A DNA stretch of 64,000 bases, taken from the IMG/VR virus record IMGVR_UViG_3300046474_000470, positions 1-64,000 of that record. One strand, 5' to 3'. Of this stretch, positions 1 to 64,000 are shown piece by piece (position 1 is the stretch's first letter; every line of letters starts with the position of its first letter). This stretch comes from a virus. The translations under genes and the position numbers were made by a program. The notes below the pieces were generated by a model. The model was given only the letters and a program-made list of their open reading frames with translations. It did not search any database and had not been told where the DNA came from.

Positions 1-204
1 CACTACTACACCGCGTACCAGGCGCTGACCCGGAGCCGCGGTGTGAGCATGGCAGGGCCGCTACCCATTCCGGTATCAGAAATATTGTCGTACTGCATCA
101 TGTTCCAAATAGACAACCTTACAGAACGTGAGCGTCTCCTCAAATTCGTGAACCGGCTTGACAGTGCGTACCTTGAGCATGTAGAAAGCAAGCGCCCAAA
201 GTAA
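1..204 (+). CDS. Tail assembly chaperone, C-terminal part (truncated by window edge)
   Basis: Frame 1 is open from nt 1 to TAA at 202-204 (HYYTAYQALTRSRGVSMAGPLPIPVSEILSYC...LDSAYL). It lies directly upstream of the tape measure gene and resembles G-T-type chaperone C-termini. Confidence 0.7.
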   Translation, partial: HYYTAYQALTRSRGVSMAGPLPIPVSEILSYCIMFQIDNLTERERLLKFVNRLDSAYLEHVESKRPK

Positions 205-218
205 TTTCCACACGGAAC

Positions 219-247
219 TTGCCTATAGGAAGCCCCCGTTAGATAAT
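219..247 (+). promoter_or_regulatory. Putative sigma70-like promoter TTGCCT-N17-GATAAT upstream of the tape measure gene
   Basis: TTGCCT at 219-224, GATAAT at 242-247, 17-nt spacer. Confidence 0.5.
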
Positions 248-266
248 GACAATCTAACGGGGGCTT
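230..266. terminator. Perfect 15-bp hairpin (terminator or RBS-sequestering stem)
   Basis: AAGCCCCCGTTAGAT (230-244) / ATCTAACGGGGGCTT (252-266), 7-nt loop, followed by TGTTT and the ATG at 272. Confidence 0.65.
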
Positions 267-271
267 TGTTT

Positions 272-3200
272 ATGAGCGACAACATTGGTTTGCATCTTGA
301 CTCATCGGGCGATGACGGCGTAAATCGCATCACCAGTGCGATCGATCGTCTGCACGAGTCGCTCATCCGTCTCGGCGAGAATTCGGCCGTGGGCCGCCTG
401 GCCCAGCAGATGGAGCTGATGCAGGCCACCATGGTCACCGGCTTCGCCGGTCTCGCCTCCACCATGGAAAAGATGGCCGGCGACCTGGCCACGCGCCAGG
501 CGCGCGCGATCGAGGAAGGTGGCGACAAGGTCGCCGCAGCACTCGACGCCAGCGGCATGAAGGCACAGATGGCGCGCGAGCGCCAGATGGACCGTCAGAT
601 CAGCGCCGACAACGCATTCAATCACGCCCGCCTGGGTATGATCGAAGGCGCGCGCGAGCGAGAACTCGAGCTGGAGAATCTGTTCGAGCGCACCCGCGAC
701 GACGTCGCCAAGAAGGGACTCGCCAGCCGCATCCTTGACTACGATCGCGAGGAACAGATCGCACTCGCCTGGGAGCAGTCGCTGCAGAAGAGCCGCGACC
801 GGGAACTCGCTGGCGAAGCCCTGTTCAACCGGGTGCAGGCCGAGTTGCTGCAGCAGCGCCAGTCGGCCCAGATTCTTGACCTCGCACGCGAGGAAGAGCT
901 GGCCCTGCGATGGGAGCAGTCGCTCGAGAAGGTCCGCGAAGCGGAGCTGGCTGGCGAGGCCCTGTTCAACCGTGCGCAGGCAGAGATGCAGCAGCAGCGC
1001 CAGTCGGCCCAGATCCTCGACTACGCCCGGGAAGAAGAACTGGCAGCCCGCTGGGAAGCGTCGCTGCAGCAGAGCCGCGAGAAAGAGCTGGCTGGCGAGT
1101 CCCTGTTCAACCGTGTGCAGTCTGAGCTGCAGCAGCAGCGCGTGGCGGCCCAGATCCTGGACTATGCGCGCGAAGAGCAGCTGGCACATGAGTGGGAAGC
1201 TGCGCTGCAGCGCGCCCGGGAAAAGGTCCTCGCTGATGAGGCCCTGTTCGACCGCACGCGCGCCGAGATGGCCAACCGCGCGCTGGCTGAGCGCCAAGCC
1301 GCGGCTGAACGCGACGCGCGGCTGAACGTCTCCTACCGCATGGCGTCGCCGACGACGCAAGCCCAGATTCAGGCGCGCGCTGTTGTCGCCGCCGACGAAG
1401 GGCTGGATCCGGCCAAGCTGGTCGGCACGAAGGCAGCCGCTGATGCTGCCGGCAAGTCGCTGGCCGAGCTGCACGCGATCATCGAGAGCGGGCGCGCGGC
1501 AACGCGCGGCGCCGCCGCCGACAACAAGACCCTGGCCACGTCGTTCTTCGAACTCGATGGCGCGCTGCGTCAGGCCGAGGGCGCTTTCCGTGGTGCCGCC
1601 CACCAGGCTGGCATCTATGGCTTCCACCACGGCCAGCTGATCGCACTGCTCGCCGGCGGCGCCGTCGCCGCCGGCCTGCACCACATCGCCGAGACCGGCG
1701 CCGAGGTGGAGTACCAGCTGGCGTCGCTGAACGCGCTGTCCGGCGAGACCGAAAAGATCGACCTCAACAAGTTCATCGGCATTTCAGCCGGCACGCTGAC
1801 CGGCCTGAAGGATGCGGCCGAGGGCATGCACGCGCTGGCGCAGGCCGGTCAAGGGCAGCAAGCCGCCTTCGCGGCGCTGCCGGACGTGATGCGCCTTGCC
1901 ACCTTGGGCGAGATGTCCGTCGCCCAGGCCTCCGAGATGGCGGTCGAATCGATGCACGCCTTCGGCAAGGAGATCACGGATCTCGGCGACATCGGTGACA
2001 TCCTGGTCGCCGTCGGCGCCAAGTCCAACCTGTCGGTGCACAAACTGGCCGAAGACATGAAGAGCGCAGCCGTGACCGGCGCGTTGTTCAACCTCGACAT
2101 GAAAGAGATCACGGCGACGGTCGGCGTGCTGGCCGAGCGCGGCCTGACCATCCAGCCGCTGTCGTCGGCGCTGAACAAGCTGTACGAGCCATCGGCCAAG
2201 ACCGCCAAGGTCATGAAGGAGTGGCACCTCGACGTCAAGGACGGCGAGGGCAACCTGAAAAACTACTCCCAGTTCATGGGTGAGCTGGCCGCCAAGGTCA
2301 ACGAGTTCCGGGTGCCGGCCGACGCGCTCAAGCAGCTCGGCATGTCGACCCAGTCGATCAAGGCGATGGAGGTGATGACCCAGCACTTGGGCGACTACAA
2401 GCACCTGCTGCACGAGGCGGAAGACGCGCATGGCAAGATGTTCAGCGCGATGATCGAGAAGGAAGACACGGCCGAGGGTTCGTGGAAGCGCCTGGGCAGC
2501 ACGGTCGATGGCGCATTCGTCAGCGCTTTCAAGGAAGCCGAGCCGGTCGTCCGCAGCGTCGAAGAGTCGCTGATGAACTTTGCGGCATCGCCGGAGACTA
2601 TCAACGCACTGGGCAATATTGCCGCCGGCATCGCCCGCCTGACCGAGACCGCGCTCGAGAACATCGGCACGATGTTGAAGATGGCCGCCGCCTACGGCGC
2701 CATGCGCATCCTCACCAGCCTGACGACGATGCTCAACGAGTATATGGTCGCCAAGCGCGCGGCGATGGCTTTGAGCGTCCAGAACACCGTGGTCGTGCAG
2801 GCAGAAGCCGTCCAGCTCGAGCTGTTCGCGGTGGCTGAAAACTCGGCTGCGGCCGGCGCCGGGCGACTTGCCGTTGCCACCGAAGTGGCCGCCACCGGCA
2901 TGCGCATGCTGACTGCCTCGATGGGCTGGATCATGATCGCCATCGTCGCTGCGACCACCGCAGTCGAACTGCTGTCGGGCAAGCTTGACGAGAACGAGAA
3001 GAAGAAGCGCGAGCAGCAGAACACCTACAACACGACCACCGACGCCATCCAGCGCGAGATCGATCGCCTGAAAGAGCTGGAAAAGCAGCTGGACCTGACT
3101 GGCGAAACCGGCACTAAGTCGGCTGCCAAGGTGCAGCTGGCGTTTGCGAAGCTGAAAGAAGATCAGGCCAAGAGCAACCTCGAAGCCGTGGAAGCCTCGT

Positions 3201-6200
3201 CGGTGCCGGACACCAGCCTGCGCCGCGCCGGCCGCCGCGCGCCGGGCAGCATGGACGGCGAGCAGATCCACGCCGCCGACATCGCCGCCGCAAAGAAAGC
3301 CTACGACGATGCGCACGCGGCGGCAGCCAAAGCCAGCAACATGCTGGCCGAGCTGGAATCCGTCCAAGACGCTGTCAAGGGCAAGACCGCCCTGTCCGAT
3401 CTGAAGAAAAAGGTCGAAGGGCTGCAGGAGGCGACGGCATTCACCAACACGCCGGCCGCCAAGGCTGCTGTCGAGCAGGTGAACGAGCATGTGCGCGCGC
3501 TGAAGGGTCAGCAGCTCACGCTCGAGAACGTCACCGAGATGACCGAGCGCTACCACCAGGTCGAAAAGGAAATCGCCGCCACGAAGCGCACCGTCACCGC
3601 CCTGCCGGACGACAAGGATGCCGCGCGCGTGCGCATCGAGCAGCTGCAGGAAGAGCTGCGACTTGCTCAGATGCTGTCCAAGGTCGCGATCGATGGCGCC
3701 AAGTCGCAGAACAAGCGCGGCGAACTGGGCGACCTGCAGCTGGTCAACCGCGAGCGCGACGAGAGCATCAAGCTGCACCAGAAGGCGCTCGACATCGCGA
3801 TCGCCGAGCGCGACGCCGCCGGCCCGCTGAAGGGTGCACAGCAGGAAAAGTACGAAAGCCGCATCAAGTCGGCCAGGATGCAGCTGGCGGTCGACGATGC
3901 GAACGCCGAGCGCCAGAAGCTGGACGCGCTGGACAAGATGGCCGGCGCCGAACTGCAAGCGCGCGCCAAGGCGCTGGAGAGCAAGGGTCAGCTGGAGGCC
4001 GCCTACCTGATGACCTGGGAAGCGAAGAACCGCGACACGCTTGACCGACTCAGCTACGACATCGCCGACGCGGAGAATGCGCAGTACCGCGACCGCCTGC
4101 AACGCTACAAGGCGTTCCTCGAAGAGCAGCGCGCGCTGGGCGCCAACGACGCCCGCTTCAAGGAAGGCAAAGAAGCCTTCGACGCCGCCCAGGCAACCTT
4201 GCGCCAGCGCGTGCAGGATGCCCGCAGCCAGAACGGCCCAGGCAGCGGTCTGTACTCGACCCTGAATAGCTCGATCGAGGAGCGCGACGCCTACGGCGAC
4301 ATGCTCCCGAAGCTGCGGGAAGCGTACGCCCAGGTCGCGCCGACCTCGTCGATCATGCGCGGCGGCGACAAGAGCAAGATCAAGGAAGCCCAGAACGAGC
4401 TGCGCGAGATCCAGCAGCAGATGGAAGCGATGCGCAACACCGGTGTCTCGATGGCCGAGTCGATCGGCCGCGCCCTGAAGGAGGCCTTCGGCCACGGCGG
4501 CGAGGCGATGGGCGGTGTGCTCGTGGCCGCGGCCAACTACAGCGCCAAGCTAGAAGAGATCGACACTCGCCTGAAGGTGAGCAAGGGCACGGAAGCGGAC
4601 AAGGCGCAGGCTGCGGCCGCCACCGCGTCGGCCCAGATCAAGGGCTACGGCGACATGGCCGGCGCCGCCAAGGGATTCTTCGACCAGAACTCGAACGGCT
4701 ACCGGATCCTGCACACCACCGAACAGGCGTTCCGCGTCTTCGAGATCGCCCAGGCCGCCATGGCGCTGGGCAAGAAACTGGTCTTCAAGCAGACCGAAGT
4801 GGCCGCCACCACGGCCCTGAACGGCGAGAAGGTCGCTGGTGAGGCCGCCGCATCCGGCGCCAGCACTGCGCTGGCCGCTGGCGAAGCAAGCGCCTGGGGC
4901 GTCACCGCAGTGGCCAAGGCGATCGCCTCGCTCCCATTCCCGCTGAACCTTGCAGCAGGTGCTGCGACGGCAGCCGCCATCGTCGGCCTGGGCATCAAGC
5001 TGACCGGTGGCTTCGGCGGCGGCAGCAACGCTGCCCAGCGCCAGGCCGACCAAGGTACCGGCACGATCGCCGGCGACCCGAAAGCCAAGACCGAATCGCT
5101 CGCGCGCTCGCTGGCGCTGGTCGAGCAGAACACCTACAACGACATGGTCGTCTCGATGGACATGCTGCGCACGCTGCAGTCCATCAATTCGAACATCTCG
5201 AACTTCGCCGGGCAGCTCCTGCAGAACTCGGACATCGCTAATCCGGACGTGCGTCTGAGCAGCGGCATCGGCAAGACCGGCTGGGCACAGGCCGACATGG
5301 CCGCCACTGGCGCCGAGATCGGACTTGCAGTGGCCGGCCCGGTCGGCGCCGCCGTCGGCGCTGCACTCGGCTACATCACCAGCAAGATCCCGGCGATCCA
5401 GAAGCTTTACAGCTCGATCTTCGGCGGCAAGCAGTCGCTGGACGATACCGGCTTCATGCTGGGCGCCACGACGCTGGGCGACGTCGCCAGCCGCGGCGTG
5501 AACGCGCAGACCTACGCCGACGTCACCACGTCAGGTGGCTGGTTCCGCTCGGACAAGCACAACACCCAGACCACTGGCGCTGGCGATGATGCCAACCGCG
5601 CTATCGCGCAGATCCTGCTGGGCATCGGCGACACGATCAAAGCCGCCGGCGGCGCGCTGGGCCTGTCGGGCGACGCCTTCGAAGCGAAGCTGTCCGGCTT
5701 CGTGGTCGACATCGGCAAGATCAGCCTGAAGGGCCTGTCGAGCTCCGAGCAGCAGGCCGCCATCCAGTCCGCCTTCTCGAAGGTGGGCGACCAGATGGCG
5801 AAGTCGGCCCTGTCCACGATCACCCAGTTCTCGAAAGCCGGCGAAGGCGCGCTGGAGACGCTGGTGCGCGTGGCCAACGACTACCAGACCATCGACGCCG
5901 TGCTCGGCTCGTTCGGTCAGACCTTCCGCGCTGTCGGCGTGGAGTCGATCGCCGCGCGCGAGCACCTGATCGACCTGGCCGGCGGCCTCGACAAGTTCAC
6001 TTCGTCGGGCAGCAGCTTCACCAAGGACTTCCTGACCAAGGCGCAGCAGCAGGCGCCGGTGCTGGCGGCCGTGACGAAGCAGCTGGGCGCCATGAACCTT
6101 GGCTGGGTGCAGACCCGCGAGCAGTTCGCCGGCGTCATCCAGGGTCTGGACCTGACCAACGCCGCCGACCAGGAGACCTATACCTCGCTGATGCGCCTGC

Positions 6201-7627
6201 AGGCCGCCTTCGCCGCCACGCACGCCGCCATTGACGACACCTCCAAGTCGGCGCAGGAAGTGGCCGACGAGCGCCGCGACCTGCAGGGCCAGCTCGACGA
6301 GATGACCCTGACCTCGACCGATCTGCTGGCCAAGCAGCGCGACGCGATCGATGAGTCGAACCGCGCGCTGTTCGACCAGATCCAGGCGCTGAAGGCGCAG
6401 GCCGACGCCGCCAGCAAGGTGTCTGGCAACGTCGACGCTGCGTTCTCGGTGCTGCGCAACGTCGTCAACCGCGAGAAGACGGCAGTGCAGGCGACGGTCG
6501 ACACCCGCACCACCTCGGTGAGCCGCCTGCAGGGGCTGTCGGATTCGCTGCACTCGGCGCTCGACAGCTACAAGTCGACCGAGCAGACGACGGCCGCGCG
6601 CGCCGCCGCCCGCAGTGAGATCCAGGCGAATCTCGCGATCACGAAGGCCGGCGGCAAGCTGTCGGACGACCAGATCGCCTCGCTGAAGAAAGCCCTGACG
6701 GCCGTCACCCAGAAGGAAGAATCGCCGCAGTTCGCTTCGTACCTGGACTACCTCAAGGACATGTACGAGACGCAGAACGACATCGCCGGCCTGGCCGGCG
6801 TGACGGACGACTCGCTGTCGGTGGAAAAGGCCGCGCTGCAGGCCGCGAAGGACCAGCTCAAGGCATTCGACGACCTCCTGCTCAAGCAGCAGGATCTGAT
6901 CGACGAGGCCAAGGGCCAGTCCACCTCGCTGCTCTCGATCGACAATGCGGTCGCCGCGCTGGCGCTGGCCCTGAACGCGGCCAGGAGCAACCCGACACTT
7001 GCCGCCGGCTCCGCGATCAACAACGCCTACCAGAGCGCACTTGGCCGCGCCCCGGACGCCGACGGCTTGGCGTACTGGCAGCACGCGGCCGCCAGCGGCA
7101 CCTCGGTGTCGAGCATCGTCGACAGCATCAAGAACTCGACCGAAGCCAAGCTCAACCAGCTGTACCAGAGCGTGCTGGGGCGCGCGCCAGACGCCGCAGG
7201 ACTTGCGTACTGGGCCAAGGCCTTCGGCGCCACCATGGACGACAGCGAGACCGCGGCGTGGATGAAGTCGGCCCAGACCGAGCTGGCCAACAACAAGGGC
7301 CTGCCGGCCTTCGCGCTGGGCGGCTCCTTCGGCGGCGGCATGGCGCTGGTGGGTGAGAACGGCCCGGAGATCGTCGAGCTGCCGCAGTCGCGCATCTACA
7401 ACGCCCGCCAGTCCGCCGAGATGATGTCCGGCACCTGGACCGGCGCCACGCCAGGCAACGACGAGATGGCGCGCCAGATGCGCGCGCTGGTCGAGGAAAT
7501 CCGCCAGCTGCGCGCCGCGATCGCCGCCGGTGACGTGGCCCAGATCAAGGAGCTCCAGAAAGTGACCGACGCCCTCGACCGCGTGATGTACGGCGGCGAT
7601 TCCATCCAAACCCGCCCTGCGAGCTAA
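272..7627 (+). CDS. Tape measure protein (2451 aa) with N-terminal 47-aa repeats and C-terminal DUF4214-like repeats
   Basis: Very long Ala/Leu/Glu-rich helical protein; TP901-like TMP core (DILVAVGAKSNLSVHKLAEDMKSAA); typical C-terminus LPAFALGG...VGENGPEIV; follows the chaperone gene. Confidence 0.93.
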   Translation: MSDNIGLHLDSSGDDGVNRITSAIDRLHESLIRLGENSAVGRLAQQMELMQATMVTGFAGLASTMEKMAGDLATRQARAIEEGGDKVAAALDASGMKAQMARERQMDRQISADNAFNHARLGMIEGARERELELENLFERTRDDVAKKGLASRILDYDREEQIALAWEQSLQKSRDRELAGEALFNRVQAELLQQRQSAQILDLAREEELALRWEQSLEKVREAELAGEALFNRAQAEMQQQRQSAQILDYAREEELAARWEASLQQSREKELAGESLFNRVQSELQQQRVAAQILDYAREEQLAHEWEAALQRAREKVLADEALFDRTRAEMANRALAERQAAAERDARLNVSYRMASPTTQAQIQARAVVAADEGLDPAKLVGTKAAADAAGKSLAELHAIIESGRAATRGAAADNKTLATSFFELDGALRQAEGAFRGAAHQAGIYGFHHGQLIALLAGGAVAAGLHHIAETGAEVEYQLASLNALSGETEKIDLNKFIGISAGTLTGLKDAAEGMHALAQAGQGQQAAFAALPDVMRLATLGEMSVAQASEMAVESMHAFGKEITDLGDIGDILVAVGAKSNLSVHKLAEDMKSAAVTGALFNLDMKEITATVGVLAERGLTIQPLSSALNKLYEPSAKTAKVMKEWHLDVKDGEGNLKNYSQFMGELAAKVNEFRVPADALKQLGMSTQSIKAMEVMTQHLGDYKHLLHEAEDAHGKMFSAMIEKEDTAEGSWKRLGSTVDGAFVSAFKEAEPVVRSVEESLMNFAASPETINALGNIAAGIARLTETALENIGTMLKMAAAYGAMRILTSLTTMLNEYMVAKRAAMALSVQNTVVVQAEAVQLELFAVAENSAAAGAGRLAVATEVAATGMRMLTASMGWIMIAIVAATTAVELLSGKLDENEKKKREQQNTYNTTTDAIQREIDRLKELEKQLDLTGETGTKSAAKVQLAFAKLKEDQAKSNLEAVEASSVPDTSLRRAGRRAPGSMDGEQIHAADIAAAKKAYDDAHAAAAKASNMLAELESVQDAVKGKTALSDLKKKVEGLQEATAFTNTPAAKAAVEQVNEHVRALKGQQLTLENVTEMTERYHQVEKEIAATKRTVTALPDDKDAARVRIEQLQEELRLAQMLSKVAIDGAKSQNKRGELGDLQLVNRERDESIKLHQKALDIAIAERDAAGPLKGAQQEKYESRIKSARMQLAVDDANAERQKLDALDKMAGAELQARAKALESKGQLEAAYLMTWEAKNRDTLDRLSYDIADAENAQYRDRLQRYKAFLEEQRALGANDARFKEGKEAFDAAQATLRQRVQDARSQNGPGSGLYSTLNSSIEERDAYGDMLPKLREAYAQVAPTSSIMRGGDKSKIKEAQNELREIQQQMEAMRNTGVSMAESIGRALKEAFGHGGEAMGGVLVAAANYSAKLEEIDTRLKVSKGTEADKAQAAAATASAQIKGYGDMAGAAKGFFDQNSNGYRILHTTEQAFRVFEIAQAAMALGKKLVFKQTEVAATTALNGEKVAGEAAASGASTALAAGEASAWGVTAVAKAIASLPFPLNLAAGAATAAAIVGLGIKLTGGFGGGSNAAQRQADQGTGTIAGDPKAKTESLARSLALVEQNTYNDMVVSMDMLRTLQSINSNISNFAGQLLQNSDIANPDVRLSSGIGKTGWAQADMAATGAEIGLAVAGPVGAAVGAALGYITSKIPAIQKLYSSIFGGKQSLDDTGFMLGATTLGDVASRGVNAQTYADVTTSGGWFRSDKHNTQTTGAGDDANRAIAQILLGIGDTIKAAGGALGLSGDAFEAKLSGFVVDIGKISLKGLSSSEQQAAIQSAFSKVGDQMAKSALSTITQFSKAGEGALETLVRVANDYQTIDAVLGSFGQTFRAVGVESIAAREHLIDLAGGLDKFTSSGSSFTKDFLTKAQQQAPVLAAVTKQLGAMNLGWVQTREQFAGVIQGLDLTNAADQETYTSLMRLQAAFAATHAAIDDTSKSAQEVADERRDLQGQLDEMTLTSTDLLAKQRDAIDESNRALFDQIQALKAQADAASKVSGNVDAAFSVLRNVVNREKTAVQATVDTRTTSVSRLQGLSDSLHSALDSYKSTEQTTAARAAARSEIQANLAITKAGGKLSDDQIASLKKALTAVTQKEESPQFASYLDYLKDMYETQNDIAGLAGVTDDSLSVEKAALQAAKDQLKAFDDLLLKQQDLIDEAKGQSTSLLSIDNAVAALALALNAARSNPTLAAGSAINNAYQSALGRAPDADGLAYWQHAAASGTSVSSIVDSIKNSTEAKLNQLYQSVLGRAPDAAGLAYWAKAFGATMDDSETAAWMKSAQTELANNKGLPAFALGGSFGGGMALVGENGPEIVELPQSRIYNARQSAEMMSGTWTGATPGNDEMARQMRALVEEIRQLRAAIAAGDVAQIKELQKVTDALDRVMYGGDSIQTRPAS
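680..1300 (+). repeat. Tandem 141-nt (47-aa) repeat in the TMP, about 4.5 copies
   Basis: CTGTTC(A/G)A recurs at 680, 821, 962, 1103 and 1244 (141-nt spacing); unit approx. REEELAxxWExSLQxxRExELAGEALFNRVQAExQQQRQSAQILDYA. Confidence 0.92.
7013..7230 (+). repeat. Two DUF4214-like 45-aa repeats near the TMP C-terminus
   Basis: AYQSALGRAPDADGLAYW and LYQSVLGRAPDAAGLAYW, 135 nt apart (TAC at 7028 and 7163). Confidence 0.8.
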
Positions 7628-7629
7628 GA

Positions 7630-9195
7630 ATGAAAATTATCACCCCTACCGCGATGGCGGATGTGACGTGCACCCGGGCTTCGGTCAAATGGGTGTATGA
7701 CCGCACCGGGACGCTTGTCTCGGTGCCGGCCAACACCCTTGCGGTGACCTACGACCCGAGCGACCTGACCAAGGCGCCGTATGCGCTGGTGGAGCCGGCG
7801 GCCACGAATCTGGCGGTGCAGTCGGAAGTCATGTCGGTCTGGCAGTCGTCTGCCGCAACTGTGCAGACCGATGTCGCCAGCTCGCCAAGCGGTACGCTTA
7901 CCGTCGATCGAGTCGTCGGGAGCACCGCGGTGTCGGGGCTCTACCGGTTCATCACGTTGAACCCGGGCGACATCACCTGTGCCTCGATTTTTGTCAAGCG
8001 GGAGTCGGGTGACACGCTGCTGAAGTTCGGCACCGACCAGGCTGGCACGACGCTTTACGCAGTTTTCGACATCTCTACAGGAAAGGTAAGCTCTCAAGGG
8101 TCGGGCGTTGTCGCGGCTGGGGTTATTGCTTGCAATACTCCCAACGGACTTTTTTATCGCCTGTGGGTCGTGTTTGCCGCACCTATCGCGAGCACGCCAT
8201 TTATCCTCTATTCGGCAGCCTCTGCAGCCACCTTCCAGGCGTGGGGGTTTCAGGTAGAGACGGGAAAAGCTCCGACCAGCTACATCCCCACCACCGCTGC
8301 CGGATCCGTCACCCGGCCCGCCGACGTCATCGGCGCTGGCTCGGGCCTGGTGTACTCGAACGTGGCGATCGTCGAGCCGGCCTACAGTGCCGCGACGACC
8401 TACGCCAAGGACGACAAGGTCTACGATCCGACGACCCACAACGTCTTCCAGTCCCTTATCGCCGGCAACGTCAACAAGGCGCTGACGGATACGTCCGCCT
8501 GGACGCCACGCGGCGCGATGAACCGCTGGGCGATGCTCGACCAGTACAACAGCACCCAGACCAGCAACGCGGAAGAGATCGTCATCGTGATCGCCGCCAC
8601 GCAGGTGTCGCGCGGCCTGTTCCTGGCGAACCTCGATGCGACGGAGGTGCGCATCTCGACCGTGGACCTGTCGGCCGGGCTGGTCAGCCAGCTGACCAAG
8701 AGCCTGATCCAGTCGAACTCGGGCTCGAGCTTTTACGGCTGGGGATTCGGCGGCACGCGGCGCCAGAGCTACTACGTCTCGGCCGCGCTCCTGCCGTATG
8801 CGAACACGCTCACAACCATCACGATCCGGAAACCTGGCGGCACCGCCAAGTGTGGCGTAGCTGCACTCGGCCCGGTGCTCGACCTTGGCATGACGCAGTA
8901 CGGCGTGGCGCGCGAGATCAAGGACTACTCGACCGTCAACTTCAACTTCGACGGTACCAGCAACGTCCAGAAGCGCAATTTCGCCAAGGTCCTGTCCCTC
9001 GACGTTGTCATCGAGAACGATCAGATTGACTCAGCCATTGAAACACTAGAAAATTGCCGCCAGACACCACTTGTCTGGCTCGGCGTCGAAGGACTTGGGC
9101 ATACCTGCCTGTTCGGGCCGTACACCAGCTTCAAGAGCGTGCTGCCGTACCCGACGCAGTCGATCATGAGCCTGCAGATCCAGGCCACCGTTTAA
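7630..9195 (+). CDS. Tail tip/distal tail protein with an inserted carbohydrate-binding-like domain
   Basis: Follows the TMP; EPAATNL...WGFQVETGKAPTSYIPTT beta-sandwich insert; AYSAATTYAKDDKVY CBM-like motif; distal-tail-like C-terminus. Confidence 0.7.
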   Translation: MKIITPTAMADVTCTRASVKWVYDRTGTLVSVPANTLAVTYDPSDLTKAPYALVEPAATNLAVQSEVMSVWQSSAATVQTDVASSPSGTLTVDRVVGSTAVSGLYRFITLNPGDITCASIFVKRESGDTLLKFGTDQAGTTLYAVFDISTGKVSSQGSGVVAAGVIACNTPNGLFYRLWVVFAAPIASTPFILYSAASAATFQAWGFQVETGKAPTSYIPTTAAGSVTRPADVIGAGSGLVYSNVAIVEPAYSAATTYAKDDKVYDPTTHNVFQSLIAGNVNKALTDTSAWTPRGAMNRWAMLDQYNSTQTSNAEEIVIVIAATQVSRGLFLANLDATEVRISTVDLSAGLVSQLTKSLIQSNSGSSFYGWGFGGTRRQSYYVSAALLPYANTLTTITIRKPGGTAKCGVAALGPVLDLGMTQYGVAREIKDYSTVNFNFDGTSNVQKRNFAKVLSLDVVIENDQIDSAIETLENCRQTPLVWLGVEGLGHTCLFGPYTSFKSVLPYPTQSIMSLQIQATV

Positions 9196-9217
9196 GCAGC
9201 ACCTACAAGGAAATCCG

Positions 9218-10084
9218 ATGCCCATCACCACGCTCCTCGACCCGACGAAGATGCCGAACCAGTCGCAGGACCAGGCGACTTTCGACAGCTTCTGGGCAGC
9301 TCTGCTCGCCACCCTGCCGACCTGGAGTGGCGAGGTCAACGCCACAGCGGCGGCCATCAACGCCCTTGCGGCCGGCGGTGCGTATGCGATCCCCTTCACG
9401 TTCGACACGACGACTGCGGATGCGGACCCCGGCACCGGCAAGCTGCGACTGGACAACGTGACGCAGACCTCAGCCACCACGATGCGACTCGACCTGCTGA
9501 GCGCTGCCAGCCAGGACGTGACCGCCATCATCGATCGTTTCGACGCTTCGACCAGCACAGTCAAGGGTTCCATCCGCCTGGTGAAGCAGGGCGACGCCAC
9601 GAAATGGCTGACTTTCGACATCACCGCGCGCGCGGCGCCGACCGGCTACCGCAATATCACCGTAACCAACGCCGTCGGCAGTTCGGCATCACCGTTCGCG
9701 AACGGCGACGGCCTGATGCTGCTCTTCCAGCGCAACGGCGACATCGGCCCGGCCGGCACGATCGTCAAGCGCACGTACACCGTCGCAAACGACACCGCGC
9801 CCACCACGAACACCGCCCTGTATGACATGCACATCATCACCGCGCTTCAGGGCTCGATGGTCATCGGTGCGCCGACCGGCACGCCCAGTGAAGGCCAGGG
9901 CCTGATCTACCGGATCAAGGACAACGGCGTGTCGCGCACGATCGCGTACAACGCGATCTTCCGCGCGCCGACCGAGCTGGCGTTTCCTTCGGCAACAGTC
10001 GTGGGCAAATGGACCTATCTTGGCTTCGTGTACAACGCGACCGACTCCAAGTGGGATCTGCTGTCCGCTGTCAGCAACATGTAA
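9218..10084 (+). CDS. Tail fibre/tail protein
   Basis: Thr/Ala/Gly-rich; C-terminal GQGLIYRIKDNG...YNATDSKWDLL domain common in phage fibres; RBS AAGGA. Confidence 0.65.
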   Translation: MPITTLLDPTKMPNQSQDQATFDSFWAALLATLPTWSGEVNATAAAINALAAGGAYAIPFTFDTTTADADPGTGKLRLDNVTQTSATTMRLDLLSAASQDVTAIIDRFDASTSTVKGSIRLVKQGDATKWLTFDITARAAPTGYRNITVTNAVGSSASPFANGDGLMLLFQRNGDIGPAGTIVKRTYTVANDTAPTTNTALYDMHIITALQGSMVIGAPTGTPSEGQGLIYRIKDNGVSRTIAYNAIFRAPTELAFPSATVVGKWTYLGFVYNATDSKWDLLSAVSNM

Positions 10085-10093
10085 GGGGCAGAT

Positions 10094-11122
10094 ATGGCAA
10101 CGATGTATGCTCTACCAGCACTTACAAACTGGACCGGCGCGGGCGGCTGGTCCAACACGTCAGGCGGCGCTAGCAACGGCACCTATCCGGGGTCTGCTGA
10201 CACGGCAATTTTTGACGCCAATTCCGGCACCGCACGGACCATCAACGTCCCTTCCGGTCAGCAGGTTGCGAATATCAGCTGCACCGGCGCTCGAATGACG
10301 CTCAGTGTAGCAAGCGGCGGGTATCTTGTTTTGATACCTTCTCTGACCACGGCATTTAATGTGTCAGGCTTCGCAGCTATCAGCGGACTTCAGTGCGCCG
10401 GAGTTCAAGCCAACTCCCTGAATGCAGCTAGTTGCACCATTAACGCACTCTTGACGAGCCAAGGCGTCACGCTTACGAGTAGCTTGCTTGTTACCGGCCC
10501 TCTCATCTTGGGTGACAGTGCATTCAACGCCAACGGATACGACGTCACGCTTGCAACCCTCAGCGAAAACGCCAGTACTGGCGGCTCCATCATGTTCGGC
10601 TCTGGCGTCTGGACTTTCACCGGCACCGGGACGCTCATGGCGCTCACGTACGTTAGCTGGGACTTTGGGACCGCCACGATTAGAATTAACAATACTTCAT
10701 CAGCTGACAAGTTTTGGAACTACAACGTCAACAGCGGGAACCAATTTTGGGTCGCGGCAACCGGTACCGGGACGCTTTACTGCGGGGCACTTGGCTATGG
10801 TAGCCCAAGTTCGGGGATCGCAAAATTTAGAGCCGATGGAGGCAATATCCGGTTTTCGGCGACCTACCAGTGCGCTCAAAACTGGCAGGTCGCGGGCACT
10901 CCGTCAGCCCCTGTTGTGCTTTCACAGAACTCGTCTTATGGCACTTCGGTGAATCTCTACTCAAGCACAGCCGCGACTTGGTACTTCGACTACTGCACGT
11001 TCGCTAACAACACAGCCGCAAACGGCACTTCGACTTGGGTTGCGCGATCCAGCACGTTCAGTGGCACTAGCTCCGGCTGGACCAACTTCAAACTGCGTCC
11101 GAACTTTATAGCCTTCCTTTAA
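10094..11122 (+). CDS. Putative receptor-binding beta-helical tail protein
   Basis: WSNTSGGASNGTYPGSADTAIFDANSG N-terminal motif; Ser/Thr/Gly/Asn-rich; A/T-richer codon usage than neighbours. Confidence 0.6.
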   Translation: MATMYALPALTNWTGAGGWSNTSGGASNGTYPGSADTAIFDANSGTARTINVPSGQQVANISCTGARMTLSVASGGYLVLIPSLTTAFNVSGFAAISGLQCAGVQANSLNAASCTINALLTSQGVTLTSSLLVTGPLILGDSAFNANGYDVTLATLSENASTGGSIMFGSGVWTFTGTGTLMALTYVSWDFGTATIRINNTSSADKFWNYNVNSGNQFWVAATGTGTLYCGALGYGSPSSGIAKFRADGGNIRFSATYQCAQNWQVAGTPSAPVVLSQNSSYGTSVNLYSSTAATWYFDYCTFANNTAANGTSTWVARSSTFSGTSSGWTNFKLRPNFIAFL

Positions 11123-11131
11123 AGGTAAGAT

Positions 11132-11530
11132 ATGAAATACCTACTCAATGGCGAAGACTTCAATATCGACGCCTTCCATATCATCGGCGACATCCAATAC
11201 CCTGTCGGCTGGTTCCACGACAAGGTGAACCGGGACGCCATGGGCGTCACCGAACTGGATGATGGACCGGCAGAGCCGGCGCCACCGCTGGTGCCGCAGG
11301 AGGTCACCATGCGCCAGGCGCGGCTTGCGCTGCTCGGCGCCGGCTTGCTGGCCCAGATCGACCCTGCGATCGAGACGCTGTCCAGCCCGCAGAAGGAGGT
11401 GGCGCGCATCGAGTGGGACTACTCGAGCGCGGTCAAGCGCGACCAGCCGCTGGTCGCCGTGCTGGGCGCCGAGCTGGGCTTGACCAGCGCCCAGCTCGAC
11501 CAGCTGTTCATCACCGCAGCGGGGCTGTAA
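11132..11530 (+). CDS. Tail fibre assembly/chaperone-like protein
   Basis: VPQEVTMRQARLALL...IEWDYS...LGLTSAQLDQLFITA motif typical of fibre-associated small proteins. Confidence 0.65.
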   Translation: MKYLLNGEDFNIDAFHIIGDIQYPVGWFHDKVNRDAMGVTELDDGPAEPAPPLVPQEVTMRQARLALLGAGLLAQIDPAIETLSSPQKEVARIEWDYSSAVKRDQPLVAVLGAELGLTSAQLDQLFITAAGL

Positions 11531-12006
11531 TGGGCGGCGGCCATGTCACGGTACGCCTGACCAGCCGCTGGCCCTACAATCCGCTCAGCCTGGCGGTCGG
11601 GGTCCTGTCCGGATCCCACCAGTTCAGCCACGCTTTCGCGATCATCGGCGCGCGTGCCTACGAGGCGTCGATGGCACATGGCTGCCGCGCCGGCACGGTC
11701 GACGAGCTGATGCAAGGTATCGCCGTGTATCGTGACATGGACGTCTGGGTGCCCGACCTTGCGGCCGCCACCGCGTTCGCGGAAGCCCAGGTGGGCAAGG
11801 GTTACGACTGGCCCGGCGCCATCGGCATCCCCTTCACTTACTCGGAAAACTGGCGCGACGATGGTTGCTGGTGGTGCTCCGAACTCGTGTTCGCAATCCT
11901 GCTTGCTGGCGGCACCCGGCTGTTCGACCCCTCCATAATGACCCGTGTGCGCCCCATCGACCTGCACATGGCAGACCTCCCAAAAGACGCCACCATCTAC
12001 GCCTGA
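11530..12006 (+). CDS. Permuted papain-like (YiiX/YebB/NlpC-P60-like) protein
   Basis: FSH ... GKGYDW ... WWCSELV (His before Cys); ATG overlaps the upstream TAA. Confidence 0.75.
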   Translation: MGGGHVTVRLTSRWPYNPLSLAVGVLSGSHQFSHAFAIIGARAYEASMAHGCRAGTVDELMQGIAVYRDMDVWVPDLAAATAFAEAQVGKGYDWPGAIGIPFTYSENWRDDGCWWCSELVFAILLAGGTRLFDPSIMTRVRPIDLHMADLPKDATIYA

Positions 12007-12076
12007 ACAGATCTTGTTCAAATTGTGTGACATTTGCCGTACAGAAATGGAACGGTGGCACACTTATTGCTGGCTA

Positions 12077-12113
12077 TCCTACGGGCAACTAGGTAAAATT
12101 CCTACAGACAACT
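12077..12113. promoter_or_regulatory. Two direct copies of TCCTACRGRCAACT upstream of the lysis cassette
   Basis: TCCTACGGGCAACT at 12077-12090 and TCCTACAGACAACT at 12100-12113; related to sites at 219, 19880 and 35846. Confidence 0.55.
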
Positions 12114-12129
12114 CCCGGGAGCAGTCGCC

Positions 12130-12225
12130 ATGGCCAAAATTGCGTTCGCTTTCTGCTCCTGCCTGATGTTCCTCGGAGATCTTATTACTGAGCTGTTCGA
12201 TAACGAATACAAGGGATCCGAATGA
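12130..12225 (+). CDS. 31-aa peptide MAKIAFAFCSCLMFLGDLITELFDNEYKGSE
   Basis: GGGAG upstream; TGA overlaps the ATG of the next gene (ATGA); below the ORF-track cutoff. Confidence 0.55.
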   Translation: MAKIAFAFCSCLMFLGDLITELFDNEYKGSE

Positions 12226-12470
12226 ATCTGGCCGCCGTCAAGCAATCCTGGGTGATGCATGTCTGGGACCACCTTCAACCCTACAAGAACGAGCTGGACT
12301 TCACCTTCGTGGGTTTGCTGCTGATGACGTTGCTGGGCTGGCTCCCTCACATCACCACCGTCGTCACACTGGTCTGGTCCTGCATCCGCCTGTACGAGAC
12401 GAAGACTGTGCAGGCATGGCTGGGCCGGCGCCGCGCGCGCCGCGCGCGCAAGCCCGGAGCCAAGGCATGA
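12222..12470 (+). CDS. Holin/antiholin-like membrane protein
   Basis: Hydrophobic segments followed by a basic tail (RRRARRARK); upstream of the endolysin. Confidence 0.65.
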   Translation: MNLAAVKQSWVMHVWDHLQPYKNELDFTFVGLLLMTLLGWLPHITTVVTLVWSCIRLYETKTVQAWLGRRRARRARKPGAKA

Positions 12471-12721
12471 ACCTGAAGAGCCTGAAAGCCGCCGTCGGCA
12501 TCGAGCTGAAGAAATGGCGCACCTACACCGCCACCGCGTTGCTCGCCGCGCTGCCGTTCGCCGCCGAAATCAAGGCCGCGATCGCCGACAACCTGCCGGC
12601 ACTGCAGCCCTACCTTCCCGAGAACGTCTACAAATTCATGGGCGGCGCAGTCGTCGTTGCCGGCATCATCCTTCGCCTGGCAATTTCCTTCCGGGCAGTG
12701 AAAGCTGCGAATGACGCCTGA
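12467..12721 (+). CDS. Holin-like membrane protein (2 TM)
   Basis: MNLKSLK... with two hydrophobic helices; ATGA overlap; directly before the endolysin. Confidence 0.65.
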   Translation: MNLKSLKAAVGIELKKWRTYTATALLAALPFAAEIKAAIADNLPALQPYLPENVYKFMGGAVVVAGIILRLAISFRAVKAANDA

Positions 12722-13334
12722 CCAGCTGCGCCACGCCGTACCTTCCATGCCGACTGCGATCGCGCATGACGCCGCCATCGCCATCAACGCCGCCTGCGCG
12801 CGCTTCGACATCGACACCACCCTGCGACAGGCGCACTTCGCCACGCAAGCCCTGCACGAGTCGACAGGCTTCACGCGGCTGGTCGAGAACCTGAACTACT
12901 CGGCCGAGGCCTTGATGCTGATCTGGCCGAAGCGCTTCACGAAAGAGACTGCCCGGATGTACGGCCGCACGCCGCAGCACCCGGCCAACCAGCAGATGAT
13001 CGCCAACGTCGCCTATGCCAACCGGATGGGCAACGGCTCGATCGAGAGCGGCGATGGCTGGCGCCATCGCGGCCGCGGGCCCGGGCAGCTGACTGGACGG
13101 GAACATTATGAAAAGTGCGGCCGTGCGCTGGGCCTGAATCTGCTGGCCTCGCCCGACCAGGTGGCCCAGATCAGCATCGGCACCCAGGCCTTCGGCTGGT
13201 TCTGGCACACGCACGGCCTGAATGAGGTCGCCGACCGCAACGATATCCTGCGCTGCCGGGCGATCGTCAACGGTGGTGACCTTGGGCTGGAGGCTTGCGA
13301 AACCCTGCTCGGCAAACTGCTGGAGGTGATGTGA
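12711..13334 (+). CDS. Endolysin, glycoside hydrolase family 19
   Basis: QALHES, ENLNYS, YANRMGNG, GDGWRHRGRGPGQLTG and VNGG motifs. Confidence 0.92.
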   Translation: MTPDQLRHAVPSMPTAIAHDAAIAINAACARFDIDTTLRQAHFATQALHESTGFTRLVENLNYSAEALMLIWPKRFTKETARMYGRTPQHPANQQMIANVAYANRMGNGSIESGDGWRHRGRGPGQLTGREHYEKCGRALGLNLLASPDQVAQISIGTQAFGWFWHTHGLNEVADRNDILRCRAIVNGGDLGLEACETLLGKLLEVM

Positions 13335-13855
13335 GCGTCCTGACCGATATGATCGTGCCGCCGTGGGCGCGCTGGGCGGCGATCACCGCGCTGGCGCTGG
13401 CCTGCTACGGCACCGGCCGGCTGCATGAGGCGCGCCACGCCGGCGCCATTGAGACCGCCAAGGTGGTCACGGTGGTCAAGACCCAGGTCCAGACCGTGAC
13501 CAAGGTCGAGACTGTCTACCGCGACCGAATTCAAAAAATCTACGTACAGGAGAAGGCCCTTGAATCCGCCATCCCAAGTTACATTTCACCTGCTGTGGAT
13601 GAGCACTTTGCTCTTCCTGCTGGCTTCCTGCGCCTCGCCGCCGCCGGTTGGAGTGGGTCCGCTGCTGGACCCACCAGCAGCGCTGACGACGAACCCTCCG
13701 GCGTTCCAGTTTCCGAGCTCGCGCGCGCCGAGCTCGCCAACGCCGCCAGCTGCCGCGCCTGGCGCGAGCAGACCCTAAGCTGGCGCGACTTCTACGCCCG
13801 CCAACAGGCGACATTCAACGGTCGCGCAGGCGACTGGTACCAGCCGGAGCAATAG
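13331..13855 (+). CDS. Rz: Inner-membrane spanin (Rz-like)
   Basis: GTG start overlapping the endolysin stop; N-terminal TM helix then periplasmic domain; contains an embedded lipoprotein ORF. Confidence 0.75.
   Translation: MSVLTDMIVPPWARWAAITALALACYGTGRLHEARHAGAIETAKVVTVVKTQVQTVTKVETVYRDRIQKIYVQEKALESAIPSYISPAVDEHFALPAGFLRLAAAGWSGSAAGPTSSADDEPSGVPVSELARAELANAASCRAWREQTLSWRDFYARQQATFNGRAGDWYQPEQ
13560..13778 (+). CDS. Rz1: Outer-membrane lipoprotein spanin (Rz1-like), embedded in Rz
   Basis: AGGAG 7 nt before TTG; lipobox LLASC; Pro-rich mature part; +1 frame inside Rz. Confidence 0.75.
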   Translation: MNPPSQVTFHLLWMSTLLFLLASCASPPPVGVGPLLDPPAALTTNPPAFQFPSSRAPSSPTPPAAAPGASRP

Positions 13856-14619
13856 TGGACATTCTCGTAATCCCTGATTCACAAGTCCGGCCTGGCGACG
13901 ACCTCGAATTCCTGCGCTGTATCGGCCGCATGATCGTGGCCGAAAAGCCCGACGTCGTCGTGCACATCGGCGACTTCGCCGACATGGAATCCCTGTCGTC
14001 CTACGACAAGGGCAAGAAGTCCTTCGAAGGGCGCCGGTACCGCGCCGACATCGAGGCCGCGCACGCCGGCATGGAAGCCCTGCTTGGGCCGCTGCGCGAC
14101 TACAATGCGCGCCGTGTCGCCGCCAAGCACTGCCCCTACAGGCCGCGGCAGGCGCTCTTCATGGGCAATCACGAGGAGCGCATCGCCCGCACGATCAACG
14201 AAGAGCCGATGCTTGACGGGGCGATCGGGCTGGCCGACCTGAAGTACGCAGAGTTCGGATGGGAGGTCTACCCGTTCCTGCAGGTTGCGGTGATCGGTGG
14301 CGTGGCGTTTTGCCACTACTTCACCACCGGGTTGATGGGTCGGCCGGCGTCAAGCGCCCAAGCCCAGCTGAACAAGAAGCACATGTCGTGCGTGGCCGGA
14401 CATCAGCAGGGCCGCCAGATCGCGACCGCTTTCCGCGCTGACGGCCGTCAGATCACCTCGATCATCGCCGGCAGCTGCTACGAGCACGAGGAAGGCTACC
14501 TCGGCCCACAGGGCAACAAGCACTGGCACGGCCTGGTTTATCTGCGCAACGTCGAGGACGGGTGCTTCGACGAGCAGTTCATCCCGCTCGCCGACGTCAA
14601 AAAGAAATACGCCGCCTGA
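13855..14619 (+). CDS. Calcineurin-like metallophosphoesterase
   Basis: IPDSQ, HIGDFAD, MGNHE, FCHY and AGHQQ metal-binding motifs. Confidence 0.85.
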   Translation: MDILVIPDSQVRPGDDLEFLRCIGRMIVAEKPDVVVHIGDFADMESLSSYDKGKKSFEGRRYRADIEAAHAGMEALLGPLRDYNARRVAAKHCPYRPRQALFMGNHEERIARTINEEPMLDGAIGLADLKYAEFGWEVYPFLQVAVIGGVAFCHYFTTGLMGRPASSAQAQLNKKHMSCVAGHQQGRQIATAFRADGRQITSIIAGSCYEHEEGYLGPQGNKHWHGLVYLRNVEDGCFDEQFIPLADVKKKYAA

Positions 14620-14632
14620 AGCGGCGGCGTAT
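14607..14632. terminator. Hairpin between the convergent late and replication operons
   Basis: ATACGCCGCC (14607-14616) / GGCGGCGTAT (14623-14632). Confidence 0.6.
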
Positions 14633-14634
14633 CG

Positions 14635-14994
14635 TTACGGGCTCCAGGCTGGACAGAGCTCAGCTGTCCAGTTCCAGCACACGGCCATGATGTCGCCGAA
14701 GCGCTGGATGTCGTTGATGCCGCAGCCGTGCAGCATGACGCGCTCCTGCTCATCGAAGTGCCAGTTGCTGCAGCCGTCCCACTTCACGTAGCCGTGCAGA
14801 TAGACTGGCGCAGCCTCCAGCTGGTCGGTGCCGTCCCAGACTGGGACGTCGAAAACGCCCTTCATCGAGCCCTCCATCCAGCCGCAGATGTCGTAGATCT
14901 GGTAATCGACATAGTGCTGAAAGACGGAAGCGATCACGGAGAACCGCAGACCGGAAAAGTGCTTTGTGTGCGCCGCGATCGGTGGCGTGCTCAT
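14635..14994 (-). CDS. Hypothetical protein (GYVKWDGCSNW family)
   Basis: ATG at 14994 in an ATGA overlap; last gene of the - strand operon. Confidence 0.65.
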   Translation of the reverse strand: MSTPPIAAHTKHFSGLRFSVIASVFQHYVDYQIYDICGWMEGSMKGVFDVPVWDGTDQLEAAPVYLHGYVKWDGCSNWHFDEQERVMLHGCGINDIQRFGDIMAVCWNWTAELCPAWSP

Positions 14995-15203
14995 TGTCTC
15001 CGCTCCCTCACGCAGGCCCAGAGCAGACCTACCGGCCACGCCAGCACCATCAGCAGGATCGCCTCGTACGGCGACACGCCCAGCCACCTCCGGACCTCGC
15101 GGCCGATCTCATAGCCGGCGCGGTGGTCGGCGATGTACATCGTGAAGAAGCCGAGCCCGAACCAGCAGGTGCCAGCCATCAGAATTTCAACGACCAGGGT
15201 CAC
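14991..15203 (-). CDS. Small membrane protein
   Basis: Two hydrophobic segments; coupled overlaps. Confidence 0.55.
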   Translation of the reverse strand: MTLVVEILMAGTCWFGLGFFTMYIADHRAGYEIGREVRRWLGVSPYEAILLMVLAWPVGLLWACVRERRQ

Positions 15204-15421
15204 GCTGCCTCCTCGATGCGCAGCTTGCCGTTCTCGCGCAGCCAGGCGACCGCGCGCTCCTCGTGCACGAAAGACGTGCCGCCGGAAGGCGAGGCGAAGA
15301 GCACGCCACGCTCCCAGGAGCCGTCGGCCACGCGCTTGTGGATCGTGTTCTTGCGCTCGTTGTACTTCTCGCAGAAGGCGTCCAGCTCGAGCCAGCCGTC
15401 GCGGTTGATCGGTGCGTTCAT
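15200..15421 (-). CDS. Excisionase-like winged-HTH protein
   Basis: 73 aa, WLELDAFCEKY...TIHKRVADGSWERG...AVAWL, resembling Xis-family proteins. Confidence 0.6.
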   Translation of the reverse strand: MNAPINRDGWLELDAFCEKYNERKNTIHKRVADGSWERGVLFASPSGGTSFVHEERAVAWLRENGKLRIEEAA

Positions 15422-15663
15422 GCCAGCACCTCCTTCGTGACGCCCATCGAGACGACGGGGTGGCTATCGCTGTAAATGCCGAGCTGGATGCTGTGGCCAG
15501 CGTTCAGCTGGGCCAGCTCTTCCTCGCTCGGCTTCCAGAACGAGAACAGGCCGACGCCGAACTGGTCCTGATGGATCACCACCGGCAGGGCGGACACATC
15601 GTCCTCCTGCCCATGCGGGGCCGTGAATACGTGGTTGGTTTGTGGGTGTCGAACGATTTCCAT
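15418..15663 (-). CDS. Hypothetical protein
   Basis: AAGGAG RBS; SFWKPSEEELAQLNAG...HPVVS motif common in phages. Confidence 0.7.
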   Translation of the reverse strand: MEIVRHPQTNHVFTAPHGQEDDVSALPVVIHQDQFGVGLFSFWKPSEEELAQLNAGHSIQLGIYSDSHPVVSMGVTKEVLA

Positions 15664-15673
15664 GTGCTGCTCC

Positions 15674-17860
15674 TTAAACGGTGATGATACGGTCGGCAAA
15701 AGCGTCTGCCTGGTCGGAGTGGGTGATGAGGATGGTCTGGCCGAACTTGAGCTTGGCCAAGAGGCCCAGCATGCGCGCCTCGCGCGCGTCACTGCAGGCC
15801 GCGGCCGGCTCGTCCAGCTGGAGCATGTCGATGCCCGGCAAGAAAGTCTTGGTCAGGGTGATGCGCATCGACAGGCCCAGCATGTCCTCGGCCGAGCCGG
15901 ACAGGCCCGAGACCGGGAAGCCGTTGCAGCGGAAGGCGCCGTCGGCGCGCGTGATGCGCGACTCGCTACCCCTCACGTCCGAGAAGTGCTGCGAGACGCC
16001 GGCCAGCACGATGTTCCAGAGCTGGTTCGTGATGACCGGGCGCGCCGCGCGCACCTTCTTGATGAGCAGGTTGTAGCGCTGCATGTCGGCCAGCTCGCGC
16101 TTGGCGTCGGCCAGCTGCTGCTCCGTCAGCGCGCGCTGGCGCGCGGCCTGCGCGGCGAGAGCCTGCTTGGTTCCAAGCTGATTCTCCAGTGCGAGCAGGC
16201 CAGCCTGCAAGAACTTGAGCGACTGCTCCTTGTCCTTGATGCTGCTGTCGAGCAGCTGGGCCTGATCCAGCAGATCCTGCGCTGCCTCGACGTTCAGCCC
16301 GTTGCGCCGCGTGATCGTGACCGAGCGCGACGTCTTCAAGCCGTTCAGCTGCTTCGTCTTCTCGTCGCGGCGTGCGGCGTCCTGGGCAGCCTCGAATGCG
16401 CGGCGCTCCAGCAGCGCAAGCTGGTTGATGGCCGATTCGCCGGCGACGGCGTCCGGCCCGGTCCAGCGCCAGATGCCCGGGACGCACGAACGGTCGACCT
16501 CGATGAACTCCGCGGCGCGCGCGTACAGTTGCTCGACCTTGGCGTTGGCGGCCAGCACCGCGTTCAGGTCCTTCAGGTAGCCCTGATGCTCGACCAGGCG
16601 TTCCTTCGCCTCGCGCTGGTCGGCTTCCAGTTCGGCATAGCGCTCGCGATGCGCGTTGCCAGCTGAGACCGCCGCCAGCTTGACCTCGTTGATCTGGCGC
16701 TGCAGGTCGCTGTTCGTGCGCGCCACCTCCGGCACGTCGGCCAGGTCCTTCTGGCACAGCGCGCACGTCGTCTCCTTGATCAGGCGCCCTTCCAGCTGGG
16801 CGACCTTGACATCGCTCTCGCGCACAGTCGCCGCGTGAGCACGCTCCAGCTCCGAGATCGACACGGTGATGCCGTCGAGCACGCCACGCTCCCAGACTAC
16901 ATCCTGCTCCGACTTCCGGATATCCGCTTCCAGCGACGCCAAGTCGGTCGTCCACTGGTTCGGCGTCACGCCCTGCAGCTCCGTGCGCAGCTTCGCCGCG
17001 CGCGCCGCGTGCTTCTCGGCTTCCACCGCCGCGCGTGCCGCCGCGATCTCTTCGTCGGCCGGCGCCAGCACGACCTCGCGCGCCAGCTCGCGTTCGAGCT
17101 TTTCGATCTCAAGGCTGAAGGTCTGGATGTCACGCTCGCACTGTGCGTGGTCGCGCAGCGTCTGCTGGGCGCCGGCGGCGTCCAGCACGAAGCGGCGGTT
17201 CTGCAACTCGACCAGAAGGCCGTGCGCAATGTCCACTTCCTGCGTGGCGTGCAGGATCTCCTGCTTCAGCGGCTCGATGTCCTCGACCACGACCTCGCCT
17301 AGCTGGCCCTGCAGCATGGAGATGCGCGACTCGACCGCTTCGGTCCTGCCGTTCGGGCGGCGCGCGGCGATCGCGTCCACCACCCGGTCGATCAGGTCGA
17401 AGTCGGCCAAGTCCTCGATCATCTTGCCGGCGGCGGTCGGGCCTGCCTTGAGCGACTCGGCAAGGGCCTTCTGGCTGGCGAACATCAGCTTGCCGGCCAT
17501 GTCGGCCGTAGTACCGAACAGGTTCTCGAAGAACTTCGTGACTTCGCGCTGGCCAGTGACCAACACCTTGCCGCCGGACGAGATCTCGGCACCGGACTTG
17601 CTGCGGTAGCCGGTGTAGGTGACGCCCAGGTGCTCGAGCTCGGCATCGATGCGCAGCTTCGACACCGGGTGGTGATAGGTCACGACGTCGTCGAGCGACT
17701 CACGCAGGGCGGCCACACCGAAGCAGAAATAGGTGAAGCCCTCGGTGACGGTGGTCTTGCCGGCCTCGTTCTCGCCGCGGATGGCGTTCATGCCTGGGCC
17801 GAACTCGAACGTGCGATCGAGGTGCTGGCGGAAGTGGGAAAGGGTGATCTTTTTGAGCAT
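15674..17860 (-). CDS. sbcC: SbcC/Rad50-like SMC ATPase
   Basis: Walker A GENEAGKT, coiled coils, CALC zinc hook, LSGS signature, LQLDEP Walker B, ITH H-loop. Confidence 0.9.
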   Translation of the reverse strand: MLKKITLSHFRQHLDRTFEFGPGMNAIRGENEAGKTTVTEGFTYFCFGVAALRESLDDVVTYHHPVSKLRIDAELEHLGVTYTGYRSKSGAEISSGGKVLVTGQREVTKFFENLFGTTADMAGKLMFASQKALAESLKAGPTAAGKMIEDLADFDLIDRVVDAIAARRPNGRTEAVESRISMLQGQLGEVVVEDIEPLKQEILHATQEVDIAHGLLVELQNRRFVLDAAGAQQTLRDHAQCERDIQTFSLEIEKLERELAREVVLAPADEEIAAARAAVEAEKHAARAAKLRTELQGVTPNQWTTDLASLEADIRKSEQDVVWERGVLDGITVSISELERAHAATVRESDVKVAQLEGRLIKETTCALCQKDLADVPEVARTNSDLQRQINEVKLAAVSAGNAHRERYAELEADQREAKERLVEHQGYLKDLNAVLAANAKVEQLYARAAEFIEVDRSCVPGIWRWTGPDAVAGESAINQLALLERRAFEAAQDAARRDEKTKQLNGLKTSRSVTITRRNGLNVEAAQDLLDQAQLLDSSIKDKEQSLKFLQAGLLALENQLGTKQALAAQAARQRALTEQQLADAKRELADMQRYNLLIKKVRAARPVITNQLWNIVLAGVSQHFSDVRGSESRITRADGAFRCNGFPVSGLSGSAEDMLGLSMRITLTKTFLPGIDMLQLDEPAAACSDAREARMLGLLAKLKFGQTILITHSDQADAFADRIITV

Positions 17861-17861
17861 T

Positions 17862-18053
17862 TTATTTTTCCAGTTTCACGGCGTCGGTCACGGCGGCGCC
17901 GGCGGCACCCAGCAGGGCGCCTGTGCGGCTGAACGGCGCGTCGCGCTTCGGGTCGTACGAGCAGGCGTCGGGGATGAACATCACGACGTCGACGATAGCC
18001 GCCACCGGCGTCACGGCCACGGCCACGGCCGCCTTGAGCAGGTTACCCAGCAT
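17862..18053 (-). CDS. Small hydrophobic protein between sbcD and sbcC
   Basis: MLGNLLKAAVAVAVTPVAAIVDVVMFIP; GGAG RBS. Confidence 0.6.
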   Translation of the reverse strand: MLGNLLKAAVAVAVTPVAAIVDVVMFIPDACSYDPKRDAPFSRTGALLGAAGAAVTDAVKLEK

Positions 18054-19101
18054 TTTCTTCTCCCATGATTTTGGTGACCTCGGCCGCGTCGTCAGGCCCA
18101 AGGTAGTCGAGCAGTGCATTCATCACGTTGAAGCTGGTGACGTCCTCGTGCGAGAGGGCCAGCTCGGCGCCGCCGTCGGCGCCTTCAATCTTGACCGCGT
18201 TGGTGATGACTAGGGCGCTGGACTCGCGCCGGAAGCGGCTCAGCTTCGTGACGACCTTGTCGGCTTCAGCCGCGGTGGCGGTGCCGGTGATGCGGATGAA
18301 GCGGCCGACGTCGACCGGGTCGCGCCAGTCCTGCTCGCTATAGTCGCCCTCCGGCTGCCACGTCGTGTGCATCTCGTAGCGGCCGTCGCGCACCACCAGC
18401 GCCTGCTTGTCCTGATGCCCAAGGCAGTCGCTGATCGAGCTGGGAAATTGGTTTCCGACGATCACGACCTTGCCACCGAGCTCGTTGCGCGCCTGGTGCT
18501 CGTGGCCGAACACGATGTATTCGACCGGCAGCTGCTCGGCCTGCTCTTTCGACAGATTCAGCGAGTGGTCGGATTCGACCGCGAACTGGTTGTCGTAGTT
18601 GGCGTGCACGAACAGGAAGCGGTACGGCTGATCGGCGACGCCATCGCCACGCGGCACCTTGGCCAGCTCCAGGTCGAACAGGTCCTGATTGGCCATGTGC
18701 GGGATCACGTAGGCGTTGTGCTCGGGGATCGCGGTGCCCTCGGTGATGTGCGTCACGCGCGCCGGGCCATACATCTCCTGCAGCAGCGCGGCGAAGAACT
18801 GGAACGACGACAGGCGCGTGCTGTTCTTGTCGAGGTCGTGGTTGCCGTTCGCCAGATACAGATGGCCCGGGCAGCGCGTCAGCCAGTCGCCGAAGATACG
18901 CACGGCCTGCAGCAGATCGGCGCGTGGGATGTCCGGGCCGTCGAACAGGTCGCCGTTGACGAGGAGGTCGCCGGTGACGCCATAGAGGATCTCCTCGGCC
19001 TTGGACAGCAGGTCCTGGCGCAGCTGGTGGGCCGTGGCCGGCGTCGTCCCTGAAGATCTGATACAGCCAAGATGCCAATCATTTACCACTGTCAAGCTCA
19101 T
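18043..19101 (-). CDS. sbcD: SbcD/Mre11-like nuclease
   Basis: DWHLG, GDLFD, GNHD, FVH and GHEH metallophosphoesterase motifs next to SbcC. Confidence 0.88.
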   Translation of the reverse strand: MSLTVVNDWHLGCIRSSGTTPATAHQLRQDLLSKAEEILYGVTGDLLVNGDLFDGPDIPRADLLQAVRIFGDWLTRCPGHLYLANGNHDLDKNSTRLSSFQFFAALLQEMYGPARVTHITEGTAIPEHNAYVIPHMANQDLFDLELAKVPRGDGVADQPYRFLFVHANYDNQFAVESDHSLNLSKEQAEQLPVEYIVFGHEHQARNELGGKVVIVGNQFPSSISDCLGHQDKQALVVRDGRYEMHTTWQPEGDYSEQDWRDPVDVGRFIRITGTATAAEADKVVTKLSRFRRESSALVITNAVKIEGADGGAELALSHEDVTSFNVMNALLDYLGPDDAAEVTKIMGEENAG

Positions 19102-19765
19102 GTACTTCTCCTTGTGGCAGCAGCAGTGCGCTCGAGATATCCCATCCGAGGGCTCTGTAGCGATACTGCACGCTGCTGTATGTGAGGTGGAGGCTGTCGC
19201 ACAGCTTCTTCAGGCACCACTCTTCGCCCTGGTAGGCGAGCCTGATCGTGCGACAGGTATTTATTTGTTGGAGGCTCTTCGGCCACCATGTGCAGTTGCT
19301 CTTTTCGTAGTGCTTGTCGTTATCCTGCCGCTCTAGGCAGTACCCTTCAGGGCACGGCCCCATCTCGGCGAGGAACGTCTCGAAGTCCTCCCATGCAGGC
19401 GCCACCTGGATACCGCGACCGCCATACCTCGGGTAGCTTTCGTGTTTCTCATACTGGCAACGGTGGCGCATGTTCCACCAGCTGCTGTACGCGCGCTGCA
19501 CTCCAGGATCGCTACTCAGCGAAGTTCCACCGTGCGTCTTCCGCAGGCTCGAGATGTGCTCGAACTGAATGCAGCCACAGGATTTTGTGTGGCCGCTGGT
19601 CAGCGCCGGCAGCCGCGTCTCCATGTAAGTGCCACAAGAGCACAGGCACCGCCACAGCCGCCCTGACGTCCCAGGCCCTTCATCCCGGCCGTAGCGACCA
19701 AGGACCAGCAGGCGGCCGAACATCTTGCCGATCCAGTCCTCCTCCTTTAAGCGCTTTCCGCCCAT
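19079..19765 (-). CDS. Free-standing HNH homing-endonuclease-like protein
   Basis: FGRLLVL, WRCLCSCG, TKSCGC, YGGRGIQV and LERQDNDKHYEKSNCTW motifs. Confidence 0.8.
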   Translation of the reverse strand: MGGKRLKEEDWIGKMFGRLLVLGRYGRDEGPGTSGRLWRCLCSCGTYMETRLPALTSGHTKSCGCIQFEHISSLRKTHGGTSLSSDPGVQRAYSSWWNMRHRCQYEKHESYPRYGGRGIQVAPAWEDFETFLAEMGPCPEGYCLERQDNDKHYEKSNCTWWPKSLQQINTCRTIRLAYQGEEWCLKKLCDSLHLTYSSVQYRYRALGWDISSALLLPQGEVHELDSGK

Positions 19766-19787
19766 CTAATTCTCCTAGGAAAGCTGC

Positions 19788-19816
19788 ACAATAGCATCAT
19801 ATTCGCGCTGTGGCAA
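19788..19816 (-). promoter_or_regulatory. sigma70-like promoter TTGCCA-N17-TATTGT with extended -10 (TGn)
   Basis: Read on the - strand upstream of HNH/sbcD, downstream of a terminator. Confidence 0.6.
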
Positions 19817-19837
19817 CAGTCAGCACAGCACAAATGA

Positions 19838-19861
19838 AAAGAGGCCCCGCAGGACCTCTTT
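19838..19861 (-). terminator. Rho-independent terminator after the RecU-like gene
   Basis: - strand AAAGAGGTCC-TGCG-GGGCCTCTTTT. Confidence 0.7.
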
Positions 19862-19889
19862 GCCATTCTCGATCAGAACTTGCCTATAG

Positions 19890-20342
19890 TCAAGGGAAGA
19901 GCTGGGACATTACATCTTCGACTTTCGGAAAAGCCGGGTAGCCAAGCAGATCCCAGGATGGCGCTCGATCGTAGAAATGCGACACCGGGACCAGGCGCCA
20001 CTCCTTCACGCCGCCGCGCCCTTCGACCAGATGGCAGACGACCACCCAGCACGCAGCGCCTGCCAGCTGCCACTTGCGCATGCGCGCCACCTTGTCGGCA
20101 GCATAGTTCGCCGCCGGCAGGCGCCGGCTGGTCGCCGTGGTGATCTTGACCTCCTTCACCTCGATCTTGAAATTGCATGTATCGTGCATGGCTTCGAAGT
20201 CCGACGGCGCCGGCTGCGCGCTGCCGGCCCGGGCATCCGGATAGCGCAGGAAAGCGAAGTTGGCGTCGGCCTCGCTGCGCCGCGCCATCCAGTCGCGCAC
20301 CTGCTTCTCGGCCCATTTACCGCGTGTCCCAAGGGTTGCCAT
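19890..20342 (-). CDS. RecU-like Holliday junction resolvase (PD-(D/E)xK)
   Basis: RGKWAE...PSDF...IEVKEV motif. Confidence 0.7.
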   Translation of the reverse strand: MATLGTRGKWAEKQVRDWMARRSEADANFAFLRYPDARAGSAQPAPSDFEAMHDTCNFKIEVKEVKITTATSRRLPAANYAADKVARMRKWQLAGAACWVVVCHLVEGRGGVKEWRLVPVSHFYDRAPSWDLLGYPAFPKVEDVMSQLFP

Positions 20343-20343
20343 G

Positions 20344-20523
20344 TCAGTCTCCCAGTTTCGAGACAGCGCGGTAGACGTGCTCCTCGATCGCTTCAAGCTG
20401 GCGCACCAGCCAAGGGTCGCTCACCCTCTGCATGAGCGACTTGATCTCGCGCTGGGCCGCGTGCAGCTCGTGGACGGCGCCGTCGATCAGCTCGGCGGCG
20501 CGGACAGGGACGGCGGCGCTCAT
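20344..20523 (-). CDS. Hypothetical protein (59 aa)
   Basis: MSAAVPVRAAELIDGAVHELH...; fills the gap with an ATGA overlap. Confidence 0.55.
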   Translation of the reverse strand: MSAAVPVRAAELIDGAVHELHAAQREIKSLMQRVSDPWLVRQLEAIEEHVYRAVSKLGD

Positions 20524-20717
20524 GGTCGCTTCTCCAGTGCCTGCCGGCCAGCCGGGGTCAGCTGGCCGTCGATCAGAAGTCCGTGGCGATGCAGTGCAGC
20601 CAGCGTTCCCGAGGCCCCACCATGCGCAGACCGCCCTGTCAGGCCATAGGTTGCCTGCCTCCCTTCTGCGATATTGCGCAGCATGCCCAGCATAGCTGGT
20701 GAAATACGGGCGCTCAT
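20520..20717 (-). CDS. Hypothetical protein (wHTH-like)
   Basis: MSARISPAMLGMLRNIAEG...LTPAGRQAL; ATGA overlap with thyA. Confidence 0.55.
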   Translation of the reverse strand: MSARISPAMLGMLRNIAEGRQATYGLTGRSAHGGASGTLAALHRHGLLIDGQLTPAGRQALEKRP

Positions 20718-21628
20718 ACAGCCATCGGCGCTTTGATCGCCGCGTGGTGCTGGTAGTCGACCAGACGAATGTCGTCCGGGTGCAGGTGGTCGAGAATCTG
20801 ATCCAGCCGCGCCTCGGCCACGTTGACCAGGTGGTCGATCTCCAGCCGCGGCGCCGGCAGCGGCTCGCGCGCCAGCTGCTCCTTCACCTGGTCGATGTGG
20901 TTCTCGTAGATGTGGGCATCGGCCAGGAACATCGTCAGCGTGCCGGCGGTGTAGCCGGTCCACGCCGCGAACAGCTCCAGCAGCAGGGCGTAGCTGGCGA
21001 TATTGAAGGGCACGCCGAGGAACATGTCGCAGCTGCGCTGGTACATCGTCATATGCAGGACGCGGCCGTCGACGTGCGGCAGCAGCTGGAACAGCACGTG
21101 GCAGGGCGGCAGCGCGGCTTGATCCAGCTCGGCAGCGTTCCAGGCGTTGACGATGATGCGTCGGCTGGTCGAGTTGTAGCGGACGTCGTTCAACGCACGA
21201 GCAATCTGGTCGATGCTGGTCGGCGACCAGGTCACTTCACCGGCAGGGCCCTTCAGGTGCGACTCGACCAGCGGACCGCCCCAGTCGCGCCATTGCGCGC
21301 CGTAGATCCGGCCAAGGTCATCCTCGCCCTCGCGCGCCGGATTCTTCAGCCACTTCTCATTCTCGTTGGCGTTCTGGTCCCAGATGTTGCAGCCCAGCGC
21401 GCGGAAGTCGGCCGCGCTGGTCACGCCGCGCAAGAAGCCGATCAGCTCGCCCTTGACCGCGGCGAAGAACAGCTTCTTCGTGGTGATGGCCGGGAAGCCT
21501 TCGCGCAGATCGAACTTGAGCATGGCGCCGGGCAGCGTCAGGGTATCGATGCCCGTGCGGTTGGACTGGCGGATGCCGTCGCGAAGGATGGCCTGCAAGA
21601 GGCCGAGGTACTGATATTCTTGGGTCAT
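20714..21628 (-). CDS. thyA: Thymidylate synthase
   Basis: NRTG, LGRIYGAQWR, LPPCH, YQRSCDMFLGVPFNIASY and DAHIYENH motifs. Confidence 0.96.
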   Translation of the reverse strand: MTQEYQYLGLLQAILRDGIRQSNRTGIDTLTLPGAMLKFDLREGFPAITTKKLFFAAVKGELIGFLRGVTSAADFRALGCNIWDQNANENEKWLKNPAREGEDDLGRIYGAQWRDWGGPLVESHLKGPAGEVTWSPTSIDQIARALNDVRYNSTSRRIIVNAWNAAELDQAALPPCHVLFQLLPHVDGRVLHMTMYQRSCDMFLGVPFNIASYALLLELFAAWTGYTAGTLTMFLADAHIYENHIDQVKEQLAREPLPAPRLEIDHLVNVAEARLDQILDHLHPDDIRLVDYQHHAAIKAPMAV

Positions 21629-21828
21629 TATTTGCTTTCAGGTTTCAGGGTTACGGTAATTTGGAGGACTTTGGCTTTCGGCATGCCGATGTGGTCAAGG
21701 TCGAAATCCTTGACGCCGGAAATAAAGTTCAGATCGCGGCCGGTGTGCTTCTGGATGTATTCGGCCAACGCGGCAGTGACATCCGCTCCGTCGATCTCGA
21801 TATAGTCGAGCGGCTGGACGACCTTCAC
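21628..21828 (-). CDS. Hypothetical protein
   Basis: 66-aa ORF coupled to both neighbours. Confidence 0.6.
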   Translation of the reverse strand: MKVVQPLDYIEIDGADVTAALAEYIQKHTGRDLNFISGVKDFDLDHIGMPKAKVLQITVTLKPESK

Positions 21829-22823
21829 GCCGCCTCCTGCGCCGGCATGTCGGTCTTCTCGCGACGCCGCAAGAAGCGTGCCTGCCGAGGGGCGTCTTTA
21901 ATGCCCGTATCCAGGCTCACGTATTCCGCCGGCCAGCCGCAGATCTGGTCCGGATTGTTGAACCATTCGACGCGCTGGGCGTGCGTGGCGCTGCCCGGGC
22001 CCAAGCGAATCGGCTGGCTGGTCGCCACGTCGGTCGCGAGGAAGGCGCCGATCATGCCCTTGCCGACCTTGTTCTCCTTGTGGGAGCTGCGCTCGGTGCG
22101 GCCCAAGGCGTTGGTGGTCGCCTCGTTCTGGTTTTCCATCGCCTCTTCAAAACCGGTGATGATGCAGTCCTTGACGGACGCCGGCTTGAAACGCCAGAAG
22201 TCGTTCAGCTTGGCGGTGGCGCGACCGTGCTTGTGCTTCGCTTTCGGGTCGCGGAAAATCGCGCCTTCATAGCCCAGCGCCAGGCACTCGTCGATGAAGG
22301 CCTGCGCCTGCTCGGCGTCCTCGATAACGACGTAGGGCAGGACGTTGACCCAAGCAGGGTTCGCCTGCTCCACGATCTGCGTCAGACGGCTGTAGCGATC
22401 CTCGTACGGCAAATCGACGACGTCCGGGTGCAGCCAGTCGAACAGGTTCCAGACGACGTTCGTCGGCAGCTCAGCCTCACCCTTGCGCAGCTTGCCGCGG
22501 CTGGTGATGCCGGTCGTCAGGCTGCACAGCGTCTTCGGCTTGTCGCCCGGCTTGTCGGGCGCTGTCAGGTGCGCCGGCAGCGTGCGGTTGGTCAGGTAGC
22601 CGTCGATCGTCAGCTCGCCGTCGAAGCCTTCGAACACAGGGTCGCTAAACTTCTCGACCAGCGCCGTGTTGGCCAAGTCTTCCAGCGAGCGCCCGGTGAA
22701 CTTGCCGGTGACGTGGCAGCCGCGCACACCGTCGACCTTGCGGAAGCCCCAGACAGGGAAGCGCATGCCCTTGAAGTCCGGGGCGATGTCGACGGCGAGT
22801 TGTGGGAGGATCTTAGTGGTCAT
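21825..22823 (-). CDS. ATP-dependent DNA ligase
   Basis: KVDGVR (motif I), FDGEL, LFDW, EGAIFR and WRFKP. Confidence 0.9.
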   Translation of the reverse strand: MTTKILPQLAVDIAPDFKGMRFPVWGFRKVDGVRGCHVTGKFTGRSLEDLANTALVEKFSDPVFEGFDGELTIDGYLTNRTLPAHLTAPDKPGDKPKTLCSLTTGITSRGKLRKGEAELPTNVVWNLFDWLHPDVVDLPYEDRYSRLTQIVEQANPAWVNVLPYVVIEDAEQAQAFIDECLALGYEGAIFRDPKAKHKHGRATAKLNDFWRFKPASVKDCIITGFEEAMENQNEATTNALGRTERSSHKENKVGKGMIGAFLATDVATSQPIRLGPGSATHAQRVEWFNNPDQICGWPAEYVSLDTGIKDAPRQARFLRRREKTDMPAQEAA

Positions 22824-23047
22824 TAGTTTTTCTCCACGATGATATCGATGGCTGCGTTGAAGTGAAGGGGGAGGTGCGAGTGGGAAGACGGGACAGGCAC
22901 ACGCTCGCCGTCGTCGAACAGCGAGACGTCAGCGTGGCTAAGAATCGTCAGACTCGACGCAAGATGCTTCGCAAGTGTCGTCTTGCCGCTGCCAGTGTTG
23001 CCGCTGATCGTGATGGTGATAACGGGCTTGGTGTCGCTTTTGTTCAT
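22823..23047 (-). CDS. Small P-loop protein (74 aa)
   Basis: ITISGNTGSGKTT Walker A. Confidence 0.6.
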   Translation of the reverse strand: MNKSDTKPVITITISGNTGSGKTTLAKHLASSLTILSHADVSLFDDGERVPVPSSHSHLPLHFNAAIDIIVEKN

Positions 23048-23093
23048 GGTTGCTTTCAGGTTACGTGCCCGGCGCGCGGCCGGGCTGGGTGGG

Positions 23094-23456
23094 TTATACG
23101 GTGAGTGGGTAGAGACGGCCGATCTCTTTCGCAAGGTCTGCCATCTGGTCGTGCAGCGCCTCGATGCGATGCTCAACCAGGTCATGGTCGAGTAGGAATT
23201 CGCAGTTCGGATGGGCGCCGGGCGTGCGCATCCGCTTCCAGTCAAAGCCGGTGCCGCTCTTCGGGCCTTCAACCTTGATGCCGTGCACGCTACCCGGATA
23301 CATGCGGTCCCAGACCTCCTGTATCCGATGCTCCATGTCCTCGACATAGTTCTGGTAGCTCACCAGCACGTAGACAGCGCGGCCGGCGCGCGCTAGCTGT
23401 ACCGCCTTCTCGATCATGCGCGTGGTGCGACCGGTCTGCATCAGAGCGCTATTCAT
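23094..23456 (-). CDS. Hypothetical protein with degenerate P-loop (QTGRTT)
   Basis: ATGA-coupled 120-aa ORF. Confidence 0.6.
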   Translation of the reverse strand: MNSALMQTGRTTRMIEKAVQLARAGRAVYVLVSYQNYVEDMEHRIQEVWDRMYPGSVHGIKVEGPKSGTGFDWKRMRTPGAHPNCEFLLDHDLVEHRIEALHDQMADLAKEIGRLYPLTV

Positions 23457-23809
23457 TTCCTCTTTCCTTTCTGGTTGCGACGGTACACGGTCATCTGGGC
23501 CAGCGCTTTGAAGATGTGCTGGGTCTCCTTGCCGTACAGGAGCACCACACTAAGGCGCACCGGCGCATCCAGGTCGGAGTAGTGCACGTCGGCGTCTATC
23601 GCCTCCAACGCCCAGCTGCCCCGGCGCGCGCCGGACTGAAGCCGCCCAAGTTCTTCGCGGCTGGCCATCACCCGGACCTGCAGGCGCGTCCGGAGCATGC
23701 CCGGCGCGCCGGGGCGGCCCTCCATGGCGGCGCTCAGCTCCCAGCCGGCGATGCCCTTCGACGAGATGCTCAAGGTGCGGGCGACGGCCTCTGCGACGAG
23801 ATCCTTCAT
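23453..23809 (-). CDS. Hypothetical protein
   Basis: ATGA-coupled ORF. Confidence 0.55.
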   Translation of the reverse strand: MKDLVAEAVARTLSISSKGIAGWELSAAMEGRPGAPGMLRTRLQVRVMASREELGRLQSGARRGSWALEAIDADVHYSDLDAPVRLSVVLLYGKETQHIFKALAQMTVYRRNQKGKRK

Positions 23810-24093
23810 GCGCTCACCTCGACGGCGGCCTGTTTCAGCTTCAGCGCCAGATCCGGCGACGCCATGTGGATCACGACGTCCGAGTCGTCACCAGTGCCGA
23901 AGATGTCGCCGAAGATGGCGTTGAAAGTCTCGCCAAAGCCGCCACGCTTCAGGCCTGACACGATCAGGATCTGGCCGTCCGGCGATACCAGCTTCGTCAT
24001 CCCTTCCCACTGCGACTGCACCGTGAGGTGAGCCAGCTCAACGGTCCCGATCGTCAGGGTATAGATCTCATTGCGTTTCAACTGCGCTTTCAT
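23806..24093 (-). CDS. Hypothetical protein
   Basis: AGGAGG RBS before MKAQLKRNE. Confidence 0.65.
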   Translation of the reverse strand: MKAQLKRNEIYTLTIGTVELAHLTVQSQWEGMTKLVSPDGQILIVSGLKRGGFGETFNAIFGDIFGTGDDSDVVIHMASPDLALKLKQAAVEVSA

Positions 24094-24101
24094 GCCGCCT
24101 C

Positions 24102-24293
24102 CTAGAGTTTTACGTGTGATCCGTCGCATAGCTTGTGCAGCCAAAACCACGGATCGTTGTGAGGGTGCTCTCGATATTCCTTGCCGCAGATCGAGCAGAT
24201 ACAACCGCCGCCGGCGCGCCGGAAGTCCGGGCAAGGCGTGGTCTTCTGCTCAGCCCGCATCCGATCTTCCTCAGCCATCGTGATGAAGCTCAC
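24102..24293 (-). CDS. Small Cys/His-rich putative zinc-binding protein
   Basis: CICSICGKEYREHP...LHKLCDG. Confidence 0.6.
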   Translation of the reverse strand: MSFITMAEEDRMRAEQKTTPCPDFRRAGGGCICSICGKEYREHPHNDPWFWLHKLCDGSHVKL

Positions 24294-27200
24294 GCTGCCT
24301 CCTTGATTTCGCCGCGCTTACGCATCTCGGAATACATCTCGGCCAGCCCCTTGTCGATTGCCTCTTTCGTAGGGTACGCACCGATCTCAGTCTGCCGATA
24401 GAAGTTCGGGCCGAACGAGATGGTCGACACGACTTCCAGATCCATGGTGGCGTACGGCGCCACCATGGCGGCGTGGCAGCGCGGCAGGAACTCGTAAAGG
24501 TCCTTAATGCGCACCGACCAGACAAGTTCGTCGTGGATCGGCCCGTAGCAGACCGCGTCGAAGTCGTACGCAAGGTTGTCACGCCACATGCGGCCTTCGG
24601 CAAGCTTGGTCTGCTCGCCGGCCGCGCCCTGCACCTTGAAGTTGACCGCCTGGCGCTCCGCTTTCGATTTCTCGAAGTTGGTGCCGTTGAGCAGCTGGTC
24701 GCTCAGGTGGCGCACGGCGCCCATCATGGTCCGCACGACGCCGTGCTCCTTGACCTCTTCGCGGATGGTTGCCTTCCACTGCTCGGCGATCGGATACATC
24801 GCCGCGCGCGCATCGAGGAACAGCTGGGCACGCTCGACCGAGATCATGAGCGTTGCGGCCACCTTCTCGGCCATGGCGCCGTATTCCGCCGTGAAGTTCA
24901 CCTTCTTGCCCAGGCCGCGGATGTCCTTGGCCAGCTTTTTCATCTCGGCATTCAGCGCGCCTTCCAGCGCCTTCTCGTAATCCTCGTAGGTCCAGTCGAG
25001 CTTGTTCTCCTCGCGGATGATACCGAGCGCCGTAATGGTGTGCGGCGACTTGCGCTTCTCGCCCTGGAAGCAGGACAGCGCGTTCGGGTCCTGCGACTGG
25101 AACGCGATCAGGACCATTTCCTGCGAGTCGAAGTCCATGGAGACGATCACGGCGTCAGGCCGGTGCGGCACGATCACCTCGCGGAACTTGGCCTCCTGCC
25201 CTTCGATCTTGGCGTGTTTGGGCAGCTGCTGCTTGTTCGGCTTGCTCTCGCTGGCGCGCCGGGTGTTGGTGGCGGCCTGGTTGTGCTGCGAGCGCACCTT
25301 GCCGTCCTTCCAGTGCGGGAAGTATGGGTACTTCGAGTAGAACAGCGTGCGGCGCGTGGTGACCATGCCCATCAGCTTCAGGGCTTCCAGCACGGGCTTC
25401 TGCTCCGGCATGCAGTCCTGCAAGGCGTAGGCCACCGCCAGCGCGTCCGTCTTCGGCGTGCCCTCGCGGATGCCGGCCTTCTTCATCGCGTCGGTCGGCA
25501 TGTTGCGCACGCGGATCGGCAAGCCCATTACCTCGTACATCAGCTTCTGCATCTGCAGCGGCGAGCCCTTGTTGAACTGCGGCTCGCCCTTGAAGTAGGA
25601 GCGGACGTAGTCGGTGAATCCCTTCTCGGCCTGATGAATTTCCTGCAGATCTTCATCCTGCCCGGTGTCCTCGTCGGCAGTCCTCTTTGCGTCGACCAGC
25701 AGCTCCAGCATCCGAGCGAACTGCAGGTGCTCGGTCTGGGTCTCGATGAACTTCACGATCTTCGACGGCGTGCGCATCATCGTGTCCAGCACCTGGCCGG
25801 TCACGATCGTGTAGGCCTCCTTGATCTGCGCCGGCGTGATGTCGACCGTGTACTGAGGCGGCGCCGTGCCGGCCCAGCCCTGCTCGATCAGGTACTCGCG
25901 TACCACCGCCCAGGCGGCTTCGTACGTGATGTCGTCCTCGCGCTCGAGTTCCTTGCAGCGCGCCACCGACACCTCGGTGCCGTCGATGAAGTTCTTCGCG
26001 TGCTGGTAAGCAGCGTCGATCTCCACCTCCAGATAGACCTTGTACGAGTGCTCCAGCTGCAGGAACAGCTTGTAGTAGTTGTGCAGGGCGATCGTGCAGA
26101 TGGTGTCGTCGGCGCCGTACCCAAGGACGTGCTGCGCCGATAACTCGTTCATCTTGTAGCGGCGCGTCTCGGTGGCCAGGATCGGCTCGCCGTCGTCGCC
26201 CAGCTTCAGCTGCGTCTTCGTGATCTCGGCCGGCACCATGCCAGCGGCGAGCTCCTCATCGGTCATCGGCTCGAACTTGCCGGTGCCGACCGTCTCGTAG
26301 ACGTAGTCCTCGCGCAGCAGCTTGCCGCCCCTGGGCAGCGTGCCCGGCGCGCCGGTCAGCGTGCAGGTTTCCTCGTAGGTCTCCTGGCGGTAGCCCAAGG
26401 TCCCATGCGAGCGCTGCTTCAGGCCTGTCGGGATGTTCTCGTTGACGTAGTTCGCCTCGAACTTCGTGTCGCGCACGTTCGGCAGGAAGCCGTGGTAGCC
26501 ATTGTCCATCTGGCGCGCGCCCCACTCGTTGAACAGGACCGCCAGCTCGAACGAGACGTTCTGGATGATCAGTTCCTTGTCCTGCGGGATCGCAGCGATG
26601 AACTGGCGCAGCTCCTCGCTGTCGACGTTGTCGGTGTCGGCGTGGTCGACCGGGAAGTACAGCGTGTACTGGTTGTTCGGGCCGAAGGTCAGCGCCAGAC
26701 CGGTCAGCTTCGAGCCGAACACGTCGACGCCGTCCGGATCGCCCAGCGCGGCCAGCCACTCGTCCGATTCGTCCGGGGTGGACGTCTCGATGTCCAGCGC
26801 GATGTCGCGCGAGGCGAGGATGTGCGGCGTGGCCCAGGCGCAGGCCTGCTCGAAGGTGGCGCCGGTCACCAGCCGCACGCGGCCGTACCAGGGCTTCAGG
26901 CGCGGGTCGTAGTCGGTGGCGGCCAGCTGGCGCACCATGCCGGCTTCCCAATGCAGCGGCTGGCGCATGGTGTTGACCCACTCAGGCCGCACGCGCGCCA
27001 GATCGAAGCAGCGGATCACCTGCGGCGCGTTGTCGAGGATCATCTGCAGCAGCTTGTCCTGCGGGCCGGAGATGTAGTCGGCCAGCGGCGACAGGTCGCT
27101 CCGGAGCAGCATGGCGTGGATCTCGGCCACACCGTCGTAGCCGTATTGGCGGCAAAACCGCGCCCAGGCGCTATTATCGCCCTTGGCGCCGAAGCCCGGG

Positions 27201-27817
27201 CAGCCCTTGATGTTGTCGGACGAGTCGCCGACCAGCGCCTTGTAGGTAGTGACCAGGTGGTAGTCGAAGGTGCCGTACTTGTTGAACTCGAACATCTCGT
27301 TGATCCACGTCGAGACGCGCGCGCCGTGGGCGTTCGGGTGCAGGTTCAACACCGTCAAGTCGTTGTCGAACGTGGCGACGATCAGGTCGTCCTCGGTGTT
27401 GAAGGCCAGCCACGCGAGCGTGTCGTCACCCTCGGCGAAGTCCTGATACATGACCTGGGCGCCGAGCTCGAGGAAGGTCTGCTTGAGCATGTCGCGCAGC
27501 TTGTGGAATTCCTCGTAGGCCTGCGGCGGCCGGCTGCCGGCGCCGCCGCCCTTGTACTGGTTGTCGATCAGAAGGCGCTTGGACTTGCTGTTCTGCCCTT
27601 CGAAGACTAGGATCACGTCGACCGGGTTCTTCTTGTACTGCTTCATCACGTCGAGCATGCGGCCCAGCGTGTTGTCGTAGCCGTAGGCTGCGCTGTTGAT
27701 GTAGACCTTCTTGCCTTCGTGCTCGACTTCGAAACCGTTCTCGCCATCTTTGCCCCAGCTCATCATCGTCCACATGAAGGACGACATGTCGAAGGCAAGT
27801 CGTTGGTATTTTTTCAC
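24290..27817 (-). CDS. polA: Family A DNA polymerase with 5'-3' nuclease, 3'-5' exonuclease and polymerase domains
   Basis: GTG start 7 nt after AGGAG; EGDD/DND/GDSSDNIKG (5' nuclease); LDIET and YGADD (proofreading); DFDSQE, KKVNFTAEYG and IHDEL (motifs A/B/C). Confidence 0.93.
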   Translation of the reverse strand: MKKYQRLAFDMSSFMWTMMSWGKDGENGFEVEHEGKKVYINSAAYGYDNTLGRMLDVMKQYKKNPVDVILVFEGQNSKSKRLLIDNQYKGGGAGSRPPQAYEEFHKLRDMLKQTFLELGAQVMYQDFAEGDDTLAWLAFNTEDDLIVATFDNDLTVLNLHPNAHGARVSTWINEMFEFNKYGTFDYHLVTTYKALVGDSSDNIKGCPGFGAKGDNSAWARFCRQYGYDGVAEIHAMLLRSDLSPLADYISGPQDKLLQMILDNAPQVIRCFDLARVRPEWVNTMRQPLHWEAGMVRQLAATDYDPRLKPWYGRVRLVTGATFEQACAWATPHILASRDIALDIETSTPDESDEWLAALGDPDGVDVFGSKLTGLALTFGPNNQYTLYFPVDHADTDNVDSEELRQFIAAIPQDKELIIQNVSFELAVLFNEWGARQMDNGYHGFLPNVRDTKFEANYVNENIPTGLKQRSHGTLGYRQETYEETCTLTGAPGTLPRGGKLLREDYVYETVGTGKFEPMTDEELAAGMVPAEITKTQLKLGDDGEPILATETRRYKMNELSAQHVLGYGADDTICTIALHNYYKLFLQLEHSYKVYLEVEIDAAYQHAKNFIDGTEVSVARCKELEREDDITYEAAWAVVREYLIEQGWAGTAPPQYTVDITPAQIKEAYTIVTGQVLDTMMRTPSKIVKFIETQTEHLQFARMLELLVDAKRTADEDTGQDEDLQEIHQAEKGFTDYVRSYFKGEPQFNKGSPLQMQKLMYEVMGLPIRVRNMPTDAMKKAGIREGTPKTDALAVAYALQDCMPEQKPVLEALKLMGMVTTRRTLFYSKYPYFPHWKDGKVRSQHNQAATNTRRASESKPNKQQLPKHAKIEGQEAKFREVIVPHRPDAVIVSMDFDSQEMVLIAFQSQDPNALSCFQGEKRKSPHTITALGIIREENKLDWTYEDYEKALEGALNAEMKKLAKDIRGLGKKVNFTAEYGAMAEKVAATLMISVERAQLFLDARAAMYPIAEQWKATIREEVKEHGVVRTMMGAVRHLSDQLLNGTNFEKSKAERQAVNFKVQGAAGEQTKLAEGRMWRDNLAYDFDAVCYGPIHDELVWSVRIKDLYEFLPRCHAAMVAPYATMDLEVVSTISFGPNFYRQTEIGAYPTKEAIDKGLAEMYSEMRKRGEIKEAA

Positions 27818-28005
27818 TGAAGTGCTCCTGTAGAAATGGCTCCGATAATCGCGAGGCACGCCGTCCAGATGGCAGCCACCGTCGAGAAGTGGCGCTGCCA
27901 CTCATAGTGGCCGCTGCGGTGCGCCCTGCTTGCCCATCGGATGTTCATGAAGGCGTAGTACGCCGCGAGGCAGCCAATCGCTGCCCGAACAGCCATGACC
28001 ATCAT
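27814..28005 (-). CDS. Small membrane protein
   Basis: Two hydrophobic helices; coupled overlaps. Confidence 0.55.
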   Translation of the reverse strand: MMVMAVRAAIGCLAAYYAFMNIRWASRAHRSGHYEWQRHFSTVAAIWTACLAIIGAISTGALQ

Positions 28006-28244
28006 GCTCGCCTCCGCAGCTTCGCCTGCTGTTCCTTCTTCGTCTCGCAAGTCGTGCAGCGGATCCGCTTGTAGGCGATGCGCACACCCGGCAGCTCGAC
28101 GCCGCAGTCGGCCTCGATGCAGTGCACGCCGTCGAAGTCGGGGTGGGTCTGAGTCAGCTGCAGCCGCACGCGCGCCAGGGCGTCAACGTTGGCCTGCTCC
28201 TGCATCTCGGCGGCCACGTCCAGTTCGTCGCTGCGCTCGCTCAT
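28002..28244 (-). CDS. TraR/DksA-family C4 zinc-finger protein
   Basis: N-terminal SDELDVA (DxxDxA) and CxxxxC...RCTTC. Confidence 0.8.
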   Translation of the reverse strand: MSERSDELDVAAEMQEQANVDALARVRLQLTQTHPDFDGVHCIEADCGVELPGVRIAYKRIRCTTCETKKEQQAKLRRRA

Positions 28245-28792
28245 GCTGCACCATCCAGCAGGCCGTAGTGCAGCTGCAGCACCGCGGCGTCGAGGAAGCC
28301 GCTGTTGTCGATCTCGATGTCGCCCTCGACAACCGCGATGCCGGCTTCAGACGCGTGGCCGGCGTTGGCGCCCAGATCGGCGGCGCGGCCGGTGACGTGC
28401 AGCACCTTGCCGCCTAGGCGCCGGATCATCGCCGCCTCGTTCTCGAAGCGCACGTCCGACAGGACGAAGCGCGGGCCGGTGCCGGGCAGCGAGTACAGCG
28501 CTGCTTCGCGGGCGATGCGCTGCTCGACCACCTTGGTCCAGATCTCGGCATCCAGTGCGCGGCCCCACTCGGTGCCCAGCTTCTGCGCGGCTTCGCGCCA
28601 GGTAAAGTCGAAGCCCGGTACCGGCATCTCCTTCAGTTCGCGCGAAGCCGGCTCCGGCATGCCGGCGGCCGCCAGCATCGCCTTCAGCGGGCCGGCAAAC
28701 GACAGCTTGGTAAAGCCGTGCTCACGCACGAGGTAATCGGCAAGTGTGTCCTTGCCTGCGCCGGCCTTGCCGGTCATCCCTGCTAAAATCAT
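28241..28792 (-). CDS. Deoxynucleoside monophosphate kinase
   Basis: GKAGAGKDT, SFAGPLK, QKLGTEWGR, DVRFENE and HASE. Confidence 0.9.
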   Translation of the reverse strand: MILAGMTGKAGAGKDTLADYLVREHGFTKLSFAGPLKAMLAAAGMPEPASRELKEMPVPGFDFTWREAAQKLGTEWGRALDAEIWTKVVEQRIAREAALYSLPGTGPRFVLSDVRFENEAAMIRRLGGKVLHVTGRAADLGANAGHASEAGIAVVEGDIEIDNSGFLDAAVLQLHYGLLDGAA

Positions 28793-29013
28793 TTGACTCC
28801 CCTATGGAACAGCCAGTTGAAGAACCGGCGGAAATAGTAGCCTCGCACGAGCGAGACGATTGTGAAGAACACGGTGATGGCGATGCTGTCCCGGGCCGAC
28901 GACTGCAGATGCCAGACCGGGTTGACGACGAAGTGCTGCAGCAGCGCGCTGATGATGAACGCGGCGCCGGTGCTGACCAGCACTTCGATCAAGGTGTGTC
29001 GACGGGTTTGCAT
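28789..29013 (-). CDS. Small membrane protein
   Basis: MQTRRHTLIEV...FFTIVSLVRGYYFRRFFN, a common phage 2-TM family. Confidence 0.7.
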   Translation of the reverse strand: MQTRRHTLIEVLVSTGAAFIISALLQHFVVNPVWHLQSSARDSIAITVFFTIVSLVRGYYFRRFFNWLFHRGVK

Positions 29014-30059
29014 ACGCCCTCTCTCTGCAGGTTTGCGGGCAGGGCCCGGTACTGATCCTCGAACCAGGCGCGGATCGATTCGAGCTTCTTCTGCGCCAGC
29101 GCATATGGGAACTGGGCGCCGGCGAACACGCAGTGCTTGAACTTCGTGGCGCTGATGATTTCAGGCACCAGCAAGTTGTGCCAGATCTGCAGCTTGCTGC
29201 GGTCGGTCATCGCAATGTCGTCGACGATCTCGATGCAGTCGCGATACACCTGCTCGGTGCGGCGCAGCAGCGGCAGATCCAGCGGCAGCAGCTTGAGCTG
29301 GGTGGCCAGCTCCGGGCAATGTCCGCCCAAGGTCAGGATGCGCAGCGCCTGCAAGGCGTAGTCCATGCCCTGGAACTCGGCGATGCGCCGGCGATGCACG
29401 TTCAGCACCGAGCGCAGCATCGCCAGCTGGTCGAAGCGGCACTCGTAATCGGCCTCGCCGCGGCTGGTCTCCAGCATATCCTGCACCATGCCGGATACAC
29501 TTTCGTCCCACGGCGACTCGCAGGCCGGCCGGCCGTTCTTGACGCCGATGATCGAGCGGTCGGGCAGGATGACGTGGTAGTTGTCCTCGTCGCTGACGAC
29601 GTCCAGCACCGGCAGCGACTGGGCCGCGACGTGCGCGACCTCGATCGAGAACATGGCGCCGGCGGACATCTCGAGCCGGGCCGGGTAGCCGACTGGGACC
29701 GAGAAGAAGTAGGCGCGCTGGCCGAGCCGCACCTTGGGCATGCCCCAGCTGCAGTTGGCGAACGCGCCGCGCCGCATGGCGTTCGACGGCCGGTACCAGA
29801 GGTCGTCCAGCGTCTTGAGCCAGAAGCGGCGCAGCAGCGCCTCGTCGACCGGCGCCGGCGCATTCAGGTAATCGGACAGAGGCACGCCGCCCAAGGTTGC
29901 CTTGGTCGCCAGCGGCGGCGCCACCCACGGCAGATCCACCAGCTCGACCCGGCCCGGGTTGCGCTCCTCTTCCGAGAGGGGAGACGCGACAAAAGCGGCC
30001 GAAACCGCTTTTGCCAGGGCCCGGACCTGCGCTGGTGCGCTGATCAGGTGCGAGCTCAT
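28989..30059 (-). CDS. Hypothetical protein (356 aa)
   Basis: Phage-like codon usage, in operon; no recognised motif. Confidence 0.7.
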   Translation of the reverse strand: MSSHLISAPAQVRALAKAVSAAFVASPLSEEERNPGRVELVDLPWVAPPLATKATLGGVPLSDYLNAPAPVDEALLRRFWLKTLDDLWYRPSNAMRRGAFANCSWGMPKVRLGQRAYFFSVPVGYPARLEMSAGAMFSIEVAHVAAQSLPVLDVVSDEDNYHVILPDRSIIGVKNGRPACESPWDESVSGMVQDMLETSRGEADYECRFDQLAMLRSVLNVHRRRIAEFQGMDYALQALRILTLGGHCPELATQLKLLPLDLPLLRRTEQVYRDCIEIVDDIAMTDRSKLQIWHNLLVPEIISATKFKHCVFAGAQFPYALAQKKLESIRAWFEDQYRALPANLQREGVCKPVDTP

Positions 30060-30061
30060 GA

Positions 30062-30676
30062 TCAGCTATTCCGTGCGTCTTCGCCACCCTTGTCGGCGCG
30101 CGCCTCGGCGGCCACGTCACTATAGGCTTCCGGGTAGCGCTCCTGCAGCTTGGCGATGTTGTCACGCGCGATGTCGATCAGCTCGGCGCCAATCAGGTGG
30201 GACAGGTCGACCAGGGCGATCAGGATCTGGCGCACTTCGAAGATCAGGTCGACGTCGCTCGGCTCGCCGACCAGCTCGTCCTCGACACGCTGCGAGATGC
30301 GGCCGGCGGCGATCGTCAGGCGGCGCGAGACGCTGGCCAGATGGCCCTTCAGGCGGTCGCCGGTCGGCGGGTTGCCGGTAAGCGAGGTCGGCACGCGGCC
30401 GAACGCTTCGCCTTCTGGATCGAACTCGCGGGTGATGATCGGCAGGTACCACAGGACGTCGCCCGACTCTTCCTTCAGGTGGTCGCGCAGCGTGGTCTTG
30501 CCGTCCTTGTTCAGGTCGTCCAGCGACTTACCGTAGATGCAGATGCGCTTGATGATGGTGGCGATCTCGCCGGTCTCGGTGGCCACGCCCAAGGCGGCGT
30601 GCTCCATGCGAGCGAAGACGGTCGGCAGGGCTTTCTCGGTGCGTGCGGCGAGGGCAGGGTACTGTACGAAGTTCAT
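30062..30676 (-). CDS. mazG: MazG-like nucleotide pyrophosphohydrolase
   Basis: LGVATETGEI...KEESGDVLWY...NIAKLQERYP. Confidence 0.85.
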   Translation of the reverse strand: MNFVQYPALAARTEKALPTVFARMEHAALGVATETGEIATIIKRICIYGKSLDDLNKDGKTTLRDHLKEESGDVLWYLPIITREFDPEGEAFGRVPTSLTGNPPTGDRLKGHLASVSRRLTIAAGRISQRVEDELVGEPSDVDLIFEVRQILIALVDLSHLIGAELIDIARDNIAKLQERYPEAYSDVAAEARADKGGEDARNS

Positions 30677-30692
30677 GGTGTGGGTCCTTTTC

Positions 30693-31409
30693 TTATTTCA
30701 TCGTTTTGAGGGCTTTGTCGATCGAGGCCTTGAGATTCGCCTCGACACCTTCCTGCTTCCTGAACCACTGCAGGTATTCCTTGGGCGTATTCACCAGCAA
30801 CTCGCCGCGGTGCTTGCCGAACGTCCAGCGATGGATCGTCGTCTCCTGCGTGGCGTGGAAGTCGCGCAAGGTGCGCCGACCGGCGCGGCCGATCAGCTCG
30901 CGCAGCAGGCGATGCGTGGTGGCCACGTCGGCCATCGCGCGGTGCGCCTCGTTCGGCGGGAAGCCGAAGTGCTCGCGCAAGGTCGTCAGCTTGTGGTTGG
31001 CGACCTCGGTGCCGATCAGGCGCCGCGCATGGAACAGCGTGCAGACGGACGAGACGATGTTGCCGATGGCGTGCAGGCGCTTGACGTCGAAGCTGGCGTT
31101 GTGGGCGATCAGCACGATGTCGCGGCCGTCGAAGGCGCCATCCAGGTGGCCGGGTGTCGAGACGAACTCGGCCATCGTCGGCGCGCTGGCGACCATCTCG
31201 TCGGTGATGTTGTGCACGGCCATGGCGCCGGGCTCGATCGGGCACTCGGGGTCGATCAGCGACTGGATCTCGCGGATCGTGTCCAGCGTGTCCGGACAGA
31301 TCTCGCGGAAGGCGACCTCGCAGGCCGGGCCGGTCAGGCCAGTGGTTTCGGTATCGGCGATGACCCAGGCGATCTCGCGGACTTCTTCTTGTGGTTGTTG
31401 CATGTCCAA
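30693..31409 (-). CDS. DEDDh 3'-5' exonuclease (ExoX/DnaQ-like)
   Basis: DTETTG, AHNASFD, AHRAMADV; C-terminal FGKHRG domain. Confidence 0.9.
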   Translation of the reverse strand: MDMQQPQEEVREIAWVIADTETTGLTGPACEVAFREICPDTLDTIREIQSLIDPECPIEPGAMAVHNITDEMVASAPTMAEFVSTPGHLDGAFDGRDIVLIAHNASFDVKRLHAIGNIVSSVCTLFHARRLIGTEVANHKLTTLREHFGFPPNEAHRAMADVATTHRLLRELIGRAGRRTLRDFHATQETTIHRWTFGKHRGELLVNTPKEYLQWFRKQEGVEANLKASIDKALKTMK

Positions 31410-31425
31410 GTTGTGGCTCCTGTAG

Positions 31426-31453
31426 AAAAGGGACCTCCGAAGAGGTCCCTTTT
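31426..31453 (-). terminator. Rho-independent terminator with cUUCGg loop
   Basis: - strand AAAAGGGACCTC-TTCG-GAGGTCCCTTTT. Confidence 0.85.
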
Positions 31454-31471
31454 GGGTGGTGTGAAGGTCGC

Positions 31472-32263
31472 TTACGCGGCTTCGTAGCGGCTGAAGTCGG
31501 CCACGGTCCAGGACATGGTGCCCTTGGTCTGGACGTTGCAGTTGATACGCACGACCTGCGCACCTTCCGGAGCGATCATGCTCTTGCCGATCTTGAAGGC
31601 CTGGTCCATCTGGTAGCGCTTGAACGAGCCTTTCGAGGTCGGCGCCAGCGACAGCTGCACCAGCGTGTCCTGCAGTTCCGGCAGGGTCTTGCGGCCCTTG
31701 TCGCCCAGGTCGACCAGCGCGCCGGCGATCACCAGACGCTCGGAGATCTTGGCCTGGTCGAAGCCTGCGTCCTTCAGGGCCTGCAGGTGCGCCTTGACGT
31801 CTTCACCCTGCGTGGTGGTAACGCCGTCGTCCGAGTAGCGGACATGCTCTTTCGCCTCGTCGCCATCGACGCCCGGCGACACGACCCACTGATCCTGGAA
31901 CGACAGGATCTCGAGAGCGATGGAGTCGCCCAGCGCCTTGCCGGTCTGCTTGTCCATCACGTTGCCGTTGGTGATCACCAGGTTGCGCAGGGTGTCCCAC
32001 TCGACGCGGAAGGCATCCTTCAGCAGTTCCAGCGGGTTGACCATCGGCGCCGAACGGGCCACCTGCGAGCCGGCCGGAACTGCGACGGCGGTGCCGGGCG
32101 ACTTGGCTTCTTCAGCCGGCTTGGTGGCGGCATGGGCTGCAGCAGCGGCGGCCAGACGCGCCTGAGCCTGCGCCTTGACGTCGACCGTGGTTTCGACGCC
32201 GACGTTCTCGCCGTCCGGAGCTTCGAAAGACGGAGTGGTGTTGGTGTTTTTGTTCAGTGCCAT
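31472..32263 (-). CDS. Putative ssDNA-binding/replication protein
   Basis: Has its own strong promoter, GAGGT RBS and terminator, and sits between primase and exonuclease. Function is inferred from context only. Confidence 0.5.
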   Translation of the reverse strand: MALNKNTNTTPSFEAPDGENVGVETTVDVKAQAQARLAAAAAAHAATKPAEEAKSPGTAVAVPAGSQVARSAPMVNPLELLKDAFRVEWDTLRNLVITNGNVMDKQTGKALGDSIALEILSFQDQWVVSPGVDGDEAKEHVRYSDDGVTTTQGEDVKAHLQALKDAGFDQAKISERLVIAGALVDLGDKGRKTLPELQDTLVQLSLAPTSKGSFKRYQMDQAFKIGKSMIAPEGAQVVRINCNVQTKGTMSWTVADFSRYEAA

Positions 32264-32332
32264 TTTCATTACCTCTATCAGATTTAAGTGGTGCCGAGCC
32301 ATTTATATCCCCGCTCGGCTTGGGGAGAAATC

Positions 32333-32361
32333 AGTATGGCAAACTTTTTTCCGCGTGTCAA
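32333..32361 (-). promoter_or_regulatory. Strong sigma70 promoter TTGACA-N17-CATACT with TGn
   Basis: - strand TTGACAcgcggaaaaaagtttgcCATACT. Confidence 0.8.
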
Positions 32362-35295
32362 TTATTCTTTGAAGACATCCACGCCAAGCCGCGCGAGTTC
32401 GTCAGCATCGAAGATGAACACGCCCGGCACCTGCAGCTTGTCGCCGGTGCCGCGCTTGACGAAGGCCGAGCAGTCCTGGATCGAGTGCGCGAAGGATTCG
32501 AAACCGCCGAACAGCGCCTCCTGCCCCGTCGCGCGGCAGTGCATCCGGTACCGCTGGTACGCCGGCCGCACGGCGATCTCGATGCAGGGCTTGCTGCCGA
32601 GGGTGGTGAATGCGTATTCGAAGTTCTTCCGGATCGCGTCCGCCCGTTCGGCCTCGATGTGGTGGCTCATGCTGCTGATCTCGGACAGGACCTTGATATA
32701 CTCCGGCGTGGTCGCCGCCTGCAGGTCGCCCAGGCGGGAGAACACACCCTGCTCCATCTCGGCCATCAGGCCGTCGAGCTCGGGGCCGATCGCCTCGTTC
32801 ACGAGGTTGCGCAGCTGGCGGAACCCGAAGCGCGCCACGGTGTGGTTGTAGACCGGGCGCTCCTTGGTATTCTGCTTGTCCTTCAGCACCTCGGCATCGA
32901 CGCCGCCCTTCAGGTCCTCCTCGGACAGCATGAACTGGCGCTTCGCCTCGGCATACAGCGCGTCGAACTCCTCGACGAAACTGCTGGCCACGCCACCCTC
33001 GATGATGCTCATGGCGAGGTACTGGCCCAGGATGCCGAGCAGGTGCTTGTGGCGCCAGAACTCCTGCCAGTGCGCGTGGTTCTTCAGGTGCTGGCTCTGG
33101 GGAGGGCGGGCCAGCGTCACCAGCACCACACGCTCCATCACCGCAGCCTCCTCTTCAGCAGCCTCGGCGATGAACGCCATCGGCGCGGCCATCTGCGAGA
33201 ACTGCAGCACGCGATAGTCGTCGCTCTCGCGGGAGCCGCCGCCGCGCGCCTGGTCACGCTGGTTGTAGACGTCGCGCAGCAGGCCCTTGAGCGCGTCGAG
33301 GCGCACCTTCTGCATCACATGCGGCTTGTACTCGTCAAGCACCAGCGGGATCGACGACGACGCCATCAGGTGCTGCAGCAGCGCGAAGTTGGTCGAGCCG
33401 GGCGAGAGCGGGCGCGGCTCGCCCTTCCAGTAGAACATCGAGCCGATGCCCAGCTGGATCTCGGTCTTGCCCAGGCCGGCCGGGCCGTTGACGTGCAGCA
33501 GCGGGAACTTGCCGTAGTGCTTCTGGAACAGCTGCTTCCAGAAGCAGGCCGTGTACCAGCCCAACAGCTTGCCCAGGACTTCAGGGCGCTGGCAGGAGAA
33601 CAGGTGGCGCAAGGTGTCGGTCAGCAGCTCCTTGTTGCCCGGCTCGCCCAGCCAGCTGGCCAGCGCCGGCGCGTTCGAGATGTCGGTCTTGAACACGCCG
33701 CGCGGATCCGGATAGCCGGCGAACTTGATCTTCAGGCCGGTCTCCTCGATGCGCGGCTCGAGCCGCACGCCGTGGCCGTCGGCCCAGACCATGAACGGCT
33801 CGCGCAGCAGCGGGTTTTCGTGGTGCGGAATCGTGATCATGTCGAGGCCCTCGCGGTCTACGACATAGCTGATATTCCCTTTCTTCTTGGCTTGTTCGAC
33901 AAAGCGCATCATTACCGTCCTTACTTCGGCGTCCGTCCCTTGGAAGGCGTGACCATATTTCGACACGAAGCGGTTGAAGGGCACCAGGCCGCTGAACATG
34001 TCGCTCTCCAGCGTAATGTTGCCCACCTGCTTGCCATTGACCAGCACCACCGCGTCGTAGCCGATGATCTGGTCGCTCTCGCTCGACATCAGAATCGAGG
34101 CGGCGTCGAACGACACCGCGCAAATCCGCTTCTTGCCGTGCTCCGTGTCCTTGTAGACGCCGTACTTCGACAGCGTCACGCCCTTGGCGACATCGGCATA
34201 CTCGTCCTGCTGCAGCTCGGGGTCATCCAGCTGCGTCATCGCGTTGTCGATCTCGTCCTTGATCTCTTCCTTCGTGGCACGGATGCCGTCAAGGTCCGGC
34301 GCCGGGTGGCACAGCAGCGACTTGATGGCGCCGACCGAGAATTCGTAGCAGGCGTTGCCGTCCATGTAGCGGTGCATCCGGCGCAACTCGTCGGCGCGCT
34401 TTTGCGGCGTGCCGTAGCGGCTGCCGTCGCCCTGGTGGTTTTCGATCAGGCCCTGGCACTCAACGATGAAGCGCTCCTCCGACAGGCCGGCGGCCACCGC
34501 GGCGATCGCCAGCTGGGTCGAGATCTGCTGGAAGCCGATGTTGGCCTTGAAGCCCAGGCCGGCCATCATCCAGCGGATCGATTCGCAGCCAGCCTTCTCG
34601 CGCACGGCAGGGTCCGGCTTGAAGCGTGCGCGTTTCTTGAGCAGCTCGTCGACCTTCTGGGCCGCCTTGGAGAACTCGATCGAGAGCTTCACACAGAACT
34701 GGGCCGGCTTGACCGGGACCGGGTCGCGCGGCGCCGACGACAGGGCGACCGCAAGTTCGGGCGTCATGTCGCGCATCTCCTGCACCGTGATCGGCACCTT
34801 GTAGCGACCGTTGGAGCGCTGCACGTTCGGTTGGCGCCACATGCGGCCGCGCCCGGAGGAGTAGATGCGCAAGTCGAGGGTCGTGACCGACAGCTCCAGC
34901 GCGATCTCGCGGTAGATCATCGGCAGGCCGATCACCGGCTTGACCTTCTCCATGAAGACCGCCTGTGGCACTTCGATGTGAAAACCCCGTCCGCCGGTGG
35001 TGAACAGGCGACACATCTCGAGGTCGACGCCGAGCTCGACCAGCTTGTCGAGGAACTCGTTGACCTTCTCGATCACCAGCTGCTCGTCATCCGAGTCGAA
35101 GTCAAAATACAGCGGGCCATCATAGGCCAGCTTCAGCTTTTCCTCGAACGGCAGGTCGTCGACCAGCTTGGAGACCGACAGCACGGTCATGAGCATCGGC
35201 TTGAGGTCAGCGATGATCTGGTCGCGGTGCGAAACCGGAGTAGGCTGCCAGTATTCCTCGCCGCCCTGAATTTGGTAGTAGTGGAATCCGCTCAT
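32362..35295 (-). CDS. AEP-type primase fused to a P-loop helicase domain
   Basis: YFDFD and GGRGFHI (AEP motifs); GPAGLGKT Walker A; LVLDEY Walker B. Confidence 0.82.
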   Translation of the reverse strand: MSGFHYYQIQGGEEYWQPTPVSHRDQIIADLKPMLMTVLSVSKLVDDLPFEEKLKLAYDGPLYFDFDSDDEQLVIEKVNEFLDKLVELGVDLEMCRLFTTGGRGFHIEVPQAVFMEKVKPVIGLPMIYREIALELSVTTLDLRIYSSGRGRMWRQPNVQRSNGRYKVPITVQEMRDMTPELAVALSSAPRDPVPVKPAQFCVKLSIEFSKAAQKVDELLKKRARFKPDPAVREKAGCESIRWMMAGLGFKANIGFQQISTQLAIAAVAAGLSEERFIVECQGLIENHQGDGSRYGTPQKRADELRRMHRYMDGNACYEFSVGAIKSLLCHPAPDLDGIRATKEEIKDEIDNAMTQLDDPELQQDEYADVAKGVTLSKYGVYKDTEHGKKRICAVSFDAASILMSSESDQIIGYDAVVLVNGKQVGNITLESDMFSGLVPFNRFVSKYGHAFQGTDAEVRTVMMRFVEQAKKKGNISYVVDREGLDMITIPHHENPLLREPFMVWADGHGVRLEPRIEETGLKIKFAGYPDPRGVFKTDISNAPALASWLGEPGNKELLTDTLRHLFSCQRPEVLGKLLGWYTACFWKQLFQKHYGKFPLLHVNGPAGLGKTEIQLGIGSMFYWKGEPRPLSPGSTNFALLQHLMASSSIPLVLDEYKPHVMQKVRLDALKGLLRDVYNQRDQARGGGSRESDDYRVLQFSQMAAPMAFIAEAAEEEAAVMERVVLVTLARPPQSQHLKNHAHWQEFWRHKHLLGILGQYLAMSIIEGGVASSFVEEFDALYAEAKRQFMLSEEDLKGGVDAEVLKDKQNTKERPVYNHTVARFGFRQLRNLVNEAIGPELDGLMAEMEQGVFSRLGDLQAATTPEYIKVLSEISSMSHHIEAERADAIRKNFEYAFTTLGSKPCIEIAVRPAYQRYRMHCRATGQEALFGGFESFAHSIQDCSAFVKRGTGDKLQVPGVFIFDADELARLGVDVFKE

Positions 35296-35302
35296 GCCGG
35301 CC

Positions 35303-35791
35303 TCACAGTTCAACGTCGGGCCAGAGGGCGCGGAACTCCTTCACGGGTGTCAAGTGGTGCGCACCCACCTCGCTACCGGCCGATCGGACCAGCATCGGCA
35401 AGGTGGTGTGCCAGGAACCCATCGGGTTGTCGAACACGATGGGGGCGTGGCGCACTTCGGCGAAGGCCGGCAGCCAGGCATAGACGTCAGGCAGGACTTC
35501 GCGCGGGTGGGCGCTGACCTTGATGACGGTGCTGGTGGTGTTGCTGGAAAGGATCACGGTCAGGCCGGCGGTGAAGGAAGCTTCGATGCCGGTGACGCGG
35601 TAAATGCTGAGAATCTGAGGGCCGGTCTTGGTCAGACGCCAGGCGACGAAAGCGCGTTGCTCGCCGACCACAAACAGCACCGGCTTGCGGTCGCTGTGCT
35701 TCCAGTTCGGGTCGCCTCCCATGCGGGCGTCGAGCCACTGGGCTTGCAGACTGAGGCGTTCAGCTCTGCTGAGCACACCTGTGTTGTGCAT
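35303..35791 (-). CDS. Hypothetical protein
   Basis: AAGGA RBS; 162 aa. Confidence 0.65.
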   Translation of the reverse strand: MHNTGVLSRAERLSLQAQWLDARMGGDPNWKHSDRKPVLFVVGEQRAFVAWRLTKTGPQILSIYRVTGIEASFTAGLTVILSSNTTSTVIKVSAHPREVLPDVYAWLPAFAEVRHAPIVFDNPMGSWHTTLPMLVRSAGSEVGAHHLTPVKEFRALWPDVEL

Positions 35792-35845
35792 TTTGTAATC
35801 CTTTATTGGTGAACTGCAATTTGAACGGAGAATTCTACAGCGAAT

Positions 35846-35858
35846 TTCCTACAGGCAA
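35846..35858. promoter_or_regulatory. Pseudo-palindromic site TTCCTACAGGCAA
   Basis: Reverse complement TTGCCTGTAGGAA matches 219-231 with one difference and is also followed by N8-TAGA. Confidence 0.5.
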
Positions 35859-37291
35859 AGTAAATCTTTGATGCCCTGCTTCGAGCCGGCTGCCCGGTTG
35901 ACCAGCTCGTCGTTGTTTTGCAGGCTCTTGAGCAGCTTTTCCTGGATCGTGCCGCGCGCGATCAGGAGCCTGTTGTTGGGCGGGTAGCGCTGGCCTTTCC
36001 GGTCGATCCGGCCGGTCGACTGGATGAACGGGATGGTCGTGGTCGGGATCTGGATGAACGCCGCCTCCCAGCACATGTACTGCGGGTTCAGGCCGGCGCC
36101 GGCGCTGCCCGGCTGCGCCGTCAGGCACACCGTGTCCGGATCCTCCATGAACTGCTTGATCGACTTCTTCGAATCGACCTCGGAGAACGCCATCACGCCG
36201 CGCTTGCCAATTTTCGCAAGTCGGGCATCCATGTGTTCGCCGATCAGCCGGGATACGCTGCGGTGCGTGGTCCAGAGGATCAGCTTGCTGGCCGGCCGCG
36301 CCACGCCGTCGATCAGCGTGGTGCCGCCCAGGTCGATCTCGTCGGCGATCTCGTCGACCAGGTCGAACACCGCGGAGCGTTTCGTCGGGTCGCCGGCGAA
36401 GTAGCCGAAGTCCAGTACGATCTGCTGCGCGGCGTGATATAGCCTCGTCGCCGTGGTGGCGTCGATCTTGCCGCCGTCGTCCAGCAGCAGCAGCTGCTCC
36501 TCCATCAGGCGCTTGTACAGCGCCATGTGCTCCTTCGACAGGTCGTAGTAGATCGGGATGACGCGGCCCTTCGGCAGCGCCGAATGCACCTCCTCCTTCG
36601 TGCGGTGGATGCGCCGCAGGTTCAAGTTCGCCTGCAGCAGGTCGAGGTTGTGCCACTCGGTCGGCTGCTTGAAGATATCGCGCTCCTTGACGTGGATGTT
36701 CTCGAACTGGGTATAGGTCGAGTAGACGTCCGGCGAATTGAGCTTGATGTAGGCGTAGTGGTCGCCCACCTTGCTGGCGATCGTGCCCGACATCAGCAGC
36801 AGGTCGCGCGACATCGAGAAGCTGCGTACGTGCTTGAACAGCACGCCGCGGCCCTTCAGGTTCTGGCATTCGTCGACCACGGTGAACACGTTGGCGTGTG
36901 CCATCTCCTTCGACAGCCGCTGGATGTCATTGTTGAAAAGCTGGTAGCTGGTCACCAGCCACTGCGCGCCGTCCAGATCCAGCTGGGCGCGCACTTTCGG
37001 CGAGCCGGTGTAGTCGACGACGCGGCCGGCGCCCGGAATGCTCTCCAGCCAGGCCACCCACTGGGCGACCAGGATGGGCGGCACCAGGATCACGTTGATG
37101 TCGTTCTGCAGCATCAGGGCGACGGCCGTGGCGATCACGGTCTTGCCGTAGCCGACAGGAAGGTCGGCCAGCGCGCGGCGCCAAACTGCGGCGCGCACGA
37201 TGTCTTCCTTCTGCAGCTGCTCCAGCACCATCACGCCGCCCATCGGGTGGGGGAACGGGTAGGTCTCGATGACCTGTTCGAGCGTCAGCAT
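35849..37291 (-). CDS. SF2 (SNF2-like) helicase
   Basis: VGYGKT, VDECQ, MSGT, GAGLN and QSTGRIDRKGQ. Confidence 0.9.
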   Translation of the reverse strand: MLTLEQVIETYPFPHPMGGVMVLEQLQKEDIVRAAVWRRALADLPVGYGKTVIATAVALMLQNDINVILVPPILVAQWVAWLESIPGAGRVVDYTGSPKVRAQLDLDGAQWLVTSYQLFNNDIQRLSKEMAHANVFTVVDECQNLKGRGVLFKHVRSFSMSRDLLLMSGTIASKVGDHYAYIKLNSPDVYSTYTQFENIHVKERDIFKQPTEWHNLDLLQANLNLRRIHRTKEEVHSALPKGRVIPIYYDLSKEHMALYKRLMEEQLLLLDDGGKIDATTATRLYHAAQQIVLDFGYFAGDPTKRSAVFDLVDEIADEIDLGGTTLIDGVARPASKLILWTTHRSVSRLIGEHMDARLAKIGKRGVMAFSEVDSKKSIKQFMEDPDTVCLTAQPGSAGAGLNPQYMCWEAAFIQIPTTTIPFIQSTGRIDRKGQRYPPNNRLLIARGTIQEKLLKSLQNNDELVNRAAGSKQGIKDLLCL

Positions 37292-37728
37292 CGCAACCTC
37301 CTTCCGGCCAGCAGCTTGAGCAGCGGGTAGGCCTGCTCAAGTCCCGACCCTACCGGCCAGTCCGGCAGCCGATCGTAGAACTGCTGCAGCGTCAGGATGC
37401 CGGCCACGTCGATCAGCGGCTCGCCGCCGAGCAGCGCGCGCCCGGCCTGCACCGTGATGAGCGTGTACAGGCCGTTCTCGGTGGCGCTGTAGGAATGCGG
37501 CGGCCGATCCATCTCCATCGACAGCCACAGCAGGTTGGCGGCGCCCGGGCTGTCATGCGCCGCAAGGCCGAAACCCTGCGGCGCACCGTCGCTCGGCCTG
37601 GACCAGACCCAGCTGCGCGGGTTGCGCATCCAGAAGGGACTTCCAAGGTGTGCGCAGAGCGCGCGCACCTTGTCCATCTCCGGGCTGTGATCTGGCTCAG
37701 GCTTGTTCTGGAAGAACAGCGGCATCAT
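37285..37728 (-). CDS. Hypothetical protein
   Basis: Coupled ORF. Confidence 0.6.
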   Translation of the reverse strand: MMPLFFQNKPEPDHSPEMDKVRALCAHLGSPFWMRNPRSWVWSRPSDGAPQGFGLAAHDSPGAANLLWLSMEMDRPPHSYSATENGLYTLITVQAGRALLGGEPLIDVAGILTLQQFYDRLPDWPVGSGLEQAYPLLKLLAGRRLRC

Positions 37729-37925
37729 GCGACGGCGCGCTCGAGCGCAGGGTTGCGCGCCGGCAGCGGGTGCCAGCCCATGTAGCGCCGGTTGCTGCCG
37801 GTGGCGGGACCTTTCCAGGGCCCCACCGTGACAGTGCCGTCGCGCTCCAGCAGCAGCACGCGCTCGTTCAACGGTGCCGGGTTGACGTAATCGAACTGCA
37901 GATCGTTGCGGGTGTGGTTTCTCAT
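37725..37925 (-). CDS. Small DUF551-like protein
   Basis: PAPLNERVLL...GWHPLP motif. Confidence 0.6.
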   Translation of the reverse strand: MRNHTRNDLQFDYVNPAPLNERVLLLERDGTVTVGPWKGPATGSNRRYMGWHPLPARNPALERAVA

Positions 37926-38323
37926 TTCTTCTCCGGTGGTTTGCTGTCGTTGACGAATCGGGTCGGCGGCGGTGGGGGCGGCGCCGGCATCTGCCGCGGC
38001 GGCGGTGCGCCGATGGTCAGCGCTTTGATCCCAGCCCGCCCGAACAGGACTTCCTGGCAGTTGCGGCAAGCGTGGGTGTGGTTTTCAACATAGGCATGCG
38101 CGCCGCGCGCGGCGTCGCCGGCCAGCATCGCCGCGACTTCCTCGGCGTGGCCGACCTGCCTGCAGACGATCTTGCACTTTTCATAGCCTTCGCCCGGTGC
38201 GCGCGGGCAGACAGGCTGCGGGCTGGCGCACCAGTTCTCGCCGACGAAGCGACTACCCTCTGGCGTGATGATGGTGCAGCGCACCTGCAGCTTGGCGCAG
38301 GGGCCCAGGGTTCCGGCGCTCAT
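37922..38323 (-). CDS. dCMP/cytidine deaminase-like protein
   Basis: HAE and ACRNC zinc motifs. Confidence 0.8.
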   Translation of the reverse strand: MSAGTLGPCAKLQVRCTIITPEGSRFVGENWCASPQPVCPRAPGEGYEKCKIVCRQVGHAEEVAAMLAGDAARGAHAYVENHTHACRNCQEVLFGRAGIKALTIGAPPPRQMPAPPPPPPTRFVNDSKPPEKK

Positions 38324-39237
38324 TCAGATGCTCCCGTAGAAAGCTTCGATGAACGCTTTCGCGGCGTAGACGTTGACTGCATTGCCGTAGCCCCGCAGGA
38401 GTCCCACGCGGCCGGGTACCCCATCAGCCAGCGGCTGTGTGCCGGGTTCAACAGGCCGCCACTTGCTGTCCCGGCATGCGAGCCAGTCAGCAGCTGCCCA
38501 GTAGCCGTTAACCGGGCCGGGCCCTGCACGCTGATCCCATCCGGCGGGAATGCCGTCAGCACCGCGCCATGATTCAGCGTGAGGTTCTTGGTCGCGAAGT
38601 CCGGCGCCGGTGCCCGGTTGCCGTCGCAGGCTGTCGGCGTGCCCCAGCCCGTCAGCTGCGCCGCCATGCCCACCGTCACCTGGTTGGAGCAGCGGGTGCC
38701 CGCCTTGGCCTCGTTGGCGATCGGCGTGGGCCAGCCGCACAAATTCGCTTGCCGTGGCAGCTGATCCAGCCGCTCCTTGCCATTGTCCGACCGCGGCCTG
38801 ATGTCGGCGCCCGAGTCCTTCCAGTCCCGCGAGGTTGGCGTCACCCAGCCGGCCTGCCCAATAGCAGCGGTCGCGGATGTGCGGGGCACCGATGCCCGCA
38901 GACGGGAACGCGACCGCCCCGACGGCGTAGCCCAAGGCTTCCAGGTCAGCTTGTACAAGGTCGATCCAAGGGTCGACGAGACTGCTTGCAACCTGCTCTC
39001 CAAGGATTTCTGCAGGACGTCCGACGCGGGCAAGGTGGTGGAGAGCGGGCCATAGGTGCCGCTCGTCATCAAACCCTGCACCTTCGCCTGCCGAGGAGAA
39101 AGGTTGGCAAGGAGCGCTGCCCGTCCACACTCGACGGCTGTCAGGGATGCCTGCAAGTCGGAGAGCGTAGGACCAGCCGCCGATGCCGGCGAAGAAATGG
39201 CACTGGGTGAATCCGGCAAGATCTCCGGGTGTGACAT
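38320..39237 (-). CDS. C5 methyltransferase beta polypeptide, nested in the +1 frame of alpha
   Basis: GAAAGGAG 8 nt before the ATG at 39237; three GWxTP modules; LNPAHSRWLMGYP (motif IX-like); stop overlaps the downstream ATG. Confidence 0.8.
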   Translation of the reverse strand: MSHPEILPDSPSAISSPASAAGPTLSDLQASLTAVECGRAALLANLSPRQAKVQGLMTSGTYGPLSTTLPASDVLQKSLESRLQAVSSTLGSTLYKLTWKPWATPSGRSRSRLRASVPRTSATAAIGQAGWVTPTSRDWKDSGADIRPRSDNGKERLDQLPRQANLCGWPTPIANEAKAGTRCSNQVTVGMAAQLTGWGTPTACDGNRAPAPDFATKNLTLNHGAVLTAFPPDGISVQGPARLTATGQLLTGSHAGTASGGLLNPAHSRWLMGYPAAWDSCGATAMQSTSTPRKRSSKLSTGASE

Positions 39238-39346
39238 CGGCAATACTCCTTTCGTCGACCACGCCCGGCGCGATCAGGTTTTCTTTAATCAGCTCGCGCA
39301 GCCAGGCAGCCGCGCCCTTGTCGAACTCGTTGTAGTACGCGGTCAT
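38324..39346 (-). CDS. C5 cytosine DNA methyltransferase, alpha polypeptide (lacks motif IX)
   Basis: FFAGIGG (I), GSAPCQPFS (IV), GEQV (VI), PHIRDR (VIII), GYGNAV (X); ATG in an ATGA overlap. Confidence 0.88.
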   Translation of the reverse strand: MTAYYNEFDKGAAAWLRELIKENLIAPGVVDERSIADVTPGDLAGFTQCHFFAGIGGWSYALRLAGIPDSRRVWTGSAPCQPFSSAGEGAGFDDERHLWPALHHLARVGRPAEILGEQVASSLVDPWIDLVQADLEALGYAVGAVAFPSAGIGAPHIRDRCYWAGRLGDANLAGLEGLGRRHQAAVGQWQGAAGSAATASEFVRLAHADRQRGQGGHPLLQPGDGGHGGAADGLGHADSLRRQPGTGAGLRDQEPHAESWRGADGIPAGWDQRAGPGPVNGYWAAADWLACRDSKWRPVEPGTQPLADGVPGRVGLLRGYGNAVNVYAAKAFIEAFYGSI

Positions 39347-39651
39347 TTGAGCAGCGCCTTGAAGCGGGCATCGTGGTCCGCGCGCACCGCGCGCAGCTGG
39401 TCGAACTGCGACTGGCTGATGGCGTAGAGCACGTCGGCTTCCGCCTTCGTGTCGCAAAGCGCCACGACGGTGTGGAGGGCGCAGTAACCGCCCTCGTCCT
39501 CGCCGCGCCTGTTCTTGAAGTAGACGCGCTTTCCCGACCGGCGGATCACTTCGCGCGGCGCGTCCGTGATGTGATCCCGCAGCATCGGGGTCTGCAGGAT
39601 CCACTGCCCGGGCGTGATCTCGGTCAGCGGGCCGATTTCGCGCACGCCCAT
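39343..39651 (-). CDS. Hypothetical protein
   Basis: MGVREIGPLTEITPGQW...; GGAGG RBS. Confidence 0.65.
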   Translation of the reverse strand: MGVREIGPLTEITPGQWILQTPMLRDHITDAPREVIRRSGKRVYFKNRRGEDEGGYCALHTVVALCDTKAEADVLYAISQSQFDQLRAVRADHDARFKALLK

Positions 39652-40514
39652 CACGCCTCCTGCACCAGGCGATCGAGCAGGATGCCCAGCTCGCGCGTCA
39701 TCAGCGCGATGTCGGCGTCGAAGCGGTCGACGTCCTTCTCGGCGTCGCGGCCTTCCTGCATGACGTCGAGCGGCTTGATCTTGCGCAGCTGGCTGTTCTG
39801 GGTCATGACGAACGAAAGGCGGCTGGCGAAAGTCATGGCCACGGCCTCGACCACGGCGCCGGCTCCCAGCTGGCCGCTCACGTCGTCGCCCGAGAGCTGG
39901 GCACGCTCGTACTTCACCAGCTTGCCGCGCTCGCCCGGGTGGCGCAGCACCGCGGCGTCGTCGACGCTGAATTCGAACGGCGCCTCGTCCTTGACCCACT
40001 CGGTCACCACCTTGGCGCGCGGCCAGCTGACGTCGCACAGGCCCAAGTCGTTGCGGCTGTCCTGCACGTACTTCAGCAGCACTTTGATGATGTCGTCGCA
40101 GGCGCTGTTCGAGGTCGAGTCGATCACGAGGCGGTGCTGATCCTGGTCGATCCAGATCAGGGTCGTGCGGCTGGTAGTCAGGGCGCGCGGCAGCAGCTCG
40201 TCGAAGGCGCGCTCCTTGAGTTCCTTCTTGGCCTTCTTGCCGGGCGGGAAGCCCTGCTGTTCTTCCAGTTCTTTGCAACGGGCTTCGACCACGGCCGCCA
40301 CGGCCGACGCCGGGATCACCTTCTTCTCGACCTTGAAGCGCAGCAGGATGTGCTTGCCCTGGCGGTAAGCGATCTCGTCGTCGCGCACCGGCACGAAGCC
40401 GGACGACATCAACTCGTGGGTACCGACAGGAACGAAACGAGCAGCTTCAAGCTGCTCGATGGGGAATTGTGCCTTCGGGCTGATGCCGTAGACGGTTGCA
40501 TTTTTGATCCACAT
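39651..40514 (-). CDS. rdgC: Recombination-associated protein RdgC
   Basis: MWIKNATVY, SSGFVP, EKKVIPAS, LLPRAL and FDADIALMTREL. Confidence 0.9.
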   Translation of the reverse strand: MWIKNATVYGISPKAQFPIEQLEAARFVPVGTHELMSSGFVPVRDDEIAYRQGKHILLRFKVEKKVIPASAVAAVVEARCKELEEQQGFPPGKKAKKELKERAFDELLPRALTTSRTTLIWIDQDQHRLVIDSTSNSACDDIIKVLLKYVQDSRNDLGLCDVSWPRAKVVTEWVKDEAPFEFSVDDAAVLRHPGERGKLVKYERAQLSGDDVSGQLGAGAVVEAVAMTFASRLSFVMTQNSQLRKIKPLDVMQEGRDAEKDVDRFDADIALMTRELGILLDRLVQEA

Positions 40515-40548
40515 AGGGTTGGACTTTTCTGGTGGGAAAGGGATTATT

Positions 40549-40577
40549 AGGGTAAGCAAACTCTTCTGCTGTGTCAA
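40549..40577 (-). promoter_or_regulatory. sigma70-like promoter TTGACA-N17-TACCCT upstream of rdgC
   Basis: - strand TTGACAcagcagaagagtttgctTACCCT; shares AGTTTGC with the promoter at 32333-32361. Confidence 0.6.
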
Positions 40578-40613
40578 AACAATTTTCTCTGGTCAACTAC
40601 CTCCTGTCGTTAC

Positions 40614-40657
40614 TTTACATCCAGCAAGAAGCGTGCCAGAATTCTTGCATTCTGGCA
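40614..40657 (+). promoter_or_regulatory. Promoter TTTACA-N17-CAGAAT (TGn) whose -10 lies inside a 9-bp inverted repeat
   Basis: TTTACA 40614-40619, CAGAAT 40637-40642; TGCCAGAAT (40634-40642) / ATTCTGGCA (40649-40657). Confidence 0.5.
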
Positions 40658-40717
40658 TCTCCATATTCAACCGGCAATGCCTAAGCAGGCAACGCTCGCC
40701 GGCACAAGGGAACTCTG

Positions 40718-42001
40718 ATGAGTCAAAAATTCGCAGACCGGTTGAAAGTCAGCGGCACCGCTGGTGCCGCTGGCGTCTTCAACATGGGCGCCGCCGCTAC
40801 AGGCTGCCGGACCCTTGCCCAGGTCATTACGGAAGGCTCGAGCGATCCGCTGGAGATCAAGGTCGGCGATACTGGCGTGCGCTTTACGATCAGCGACGGC
40901 TCCGGCAACTGGCTCGAAGGCTCCTTCACGATCACGACGTCGAGTAGCATCACGCTCGAGACAATCGAATCGAGCTCGGCCGCCGGCGCCTCGCCGACCT
41001 TCAGCGGCACCCTGACGATTTACAACTGCGCTACCGCCAAGTTCTTGCGTGGTTTGTTGGGCGCCGCCGATGGCATCGGTATGCACCAGCTGACGGCCGC
41101 GCCGTCGACGCCGGACACCTATGTGATGCCGATCGCGGATCCGGCCACCGGCAACACCTACAGCGTGACCGTCGCCACCCTCAAGGCGTTGTTTGGCGCC
41201 GGTGCCGGCACTGGTGGCGCGACCGATACCACGGCGCCGACGGCGTCTTCGGCTGCTGTGGCAAACGCCACGCCGACCGTCGTCGCGATCACCATGTCCG
41301 AAGCCATGAACACGTCCTTCGTGCCTGCCGCAGCGGCCTTCACGGTAGGCGGCCATACGGTATCCAGCGTGGCGATCTCGGGCAGCACCATCAACCTGAC
41401 TGTCTCGGCGGCCTTCGTCAACGGCGAAGCAGCGCGCACCGTCAGCTATACCCAGCCAGGCACGAACAATGCTCGCGACGTGGCCGGCAATCTGCTGGCC
41501 AATTTCACCGGCCTGGCGATCACGAACAACGTCGCCGCTGCGGCGAACACGCTCGATACCAAGTACGCCATGCGTAGTACGGATGGCAACGGCGGCACGG
41601 CTGCCGTCAAATACCCGGCCCCGGGCAATATCTCGACGAATGGCTTCTATGTCGGCGACGTCTCGCTGTATATCCGCGACGGTGCCGGCGTGGCCGCACT
41701 TGCGTCGGAAGTCGTCATGTGGGCATGGAGCAAGCGTAGCGGCGGCGTGCCTGTCAAGCCGGACCTGTCGACCTACACGCAGAACGGGCAGAAGCGTGCC
41801 CCGTCCCGTCTCGGGGGCTGGACCGACGCACAGAACCCCGGCAGCAACGGCTACTACGGCCTGTACGACAACAGCGCCGGCGGCACCCTGTACATCTGGG
41901 GCACGGCGGGCACGTACGACTTGTGGCTGTTCTACTCGGACGGCTCGGCTGAGCCGTACGACAACGGCACCGGCACCCCGGTCGGCCTGGTGCTCACGTA
42001 A
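40718..42001 (+). CDS. Virion fibre-like protein with a SwmB/Ig-like repeat
   Basis: N-terminal FADRLKV...GNWLEG...TIESSS domain seen at phage fibre N-termini; DTTAPT...VSYTQPGTNNARDVAGN Ig/SwmB-like module. Confidence 0.6.
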   Translation: MSQKFADRLKVSGTAGAAGVFNMGAAATGCRTLAQVITEGSSDPLEIKVGDTGVRFTISDGSGNWLEGSFTITTSSSITLETIESSSAAGASPTFSGTLTIYNCATAKFLRGLLGAADGIGMHQLTAAPSTPDTYVMPIADPATGNTYSVTVATLKALFGAGAGTGGATDTTAPTASSAAVANATPTVVAITMSEAMNTSFVPAAAAFTVGGHTVSSVAISGSTINLTVSAAFVNGEAARTVSYTQPGTNNARDVAGNLLANFTGLAITNNVAAAANTLDTKYAMRSTDGNGGTAAVKYPAPGNISTNGFYVGDVSLYIRDGAGVAALASEVVMWAWSKRSGGVPVKPDLSTYTQNGQKRAPSRLGGWTDAQNPGSNGYYGLYDNSAGGTLYIWGTAGTYDLWLFYSDGSAEPYDNGTGTPVGLVLT

Positions 42002-43674
42002 TGGCAACCTCACGCGTCCTGGTCAACTCGCAGGGCCGACTTGTCTTGGCAGGCGGAAAGCCGCTTATCCTCGGCATGCCGGGCGCCGCTCAGCCTCCCG
42101 GCACAACGCCGCCCGATACGTCGGCCGCGACGAGCCTTGCCATGGTCGATTGGTACATGCAGAACGTGTCGGGCTTTACGTCGCGCTTCAACATCCAGAC
42201 GACGGCAGCGAGCAACGACACGACCGCTGACGTGCCGGTGATTTTCACCTTTGCAGGTGGCGCACCGGCAGTCGTGCAGGCACGCGTGATCGACGATAAC
42301 GGCACTGCGGTTGTCGACTGGACCGATATCACCACCAGCGTGCAGGTGAGCGGCAATACCTGTCTCGGCTATCTGCCGGGCGTCTCGGCTGGCATCGGCT
42401 ATCTGCGTGAAGTGCGTGTCTCGGCGAGCGTCAAGGCCACCGACACGGTGCACTTCAACATCGGCTGGAACGTGCTGCCCTGGGGCCAATCGAACAACGT
42501 CGGCACGCTGGAAGGCAACAAGAGCGGCAGTGACCCGGTGCCCGGCACCGCGCTGACTGAGCTGGGCTACTACAACACGAACGGCACGGCAGCATTCTTC
42601 GGTGAGTACGGCTTCGTGCCGGCAGGCACCAACCAGGTCAGCATCGCCAGCTACAGCCCGGTCTATGCGGGCGGGCAGGCGCTGGCGCGCTTCATCGGTA
42701 CGGCGCTGCAGAGCAAGTTCGGGCGCAAGGTCGGCGTGGCCTTGAACCCTTGGGCGCGTAACGGTACGTCGCTGGGGCAGTTCGTGGATACCGGCGGCGC
42801 GTGCACCATGCTGGACAACACCGGCACGGTAGGACCCAACATTGGCCTGTCTTCGCCCAAGCAGTTTGTCACCGGCGATTACCGGATCGTGTCCTGGCAC
42901 CAGGGCGAGACGGAATCCGGCTCGATCACGCGGGCGCAGAGAAAGGCCGATCTGAAGCGATTCTGCCAGGCGCACATTAACCATGTGGCCGTCTATGGGC
43001 GCAGCCCGTCGCAACTGACCTTCCTGTTCGCGCTGATGGGTGTCGGCAACCCAGTGCACATGGAAATCCTGCGCGGCGCCGTGCTCGACCTGATCGCCGA
43101 TCCGACAGTGCAGGCGGCAGGCTGGGACGTGCGCATCGGCTGGAACTGCATCGACCTCGACCCCGACATCGCCAGCGATGGCTTGCACTTCAAGGGTACG
43201 TTCCAGACGCAGTCGCTGTACCGGCTGGCGCAGGCTTGCATGCATGTGGCCGACCCGGTGGGCGTGCCGAAGGGCGCCGAAGGGCCGCGCCTGACCGGCG
43301 CATTCACCCGTGCCGGCAGCGACATCACGCTGACGGTCGCGCACAGCAGTGGCACGGGACTGGTGGCGAAGTCGCCAGGTTCTGCGATCACGGGCTGGTA
43401 CGCCAACACGGCGGCGGACTTCTCAGGCACGGACATCTCCTTGAGCAACATCACCATTGTGGACGCGACCCATATCCGCGTGACCGCGACCGGGGCGCCG
43501 GCCACGTTCTACATCAAGCATTGCGGGCACAGGTATTACACCGCGCTGAGCTACCACCCAGGCGTGTCGAATCTGATCTACGACAACTTCGCCTATCCGA
43601 CCGGCGCCAACGCAACAGAGCAATTTACTGGCCTACCCCTGCAGCCAACCCCTGACCCGATACAGGTGACCTGA
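42001..43674 (+). CDS. SGNH hydrolase (sialate O-acetylesterase/CE6-like) fibre protein
   Basis: WGQSN, WHQGE and DGLH catalytic blocks. Confidence 0.75.
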   Translation: MATSRVLVNSQGRLVLAGGKPLILGMPGAAQPPGTTPPDTSAATSLAMVDWYMQNVSGFTSRFNIQTTAASNDTTADVPVIFTFAGGAPAVVQARVIDDNGTAVVDWTDITTSVQVSGNTCLGYLPGVSAGIGYLREVRVSASVKATDTVHFNIGWNVLPWGQSNNVGTLEGNKSGSDPVPGTALTELGYYNTNGTAAFFGEYGFVPAGTNQVSIASYSPVYAGGQALARFIGTALQSKFGRKVGVALNPWARNGTSLGQFVDTGGACTMLDNTGTVGPNIGLSSPKQFVTGDYRIVSWHQGETESGSITRAQRKADLKRFCQAHINHVAVYGRSPSQLTFLFALMGVGNPVHMEILRGAVLDLIADPTVQAAGWDVRIGWNCIDLDPDIASDGLHFKGTFQTQSLYRLAQACMHVADPVGVPKGAEGPRLTGAFTRAGSDITLTVAHSSGTGLVAKSPGSAITGWYANTAADFSGTDISLSNITIVDATHIRVTATGAPATFYIKHCGHRYYTALSYHPGVSNLIYDNFAYPTGANATEQFTGLPLQPTPDPIQVT

Positions 43675-43931
43675 TGCTTGGATTTGACGCAATCGGCATG
43701 GACGCGGTCGGCCTGCCTGGGCAGGCCGGTGCTGCTGCTGCGCCGCCAGCTGTCCCGCCGGTGACGGTCAACCCGGCGCGCATCGTGAAGTTCGGCGGCG
43801 GCACGCGGGTCGCCGTCTTCCCGGGCGGCAAGCATCTGGTCGTGTTCGCCGGCGGCGTGCGCGTGGTGACGTTCGAAGGCCGCGTGAAGAAGGTCGTGTT
43901 CCCGGGCGGGACCAAGAGAGTTCAATTCTAA
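43674..43931 (+). CDS. Small virion linker-like protein with 9-aa repeats
   Basis: MLGFDAIG N-terminus; six copies of xxVxFxGG. Confidence 0.65.
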   Translation: MLGFDAIGMDAVGLPGQAGAAAAPPAVPPVTVNPARIVKFGGGTRVAVFPGGKHLVVFAGGVRVVTFEGRVKKVVFPGGTKRVQF

Positions 43932-43943
43932 CAAGGACACAGC

Positions 43944-44252
43944 ATGGCAAACGCAACCGCACCATACCTGGGCTCGAAGGGCTGGACCATCGACATCGAC
44001 CCTGACGACATCAACTATGTCGTTTGGGACGTCAGTAAGGACCTGACCGACCGCGCCACCACGGCGGCGTCGGCCACCCTCATCCTGAACGGCATGACCG
44101 CGTCGCAGGGCCCCACCGTGCAGGGCAGCACGGTCATCGCCATGCTGACGGCCGTGGCCAACGCGCAAAACCCGTCAGCCACTGCGCGCGTCACCTGCGC
44201 CAATGGCGAGCGCTTTGACCGCACCATCTACTTCAACCTGGAGGATCATTGA
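43944..44252 (+). CDS. Putative fibre adaptor protein
   Basis: DPDDINYVVWD...ARVTCANGERFDRTIYF resembles small phage fibre-attachment proteins. Confidence 0.6.
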   Translation: MANATAPYLGSKGWTIDIDPDDINYVVWDVSKDLTDRATTAASATLILNGMTASQGPTVQGSTVIAMLTAVANAQNPSATARVTCANGERFDRTIYFNLEDH

Positions 44253-44419
44253 TGCCTGACGTGACCTTTCCGGCAGCCGCGCTGGTCGAAGCCCAGCGCC
44301 GCGCCCAGGCCGAAGAAGCCACCCAGCTGGAGGCCGAGCGAGCCGCCCAGCTTGCGGTACAGCCGGCGACACCGAAGCCGCCAGCGCCACCCCAAGTCTT
44401 CATCAAGGTTCGACCGTAA
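44252..44419 (+). CDS. 55-aa protein MPDVTFPAAALVEAQRRAQAEEA...VFIKVRP
   Basis: TGATG overlap with the previous gene; GGAGG upstream; below the ORF-track cutoff. Confidence 0.55.
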   Translation: MPDVTFPAAALVEAQRRAQAEEATQLEAERAAQLAVQPATPKPPAPPQVFIKVRP

Positions 44420-44654
44420 CCGCCTTCAGGCGGTTAACCAGATCGAGCCCTTTCGCCGTCAGGCGGGGCTGATTCGGATCGTCGCTCGCCCAGTCGCGCT
44501 CGATCACGATGTCAGGGCGGATCACGCCCTGACGTCGGAAGGTTTCGAAGGCTTCATACATCGCTGGCGAATGCTTCTGCTCGTACGGGTAGATGTCAAA
44601 CGGGTCCCTGTGGGAGTACATCCGCAGCAGGATTTCAATTTTCAGCGGGCTCAT
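44403..44654 (-). CDS. Hypothetical protein
   Basis: GAGGAG RBS; ATGA overlap. Confidence 0.6.
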   Translation of the reverse strand: MSPLKIEILLRMYSHRDPFDIYPYEQKHSPAMYEAFETFRRQGVIRPDIVIERDWASDDPNQPRLTAKGLDLVNRLKAVTVEP

Positions 44655-45325
44655 TTTCTCTCCTCGACAATTCGGGTTACGGTTTTCCGGCGCGCGCCGT
44701 GGGCTTCGAAAGCCACGATCGCGTGCCGGTCTGCTTTCTGGCACAGCTGGCAAGTGGCGCAGGTGATGTACTCCTTGAACTGCGCCGGGCACAGCGTCAC
44801 CTTGTGCCCGGCCGGCGTCGTGCTGCCCTTCCAGCCCACCGGCACCACGACCACCAGCGGCAGGCCCAGCGGCGCCAGCCGGTCGGCATCAAGCAGCGAG
44901 TCGGCCGACAGGTTGACCGTGAAGCCGGCCTTGTTGGCGGCCCGGATCGCCTTGACGTTCTCCTTCGTGGGTGGGTAGTGGGTGTAGGTGAAGCCCTTCT
45001 TGCCGCGGTTGGCCCGGGCCAGCTGGCGCAGCGCCGGCGCATCGATCACGTCGTTCGCACCCTGCAAGTCGCCGGCCTGGTTGTGACGCCAGATCTGGCC
45101 TGCCTTGAGGCGACTGATCTCGTCGACGAAGTCGTCCCAGCCGATGGCGTTGCGGCCGTCGGTGACCTTGTTCCAGTGGTGGACCAGCGGGTGGTTTTCG
45201 GCGTAGCAGCCGTTGCCCTTGAAGGCGCAGGTGGATGGGCAGGAGGTTCGGGAGGAAGTTGAGACGGGGATGGGCCCGGTCTTGGCGTTGGCGGATATGC
45301 GGGTCAGGTGGACTTGTGTTGCCAC
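44651..45325 (-). CDS. Cys-rich putative Fe-S protein (radical-SAM-like/gp88-like)
   Basis: GTG after AGGAG; CPSTCAFKGNGCYA, RHNQAGD, FTYTH, CPAQ and CATCQLC. Confidence 0.7.
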   Translation of the reverse strand: MATQVHLTRISANAKTGPIPVSTSSRTSCPSTCAFKGNGCYAENHPLVHHWNKVTDGRNAIGWDDFVDEISRLKAGQIWRHNQAGDLQGANDVIDAPALRQLARANRGKKGFTYTHYPPTKENVKAIRAANKAGFTVNLSADSLLDADRLAPLGLPLVVVVPVGWKGSTTPAGHKVTLCPAQFKEYITCATCQLCQKADRHAIVAFEAHGARRKTVTRIVEERK

Positions 45326-45591
45326 GTTTTCTCCTGTGGGAAGCGGCGACGCAGCTCGAAATAGCCAGCGCTGCTGCAGATGAGGGCTTCGCCCGGGCCG
45401 TCCATGATCTTGGACTTCAGGAACACATAGTCGACGCCGAAGAATCGGGCCGACCAGGCGTCGAACTGCTCGAGGTATCTCGGCTGGCCGTAGCCGATGA
45501 TGTTGCGCAGCTGCTGACTCAGCTGGAACTTGGGCCTGTCCCGCACCAGTGGCGAGACAACGATACGCATGCCGTAAAGGGTCTCGATCAT
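45304..45591 (-). CDS. Hypothetical protein
   Basis: ATGA-coupled; GGAG RBS. Confidence 0.55.
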   Translation of the reverse strand: MIETLYGMRIVVSPLVRDRPKFQLSQQLRNIIGYGQPRYLEQFDAWSARFFGVDYVFLKSKIMDGPGEALICSSAGYFELRRRFPQEKTWQHKST

Positions 45592-45989
45592 GGGCGGTAC
45601 TCCATGATGCTTTCGAACGTCGCCTTGATGTCCTCCGGATCGTCCGTCCAGCACTCGCGGTACATGCGCTCCAGCTGCTCGCGCCGGCCGACGAACTCAT
45701 AGTCGTAGGGCGGGTCGATCTCACGGGTGGTGACGCCGTAATCGCGCAGGTAGCGCTCCGGCGTGTCGTCCTCCATGCAGTGGGCCGGCGCGCGCAGCAC
45801 GCACAGCTCGCTGAACGGGATCAAGGTGAAGCTGACGGCCTTGCCGCTGTAGGTGGTGTTGGCGTGCAGGGAGCGGGCGTCGATCAGCGCCATGCTGAGG
45901 GCTGTGTCGGGCCGGACAGCGGTGACGTCGACGGTGAAGGTGCCATCGGTGAAGACGATGATGGCGCGGTACTTGATAGGGTCGATCAC
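45588..45989 (-). CDS. Hypothetical protein
   Basis: GTG start after AAGGAG. Confidence 0.6.
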   Translation of the reverse strand: MIDPIKYRAIIVFTDGTFTVDVTAVRPDTALSMALIDARSLHANTTYSGKAVSFTLIPFSELCVLRAPAHCMEDDTPERYLRDYGVTTREIDPPYDYEFVGRREQLERMYRECWTDDPEDIKATFESIMEYRP

Positions 45990-46240
45990 GAGGGCTCCTT
46001 GGGTAGGCGGGCGGCGAGCATGTCATCGGCGACCTCGTAAGCTCGGATCGTCAGCAGGGTGTTCGTGTAGTTGGCTTCCCAGCCGGCAGCAAGCAGGCCT
46101 TGCATGGCGCGGCCAGCGAACTCGTCGCGCAGCGCGGCTGGGTGCAGCGGCGTCCGGACCAACGCCAGAACCTCAGCCATCGTCAAATGATAATGCTCCC
46201 GCAGATGCTCGATCGCTTCTCGGATGGTGGGTGTAGTCAT
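45986..46240 (-). CDS. Hypothetical protein (LRDEFAGRAMQG...AYEVADDMLAAR family)
   Basis: Common phage early-gene motif. Confidence 0.7.
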   Translation of the reverse strand: MTTPTIREAIEHLREHYHLTMAEVLALVRTPLHPAALRDEFAGRAMQGLLAAGWEANYTNTLLTIRAYEVADDMLAARLPKEPS

Positions 46241-46839
46241 GGTGTGCTCCAGGGTGGGGTTTCGTTCATCTCGGCCGCGATCTGCTCGACAGCGACGGCC
46301 GCTTCCGGCGGCAGCAACAGACGCGGCAGCGCGCCGGGCGTGTACAGTCGGACCAGCGCCTCCTCGCGCATCCGGATCTTCCCCATCAGCGAGAGGTGGC
46401 CGGCCTGGTGGTTGCAGACGCGGTGCGCCAGCGCCATGTTGGCGATGTGGTCCGGGCCGCCATGCGTGATCGAGACCAGATGCTCGGGCGACTCCTCCTC
46501 GATCGCCACCGGCAGGTGGCAGAAGAAGCAGTCGTCGCCGTCGCGGTCGCGCAGCGCCTGGCAGACCACGCTGGACTTGCGTCGACGCTGCTCCTTGGGC
46601 ACGGCGCGCCATGACTTGTTGCCGACATGCGCAAGGTAGGCCTCGGCAGCCGGCCCCATCCAGGTCAGCTCGGCGCGCTTGTTGGTATAGACGATGCCGG
46701 TGCCCTTCTCGGTCTTGAACCGCAGCAGCTCCCACTCGTTGGTGGGCGAGAGCACCTCGGCGCCGCGCTCGGCGAGCCAGAGCTCGAATTTCTCGCGCCG
46801 CGCCTCGAACTGGGCTCGGTTGAGGGTTGGGGTAGGCAT
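46237..46839 (-). CDS. HNH endonuclease
   Basis: CFFCH...EHLVSITHGGPDHIANMALAHRVCN. Confidence 0.85.
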   Translation of the reverse strand: MPTPTLNRAQFEARREKFELWLAERGAEVLSPTNEWELLRFKTEKGTGIVYTNKRAELTWMGPAAEAYLAHVGNKSWRAVPKEQRRRKSSVVCQALRDRDGDDCFFCHLPVAIEEESPEHLVSITHGGPDHIANMALAHRVCNHQAGHLSLMGKIRMREEALVRLYTPGALPRLLLPPEAAVAVEQIAAEMNETPPWSTP

Positions 46840-47192
46840 TATTCCTCCTTTTTAAGTTTTGCCTGAGCCCGCTGCAGGGCGGCAAGCCGGTGCCCAAGGT
46901 CATAGCGGGTGGAGCGGAGCCGATCGAGTTCCAGCTGGGTTTCTTCCTGCTGCCGGGCGATCTCCTGCCAGGCAGACTCGAAGCGGAGGCGCTCAAGCAT
47001 GGCTTGCTGGCGCAGATCCTCCAGCCGGGCGCTGTGCTGCGCGATGTGCTCACGCAGATTCTCCATCTCAGCCTGGGCCGCGACGACGTCCTGCAGGCGG
47101 CTCACGGCGGTTTCGGGCAGCGCCGGCCGCGCCGGCGGCGCGCCGGCCGTGTCGATCTGCAGGAACACCGGCACCTCGATCGGCGTTTTCAC
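46839..47192 (-). CDS. Coiled-coil hypothetical protein
   Basis: Heptad-rich; coupled. Confidence 0.6.
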   Translation of the reverse strand: MKTPIEVPVFLQIDTAGAPPARPALPETAVSRLQDVVAAQAEMENLREHIAQHSARLEDLRQQAMLERLRFESAWQEIARQQEETQLELDRLRSTRYDLGHRLAALQRAQAKLKKEE

Positions 47193-47680
47193 TTCTTCCT
47201 CTTCGCAGGGTTGGCGTCATAGCCCGGCTTGCGCATCTGGATGTTGGTCTCGCGCGCGACCTTGATGATGTCGCGGTGCGGCAGGGCTTCCAGCACATCG
47301 CCGTAGGCGTCGATCAGGGTCTCGATGATCGCGACCTCGGTGCCGACCAGGCGCACCGGAACGCTGTTGTCCAGGGCGTGCTCGGCCACCTGGATCAGCA
47401 CGCTCTGGGCGGCTGCCAGGATGCCGTGCGGATCCTCGACCATCTTGAAGCGCAGCATGGTCTCGAACATGTTGCCGACCACGGCGATGACCTTCCACTC
47501 GCGGCGCGTCGGCGCCAAGCCGTACGCCAGCTCGTGGAAGTGCTTGCGGATGTCGGCCATACGCGCCCGGCGCGTGGCTTCGGGCATCGGCTCCGTGGGG
47601 GAGGCCCGCAGCTCGTCAAGCAGTGTGTAGTGCATGCCCATGTCGTTCGGGTGCGGGGTGTTGCGGCGGCGGGTGCTCAT
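47189..47680 (-). CDS. Hypothetical protein
   Basis: Coupled 163-aa ORF. Confidence 0.65.
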   Translation of the reverse strand: MSTRRRNTPHPNDMGMHYTLLDELRASPTEPMPEATRRARMADIRKHFHELAYGLAPTRREWKVIAVVGNMFETMLRFKMVEDPHGILAAAQSVLIQVAEHALDNSVPVRLVGTEVAIIETLIDAYGDVLEALPHRDIIKVARETNIQMRKPGYDANPAKRKK

Positions 47681-48219
47681 GCGGGCCTCACTTCCGCGCG
47701 GCGGGCGCGGGCATCGGTCATACGGTAAATGGTGCCGCTCTCGCTGCGGATCTGCCAGGCGCGAGTCCAGCGGCTGACCACCCTGTACGGCTTGCCGCCG
47801 TAGACCAGCGTGTCGCCGATCTTGATCTTCGGCCGGGCCTTACGCGCAGCATGGTACTCGCGGCAGCGTCGGCGCCAGTCGATGGCGTGCTCGTAGGTGG
47901 TCTCGGTCAGGAGGTCGAGAATGCGCTCCGGGCAGCGGGCCTCGCAAGGTCCACAGCTCTCGTCCATGTCCTTGTAGCCGAAGCTGTACTCGTCCTTCGG
48001 CGCGAAGCCGAGCAGCAGGATTGCGGCCCAGACGCGGCGCTCGCCGGTCTCCTTGTGGACCTGCTCGACCGCAGCATACAGGGTGCGCAGCTCGACGATC
48101 GAGGTGTCGAGCACCTTGTATTCGTAAGGGGAATCAGACCAGCGGAACACGCCGGCGTGGTTGAGGATGAAGTCGGTAACCTTCAGCCCTTTCGGTTTGT
48201 GCATCCAGAGCCAGCCCAT
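47677..48219 (-). CDS. DUF6927-like protein
   Basis: MGW...FGYKDMDESCGP...CPERILDLLT...WRRRC. Confidence 0.7.
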   Translation of the reverse strand: MGWLWMHKPKGLKVTDFILNHAGVFRWSDSPYEYKVLDTSIVELRTLYAAVEQVHKETGERRVWAAILLLGFAPKDEYSFGYKDMDESCGPCEARCPERILDLLTETTYEHAIDWRRRCREYHAARKARPKIKIGDTLVYGGKPYRVVSRWTRAWQIRSESGTIYRMTDARARRAEVRPA

Positions 48220-48533
48220 TATCTGCTCCCGTTCTCGATCGCCAGCAGCTGCTGGGCCTTGCCTTCGAGCGCCGTTGCTTCGGCCGTGGCCTTGGCGCGG
48301 ATATTGGCGGCCTGGGCGCGCAGCGCCACGACCGCATTGCCGATGATCTGGTCGGGCGGCAGCAGCGAGATGTCGATCTCGACAGTGCCGACGTTGACGT
48401 AACCCATGCTGGTCATGTCGACTCTGGAAAAGGTCAAATGGCCGACCAGCCTCTCAGCGTCGGTCAGGTCCTGGGGCTTGATGTATGCCAGGCTGTGGTT
48501 GGACAGGGAGATGTTCAGGGTCAGGGTGGTCAT
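48219..48533 (-). CDS. Hypothetical protein
   Basis: Coupled ORF ending in QQLLAIE. Confidence 0.65.
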   Translation of the reverse strand: MTTLTLNISLSNHSLAYIKPQDLTDAERLVGHLTFSRVDMTSMGYVNVGTVEIDISLLPPDQIIGNAVVALRAQAANIRAKATAEATALEGKAQQLLAIENGSR

Positions 48534-48877
48534 ACTTCCTCCGATTTGATGGTGAGTTCGTCTTCGTCCAGTTCGAAATAATCGAGCGAGAGCAGCTGGA
48601 TGCCGTACGAGCCGTCCAGCGGCGGCCAGCCCTCCTCCTCGCCGCGGCGCAGCCGGCCTTCCGGATCGAGGTCGGTGATCGTCATGCGGAAGGCATGCAG
48701 CGCAAGCATCGTCAGCACGGCCTTGCAGATGTTGCCGCGTGCGGCTCGCAGCCGCTCCTGGGCGCCGCTCCAGAAGTTGTTGATCTCGTGAAGCTTCTCG
48801 TCGGTCAGGATGCTGTGGTCGATCGTGACGACCATGTCGAAGGACCAGTCGTAGGTGAGGGTGTAGCGCTTTTTCAT
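48530..48877 (-). CDS. DUF2528-like protein
   Basis: MKKRYTLTYDW...HEINNFWS...EGWPPLDGSYGI. Confidence 0.7.
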   Translation of the reverse strand: MKKRYTLTYDWSFDMVVTIDHSILTDEKLHEINNFWSGAQERLRAARGNICKAVLTMLALHAFRMTITDLDPEGRLRRGEEEGWPPLDGSYGIQLLSLDYFELDEDELTIKSEEV

Positions 48878-49647
48878 GCTTTCTCCTTGCCAGCCACCTG
48901 GAACTGCTCGAACGACACGCGGTCCTTGTAGCTGTTGATGTGGAAGTCGTTGCTGTAGTTGCGCAGCATGCTGGCCGCCAGCGACTCGGACTTGCAGATC
49001 GTGCGGTGGCAGATCTCGCCCTGCGTCCACAGCGCCACCTGCTCCGTTGTGGCGTGGTGATCCATCCAGTGCGCGAAGATCGCCTCGAACAGGCGCCAGC
49101 TGGTGCAGGCCGGGTGCGGCGCGTGGCGGGTGTTCGGGTACCGAGGATTCTCCTTCATCCAGCCGTTTTCCAGTCGGATGTACTGCGGCTCCTGCCTTCT
49201 GTCGCCCAGGACTTCCCGCAGATATTCCGCAAGGTTGCGCTCGGCGTGCACGGCCGCCGGCTGGCCGTTCCAGTCCTCGGCCCGGATGAAGCACTCGGCG
49301 TGATAGCCGGTCGCGTCGATCGCAGCGTCGGTCACGATGTGGGTGTGGCACAGGTTGACAACATGGTGGTCCGGGTAGCGCGGCGCGGCGATCTCGAAGG
49401 GCGCGCCGTCGTAGCCGGTGACCTTCTTCAGGAGGTCGTAGTAGGGCTGCAGGAACTCGAAGCCGACGTCGGCGAAGAGGTGGAGCCACGGGCGGTCACC
49501 ACCCATGACGATGTGCGTCATGGTGCCCTCGATCAGGGCGTCGGTGTGCTTCGTAATATCCATGCGGAAGTGCTCGCAGATCTCGGCCACTTCCTTGGCG
49601 GTGGTGGCGCGGATCAGCAGATCGGGGGAGCGGAGTTCGAATTCCAT
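48874..49647 (-). CDS. Hypothetical protein
   Basis: 257 aa; GGAGG RBS. Confidence 0.65.
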   Translation of the reverse strand: MEFELRSPDLLIRATTAKEVAEICEHFRMDITKHTDALIEGTMTHIVMGGDRPWLHLFADVGFEFLQPYYDLLKKVTGYDGAPFEIAAPRYPDHHVVNLCHTHIVTDAAIDATGYHAECFIRAEDWNGQPAAVHAERNLAEYLREVLGDRRQEPQYIRLENGWMKENPRYPNTRHAPHPACTSWRLFEAIFAHWMDHHATTEQVALWTQGEICHRTICKSESLAASMLRNYSNDFHINSYKDRVSFEQFQVAGKEKA

Positions 49648-49650
49648 GGC

Positions 49651-49911
49651 TCAGCCCTCCTTCTTCACGCCGTAGCCCAGCAGCACGACCTCGCGGCGCA
49701 CTTCGACCGGCACCCAGGTGACCTTGCGCTCGGCGAGCGCTGCCACTTCCTTGCGGTCGCCGCGCGGCCCGGGGTTGTTGCGCACCGTGGCGTGCTCGAT
49801 ATCCGCCACCGGCGTGATGGTGATGTGCTGACCGGTGTGGGTCTGGGTGCTGCTGATGTAGAGGAACTGGCCGTCCGGCTGGACGGCGACAAAGCCTTGG
49901 GTAGTTTTCAT
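49651..49911 (-). CDS. Hypothetical protein
   Basis: 86 aa; preceded by CCTGAAAGCA. Confidence 0.6.
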   Translation of the reverse strand: MKTTQGFVAVQPDGQFLYISSTQTHTGQHITITPVADIEHATVRNNPGPRGDRKEVAALAERKVTWVPVEVRREVVLLGYGVKKEG

Positions 49912-49950
49912 TGGATGCTTTCAGGGTTGGTGGTTGGGAGGGAGGGATGG

Positions 49951-50739
49951 TTAAGCTGCGATGCCAGTGATTTCTTCGAGGGTGCGCTTCTTGCCGTTCT
50001 TCGGCATCATCATGACCTGACCCGTCGAGCGCTCGAGGGCCGAGTAGTTGCGATAGACGTCCGGGTCGTTGACCAGCTCCGGATGGTCGCGCACCAGCTC
50101 TGCGGCGCGGCGCAGATCCTCGTCCTGCGAGTAGATGCAGAAGACGCAGGAGAAGCGCCGCATGCCCATGCGGTAGACGACGTGCGGCTGCTGGCCAGCG
50201 GCGTCGATGGCGTCGAACACCTGCTGCTCGGACCAAGCATGGATCGGCAGCCATTCGTACCATTCGCGGCCGGCACGGCTGTTGGTCGTGTCAAAGCGGA
50301 ACGGCGCCATCTTCTTGCGGGTGACCGACTCTTCCGCACGGAGCCCCATGCAGTTGACGATCAGATGCCAGGCCGGGTGGCCGGCCGCTTTCCGCTCGTA
50401 GGTCAGGTGGCGGATCAGCTTCGTGATCGGGCCGCGCTTCAGGTCCGAGGTGCACTGGCGCTGCGCTGGGCTGGGGAACATACCGCGTTCCTCGACCATC
50501 TGCAAGAGGTCACGTCGCGCCTTGACCACATGCAGCGGCTCACCGGTGGTGGTCGCCTGGATGTGCTCGACGGCGCCGGCCCACTCCACGCGGCCCAGAT
50601 CAGCGTGCACGATCACCAGCTGCTTGTGAGGCACCAGCGCTGCCAGCAGCAGGTAAGCCGCTTGTGAGTCTTTACCGCCGGAGTGGTTGACGACAAAGAG
50701 AGCGCCGCGGGCGACGAGGTCTTTGATTTGTTCGATCAT
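49951..50739 (-). CDS. PAPS reductase/DndC-like PP-loop protein
   Basis: HSGGKDS, CTSDLK, GLRAEES and RFSCVFC. Confidence 0.85.
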   Translation of the reverse strand: MIEQIKDLVARGALFVVNHSGGKDSQAAYLLLAALVPHKQLVIVHADLGRVEWAGAVEHIQATTTGEPLHVVKARRDLLQMVEERGMFPSPAQRQCTSDLKRGPITKLIRHLTYERKAAGHPAWHLIVNCMGLRAEESVTRKKMAPFRFDTTNSRAGREWYEWLPIHAWSEQQVFDAIDAAGQQPHVVYRMGMRRFSCVFCIYSQDEDLRRAAELVRDHPELVNDPDVYRNYSALERSTGQVMMMPKNGKKRTLEEITGIAA

Positions 50740-51020
50740 TCGTGATCTCCTTCGTCAGGGTTGACGGCATCCCGGTAATCGGCTTGCGTCATGCCGTGAA
50801 TGTTGTAGAACTCGGCGTCGTACTCGCGGCCGGTCAGCCCGTCGAGCTCCGGGTCGCGATAGGTGGGCGCCGCGCGCGGCGGGTATTGGTAGCCGCGGTT
50901 CGGCGGGCAGCTGGGTGCATGCTTGGTCACCCAGCGACCGCCGACCATGTTGGTCTCGCCAGCGCCGACCGCCACCGGCTGGCGACAGGCGGCGCAGATG
51001 GATTCGAATTTGTTGATCAT
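50736..51020 (-). CDS. Small zinc-ribbon-like protein
   Basis: NKFESICAAC...KHAPSC. Confidence 0.6.
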   Translation of the reverse strand: MINKFESICAACRQPVAVGAGETNMVGGRWVTKHAPSCPPNRGYQYPPRAAPTYRDPELDGLTGREYDAEFYNIHGMTQADYRDAVNPDEGDHE

Positions 51021-51259
51021 GGTCGATAGTCCGAAACTTGATAGCTGTACAGCCCGCAGATGTCCAGCTTCTCGCTGTCGTCGCGGGCCACCTGCGTGAC
51101 CAGGGTGGCCACGATGTCCTTGAGGATGTCCAGCTGCTGCTGAACCGAGCCGTCCGTCTGCTCGCGGATCGCAAGGTCTATCAGCTGCCGGGTCGAGCCG
51201 ATCTGCGTCATGCCCTCGTTCGAGTGCTTGACGCCTTCAACCCAGAATTCATGCGTCAT
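51017..51259 (-). CDS. Hypothetical protein
   Basis: ATGA-coupled. Confidence 0.6.
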   Translation of the reverse strand: MTHEFWVEGVKHSNEGMTQIGSTRQLIDLAIREQTDGSVQQQLDILKDIVATLVTQVARDDSEKLDICGLYSYQVSDYRP

Positions 51260-51567
51260 GGCTGCCGCTCCGACTTCTCGGCCGCCAGCCGCAGCGCCTC
51301 CAGTTCGTTCTGGCGCTCACGGGAGGCGCGCGCGGCGCCCACCATCTTCACGTTGCCCATGTGGAGCGGAATCTGCGGGATGCATTCGATCGTGATGACG
51401 AGGCCCCAGCTGGCAGCGCCGTCGATCAGGCCTTGCAACTCCTTGCGGGCCGCGACCAGGCTCTGCTCGGTCACCTGCAACTGGCGCTCGTACATCTTGC
51501 GCTCGTGCGTCTTGGTGGTGTCGGCGTGCGCCGCAAGGAGGTCGTCGATCGGTCGTTTAGATGTCAT
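51256..51567 (-). CDS. Hypothetical protein
   Basis: GGAG RBS before MTSKRPIDD. Confidence 0.55.
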   Translation of the reverse strand: MTSKRPIDDLLAAHADTTKTHERKMYERQLQVTEQSLVAARKELQGLIDGAASWGLVITIECIPQIPLHMGNVKMVGAARASRERQNELEALRLAAEKSERQP

Positions 51568-52582
51568 GGCTGGTCTCCCAGTTGCTGCTGCTGCCGAGGA
51601 TCTCGCCGCCGGGGAGCGTGCCCGGGTCGAGCAGGATGACGAGGCACTTGCCGATATCGACGTTGCCGTCGGCGTCGCGCAGCTCGTCCTTGGAATCGAC
51701 GCCGTCTTCATGCACGGCGGCGGCCGCCAACAGACGCTCCGGATCGTGGATCTTCACGTTCAGCGTGAAGTCGTAGTAGTGGCGCTGCGCCGGCGGGGCG
51801 AAGTCGGCGGCGGTGGCGGTCGGCAGATACTTGATGCTGTTCCAGCACCACCAGCCGGCGCCGATGTCCCAGGCCTTCTCGCCGTTGGGCATGATGGTCG
51901 GAGCGTAGCGCGTGGCCTGATTCTCCGTATCCTCGTCCATGTCGATGACGATCACGTTATCGCCTTCCCAGTGCATCGGCATCAGCGCGCCGTCTTCGGT
52001 CGCCTGGCGGATCAGCTCGTCGACGGCGGCGCGCTCGAAGAAGGGCTTCGACCAGCCGTTCCACAGGTCGCCGTTGCCCCAGCAGGCAAGCCGCTCGTCG
52101 TCTTTCATCCAGTCGGCGTCGACGAGCCCCTGGCGGTAGGTCGGCGGCTCCGTCATCTCGCGGAAGGTCTCGAAGAATTTGTCGCGCAGCATGCGGTGCG
52201 AGAAGCCGCCGCCGGCGGTATTGAATTCGACACTGCCGGTGCCTAGGCGCGAGATCGCCACGCGGCGGCCATCTTTGTCAACCCAGACCTTCTTCGTGGC
52301 GTCGTTCAGGTAGTAGGTGGTGGCGTGGTCCCAGGCTGCGTTCCAGAGGCCGCGATCGGCCTCGCCTTGGGCAGTATCGTTCATCACCATCGGGCGCTCC
52401 ATCACGTCCTCGAAAGCGCTGGCCATTACCATGTTGGCGTCGCAGAAGTCGTGACTGTGGCAGGTGCCGGGGTCCATCTCGGCGGTGTTGCGGCGCAGGA
52501 CCTCGGCGAATTGCTCTTCGGTCAGGACGTTCTCCAGCTGCTGCGCGAACATCTGGGCGATATTTACGACGGTTTGGGTCAT
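51557..52582 (-). CDS. Multi-domain hypothetical protein
   Basis: CHSHDFCDANMVM, WNGWSKPFF...IGAGWWCW and KIHDPERLL...ILLDPG modules. Confidence 0.7.
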   Translation of the reverse strand: MTQTVVNIAQMFAQQLENVLTEEQFAEVLRRNTAEMDPGTCHSHDFCDANMVMASAFEDVMERPMVMNDTAQGEADRGLWNAAWDHATTYYLNDATKKVWVDKDGRRVAISRLGTGSVEFNTAGGGFSHRMLRDKFFETFREMTEPPTYRQGLVDADWMKDDERLACWGNGDLWNGWSKPFFERAAVDELIRQATEDGALMPMHWEGDNVIVIDMDEDTENQATRYAPTIMPNGEKAWDIGAGWWCWNSIKYLPTATAADFAPPAQRHYYDFTLNVKIHDPERLLAAAAVHEDGVDSKDELRDADGNVDIGKCLVILLDPGTLPGGEILGSSSNWETSHDI

Positions 52583-53013
52583 GGGTGGCTCCCTTTAATT
52601 TCGTCAAGTTCGGACTGCAGATCTTCGATCTCGCATTCGGCATGGGCCGTCAGTTCAGGGTCGTCCTCGCGGTCGATGTAGGCCTGCAGCTTCCCGATTG
52701 TCTGCTCGATCACGCTGCCGGTTTGCGGCTTGAAGGTGGCGTCAGGGTATTCCTCCTGCACTTTCAGGCAGGCCATCTCGTCATCGTCGGCACGCACGAA
52801 GAAGAAAGCCAGCTCCTCGCCGTCGAGCTCGGCGCGGGCGGCCCACAGGTTGTCGGGCAGCCCGAAATACGCCCCGCCAGCGTCATACCCTCCGTCGATC
52901 AGCGGCACGCGCTCGAGCTCGAACTCGAGATCGTCCATGCCGTGGGCGTGATGCTCGCGGCGGCCCATCGGCGCGCCGCGGCTGCAGTTCATTTCGGGCA
53001 GGCGGATGGGCAT
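52579..53013 (-). CDS. Hypothetical protein (GAPMGR...GGYDAGGAYFG family)
   Basis: Conserved-looking motif; AGGAG RBS. Confidence 0.7.
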   Translation of the reverse strand: MPIRLPEMNCSRGAPMGRREHHAHGMDDLEFELERVPLIDGGYDAGGAYFGLPDNLWAARAELDGEELAFFFVRADDDEMACLKVQEEYPDATFKPQTGSVIEQTIGKLQAYIDREDDPELTAHAECEIEDLQSELDEIKGSHP

Positions 53014-53014
53014 G

Positions 53015-53230
53015 CTATCTCCTCTTGTAGACGTGAAGGTCGACCAGATAGGTCAGGGTGGCAAGGTGGTCGAGGATCTCCTGTGCCGACTTGAAGTTGC
53101 CGGGCGCGGCATAGACGGCGTCGACCGTCTGGACGACGAACGTACCGACCTGCACGCCCAGCTGCCCGGAGAGGCCGGCGCCGCGCAGGCTGTCCAGCCG
53201 CTTCTCGACCTCTTTCGTGATAGCAGCCAT
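53015..53230 (-). CDS. Hypothetical protein
   Basis: MAAITKEVEKRL; fills the gap. Confidence 0.55.
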   Translation of the reverse strand: MAAITKEVEKRLDSLRGAGLSGQLGVQVGTFVVQTVDAVYAAPGNFKSAQEILDHLATLTYLVDLHVYKRR

Positions 53231-53231
53231 G

Positions 53232-53480
53232 TCAGGCCTCGCCATCGTCGCGGAACTCCAGTTCGTCCATCCGGTATTCGTTGCCGTCCTCGTCAAGGTA
53301 CAGCAACTGGCCAGTGGTCGAGCACGTCTGCGTTTTCTGGCTGTCCCAGAACACCTTGGTGCTGCCTTCCCAGATCGGCTCGTTCTTCTCGTCGAAGCCG
53401 GAGATATTGGCCCGGGCCGTAAGCCTTTCGAGGGTGCCAATGATCTGGGTATCGGTACCCTTCACGTATGCTTGCTTCAT
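53232..53480 (-). CDS. Acidic hypothetical protein
   Basis: GTQ-like IIGTLE...VFWDSQ...LDEDG motif. Confidence 0.65.
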   Translation of the reverse strand: MKQAYVKGTDTQIIGTLERLTARANISGFDEKNEPIWEGSTKVFWDSQKTQTCSTTGQLLYLDEDGNEYRMDELEFRDDGEA

Positions 53481-53731
53481 TTGTCACTCTCCTTTTCTTG
53501 TTCAAGCAGGTGCGCCACGGCGCGGCCGCGCTGGTAGATGGTGTCGAAGTCGACGCCGTTCTCGTAGCTGCGCGGCCCAGCATTGTCAAAGCCGCGCTGC
53601 CAGTTCGCCCGGCTCATCGGCAGGCTGAAGACGTTGAGGTCGTTGCCGTACTGGCGGTGGCGCCGGATGTCGTCCTTCGCAAGCTCCTCGGCCTCGGCGC
53701 GGATGCCTTCGGGTGTAGTGGGGCGGCCCAT
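53477..53731 (-). CDS. Hypothetical protein
   Basis: AGGAG RBS. Confidence 0.6.
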   Translation of the reverse strand: MGRPTTPEGIRAEAEELAKDDIRRHRQYGNDLNVFSLPMSRANWQRGFDNAGPRSYENGVDFDTIYQRGRAVAHLLEQEKESDK

Positions 53732-53732
53732 G

Positions 53733-54191
53733 TCATTCTCCTTTCAGTTTGTCAAGGCTGCGTTGCAGGATGCTGCCCAGGTGCCCGGGGTGGAGCTCCT
53801 CGGCGCCGGCCAGCAGGGCTTCGGCCTTCTCTGCCACGTCCACCAGCGTCGGCAGCCGGTTCAGCAGCGGCATGTAGCGGGCGATGACGTCGACCGTGTC
53901 GGCGCCGCTGACCGGCTCGTCGGCGTTGAAGCCGAGGCCTTCGAGTGCAGCGACCAGCAGCCGGGCCTGGGCGCCGATCTGGGTGGTAGGCGCCGCCACC
54001 GGCAGCACGCTGAAGTCGAAGTCGCGGATGAGGGCGGCGTCCTTGCAGTCGTCGGCATCCATGCAGCTGTCGTCCGCGTCTTCGTGCGCCAAGGTCTGGC
54101 CAAGGGACAGCGCCTTGTTCACCAGTTCGGCCACACGCTCGTTGCGCAGCATGGCGTCGGTGGTGACGATCAGTTCGAGTGCGTGTTTCAT
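53733..54191 (-). CDS. Hypothetical protein
   Basis: ATGA-coupled. Confidence 0.6.
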   Translation of the reverse strand: MKHALELIVTTDAMLRNERVAELVNKALSLGQTLAHEDADDSCMDADDCKDAALIRDFDFSVLPVAAPTTQIGAQARLLVAALEGLGFNADEPVSGADTVDVIARYMPLLNRLPTLVDVAEKAEALLAGAEELHPGHLGSILQRSLDKLKGE

Positions 54192-54388
54192 CGCACCACC
54201 TTCCATTCCTGCGCCTCGACGTCCCAGGTCACGCGCTGCATGCTGTGGAAATGGTGGCCAGGCACGATGAACTGGCCAACCTTGTAGAAGCCGGTGGCCT
54301 CGAACGCCATGATGTCTTCGTCCTTGCCGCGCACCAGCAGCGTCTGGATGCTGTCGGGGCCGTTGTCTTTATCCTGGATAATCTGCAT
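54188..54388 (-). CDS. Hypothetical protein
   Basis: AAGGAG RBS. Confidence 0.6.
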   Translation of the reverse strand: MQIIQDKDNGPDSIQTLLVRGKDEDIMAFEATGFYKVGQFIVPGHHFHSMQRVTWDVEAQEWKVVR

Positions 54389-54391
54389 GTG

Positions 54392-54700
54392 CTACTCCTT
54401 GTAGAGGGAAAGGCCGGGCCAGGTGTCGGCGTCGACGTCGAGCATGATCCAGCCGGTATTGGTGTGCGGCTGCAGCGCGCGGAAAACGTGCTGCAGGTCG
54501 ACGGGCAGGCCGTAGAATTCGTCGCGCTGCTCGGCGTCGGCGCAGGCCTCGCAGGCCGGGATCCGGAGGAAGAAGCCGTCCTCGTACTGGGCGATCCAGA
54601 AAGGCGGCTCGGCCTCGTCACGCTTGACGCGCAGCCAGTGCAGGGTGCGCTGTGACAGGTGGCGCAGCGCGATGGCCGGCATGGCGATCTGACGGATCAT
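54392..54700 (-). CDS. DUF5983-like protein
   Basis: LRHLSQRT...YEDGFF...LPVDL...WIMLDVDA. Confidence 0.55.
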   Translation of the reverse strand: MIRQIAMPAIALRHLSQRTLHWLRVKRDEAEPPFWIAQYEDGFFLRIPACEACADAEQRDEFYGLPVDLQHVFRALQPHTNTGWIMLDVDADTWPGLSLYKE

Positions 54701-54918
54701 AGCGGCTCCCCATCCACAGGCTCGCCGTCAATCTCGTAGAGGTCGACGTCGCCTTCGACGCTGACCTCGCACAGGATCGGCTCGCCGCCCGGCCAGCAGC
54801 CGAGGTTGGCGCTGGCACCGTCGACCTGTTCGCGAAGCAGATCGGCTGCAGCTTCCTTGGTGTCGGCCTTGACGCGGATGGCGCAGACGAGGGTGGTGTC
54901 AAATGCGAATTCAGGCAT
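54697..54918 (-). CDS. Acidic hypothetical protein
   Basis: EFAFD...IRVKA...DLYEIDGE. Confidence 0.6.
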   Translation of the reverse strand: MPEFAFDTTLVCAIRVKADTKEAAADLLREQVDGASANLGCWPGGEPILCEVSVEGDVDLYEIDGEPVDGEPL

Positions 54919-54926
54919 AGCTGTTC

Positions 54927-55640
54927 CTAGTTGTTGAACCAGGCCACATGCGTGGCCCAGTCGGGTTTCGGGGTGGACCAGACGCTGTGGTCCATGCTGC
55001 GGCCTTCAGCAGTGGCCCAGTAGCCGTCGCCGTCGGAGCGGATGAAGCCGCTAGTCCTGCGGCACTGCTCGAACTCGTCAACCGTAAGCAGATCACCGCA
55101 GCTTCTATCGTGAGGCGTGAGCACGGGCACGGTCGGCGCCCAGTCGCCCCAGCTTTGCTCGCTGGCACGCCACTCGCACAGCTTGTCGAAGCGATCAGGC
55201 AGCGGCATCTCCTGCCATGTTGCGTGGGGATGCTCCAGGCCGCTGAAGACGATGCCGGCGCAGTCGCCAGTGGTGATGCCGACCTGGTCCATCACGCTGC
55301 GCAGCGCCTCGTCGAGGTCGTTGATGTTGGCTGCGACGTTGAGCATCTCGTCGGTGATGGCGTCGCCGGCGCGGCGCGTCGCCGGCTCGTCTTCGATCTC
55401 GGATATAGCGATCAAGCTCTCGTTTTCAGCGTCGATGTCGATCTGGGAGGGCAGGTTGAGACGCTCGCACAGGGCGTCGATCTGATCGTCGTCGAGCGGC
55501 GTGACGGCGCCGCAGTTGGTGGCGATGTCGATCAGGTTGCTCGGCACGGTACCGAGCCGCTGCAACTCGATCTGGTAGCCGCGCAGCGCGGCCAGCACGG
55601 TGGCGTGCTCGGCGGGGTTGAGGGCGTAGAGGGTGGTCAT
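54927..55640 (-). CDS. Multi-domain acidic hypothetical protein
   Basis: ATVLAALR...QIDALCERLN and GFIRSDGDGYWA...PDWATHVAWFN modules. Confidence 0.65.
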   Translation of the reverse strand: MTTLYALNPAEHATVLAALRGYQIELQRLGTVPSNLIDIATNCGAVTPLDDDQIDALCERLNLPSQIDIDAENESLIAISEIEDEPATRRAGDAITDEMLNVAANINDLDEALRSVMDQVGITTGDCAGIVFSGLEHPHATWQEMPLPDRFDKLCEWRASEQSWGDWAPTVPVLTPHDRSCGDLLTVDEFEQCRRTSGFIRSDGDGYWATAEGRSMDHSVWSTPKPDWATHVAWFNN

Positions 55641-55849
55641 GGGTTCTCCTCGTCAATCTGGGCCTCGACCCAGTCCCAGTAGCCGCGGATCGTGATCCGC
55701 TGCGCGACGGCTTGGCGCCAGTCCCAGGCCGAATAGCGTGGGTGCTCGCCATCGCGCTCATCGTTGCTGGGCGTCGTGTACTTTTGGCGCAGTTCGTCAG
55801 CCGTCAGCAGCCGGTCGTCACGCGCAAGTTCGGGCGGGTAGTGGCTCAT
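55637..55849 (-). CDS. Hypothetical protein (GEHPRY...DWR...GYWDWV family)
   Basis: ATGA-coupled. Confidence 0.65.
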   Translation of the reverse strand: MSHYPPELARDDRLLTADELRQKYTTPSNDERDGEHPRYSAWDWRQAVAQRITIRGYWDWVEAQIDEENP

Positions 55850-56064
55850 GCTTGTGTCTCCACTTCGTAATGCGTCCGGGCCCGCTCGAGCATGGCGTTG
55901 AAGTCCTGCTCGTTGCGGTCGGCCCAGTGCATCAGGTTGCAAAGCAGGTCGCCGAGGGCGTCTTCGCGGTCGGTGTTGGTCGCCATCTCGAAGTTGGCGA
56001 TCGCGATCTCGGCCCATTCGGCGCGGGCGTCGTTCTGTCCTTCGGGGTCGGGTGGCAGGTTCAT
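55846..56064 (-). CDS. Hypothetical protein (DLLCNLMHW family)
   Basis: AAGGAG RBS. Confidence 0.65.
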   Translation of the reverse strand: MNLPPDPEGQNDARAEWAEIAIANFEMATNTDREDALGDLLCNLMHWADRNEQDFNAMLERARTHYEVETQA

Positions 56065-56261
56065 TTCATCTCCTTGGGTTGGTAATAGGCGACCTCGCCG
56101 GTCCAGGCGAAAGGCCAGGTGTCCAGCTTCACGCCGGCGCGGCCGGTGAGCAGCATGCGCGGCGGCCAGCCGGGCCACTCAGTGTTGGCCATCTCGTGGT
56201 TGACGACGGTGCCGTCGCCGTGCGGCGTGGTGACGCGGGCGCCGATGACGGGAAGGGTCAC
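56061..56261 (-). CDS. Hypothetical protein
   Basis: Coupled. Confidence 0.55.
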   Translation of the reverse strand: MTLPVIGARVTTPHGDGTVVNHEMANTEWPGWPPRMLLTGRAGVKLDTWPFAWTGEVAYYQPKEMK

Positions 56262-56458
56262 GGCCGGACCCTCCCGTCCGACAGCTTGAGCATCTCGACG
56301 TACTCGTGCAGCCGCTTCTTCGCCACGCGCAGAGCTTCTTTGATAGCCGGCACGTCCTCCGGGTAAGTGGCGCCCTTGTTGGCGTCGGCGATCGAGGCGT
56401 TGACGAACTTTGTGATGCGCTTCTTCAGTTCGCGGGCTTCGCTGGTGGTGATGGTCAT
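56258..56458 (-). CDS. Hypothetical protein
   Basis: Coupled; GGGAG RBS. Confidence 0.6.
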   Translation of the reverse strand: MTITTSEARELKKRITKFVNASIADANKGATYPEDVPAIKEALRVAKKRLHEYVEMLKLSDGRVRP

Positions 56459-56664
56459 GTGGTCTCCCTGTGGCGGTTGTAGCGGCGCTCCTGCTCCCGG
56501 TGGGTCAGGATCTGGTACATCTCGCTGCGCCGGCGGTGGTAGGGCAGGGCCTTGTACTCGCGCTTGAGGCGCTTGCGGATCCAGACCAGCGTCTCGCCGG
56601 TACCGTCGGCGAGCAGTATGTGCAGGGCGGCGCGCCGGATGCGCCGGGCGGCGCGGCCGTTCAC
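56455..56664 (-). CDS. Basic hypothetical protein
   Basis: Arg-rich; coupled. Confidence 0.55.
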   Translation of the reverse strand: MNGRAARRIRRAALHILLADGTGETLVWIRKRLKREYKALPYHRRRSEMYQILTHREQERRYNRHRETT

Positions 56665-57053
56665 GATGCCGCTCCCGACATATCGATCACCACACGCAGA
56701 CCATCCAGGATGACGTAGTAGACGTCGGCCTTGCGGGTGGTGTAGACGCGGCGCCAGCGGTGGTCGTCCAGCACCTGCACCTCGCGGGCGGTGGGCACCT
56801 TGTCCGCCCTGGTCTGGCCGTTCTTCGAAAAGCGCTCGCGCTGGTTGGTGACGGCGAGCTTGCGGTGCTGGGTTGGGTCGCTGGCGAGCATCTCGTAGTT
56901 GCTGGCGCCGACGGCGCGCACCCCGCGGATCGCGCGATCCGGGCAGCCTTCGGCGGCCATGACGGCGCGGCGCGCGGCCCCTTCGTCGGTGGCCATGGTC
57001 TCGATGGTGACCCAGCCGCGGTCGTGCTTAATTCGCAGGCGAAAACGGAACAT
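56661..57053 (-). CDS. Hypothetical protein
   Basis: AEGCPDRAI and KVPT...RWRRVY modules; GAGGA RBS. Confidence 0.6.
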   Translation of the reverse strand: MFRFRLRIKHDRGWVTIETMATDEGAARRAVMAAEGCPDRAIRGVRAVGASNYEMLASDPTQHRKLAVTNQRERFSKNGQTRADKVPTAREVQVLDDHRWRRVYTTRKADVYYVILDGLRVVIDMSGAAS

Positions 57054-57246
57054 GCTCTTCCTCCTCGTCGTCGCCGGACGAAGTCCAGCCGGTGTTGGTG
57101 GTGGCCCGGGCGCCGTACTGCTCGCAGACCGGCTCGAGGACTTGATCCTGCAGCTCCTCGACGGCGAACTTCAGGATGCTGTTCATGCTGTCCGGCGGCG
57201 GGCCGTCGTCGCCGAAGTCGATCACGATCTTGATTTCAAGTTGCAT
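57028..57246 (-). CDS. Acidic hypothetical protein
   Basis: 72 aa. Confidence 0.5.
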   Translation of the reverse strand: MQLEIKIVIDFGDDGPPPDSMNSILKFAVEELQDQVLEPVCEQYGARATTNTGWTSSGDDEEEEHVPFSPAN

Positions 57247-57247
57247 G

Positions 57248-57784
57248 TCAGATCCCCCGGTTCCAGTAGCCCAGCTTGCTCATCGCCAGCACCGCGGCCT
57301 CGGCCTGCACGATGGCGTCGTTCAGGGCGTTGTGGTGCACGCCCTGGCTGCGATCGGGCGAGATGCCGGCCAGGTCGTACAGGGTGCGGGTGCAGCGCAC
57401 GTTGTAGAAGGTCCACGGCGCGTCGATGCCGGTCGCGCGGTAGGCGGCGTCCAGCAACGGCACGTCGAAGGTGGCGCCGTGGCACCAGACCTTCTCGCCT
57501 TTCTGGTAGGTGAACCAGTCGCGCAAGGAGTTCAGCACGCTGTTCAGGTGCCGGCCCTCCATACCGAACGCAGCAGCGCGCGCCTCGTCGCTCTGGCCCA
57601 TCCACCAGGCCACGGTGTCCAGATCGATGGTGAGGCCGGCGGCGGCGCAGCTCTTCGGGTCGATGGCCCAGTGCCGGCCTTCTTCAATCTGCACGCCGCG
57701 CTCGTCGAACGGCACGGCGCCGACGGAGAGAATGGCGGATCCGGGCGTGGTGCCCAGTGTTTCGATGTCAATCATGATGTGCAT
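57248..57784 (-). CDS. DEDDh 3'-5' exonuclease (Rv2179c/ExoVIII-like)
   Basis: MIDIETLG, WCHGATFD, RCTRT and HNALNDA. Confidence 0.88.
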   Translation of the reverse strand: MHIMIDIETLGTTPGSAILSVGAVPFDERGVQIEEGRHWAIDPKSCAAAGLTIDLDTVAWWMGQSDEARAAAFGMEGRHLNSVLNSLRDWFTYQKGEKVWCHGATFDVPLLDAAYRATGIDAPWTFYNVRCTRTLYDLAGISPDRSQGVHHNALNDAIVQAEAAVLAMSKLGYWNRGI

Positions 57785-57793
57785 ATGTGTTCC

Positions 57794-58057
57794 TTATTTG
57801 ATGCGGACGAAGGCGATCGCCTCTTCCAGCGTGAGGTTGGTGAGGATCTCCTCGGCACGACCGTCGACGAGGTCTTGGCCGCCGCCGAAGGCGGCGCGCC
57901 ACAGGTCGTCCGCAAGGATTTTCAGGTAGGCGTCATCGGCCAGCATGTCCGGTGCCAGCACGGCGCTGGCGCAGACGTCGTGGTCGACCATGTGCTCGCC
58001 GACGGCCATGAGGAAGGCGCCGGCTTCGGCGTGGGTGAGGTTGGCGGGGATGGTCAT
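57794..58057 (-). CDS. Hypothetical protein
   Basis: Coupled. Confidence 0.55.
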   Translation of the reverse strand: MTIPANLTHAEAGAFLMAVGEHMVDHDVCASAVLAPDMLADDAYLKILADDLWRAAFGGGQDLVDGRAEEILTNLTLEEAIAFVRIK

Positions 58058-58296
58058 GCCAGATTCTCCGCGAGGGCGCCGATCAGCTGCAGCGCGTTCA
58101 TGTGGTAGGTGGAGCCGGCGTGAGCCTGCAGCGCGGCGTGAATGATGGCGTCGGCATCGCTGGCGAACTTGGGGTCGTCATAAGGCACATCCGGATGGTC
58201 GCTCGGGCAGTCGATGCGCTGCAGCTGCAGGCGGCCGTCAACGTCAAACAGGTCCCAGCCCTCGGCCCAGGCTTGTGCATTGTCGAAATGAATCAT
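58054..58296 (-). CDS. Hypothetical protein
   Basis: AWAEGWDLF...LQRID...FASDADA motif; GGAGG RBS. Confidence 0.6.
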   Translation of the reverse strand: MIHFDNAQAWAEGWDLFDVDGRLQLQRIDCPSDHPDVPYDDPKFASDADAIIHAALQAHAGSTYHMNALQLIGALAENLA

Positions 58297-58454
58297 TCTT
58301 CCTCCGAAAGGTTGCGGCGCGCGAGCTCGGCGCGCGCCAGGTTGGCATAGGCTCGGCGGCCGGCGGCGCGCTCTTTCTCGAGCACACCGTACACCTGCCG
58401 GTCGGTGCACTGACGCAGGTAGCCTTCGAATTCGTGGCGATCTTGGTTGGTCAT
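58293..58454 (-). CDS. Hypothetical protein (53 aa)
   Basis: ATGA-coupled on both sides. Confidence 0.55.
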   Translation of the reverse strand: MTNQDRHEFEGYLRQCTDRQVYGVLEKERAAGRRAYANLARAELARRNLSEEE

Positions 58455-58708
58455 GCCCAGCCCTCGTCGAACACATGAAAGACCATGCCGCCGGCCGTCT
58501 GCACGGTGCCGATAAAGGCGCCCTCGTAGTTCTGGTTCGGCCAGCCGGTGCCGATCACGCGGAGCCGGCGCGGCGCCGGCGGGCTCTCCGGATTGACCAG
58601 TGCCCAGACATAGAGCTCGCCAGCCTGCCCGCCGGTGGAGAGGATTTGCGCGTCGGCCGGCATGAGCGTCTCGCCGGACTGGATCAGATACTTGTAGATG
58701 GTTTTCAT
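58451..58708 (-). CDS. Hypothetical protein (MKTIYKY...GTG...FIGTVQ...VFHVF family)
   Basis: Widespread phage motif. Confidence 0.7.
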   Translation of the reverse strand: MKTIYKYLIQSGETLMPADAQILSTGGQAGELYVWALVNPESPPAPRRLRVIGTGWPNQNYEGAFIGTVQTAGGMVFHVFDEGWA

Positions 58709-59160
58709 GGCGCGTAAATCTCCGTGTTGGTGAGATCGATCTTCGGCAGCGCCTCCAGCGGCACGAAGGCGACCCAAGGGTTGGCAATCATGTTGCTGTC
58801 GCTGGCAAGGATCAGCGCGTGGCCATACGGCGCCCACGGGATGATCTTGAAGCTGCCGATGTAGTCGTTGCTGGCGCCGCCGATGCGCGGCGTGCAGCGG
58901 CTCTCGACCCGCCGGCGAACGTCTGGCAGCGGCCGCACGTACAAACCATGCTTGAGGCAGCTGCTCAGGTTGTCGTCGCCCCAAATCTTGATGCCCGGCG
59001 CCTCGGAGCTGACGAAGAAGTAGCCGGGCGGGGCGATAGGGAGGGTGCCGCGGTCGCTGCGCTCGTAGCGGCAGTATTTGAAGTCGGCGAACAGGCTGGC
59101 CAGGTCGGGCATGACGCCGAACAGGGTCTTCGCGACGCTTTCGTCAGGTAGCGGCTTCAT
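58705..59160 (-). CDS. Hypothetical protein
   Basis: Coupled; GGAGG RBS. Confidence 0.6.
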   Translation of the reverse strand: MKPLPDESVAKTLFGVMPDLASLFADFKYCRYERSDRGTLPIAPPGYFFVSSEAPGIKIWGDDNLSSCLKHGLYVRPLPDVRRRVESRCTPRIGGASNDYIGSFKIIPWAPYGHALILASDSNMIANPWVAFVPLEALPKIDLTNTEIYAP

Positions 59161-59603
59161 CGCGCAGCCTCCTGTGTCTGCTCGATGTCCTCGACCTGCG
59201 CGCGGACGTCGTCTTCCAGCTCCTCGCGCGCCAACAGCACGCGGATCCGGGCGATGACGTCGGCAGGCTTCGGGTCGTAGGTTTCCTCGCCCTTCTCGTT
59301 GACGGTGTAGGCGCTGCTGCTGAACAGGCGCCAGACGTCGTCGAAGTGCAGGCCGAAGAAAATCTCGAGGGCGTCCCAGTTGTTCGGGTTGTCGGCGCCG
59401 GGCGCGGTGTCCAGCAGGAGGACCGGGACGCGGCCGGAGCCGGTACCGCGCAGCTCGAAACCCTGCTGGTTAAAGACCGGGTCCTGGGCTGCATGGCCGG
59501 CGGCGCAGGCCGCGGTGCCACAGGTCCAGTTGTCCATCTTGAGCCGCCCGGGCGGCACGCGCTCGAGGATGGTGATGAGGTGTTTCAGGCGTTCACGGTT
59601 CAT
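59157..59603 (-). CDS. CGTxACxxG-family protein, paralogue A
   Basis: MNRERLKHLIT...CGTAACAAGHA. Confidence 0.7.
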   Translation of the reverse strand: MNRERLKHLITILERVPPGRLKMDNWTCGTAACAAGHAAQDPVFNQQGFELRGTGSGRVPVLLLDTAPGADNPNNWDALEIFFGLHFDDVWRLFSSSAYTVNEKGEETYDPKPADVIARIRVLLAREELEDDVRAQVEDIEQTQEAAR

Positions 59604-59782
59604 GACTTCTCCTGGTAGTAGGTCTGGCAGAGGACGGCGTCGTTGAGGGCGTTGATCAGCTGGCGGCGCCACTCGTTGTCGTTTTCCATCGGCTCCTGGT
59701 CGTAGATGAAGGTGTGGATCGGCGTGGCCTCACCGCGCTTGACTGCAGCAGAAGCCTCTTCGTAGGGAGGCAAGTTGGTCAT
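59600..59782 (-). CDS. Hypothetical protein
   Basis: Coupled. Confidence 0.6.
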   Translation of the reverse strand: MTNLPPYEEASAAVKRGEATPIHTFIYDQEPMENDNEWRRQLINALNDAVLCQTYYQEKS

Positions 59783-60240
59783 TCCTCTTCCTCCTCGAAG
59801 CTGATCTCGACGCGCAGCAGGTTGCCGGCGCTGTCCTCCACCCGGTAGACCGGAAAGCGGCCGTCGCCCCAGGCGGTGCGGGAAGCGACCGCCGTCTCGG
59901 CGCCGCGGCCAGCGAGCTCGCCGCCCTTGCTGCCGTCAATGGTGCGGAAGCAGGCGCTGTTGTAATCCAGGCCGTAGCGCGGCAGGGTGGTCGGGATGCG
60001 CTGGTAGGTGCCGGCGTCGAGCAGCTGGTTCATGCATTTGCCGCCTTCGCTCTCGATCGGCGACTGGAAGTGGTCGAAGTCGACGCCATACTGCAGGACC
60101 TTACCGTCGGCGTTCTTGAAGCGGCGGATGTCCTGGAATTCGGTGTCCTGCCAGTGGGCGAGATAGCGGGGGTCGACGATGACGAACTGGCCGGAGTCGA
60201 TGGTGATGTGGCCGATGAGCTTGCGGATGGGGTGGGTCAC
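59779..60240 (-). CDS. DUF4241-like protein
   Basis: IDSGQFVIVDP and TAWGDGRFPVY. Confidence 0.65.
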   Translation of the reverse strand: MTHPIRKLIGHITIDSGQFVIVDPRYLAHWQDTEFQDIRRFKNADGKVLQYGVDFDHFQSPIESEGGKCMNQLLDAGTYQRIPTTLPRYGLDYNSACFRTIDGSKGGELAGRGAETAVASRTAWGDGRFPVYRVEDSAGNLLRVEISFEEEEE

Positions 60241-60554
60241 AGGAGGTCTCCCAGGGTTTGCTGTTTGATGGTGGTGGAAACGATGCCGTACATTTCGGTA
60301 CGGTGCTGGCAGTTGCCGTACTTGCGCAGACAGGTGATCATGCCGCGCGGGGCCGTGTCGCCAGCGAAGTTGAGGGCGCACTGGATGGCGTCGGCCTTGG
60401 TCAGCGCGATGCTTTGGCTTTCGGACAGGCAGCCGGGCAGATGCCACTCGGCGATCCAGATCTTGCGGCGCAGGGCGCTAGCCAGCACGTCGGCGGCGCG
60501 AACGCCGTAACCGTCGGCCAGGCGCTCGATGGCTTCGTCGAAGGTGAGCTTCAC
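60237..60554 (-). CDS. Hypothetical protein
   Basis: GTG after GGGAGG; PGCLSES motif. Confidence 0.55.
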   Translation of the reverse strand: MKLTFDEAIERLADGYGVRAADVLASALRRKIWIAEWHLPGCLSESQSIALTKADAIQCALNFAGDTAPRGMITCLRKYGNCQHRTEMYGIVSTTIKQQTLGDLL

Positions 60555-60739
60555 AGCAGCCTCCCTTCGATGATGCGACTGGCCACCAGCACGACGCAGC
60601 CGGGCTTGTGCTCCACGGGCAGCATGTCGAGGTCGACGATGCAGTAGCGGCAGCGGGCGTCGCCGTGCGGGTTGATCCAGCGATGCCAGCGGTGCACCGT
60701 CTGGGCAAGCTGCAGCACTTCTTCGGGGGTGGCGCTCAT
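60551..60739 (-). CDS. Small Cys/His protein
   Basis: CRYC...HKPGC. Confidence 0.6.
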   Translation of the reverse strand: MSATPEEVLQLAQTVHRWHRWINPHGDARCRYCIVDLDMLPVEHKPGCVVLVASRIIEGRLL

Positions 60740-60957
60740 GCTTCCTCCTCGATCCAGCGCAGGCCGAGGAAGTGCGGCGACCATGCCTTGTGCAGGCGCA
60801 TGTCGCCGACGTCGTCGGGGTTGGACCAGACGTGCACGTAATTCGTTTCCGGGTCCCAGCCGGCAACGGTGTAGAAGCGTGCCGGATAAGCGCCGCGCTC
60901 GCGCACGACGTCGCCCGGGCGGACCTTGAAGCCGGAGTCTTCGCGGACGAGGATCAT
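60736..60957 (-). CDS. Hypothetical protein
   Basis: Coupled. Confidence 0.6.
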   Translation of the reverse strand: MILVREDSGFKVRPGDVVRERGAYPARFYTVAGWDPETNYVHVWSNPDDVGDMRLHKAWSPHFLGLRWIEEEA

Positions 60958-61193
60958 TTCTGGGCCTCGACGTCGCGTAGTTGCTTGATCAGCGCGAGGA
61001 GGGTGTTCGGGTTGGCAGCTTCGACGAAGGCAAGCTCCGGGCTGTCTTCGCCGACACAGGTCTCCAGCACGTAGCGCATGCCGCCGTAGCTGGGCGCGGC
61101 GATGACGACGCCGGTGGATTCCCAGTCGCCGCGGAAGGTGCCGCCGCCGGCGGCGATGGCTTTCGCTTCGAGATCGTCAAGGTTGGTGGTCAT
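60954..61193 (-). CDS. Ead/Ea22-like protein
   Basis: LDDLEAKAIAA...FVEAANPNTLLALI motif. Confidence 0.7.
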   Translation of the reverse strand: MTTNLDDLEAKAIAAGGGTFRGDWESTGVVIAAPSYGGMRYVLETCVGEDSPELAFVEAANPNTLLALIKQLRDVEAQK

Positions 61194-61270
61194 TCGTCGA
61201 GGCTCCAGCTGAGGCCGAGGATTTCAGCCGGCCACGGCGTCAGGTGGCGCACGTCGGTGGCGCGGCTCAT
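61190..61270 (-). CDS. 26-aa micropeptide MSRATDVRHLTPWPAEILGLSWSLDE
   Basis: GAGGAG RBS; ATGA overlaps at both ends. Confidence 0.5.
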   Translation of the reverse strand: MSRATDVRHLTPWPAEILGLSWSLDE

Positions 61271-61656
61271 TTCGTTTCTCCTCGTGCAAGTAATTTTTCG
61301 ATGCGGGCGATGACGTCCGCGGTGGTGGGATTGCGGCCGTAGCTGCCCGACGAGAACAGATTCAGGCTCTCCTGCAGGGTGATGTCGAAGAACTGGGAGG
61401 CGACGTCGAAGCCGGTGAGCCAGTCTTCGGTACCGGCCAGTCGCGGCTGGAAAGCTGCGGCGTTGCCACCGTACTGCGACTGCTCATAGACCAGCGTCAG
61501 GCCCTGCTCGATAAAGACTGGGTCGAGGCAGGCCCATCCAATGGCGCAGGCCACCGTGCCGCAGTCGCGGTTCTCGCGCCAGGTGCTGAGGGTGAATTGC
61601 TCGGCCGGCACGCCCTGCAGGACGGTGATCAGGTGCTGCAAACGCTCGCGGCTCAT
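61267..61656 (-). CDS. CGTxACxxG-family protein, paralogue B
   Basis: MSRERLQHLIT...CGTVACAIGWA. Confidence 0.7.
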   Translation of the reverse strand: MSRERLQHLITVLQGVPAEQFTLSTWRENRDCGTVACAIGWACLDPVFIEQGLTLVYEQSQYGGNAAAFQPRLAGTEDWLTGFDVASQFFDITLQESLNLFSSGSYGRNPTTADVIARIEKLLARGETK

Positions 61657-62042
61657 TTCGTGGCTCCTGTGGCAAGGGTGATGGCGCGGTTGTAGGTGGC
61701 GACGACTTCCTTCGGCGTGCGGCCGAGGAATTCAGCGACGGCTTCGAGCGTGAGGTGGCCGGTGAGCTCCATGGTCGGCGACCAGCTGGCGCGCAGCAGG
61801 CGCGCCATGTCGAGGGTGAGATCGGAGCCCTCAGCCTGGGTGATGAGGGCTTCGATTTCTTCAGGCGACTCGGTGACGGTCAGGGATCCGCTCACCAGGT
61901 GGACGCTCGTCAGCTGCACGCGGCTGCCGGTGTCTGTCTGGTAGGGCGGCGGCAGGGTGATGCTTTCGATGTTGGTGGTGCGGATACGCACCGGGCGTTG
62001 GCGGGCATAGGTGGCGGCGTTGTTCAGGGTGATGAAGGACAT
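61653..62042 (-). CDS. Hypothetical protein with an FlbD-like N-terminal domain
   Basis: FITL...NIESI...LTVTESPEEI pattern. Confidence 0.55.
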   Translation of the reverse strand: MSFITLNNAATYARQRPVRIRTTNIESITLPPPYQTDTGSRVQLTSVHLVSGSLTVTESPEEIEALITQAEGSDLTLDMARLLRASWSPTMELTGHLTLEAVAEFLGRTPKEVVATYNRAITLATGATK

Positions 62043-62375
62043 TTAATTCTCCTTGATGTTGGCGATGAGGCGATCGAGCCATGCGAGGCGGGCAAGGTGC
62101 AGGATGCCGTCCTCGTTCATGTAGCCGTCGAAGTATTGAGGTGGCAGATCGCGGGTGGGCGTGCCCGGGCAAACTTCCTTGACCAGCCAGGTCGAGAGCA
62201 GGAAGAACGGGGCGATGCCCTCCTCGATGACGGCCCTGATGTCGCGCGCGAGGACGCCTTCCGCGCGCCCTTCGATGGCGTTGTGGATGGCGAAGCAGAT
62301 GTAATGCTGCTTGCCGCTGTCGATGAGGGCGCGCGCGGCCTCCAGGATGGGCAGATGCTTGTGGGTGAGGGTCAT
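62043..62375 (-). CDS. Hypothetical protein
   Basis: YICFAI...ARLAWLD motif. Confidence 0.65.
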   Translation of the reverse strand: MTLTHKHLPILEAARALIDSGKQHYICFAIHNAIEGRAEGVLARDIRAVIEEGIAPFFLLSTWLVKEVCPGTPTRDLPPQYFDGYMNEDGILHLARLAWLDRLIANIKEN

Positions 62376-62593
62376 TCTTCCCCCATCTCAAGGGTCTTCA
62401 CCATGTCGATGACGACCGCGTCGAGAGTGCGCTGGGCACTGGCCAGGCGTTCCATGGCGTCGAGCACCTGCGGGAAACGCTCGCGGATCTGCGGCTTGAG
62501 CTCAGCCCAGCACACGCTGCGCGTCATGTCGCCCTTTTCGGCGTGGAAGTGGCTCAGGCCGCGGGCTTCGGCGGCGTTCAGTTTTGTGGTCAT
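62372..62593 (-). CDS. Hypothetical protein
   Basis: GAGGT RBS. Confidence 0.6.
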   Translation of the reverse strand: MTTKLNAAEARGLSHFHAEKGDMTRSVCWAELKPQIRERFPQVLDAMERLASAQRTLDAVVIDMVKTLEMGEE

Positions 62594-62596
62594 GCG

Positions 62597-63049
62597 TTAC
62601 CTCGTAATGATGGCGCCGGTGGCGTCGTTGGTTTGGCGAACGGTGAAGTCGACTTTCAGCTGGCGGATGGTGCGGCGACGCTGGCGGGCGTTGCCGGACA
62701 GGCTGAAGGTGACGATGTGCTTGTCGCCGTCCCAGACCTCGACGCGGCCGGCGTAGGGCCCGGCCGGGCTGTCGTAGCGCTGGATGATCTTGGGGCGGTG
62801 GTGGGTCACCCAGCCGCCGTTCAGCACTTTCAGTTCGAGGCCGTCGAAGTCGACATCGATCAGCATCCGGGCGGCGGCCGCCTGCACAGCGCTGTTGGTG
62901 ACGGTCTGGCGGGCGGGCGCGGACTGGCGCCGGCCGGTGCCCAGGGGTTTGACGCGGCCCAGCTGCTGCTCTTTGCTCGAGCCGTTGCAGATGCAGCGGT
63001 CGGGCAGATACTGGTTGCAGACCGGGCAGCGCGGTGGTGTGTTTCTCAT
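62597..63049 (-). CDS. Hypothetical protein with a CxxC...CxC N-terminus
   Basis: GGAG RBS; ATGA overlap. Confidence 0.55.
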   Translation of the reverse strand: MRNTPPRCPVCNQYLPDRCICNGSSKEQQLGRVKPLGTGRRQSAPARQTVTNSAVQAAAARMLIDVDFDGLELKVLNGGWVTHHRPKIIQRYDSPAGPYAGRVEVWDGDKHIVTFSLSGNARQRRRTIRQLKVDFTVRQTNDATGAIITR

Positions 63050-63420
63050 GCTCCCTCCATGTAGGCTTTGATGGCCTCGTCGAGCATGTCGCCCGAGTAG
63101 GTCTGGATGCCGTTCGTCAGGTCGCTGGCCTGCACCACGGCGAGCCGGCCGTCGCTCCAGTGCATGGCGCGCAGGGCGGCGTAGAGGTCGGCGGGGGCGA
63201 GGGCGGCGGCGCGCTCGCACAGCGCGGCGTCATGCGAGCCGGCCATGTCGTCATGCTGGTCCTCCAGTTGTTCGATGTGGGCGGCTTGCTGGGCGAGGGC
63301 GGCACGCAGCTCGGCGATCTCGGCGATCATGTGCACGGTGTTCAGCGGCGCGACGCGCTTTTGCGGGTGGCGCTTGAACCAGTCGGCGCGGCGCTCCTCC
63401 CAAGTCTTTACGGGCTTCAT
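63046..63420 (-). CDS. Hypothetical protein
   Basis: MKPVKTWEERR; AAGGA RBS. Confidence 0.6.
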   Translation of the reverse strand: MKPVKTWEERRADWFKRHPQKRVAPLNTVHMIAEIAELRAALAQQAAHIEQLEDQHDDMAGSHDAALCERAAALAPADLYAALRAMHWSDGRLAVVQASDLTNGIQTYSGDMLDEAIKAYMEGA

Positions 63421-63854
63421 TTTCTTCCTTTCTTGGCAAGTTTCTTGGCGTCGACGGCGTCGTTCCAGGCGCGGTGCTCGGCGTGCTGGGCGCGAGTCTG
63501 CATGACGGCGGCCCAGTCGATAGGCTCGCGGAACCGCCAGTATTCGCCCGGCACCGGCGGGAAGCCGGCCAGCGCGTGTTCGGGCGGCGGCGCCTCGCCA
63601 GCGTACTGGACGTGCTTGTTGCCGTCGTAGTGCGTCAGGTCGTAATTCATCTGGTTGCCGCAGGTCGGGCACTTGAAGCCGTAAATGGTGCGTCGGGTGC
63701 GACCGCAGTCCGCGCCGAAGCAGTAGGGCACGTAGTTGGGATCGTCATCCTTTTGCTTTTGCATCGGGTCGTCCTTCAGCCGCGGGTGATTGATGTCGGT
63801 CTTGGGGATGCGGTGGCGCGCGGCCAGCTGCTCGGCGAGTTGTTCGAGGCTCAT
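63417..63854 (-). CDS. Zinc-ribbon hypothetical protein
   Basis: YVPYCFGADC...FKCPTCG. Confidence 0.6.
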   Translation of the reverse strand: MSLEQLAEQLAARHRIPKTDINHPRLKDDPMQKQKDDDPNYVPYCFGADCGRTRRTIYGFKCPTCGNQMNYDLTHYDGNKHVQYAGEAPPPEHALAGFPPVPGEYWRFREPIDWAAVMQTRAQHAEHRAWNDAVDAKKLAKKGRK

Positions 63855-63995
63855 TTAATCCTCGTAGCGGTAAGAGGTCAGGCGGTGCGCAAGTGCGCGG
63901 CCCGCCTCGTAGGTGGCGTCCAGGCCTTCGAGGCGGGTGGTGCAGGCCCGGCGGAATTCGTAGATGCCGAGCAGGAAAGCGTGAAGTCGTTTCAT
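63855..63995 (-). CDS. 46-aa hypothetical protein MKRLHAFLLGIYEFRRACTT...
   Basis: Open frame from the ATG at 63995 to the TAA at 63855-63857. Confidence 0.55.
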   Translation of the reverse strand: MKRLHAFLLGIYEFRRACTTRLEGLDATYEAGRALAHRLTSYRYED

Positions 63996-64000
63996 GGTTG

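Follow-up and report, generated by a model that had tools for sequence, protein, structure and literature searches.

How a phage keeps two long reading frames open on the same kilobase of DNA, and what the second frame encodes, are the questions raised by a locus in a 64,000-nt stretch of viral DNA (positions 1 to 64,000 of the IMG/VR record IMGVR_UViG_3300046474_000470; hereafter, the window). The source record is a complete phage genome of 84,887 bp. The initial annotation of this stretch had proposed a C5 DNA methyltransferase made as two chains, alpha and beta, from two frames, and this proposal is supported by the open frames, the conserved start of beta, a switch of selection along the gene and the predicted binding of the chains. 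Most likely, one phage gene of ~1 kb encodes in two overlapping frames the catalytic and the DNA-recognition chains of one cytosine methyltransferase.

Organization of the Locus

The coordinates of the two ORFs and their overlap of ~915 nt had been given correctly; the strand, left unstated in the initial annotation, is minus for both, and the beta frame is +1 relative to that of alpha (Table 1). Alpha (340 aa) begins with the ATG at 39346 and ends with the TGA at 38326–38324; beta (305 aa) begins with the ATG at 39237, 109 nt into alpha, and ends with the TGA at 38322–38320. As had been claimed, beta covers nearly the whole gene (~90%). The third sense frame of the locus contains ~17 stops.

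The ATG of alpha overlaps the TGA of an upstream 102-aa ORF (ATGA). At the other end, the stops of both frames lie close together and are coupled to the ATG of the next gene, just as described earlier: the letters read ...ATC TGA ATG A..., and the downstream ATG (38323–38321) is overlapped by the TGA of beta. An identical TGA-ATG-A junction was found in two close relatives (L003 and L004); locus L002 has the same junction letters, but a different gene downstream.

Table 1. Features of the two-frame methyltransferase locus (window positions)
Feature	Position	Strand	Evidence or remark
Alpha CDS, 340 aa: putative catalytic chain with motifs I/IV/VI/VIII, disordered middle, motif X	38324..39346	-	ORF; Pfam, PHROG and M.HhaI matches
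Beta CDS, 305 aa: conserved N-terminal putative scaffold, W-x-T-P modules, motif-IX-like C-terminus	38320..39237	-	ORF, phrog_1008, tblastn
Nearest +1-frame stop (TGA) on the upstream side of the beta start	39274..39276	-	Sequence
Shine-Dalgarno-like GAAAGGAG for beta	39246..39253	-	Alpha codons E32-R33(AGG)-S34(AGT), 8 nt before ATG
Beta ATG, within alpha codons D37-V38 (GAT GTC)	39235..39237	-	Codon bias, stop pattern
Alpha FAGIGG, motif I, residues 52–57	39176..39193	-	F52, A53, G54, G56 invariant
Alpha PCQ, motif IV, catalytic Cys80	39104..39112	-	Invariant; aligned to M.HhaI PCQ
Double-constraint segment 1: alpha codons 85–160 (motifs VI, VIII) / beta ~49–124	38867..39094	-	Entropy, stops
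Middle segment: alpha codons 166–276 (Gly/Ala/Arg-rich linker) / beta variable W-x-T-P modules	38519..38851	-	Entropy, pLDDT, stops
Four W-x-T-P motifs of beta, residues 102, 131, 169, 198	38635..38934	-	Motif count
Double-constraint segment 2: alpha codons 277–324 / beta ~241–288	38375..38518	-	Entropy; both chains nearly invariant
Beta LNPAHSRWLMGYP, motif-IX-like segment	38413..38451	-	Nearly invariant in 61 sequences
Alpha GNAV, motif X, residues 321–324	38375..38386	-	G321, N322, A323 invariant
Stop/start junction TGA-ATG-A: alpha stop, downstream ATG, beta stop overlapping ATG	38320..38326	-	Sequence
Downstream 133-aa ORF, small dCMP/cytidine-deaminase-like (HAEE...CRNC)	37922..38323	-	Lead: Atlas match

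Distribution of the Open Frames and Avoidance of Stops

A tblastn search located the beta frame in 237 phage records, where it coincides with the alpha loci, and the beta family comprises 18,322 cluster representatives at E<=0.001. In 80/80 related viral loci with 53–67% GC the +1 frame is open for 259–444 codons. It is also open in phages with 51–58% GC, where the third frame has 14–24 stops; the lower-GC phages with an open +1 frame are N15 (gene 58), Vibrio phage Fayden, epsilon15, Salmonella SW3, Bas71 and Bas74. Both frames, whose conservation in homologues had been named earlier as a check, are open in every relative examined. Sequencing error as the cause of the layout was rejected, since the layout recurs in hundreds of independent genomes.

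In the window the open +1 stretch measures 317 codons, longer than in any of 200 synonymous-codon shuffles of alpha (maximum 313, mean 194), and 35 of 81 loci likewise surpass all of their shuffles. This single-locus test discriminates only moderately because the amino-acid sequence of alpha itself limits +1-frame stops, and the region-wise tests are stronger. Upstream of the beta ATG, 147 +1-frame stops occur in 71 loci, as expected (null 2.18 per locus). Between the beta ATG and motif IV there are none in 71 loci. No +1-frame stop lies between motifs IV and VIII in 70 loci (null 1.05 per locus, summed log10 P = -52.6), and no alpha-frame stop in the unconserved middle of alpha in 60 loci (null 1.98 per locus, summed log10 P = -66), the synonymous-shuffle probabilities assuming independence of loci that are related. 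The beta open frame is not due to chance, and alpha, stop-free through a stretch where its own sequence is not conserved, must be read through to motif X.

Start Signal of Beta

The earlier claim of a Shine-Dalgarno sequence 8 nt before the beta ATG, composed of rare AGG and AGT codons of alpha, was confirmed: GAAAGGAG is separated from the ATG by the spacer TATTGCCG, AGG accounts for 5% of Arg codons and AGT for 7% of Ser codons in six genes of the window, and codon 33 is the sole AGG in alpha. The signal is kept in homologues as well. The homologous Arg codon is AGG or CGG in 56/71 loci (34% gene-wide), the homologous Ser codon is AGY in 60/67 loci (49% gene-wide), and the Asp codon lying over the beta ATG is GAT in 64/71 loci (38% gene-wide). 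Synonymous codon choice in alpha therefore preserves the ATG and the GGAG of beta.

The majority of gene calls for homologues of beta begin at profile position 1. In N15 a +1-frame stop is located at nt 190; hence the first ~30 residues of beta, counted from the window ATG, are dispensable there, and the exact start of beta may differ between lineages.

Selection Along the Gene

Codon-position entropy revealed selection on alpha only at alpha codons 1–84 and 325–340, a beta-frame pattern in the middle of the gene, and two segments constrained in both frames. The most variable codon position switches along the gene in the same way among the five closest relatives.

In the first doubly constrained segment, with the beta consensus RQAK..LMTSGT..LGSTLYKLTWK.W.TPSG..RLRAS, the third-position entropy of alpha is 0.50–0.77 in five out of six 12-codon windows and 1.10 in codons 97–108, compared with 0.9–1.5 in alpha codons 1–84. 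The middle segment is unconserved in alpha (top-residue frequency 0.2–0.4), and in its well-aligned beta windows the entropy follows the order pos2 < pos1 < pos3 of the beta frame. The second segment, with low entropy at all three codon positions (0.20–0.83), has the consensus GP.NG.W..DW..CRDGKWRPVEPG...RLR.YGNA in alpha and ARLTASGE.LTGS.AG..SGGQLNPAHSRWLMG.P..W in beta, and is the densest part of the predicted alpha/beta interface. Both frames are maintained by selection, and the start of beta is conserved.

Alpha as the Catalytic Chain

Alpha matches PF00145 over residues 73–171 (4.1e-11, Pfam scan) and the 'DNA methyltransferase' family phrog_363 at 5.6e-78. Its profile matches M.HhaI at 4.9e-14, with PCQ, GEQV and HIRDR aligned, and E. 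coli Dcm with an hhalign probability of 87%. The alpha model matched M.HhaI and M.HaeIII in a Foldseek structure search (probability 1.0), and VIA-align superimposed it on M.HhaI with Z 12.9 and rmsd 3.7 over 168 aligned residues, reaching M.HhaI residue 322. The motifs FAGIGG (I), PCQ (IV), GEQV (VI), HIRDR (VIII) and GNAV (X) are invariant or almost so among 61 homologues; the alignment of FAGIGG with FAGLGG of M.HhaI is weak (domain 1 of the profile match). No motif IX was seen in alpha, so that the set of motifs ascribed to it earlier, I, IV, VI, VIII and X without IX, holds both in the alignment to M.HhaI and across the homologues.

Residues 1–170 of the model are mostly confident, with a dip at 82–93; residues 173–276 have a pLDDT of ~30, and the C-terminal helix is again confident. 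From profiles and models together, alpha has the C5 methyltransferase fold, with a core and a predicted disordered middle. Only ~22 residues separate motifs I and IV, and segments resembling motifs II and III (YYNE.D, D.RSI.DV) come before motif I. A beta-alpha-beta unit (alpha residues 2–31) likewise precedes motif I, and the structural alignment begins at M.HhaI residue 34. This suggests the motif order II-III-I-IV in alpha instead of the canonical I-II-III-IV.

Phages of Paenibacillus, Mycobacterium and Gordonia gave more distant alpha matches, restricted to the motif IV–VIII core; these matches are not close relatives.

Structure of the Beta Chain

Beta matches phrog_1008, also a 'DNA methyltransferase' family, at 1.9e-31. 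No Pfam family was detected for it at E<=1, and neither the beta profile nor beta 240–300 matched any PDB sequence. Modelled alone with AlphaFold2, it has a mean pLDDT of 56, which makes the model too poor for a fold search.

The four W-x-T-P motifs of beta occupy positions 38934–38923, 38847–38836, 38733–38722 and 38646–38635 on the minus strand, and nearly all relatives have two to six of them. This array is most likely the part of the enzyme that reads the DNA target.

The end of beta had been read as a motif IX look-alike. The likeness by eye stands, and in the complex model beta 265–274 is predicted to contact alpha 316–327 around GNAV, the motif X; searches of Pfam and PDB sequences and hhalign against E. 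coli Dcm (probability 0.08) did not detect motif IX in beta, so that its homology to motif IX is without support from sequence.

Among 19 longer relatives of beta none carried PF00145, that is, no fused or single-chain form was found there. Some of them run into PF01555, PF10926 or PF12705, probably by read-through into neighbouring genes. The best 150 of the 18,322 cluster representatives are all beta-length proteins.

Predicted Complex of Alpha and Beta

Co-folding, suggested earlier as a check, predicts that the two chains bind each other. The complex model scored 0.93 in 3/3 runs and the best of three controls 0.00; the score mark is reached by 58/80 solved complexes and by 2/110 mismatched pairs, and the paired alignments, which derive from the same nucleotides, place this case outside the calibration of the tool. 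At least 93% of contacts agree between runs, and the partner pLDDT is at least 74. Beta 40–139 lies within the predicted interface. The bases encoding residue j of beta also encode alpha residues j+36 and j+37, and the contacts of lowest error do not join residues that overlap in this way. Part of the score may come from likeness to solved single-chain C5 methyltransferases, a tendency seen with halves of split enzymes.

Comparison With Known Methyltransferases

The catalytic fold and motifs I, IV, VI, VIII and X are shared by alpha with M.HhaI, M.HaeIII and E. coli Dcm. These enzymes are single chains with the target-recognition domain (TRD) and motif IX in frame, and the phage layout differs from theirs. 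Tandem recognition modules are known from the multispecific orphan C5 methyltransferases of Bacillus phages SPR, phi3T and rho11s; these resemble the array of beta, but they are single polypeptides.

The closest known case is M.EcoHK31I from E. coli HK31 (YGGCCR; Lee, Kam and Shaw, 1995), according to the accounts in PMC2836561 and PMC3404938 a two-polypeptide C5 methyltransferase whose alpha gene contains, in a different reading frame, the coding sequence of the beta chain, with functional internal starts in the beta frame. In those accounts its alpha has a predicted target-recognition domain and its beta supplies motif IX only. Compared with this description, the phage beta is likewise encoded in another frame within the alpha gene. 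Unlike in M.EcoHK31I, the middle of the phage alpha (166–276) is unconserved and has a pLDDT of ~30, and the phage beta covers ~90% of the gene and comprises a variable module array and an N-terminal scaffold. M.EcoHK31I is also described as part of a restriction-modification pair, whereas the phage gene is an orphan. The earlier claim of the same overprinting as in M.EcoHK31I is therefore correct, to the extent of these descriptions, for the two frames and two chains, and not for the recognition region, which most likely lies in beta instead of alpha.

M.AquI (CYCGRG) is described in PMC3404938 as a two-subunit C5 methyltransferase with a linear split in or near the variable region, alpha containing motifs I–VIII together with a portion of that region and beta the rest with motifs IX–X. 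By this description the phage enzyme resembles it in having two chains, their assembly being predicted here, and differs from it in that motif X is back in alpha and the genes overlap by ~915 nt instead of being adjacent. The two-subunit methyltransferase of Stx phages (PMC10810198) was considered too and is unrelated: it is of the MT-A70 type, and its partner is encoded by a separate gene upstream.

Neighbouring Genes

Alpha and beta are surrounded by genes for RdgC, the 102-aa ORF, the deaminase-like ORF, a 147-aa ORF and an SNF2 helicase. Neither a nuclease family nor a cognate restriction endonuclease was found among these neighbours. The downstream gene had been called a deaminase. An Atlas search lends this a lead-level likeness (feature scores 0.92–0.93 and TM 0.72 to small viral clusters, partly with PF00383), and searches of Pfam, PHROG and PDB sequences gave no match for the 133-aa ORF. 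The deaminase link is seen in the closest relatives only, and other loci have other neighbours.

Proposed Mechanism and Alternative Explanations

We consider it quite probable that an orphan phage DNA C5 methyltransferase is encoded here, its two polypeptides being translated from overlapping frames of one mRNA. Translation of alpha would start at 39346, coupled to the upstream gene, and yield the core for AdoMet binding and catalysis (motifs I, IV, VI and VIII), a disordered linker and a conserved C-terminal piece with motif X, the linker sequence presumably being a shadow of the coding of beta. Internal initiation at its own GGAG and ATG would produce beta, whose N-terminal scaffold would pack on alpha, whose W-x-T-P array would most likely read the DNA target, and whose motif-IX-like helix would pack against motif X of alpha. 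The assembled chains would form one enzyme methylating the phage DNA, presumably to escape host restriction. Chain assembly, target recognition by beta, the formation of 5mC in DNA and the role against restriction are the inferred parts of this scheme.

The same DNA could in principle encode a single polypeptide by two programmed frameshifts, +1 after motif VIII and -1 after the motif-IX-like segment. This would restore the canonical order I–VIII, TRD, IX, X, and the conserved pieces do follow this order along the DNA, LNP..WLMGYP (38451–38413) lying just upstream of GNAV (38386–38375) in the other frame. Such a gene would have no need of an alpha frame that is stop-free through its unconserved middle (60/60 loci), nor of a beta frame that is stop-free up to a conserved ATG with its GGAG (71/71 loci), and beta 49–124, upstream of any shift site, is under selection and in the predicted interface. 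We know of no precedent for two efficient frameshifts of opposite direction in one gene and regard this explanation as very improbable. Just as improbable, in our estimate, is that the +1 ORF is an untranslated or functionless by-product of GC-rich DNA whose conservation is inherited from alpha. Long spurious ORFs are frequent in this DNA (e.g., 38569–39210 on the plus strand), the shuffle test at single loci is moderate (35/81 loci above all 200 shuffles) and beta has no Pfam family. A by-product would, however, hardly stay open at 51–52% GC, where the third frame has 20–24 stops, or be conserved exactly where alpha varies. It also does not account for the sharp shift of stop avoidance at the beta ATG, for the constraint on synonymous sites of alpha at the Shine-Dalgarno sequence, the ATG and two segments, or for a PHROG family of its own with 18,322 cluster representatives.

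The explanation that deserves somewhat more weight, though we still hold it to be unlikely, concedes that the chains assemble but not that the enzyme simply protects DNA by 5mC methylation: its substrate might be RNA, the group transferred to C5 might be a different one, or the enzyme might belong with the adjacent deaminase-like gene to a pathway of nucleotide or DNA modification. That ORF is translationally coupled to both chains and kept in the close relatives L003 and L004, a DNA C5-carboxymethyltransferase (8yf3) ties with M.HhaI among the best structural matches, and no restriction enzyme gene lies near alpha and beta. Against this, motifs IV, VI and VIII of alpha align best with DNA enzymes of the M.HhaI type, the deaminase-like gene accompanies the pair in the closest relatives only, and orphan C5 methyltransferases are common in phages.

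Implications for Phage Methyltransferases

With some reserve, we lean to the view that the locus belongs to a very large group of phage C5 methyltransferases, essentially undescribed, that are obligate heterodimers: ~900 nt of same-strand overlap would encode both subunits, with two segments under purifying selection in both frames at once and the recognition modules evolving in the shadow of a linker. No description of the alpha/beta family turned up in literature searches for phage cytosine methyltransferases with overlapping frames, 'Mte8', BcepC6B and Kagunavirus. To our knowledge, dsDNA phages seldom have long same-strand overlaps in which selection acts on both frames, and standard gene callers rule such overlaps out; in this one, the two products appear to be subunits of one enzyme. 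On this view the recognition modules lie inside the shadow of the other chain's disordered linker, so that such cassettes could be gained, lost or swapped (two to six W-x-T-P modules among relatives) without harm to the catalytic chain. The locus also offers a natural test of how the same bases can encode two folded protein segments that interact, and of how a rapidly evolving recognition domain can be sheltered by a disordered linker.

If this view is true, textbook phages such as N15 (gene 58) and epsilon15 carry an unrecognised second methyltransferase subunit. Its confirmation would mean that thousands of 'DNA methyltransferase' or 'hypothetical protein' annotations in phages and prophages are half complete, and that the annotated frame expressed alone would give a dead or non-specific enzyme, which bears on methylome work, on predicting the escape of phages from restriction and on the use of these proteins as enzyme tools. 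The expectation that gene callers drop one of the subunits is borne out in most records, but phage K1H (2010) and Xanthomonas phage PhiXhv-5 have annotations for both ORFs.

Two overlapping frames at the methyltransferase locus

The window comes from a complete phage genome of 84,887 bp with direct terminal repeats. Direct reading bore out every element described in the initial annotation: the ORFs of alpha (catalytic chain of a C5 methyltransferase) and beta (putative product of its +1 frame), their overlap of about 915 nt, the beta start signal, the rare codons and the stop/start junction. The positions were right, with the correction that the genes lie on the minus strand. The third sense frame of the alpha gene contains about 17 stops, and the alpha ATG overlaps the stop of an upstream 102-aa ORF (ATGA). 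The Shine-Dalgarno-like signal (SD) of beta holds the sole AGG codon of alpha; in six genes of the window AGG makes up 5% of Arg codons and AGT 7% of Ser codons.

Coordinates of features at the methyltransferase locus
Feature	Position	Strand	Description
SNF2-type helicase	35849-37291	minus	same DNA-metabolism block as methyltransferase
133-aa ORF	37922-38323	minus	zinc-deaminase-like signature HAEE...CRNC; coupled to alpha and beta stops
TGA-ATG-A junction	38326-38320	minus	alpha stop, beta stop and ATG of next gene
Beta ORF	38320-39237	minus	305 codons, +1 frame of alpha
Alpha ORF	38324-39346	minus	340 codons
Four W-x-T-P motifs of beta	38635-38934	minus	one inside N-terminal block
Beta ATG	39237-39235	minus	inside alpha codons D37-V38
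Motif II/III-like segments	39236-39346	minus	YYNE.D..AA.WL and D.RSI.DV; alpha residues 1-37
SD-like GAAAGGAG	39253-39246	minus	8-nt spacer to beta ATG
RdgC homologue	39651-40577	minus	PF04381, 2.9e-71

Conservation of both frames

The two frames match separate PHROG families, both named DNA methyltransferase (alpha, phrog_363, 5.6e-78; beta, phrog_1008, 1.9e-31). In the Pfam scan only alpha gave a match (PF00145, residues 73-171). By tblastn, 237 phage records contain the beta frame and 399 contain alpha, and in shared records the two matched at the same loci. The +1 frame was open for 259-444 codons in all 80 related viral loci (53-67% GC), and mostly ended close to the stop codon of alpha. 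Its stops were confined to the first 9% and last 8% of the gene with rare exceptions (close relative L004, stop at 0.63), while the +2 frame averaged 15 stops. The two-frame layout also holds at lower GC, in Vibrio phage Fayden (GC 0.51), epsilon15, Salmonella SW3, Bas71 and Bas74; N15 gene 58 (GC 0.52) has a +1 frame open for 243 codons and 24 stops in the +2 frame.

Stops were then counted by region against synonymous shuffles of the overlapping frame, with the 5' part of the gene as internal control. Ahead of the beta ATG the +1 frame had 147 stops in 71 loci, as expected from the alpha-synonymous null (2.18 per locus). None occurred from the beta ATG to motif IV (71 loci). From motif IV to VIII there were again none (70 loci; 1.05 per locus expected, summed log10 P = -52.6), and the unconserved middle of alpha had no alpha-frame stops in 60 loci (1.98 per locus in beta-synonymous shuffles, summed log10 P = -66), both sums being overstated because related loci were treated as independent. 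Since stops are absent in both reciprocal tests, selection keeps both frames open, in agreement with the dual coding initially claimed.

Nucleotide entropy by codon position in the homologue alignment showed which frame is constrained along alpha. Third-position entropy was 0.9-1.5 in codons 1-84 and 325-340, where selection acts on alpha only. Of the six windows in codons 85-160, five had lower third-position values, 0.50-0.77 (1.10 in codons 97-108), so that this segment is also constrained by beta residues ~49-124. Alpha is unconserved in codons 166-276 (top-residue frequency 0.2-0.4), and well-aligned beta windows there show the entropy order pos2 < pos1 < pos3 of the beta frame. Low entropy at each of the three positions (0.20-0.83) makes codons 277-324 the second segment under double constraint. 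Across the five closest relatives, the codon position that varies most changes along the gene in the same way.

Start of beta

The internal SD is likewise conserved. Among the 71 loci whose alpha has the D.R[SD]I.DV motif, codons preserving GGAG and ATG exceeded their gene-wide shares: the Asp codon supplying the beta ATG is GAT in 64/71 (38% gene-wide), and of those supplying GGAG, Arg is AGG or CGG in 56/71 (34%) and Ser is AGY in 60/67 (49%). In homologues, independent gene calls mostly take position 1 of the beta profile as the start. In N15 gene 58 (993-1988) a stop at nt 190 interrupts the +1 frame; its beta must therefore begin close to the conserved LMT..G motif, ~30 residues downstream of the start seen in the window, and the first ~30 residues are dispensable in the N15 lineage. 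Their low conservation agrees with this later start.

Predicted structure of the two chains and of their complex

The alpha profile matched M.HhaI (4.9e-14) with PCQ, GEQV and HIRDR aligned. AlphaFold2 modelled alpha confidently over most of residues 1-170 (dip at 82-93) and in the C-terminal helix; pLDDT is ~30 at residues 173-276. Foldseek matched the model to C5 methyltransferases (probability 1.0), and VIA-align superimposed it on M.HhaI with Z 12.9 and rmsd 3.7 over 168 residues. A permuted motif order, II-III-I-IV, is suggested for the AdoMet-binding half of alpha. The motif II/III-like segments precede motif I (FAGIGG, residues 52-57), motifs I and IV are only ~22 residues apart, and the model has a beta-alpha-beta unit ahead of the motif I strand, its alignment beginning at M.HhaI residue 34.

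Beta has three conserved parts: an N-terminal block (RQAK..LMTSGT..LGSTLYKLTWK.W.TPSG..RLRAS), the W-x-T-P motifs and a nearly invariant C-terminus (ARLTASGE.LTGS.AG.ESGGQLNPAHSRWLMG.P..W). Nearly all relatives have between 2 and 6 W-x-[TS]-[PT] modules, and the length of beta follows their number; in E. coli phage Bas74 it is short, with a single variable module. This variation resembles cassette-like turnover of recognition modules. At E<=0.001 the beta family has 18,322 cluster representatives; the 90% collection includes >5,500 of its proteins, with a Pfam domain in 0/120 among the matches listed. No in-frame fusion to PF00145 was seen among 19 longer relatives or the best 150 representatives.

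Modelled alone, beta was poor (pLDDT 56). Co-folding with alpha predicted an interface, scoring 0.93 in each of three runs (best of three controls, 0.00); this mark is attained by 58/80 solved complexes and 2/110 mismatched pairs, with the reservations that split-enzyme halves can pass via likeness to solved single-chain structures, that the alignments supplied lay outside the tool's calibration and that both come from the same bases. The codon of beta residue j overlaps those of alpha j+36 and j+37, and no pair of this kind is among the lowest-error contacts. Contact agreement among runs was at least 93% and partner pLDDT at least 74. Beta 40-139 and 255-289 are placed against alpha 125-168, 275-338 and the N-terminal helix. 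The model supports alpha-beta binding at the level of a prediction. A Pfam scan, sequence searches of the PDB and an hhalign comparison with Dcm did not detect motif IX in beta; the assignment remains a resemblance, backed by the predicted packing of beta 265-274 on alpha 316-327 around GNAV.

Comparison with known enzymes and existing annotation

Open frames, start signals and the model together support a C5 methyltransferase of two putative chains from overlapping frames, but the layout differs from that of M.EcoHK31I, to which the initial annotation had likened it. According to PMC2836561 and PMC3404938, M.EcoHK31I alpha has motifs I-VIII, motif X and the target-recognition domain (TRD), and beta only motif IX. 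Its beta, nested in another frame of alpha, is a precedent for the locus. However, in place of the TRD our alpha has an unconserved, predicted disordered linker between motifs VIII and X, and our beta carries a variable recognition-like region and a scaffold overlapping alpha motifs VI-VIII. M.AquI, as described in PMC3404938, differs too, being a linear split with motifs IX and X together in the small chain.

The expectation that gene callers drop one subunit holds for most GenBank records, which annotate one frame alone, sometimes that of beta, but not for K1H (ORF29 and ORF28 'Mte8-like', 2010) and PhiXhv-5, where both are annotated. In Burkholderia phage vB_PR2a the 'putative metabolic enzyme' CDS (1282-2343) corresponds to the beta frame with an upstream extension, and alpha is unannotated; an N6/N4-type methyltransferase gene directly follows this CDS. 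In some long database proteins a beta-like sequence is fused to PF01555, which is probably due to read-through. Literature searches on phage cytosine methyltransferases with overlapping frames, Mte8, BcepC6B and Kagunavirus found no two-chain description of the family.

Neighboring genes

The methyltransferase is placed in a DNA-metabolism block whose successive genes are joined by overlapping stop/start codons. The 133-aa ORF had no match in Pfam, PHROG or PDB sequence searches, and only the Atlas search (features 0.92-0.93, TM 0.72) likened it to small viral dCMP/cytidine deaminase clusters. In the more distant loci compared, this gene does not come after the methyltransferase. It does so, with its junction, in two close relatives, L003 and L004, and in L001 the deaminase-like gene also follows the methyltransferase, its ATG overlapping the TGA of alpha.
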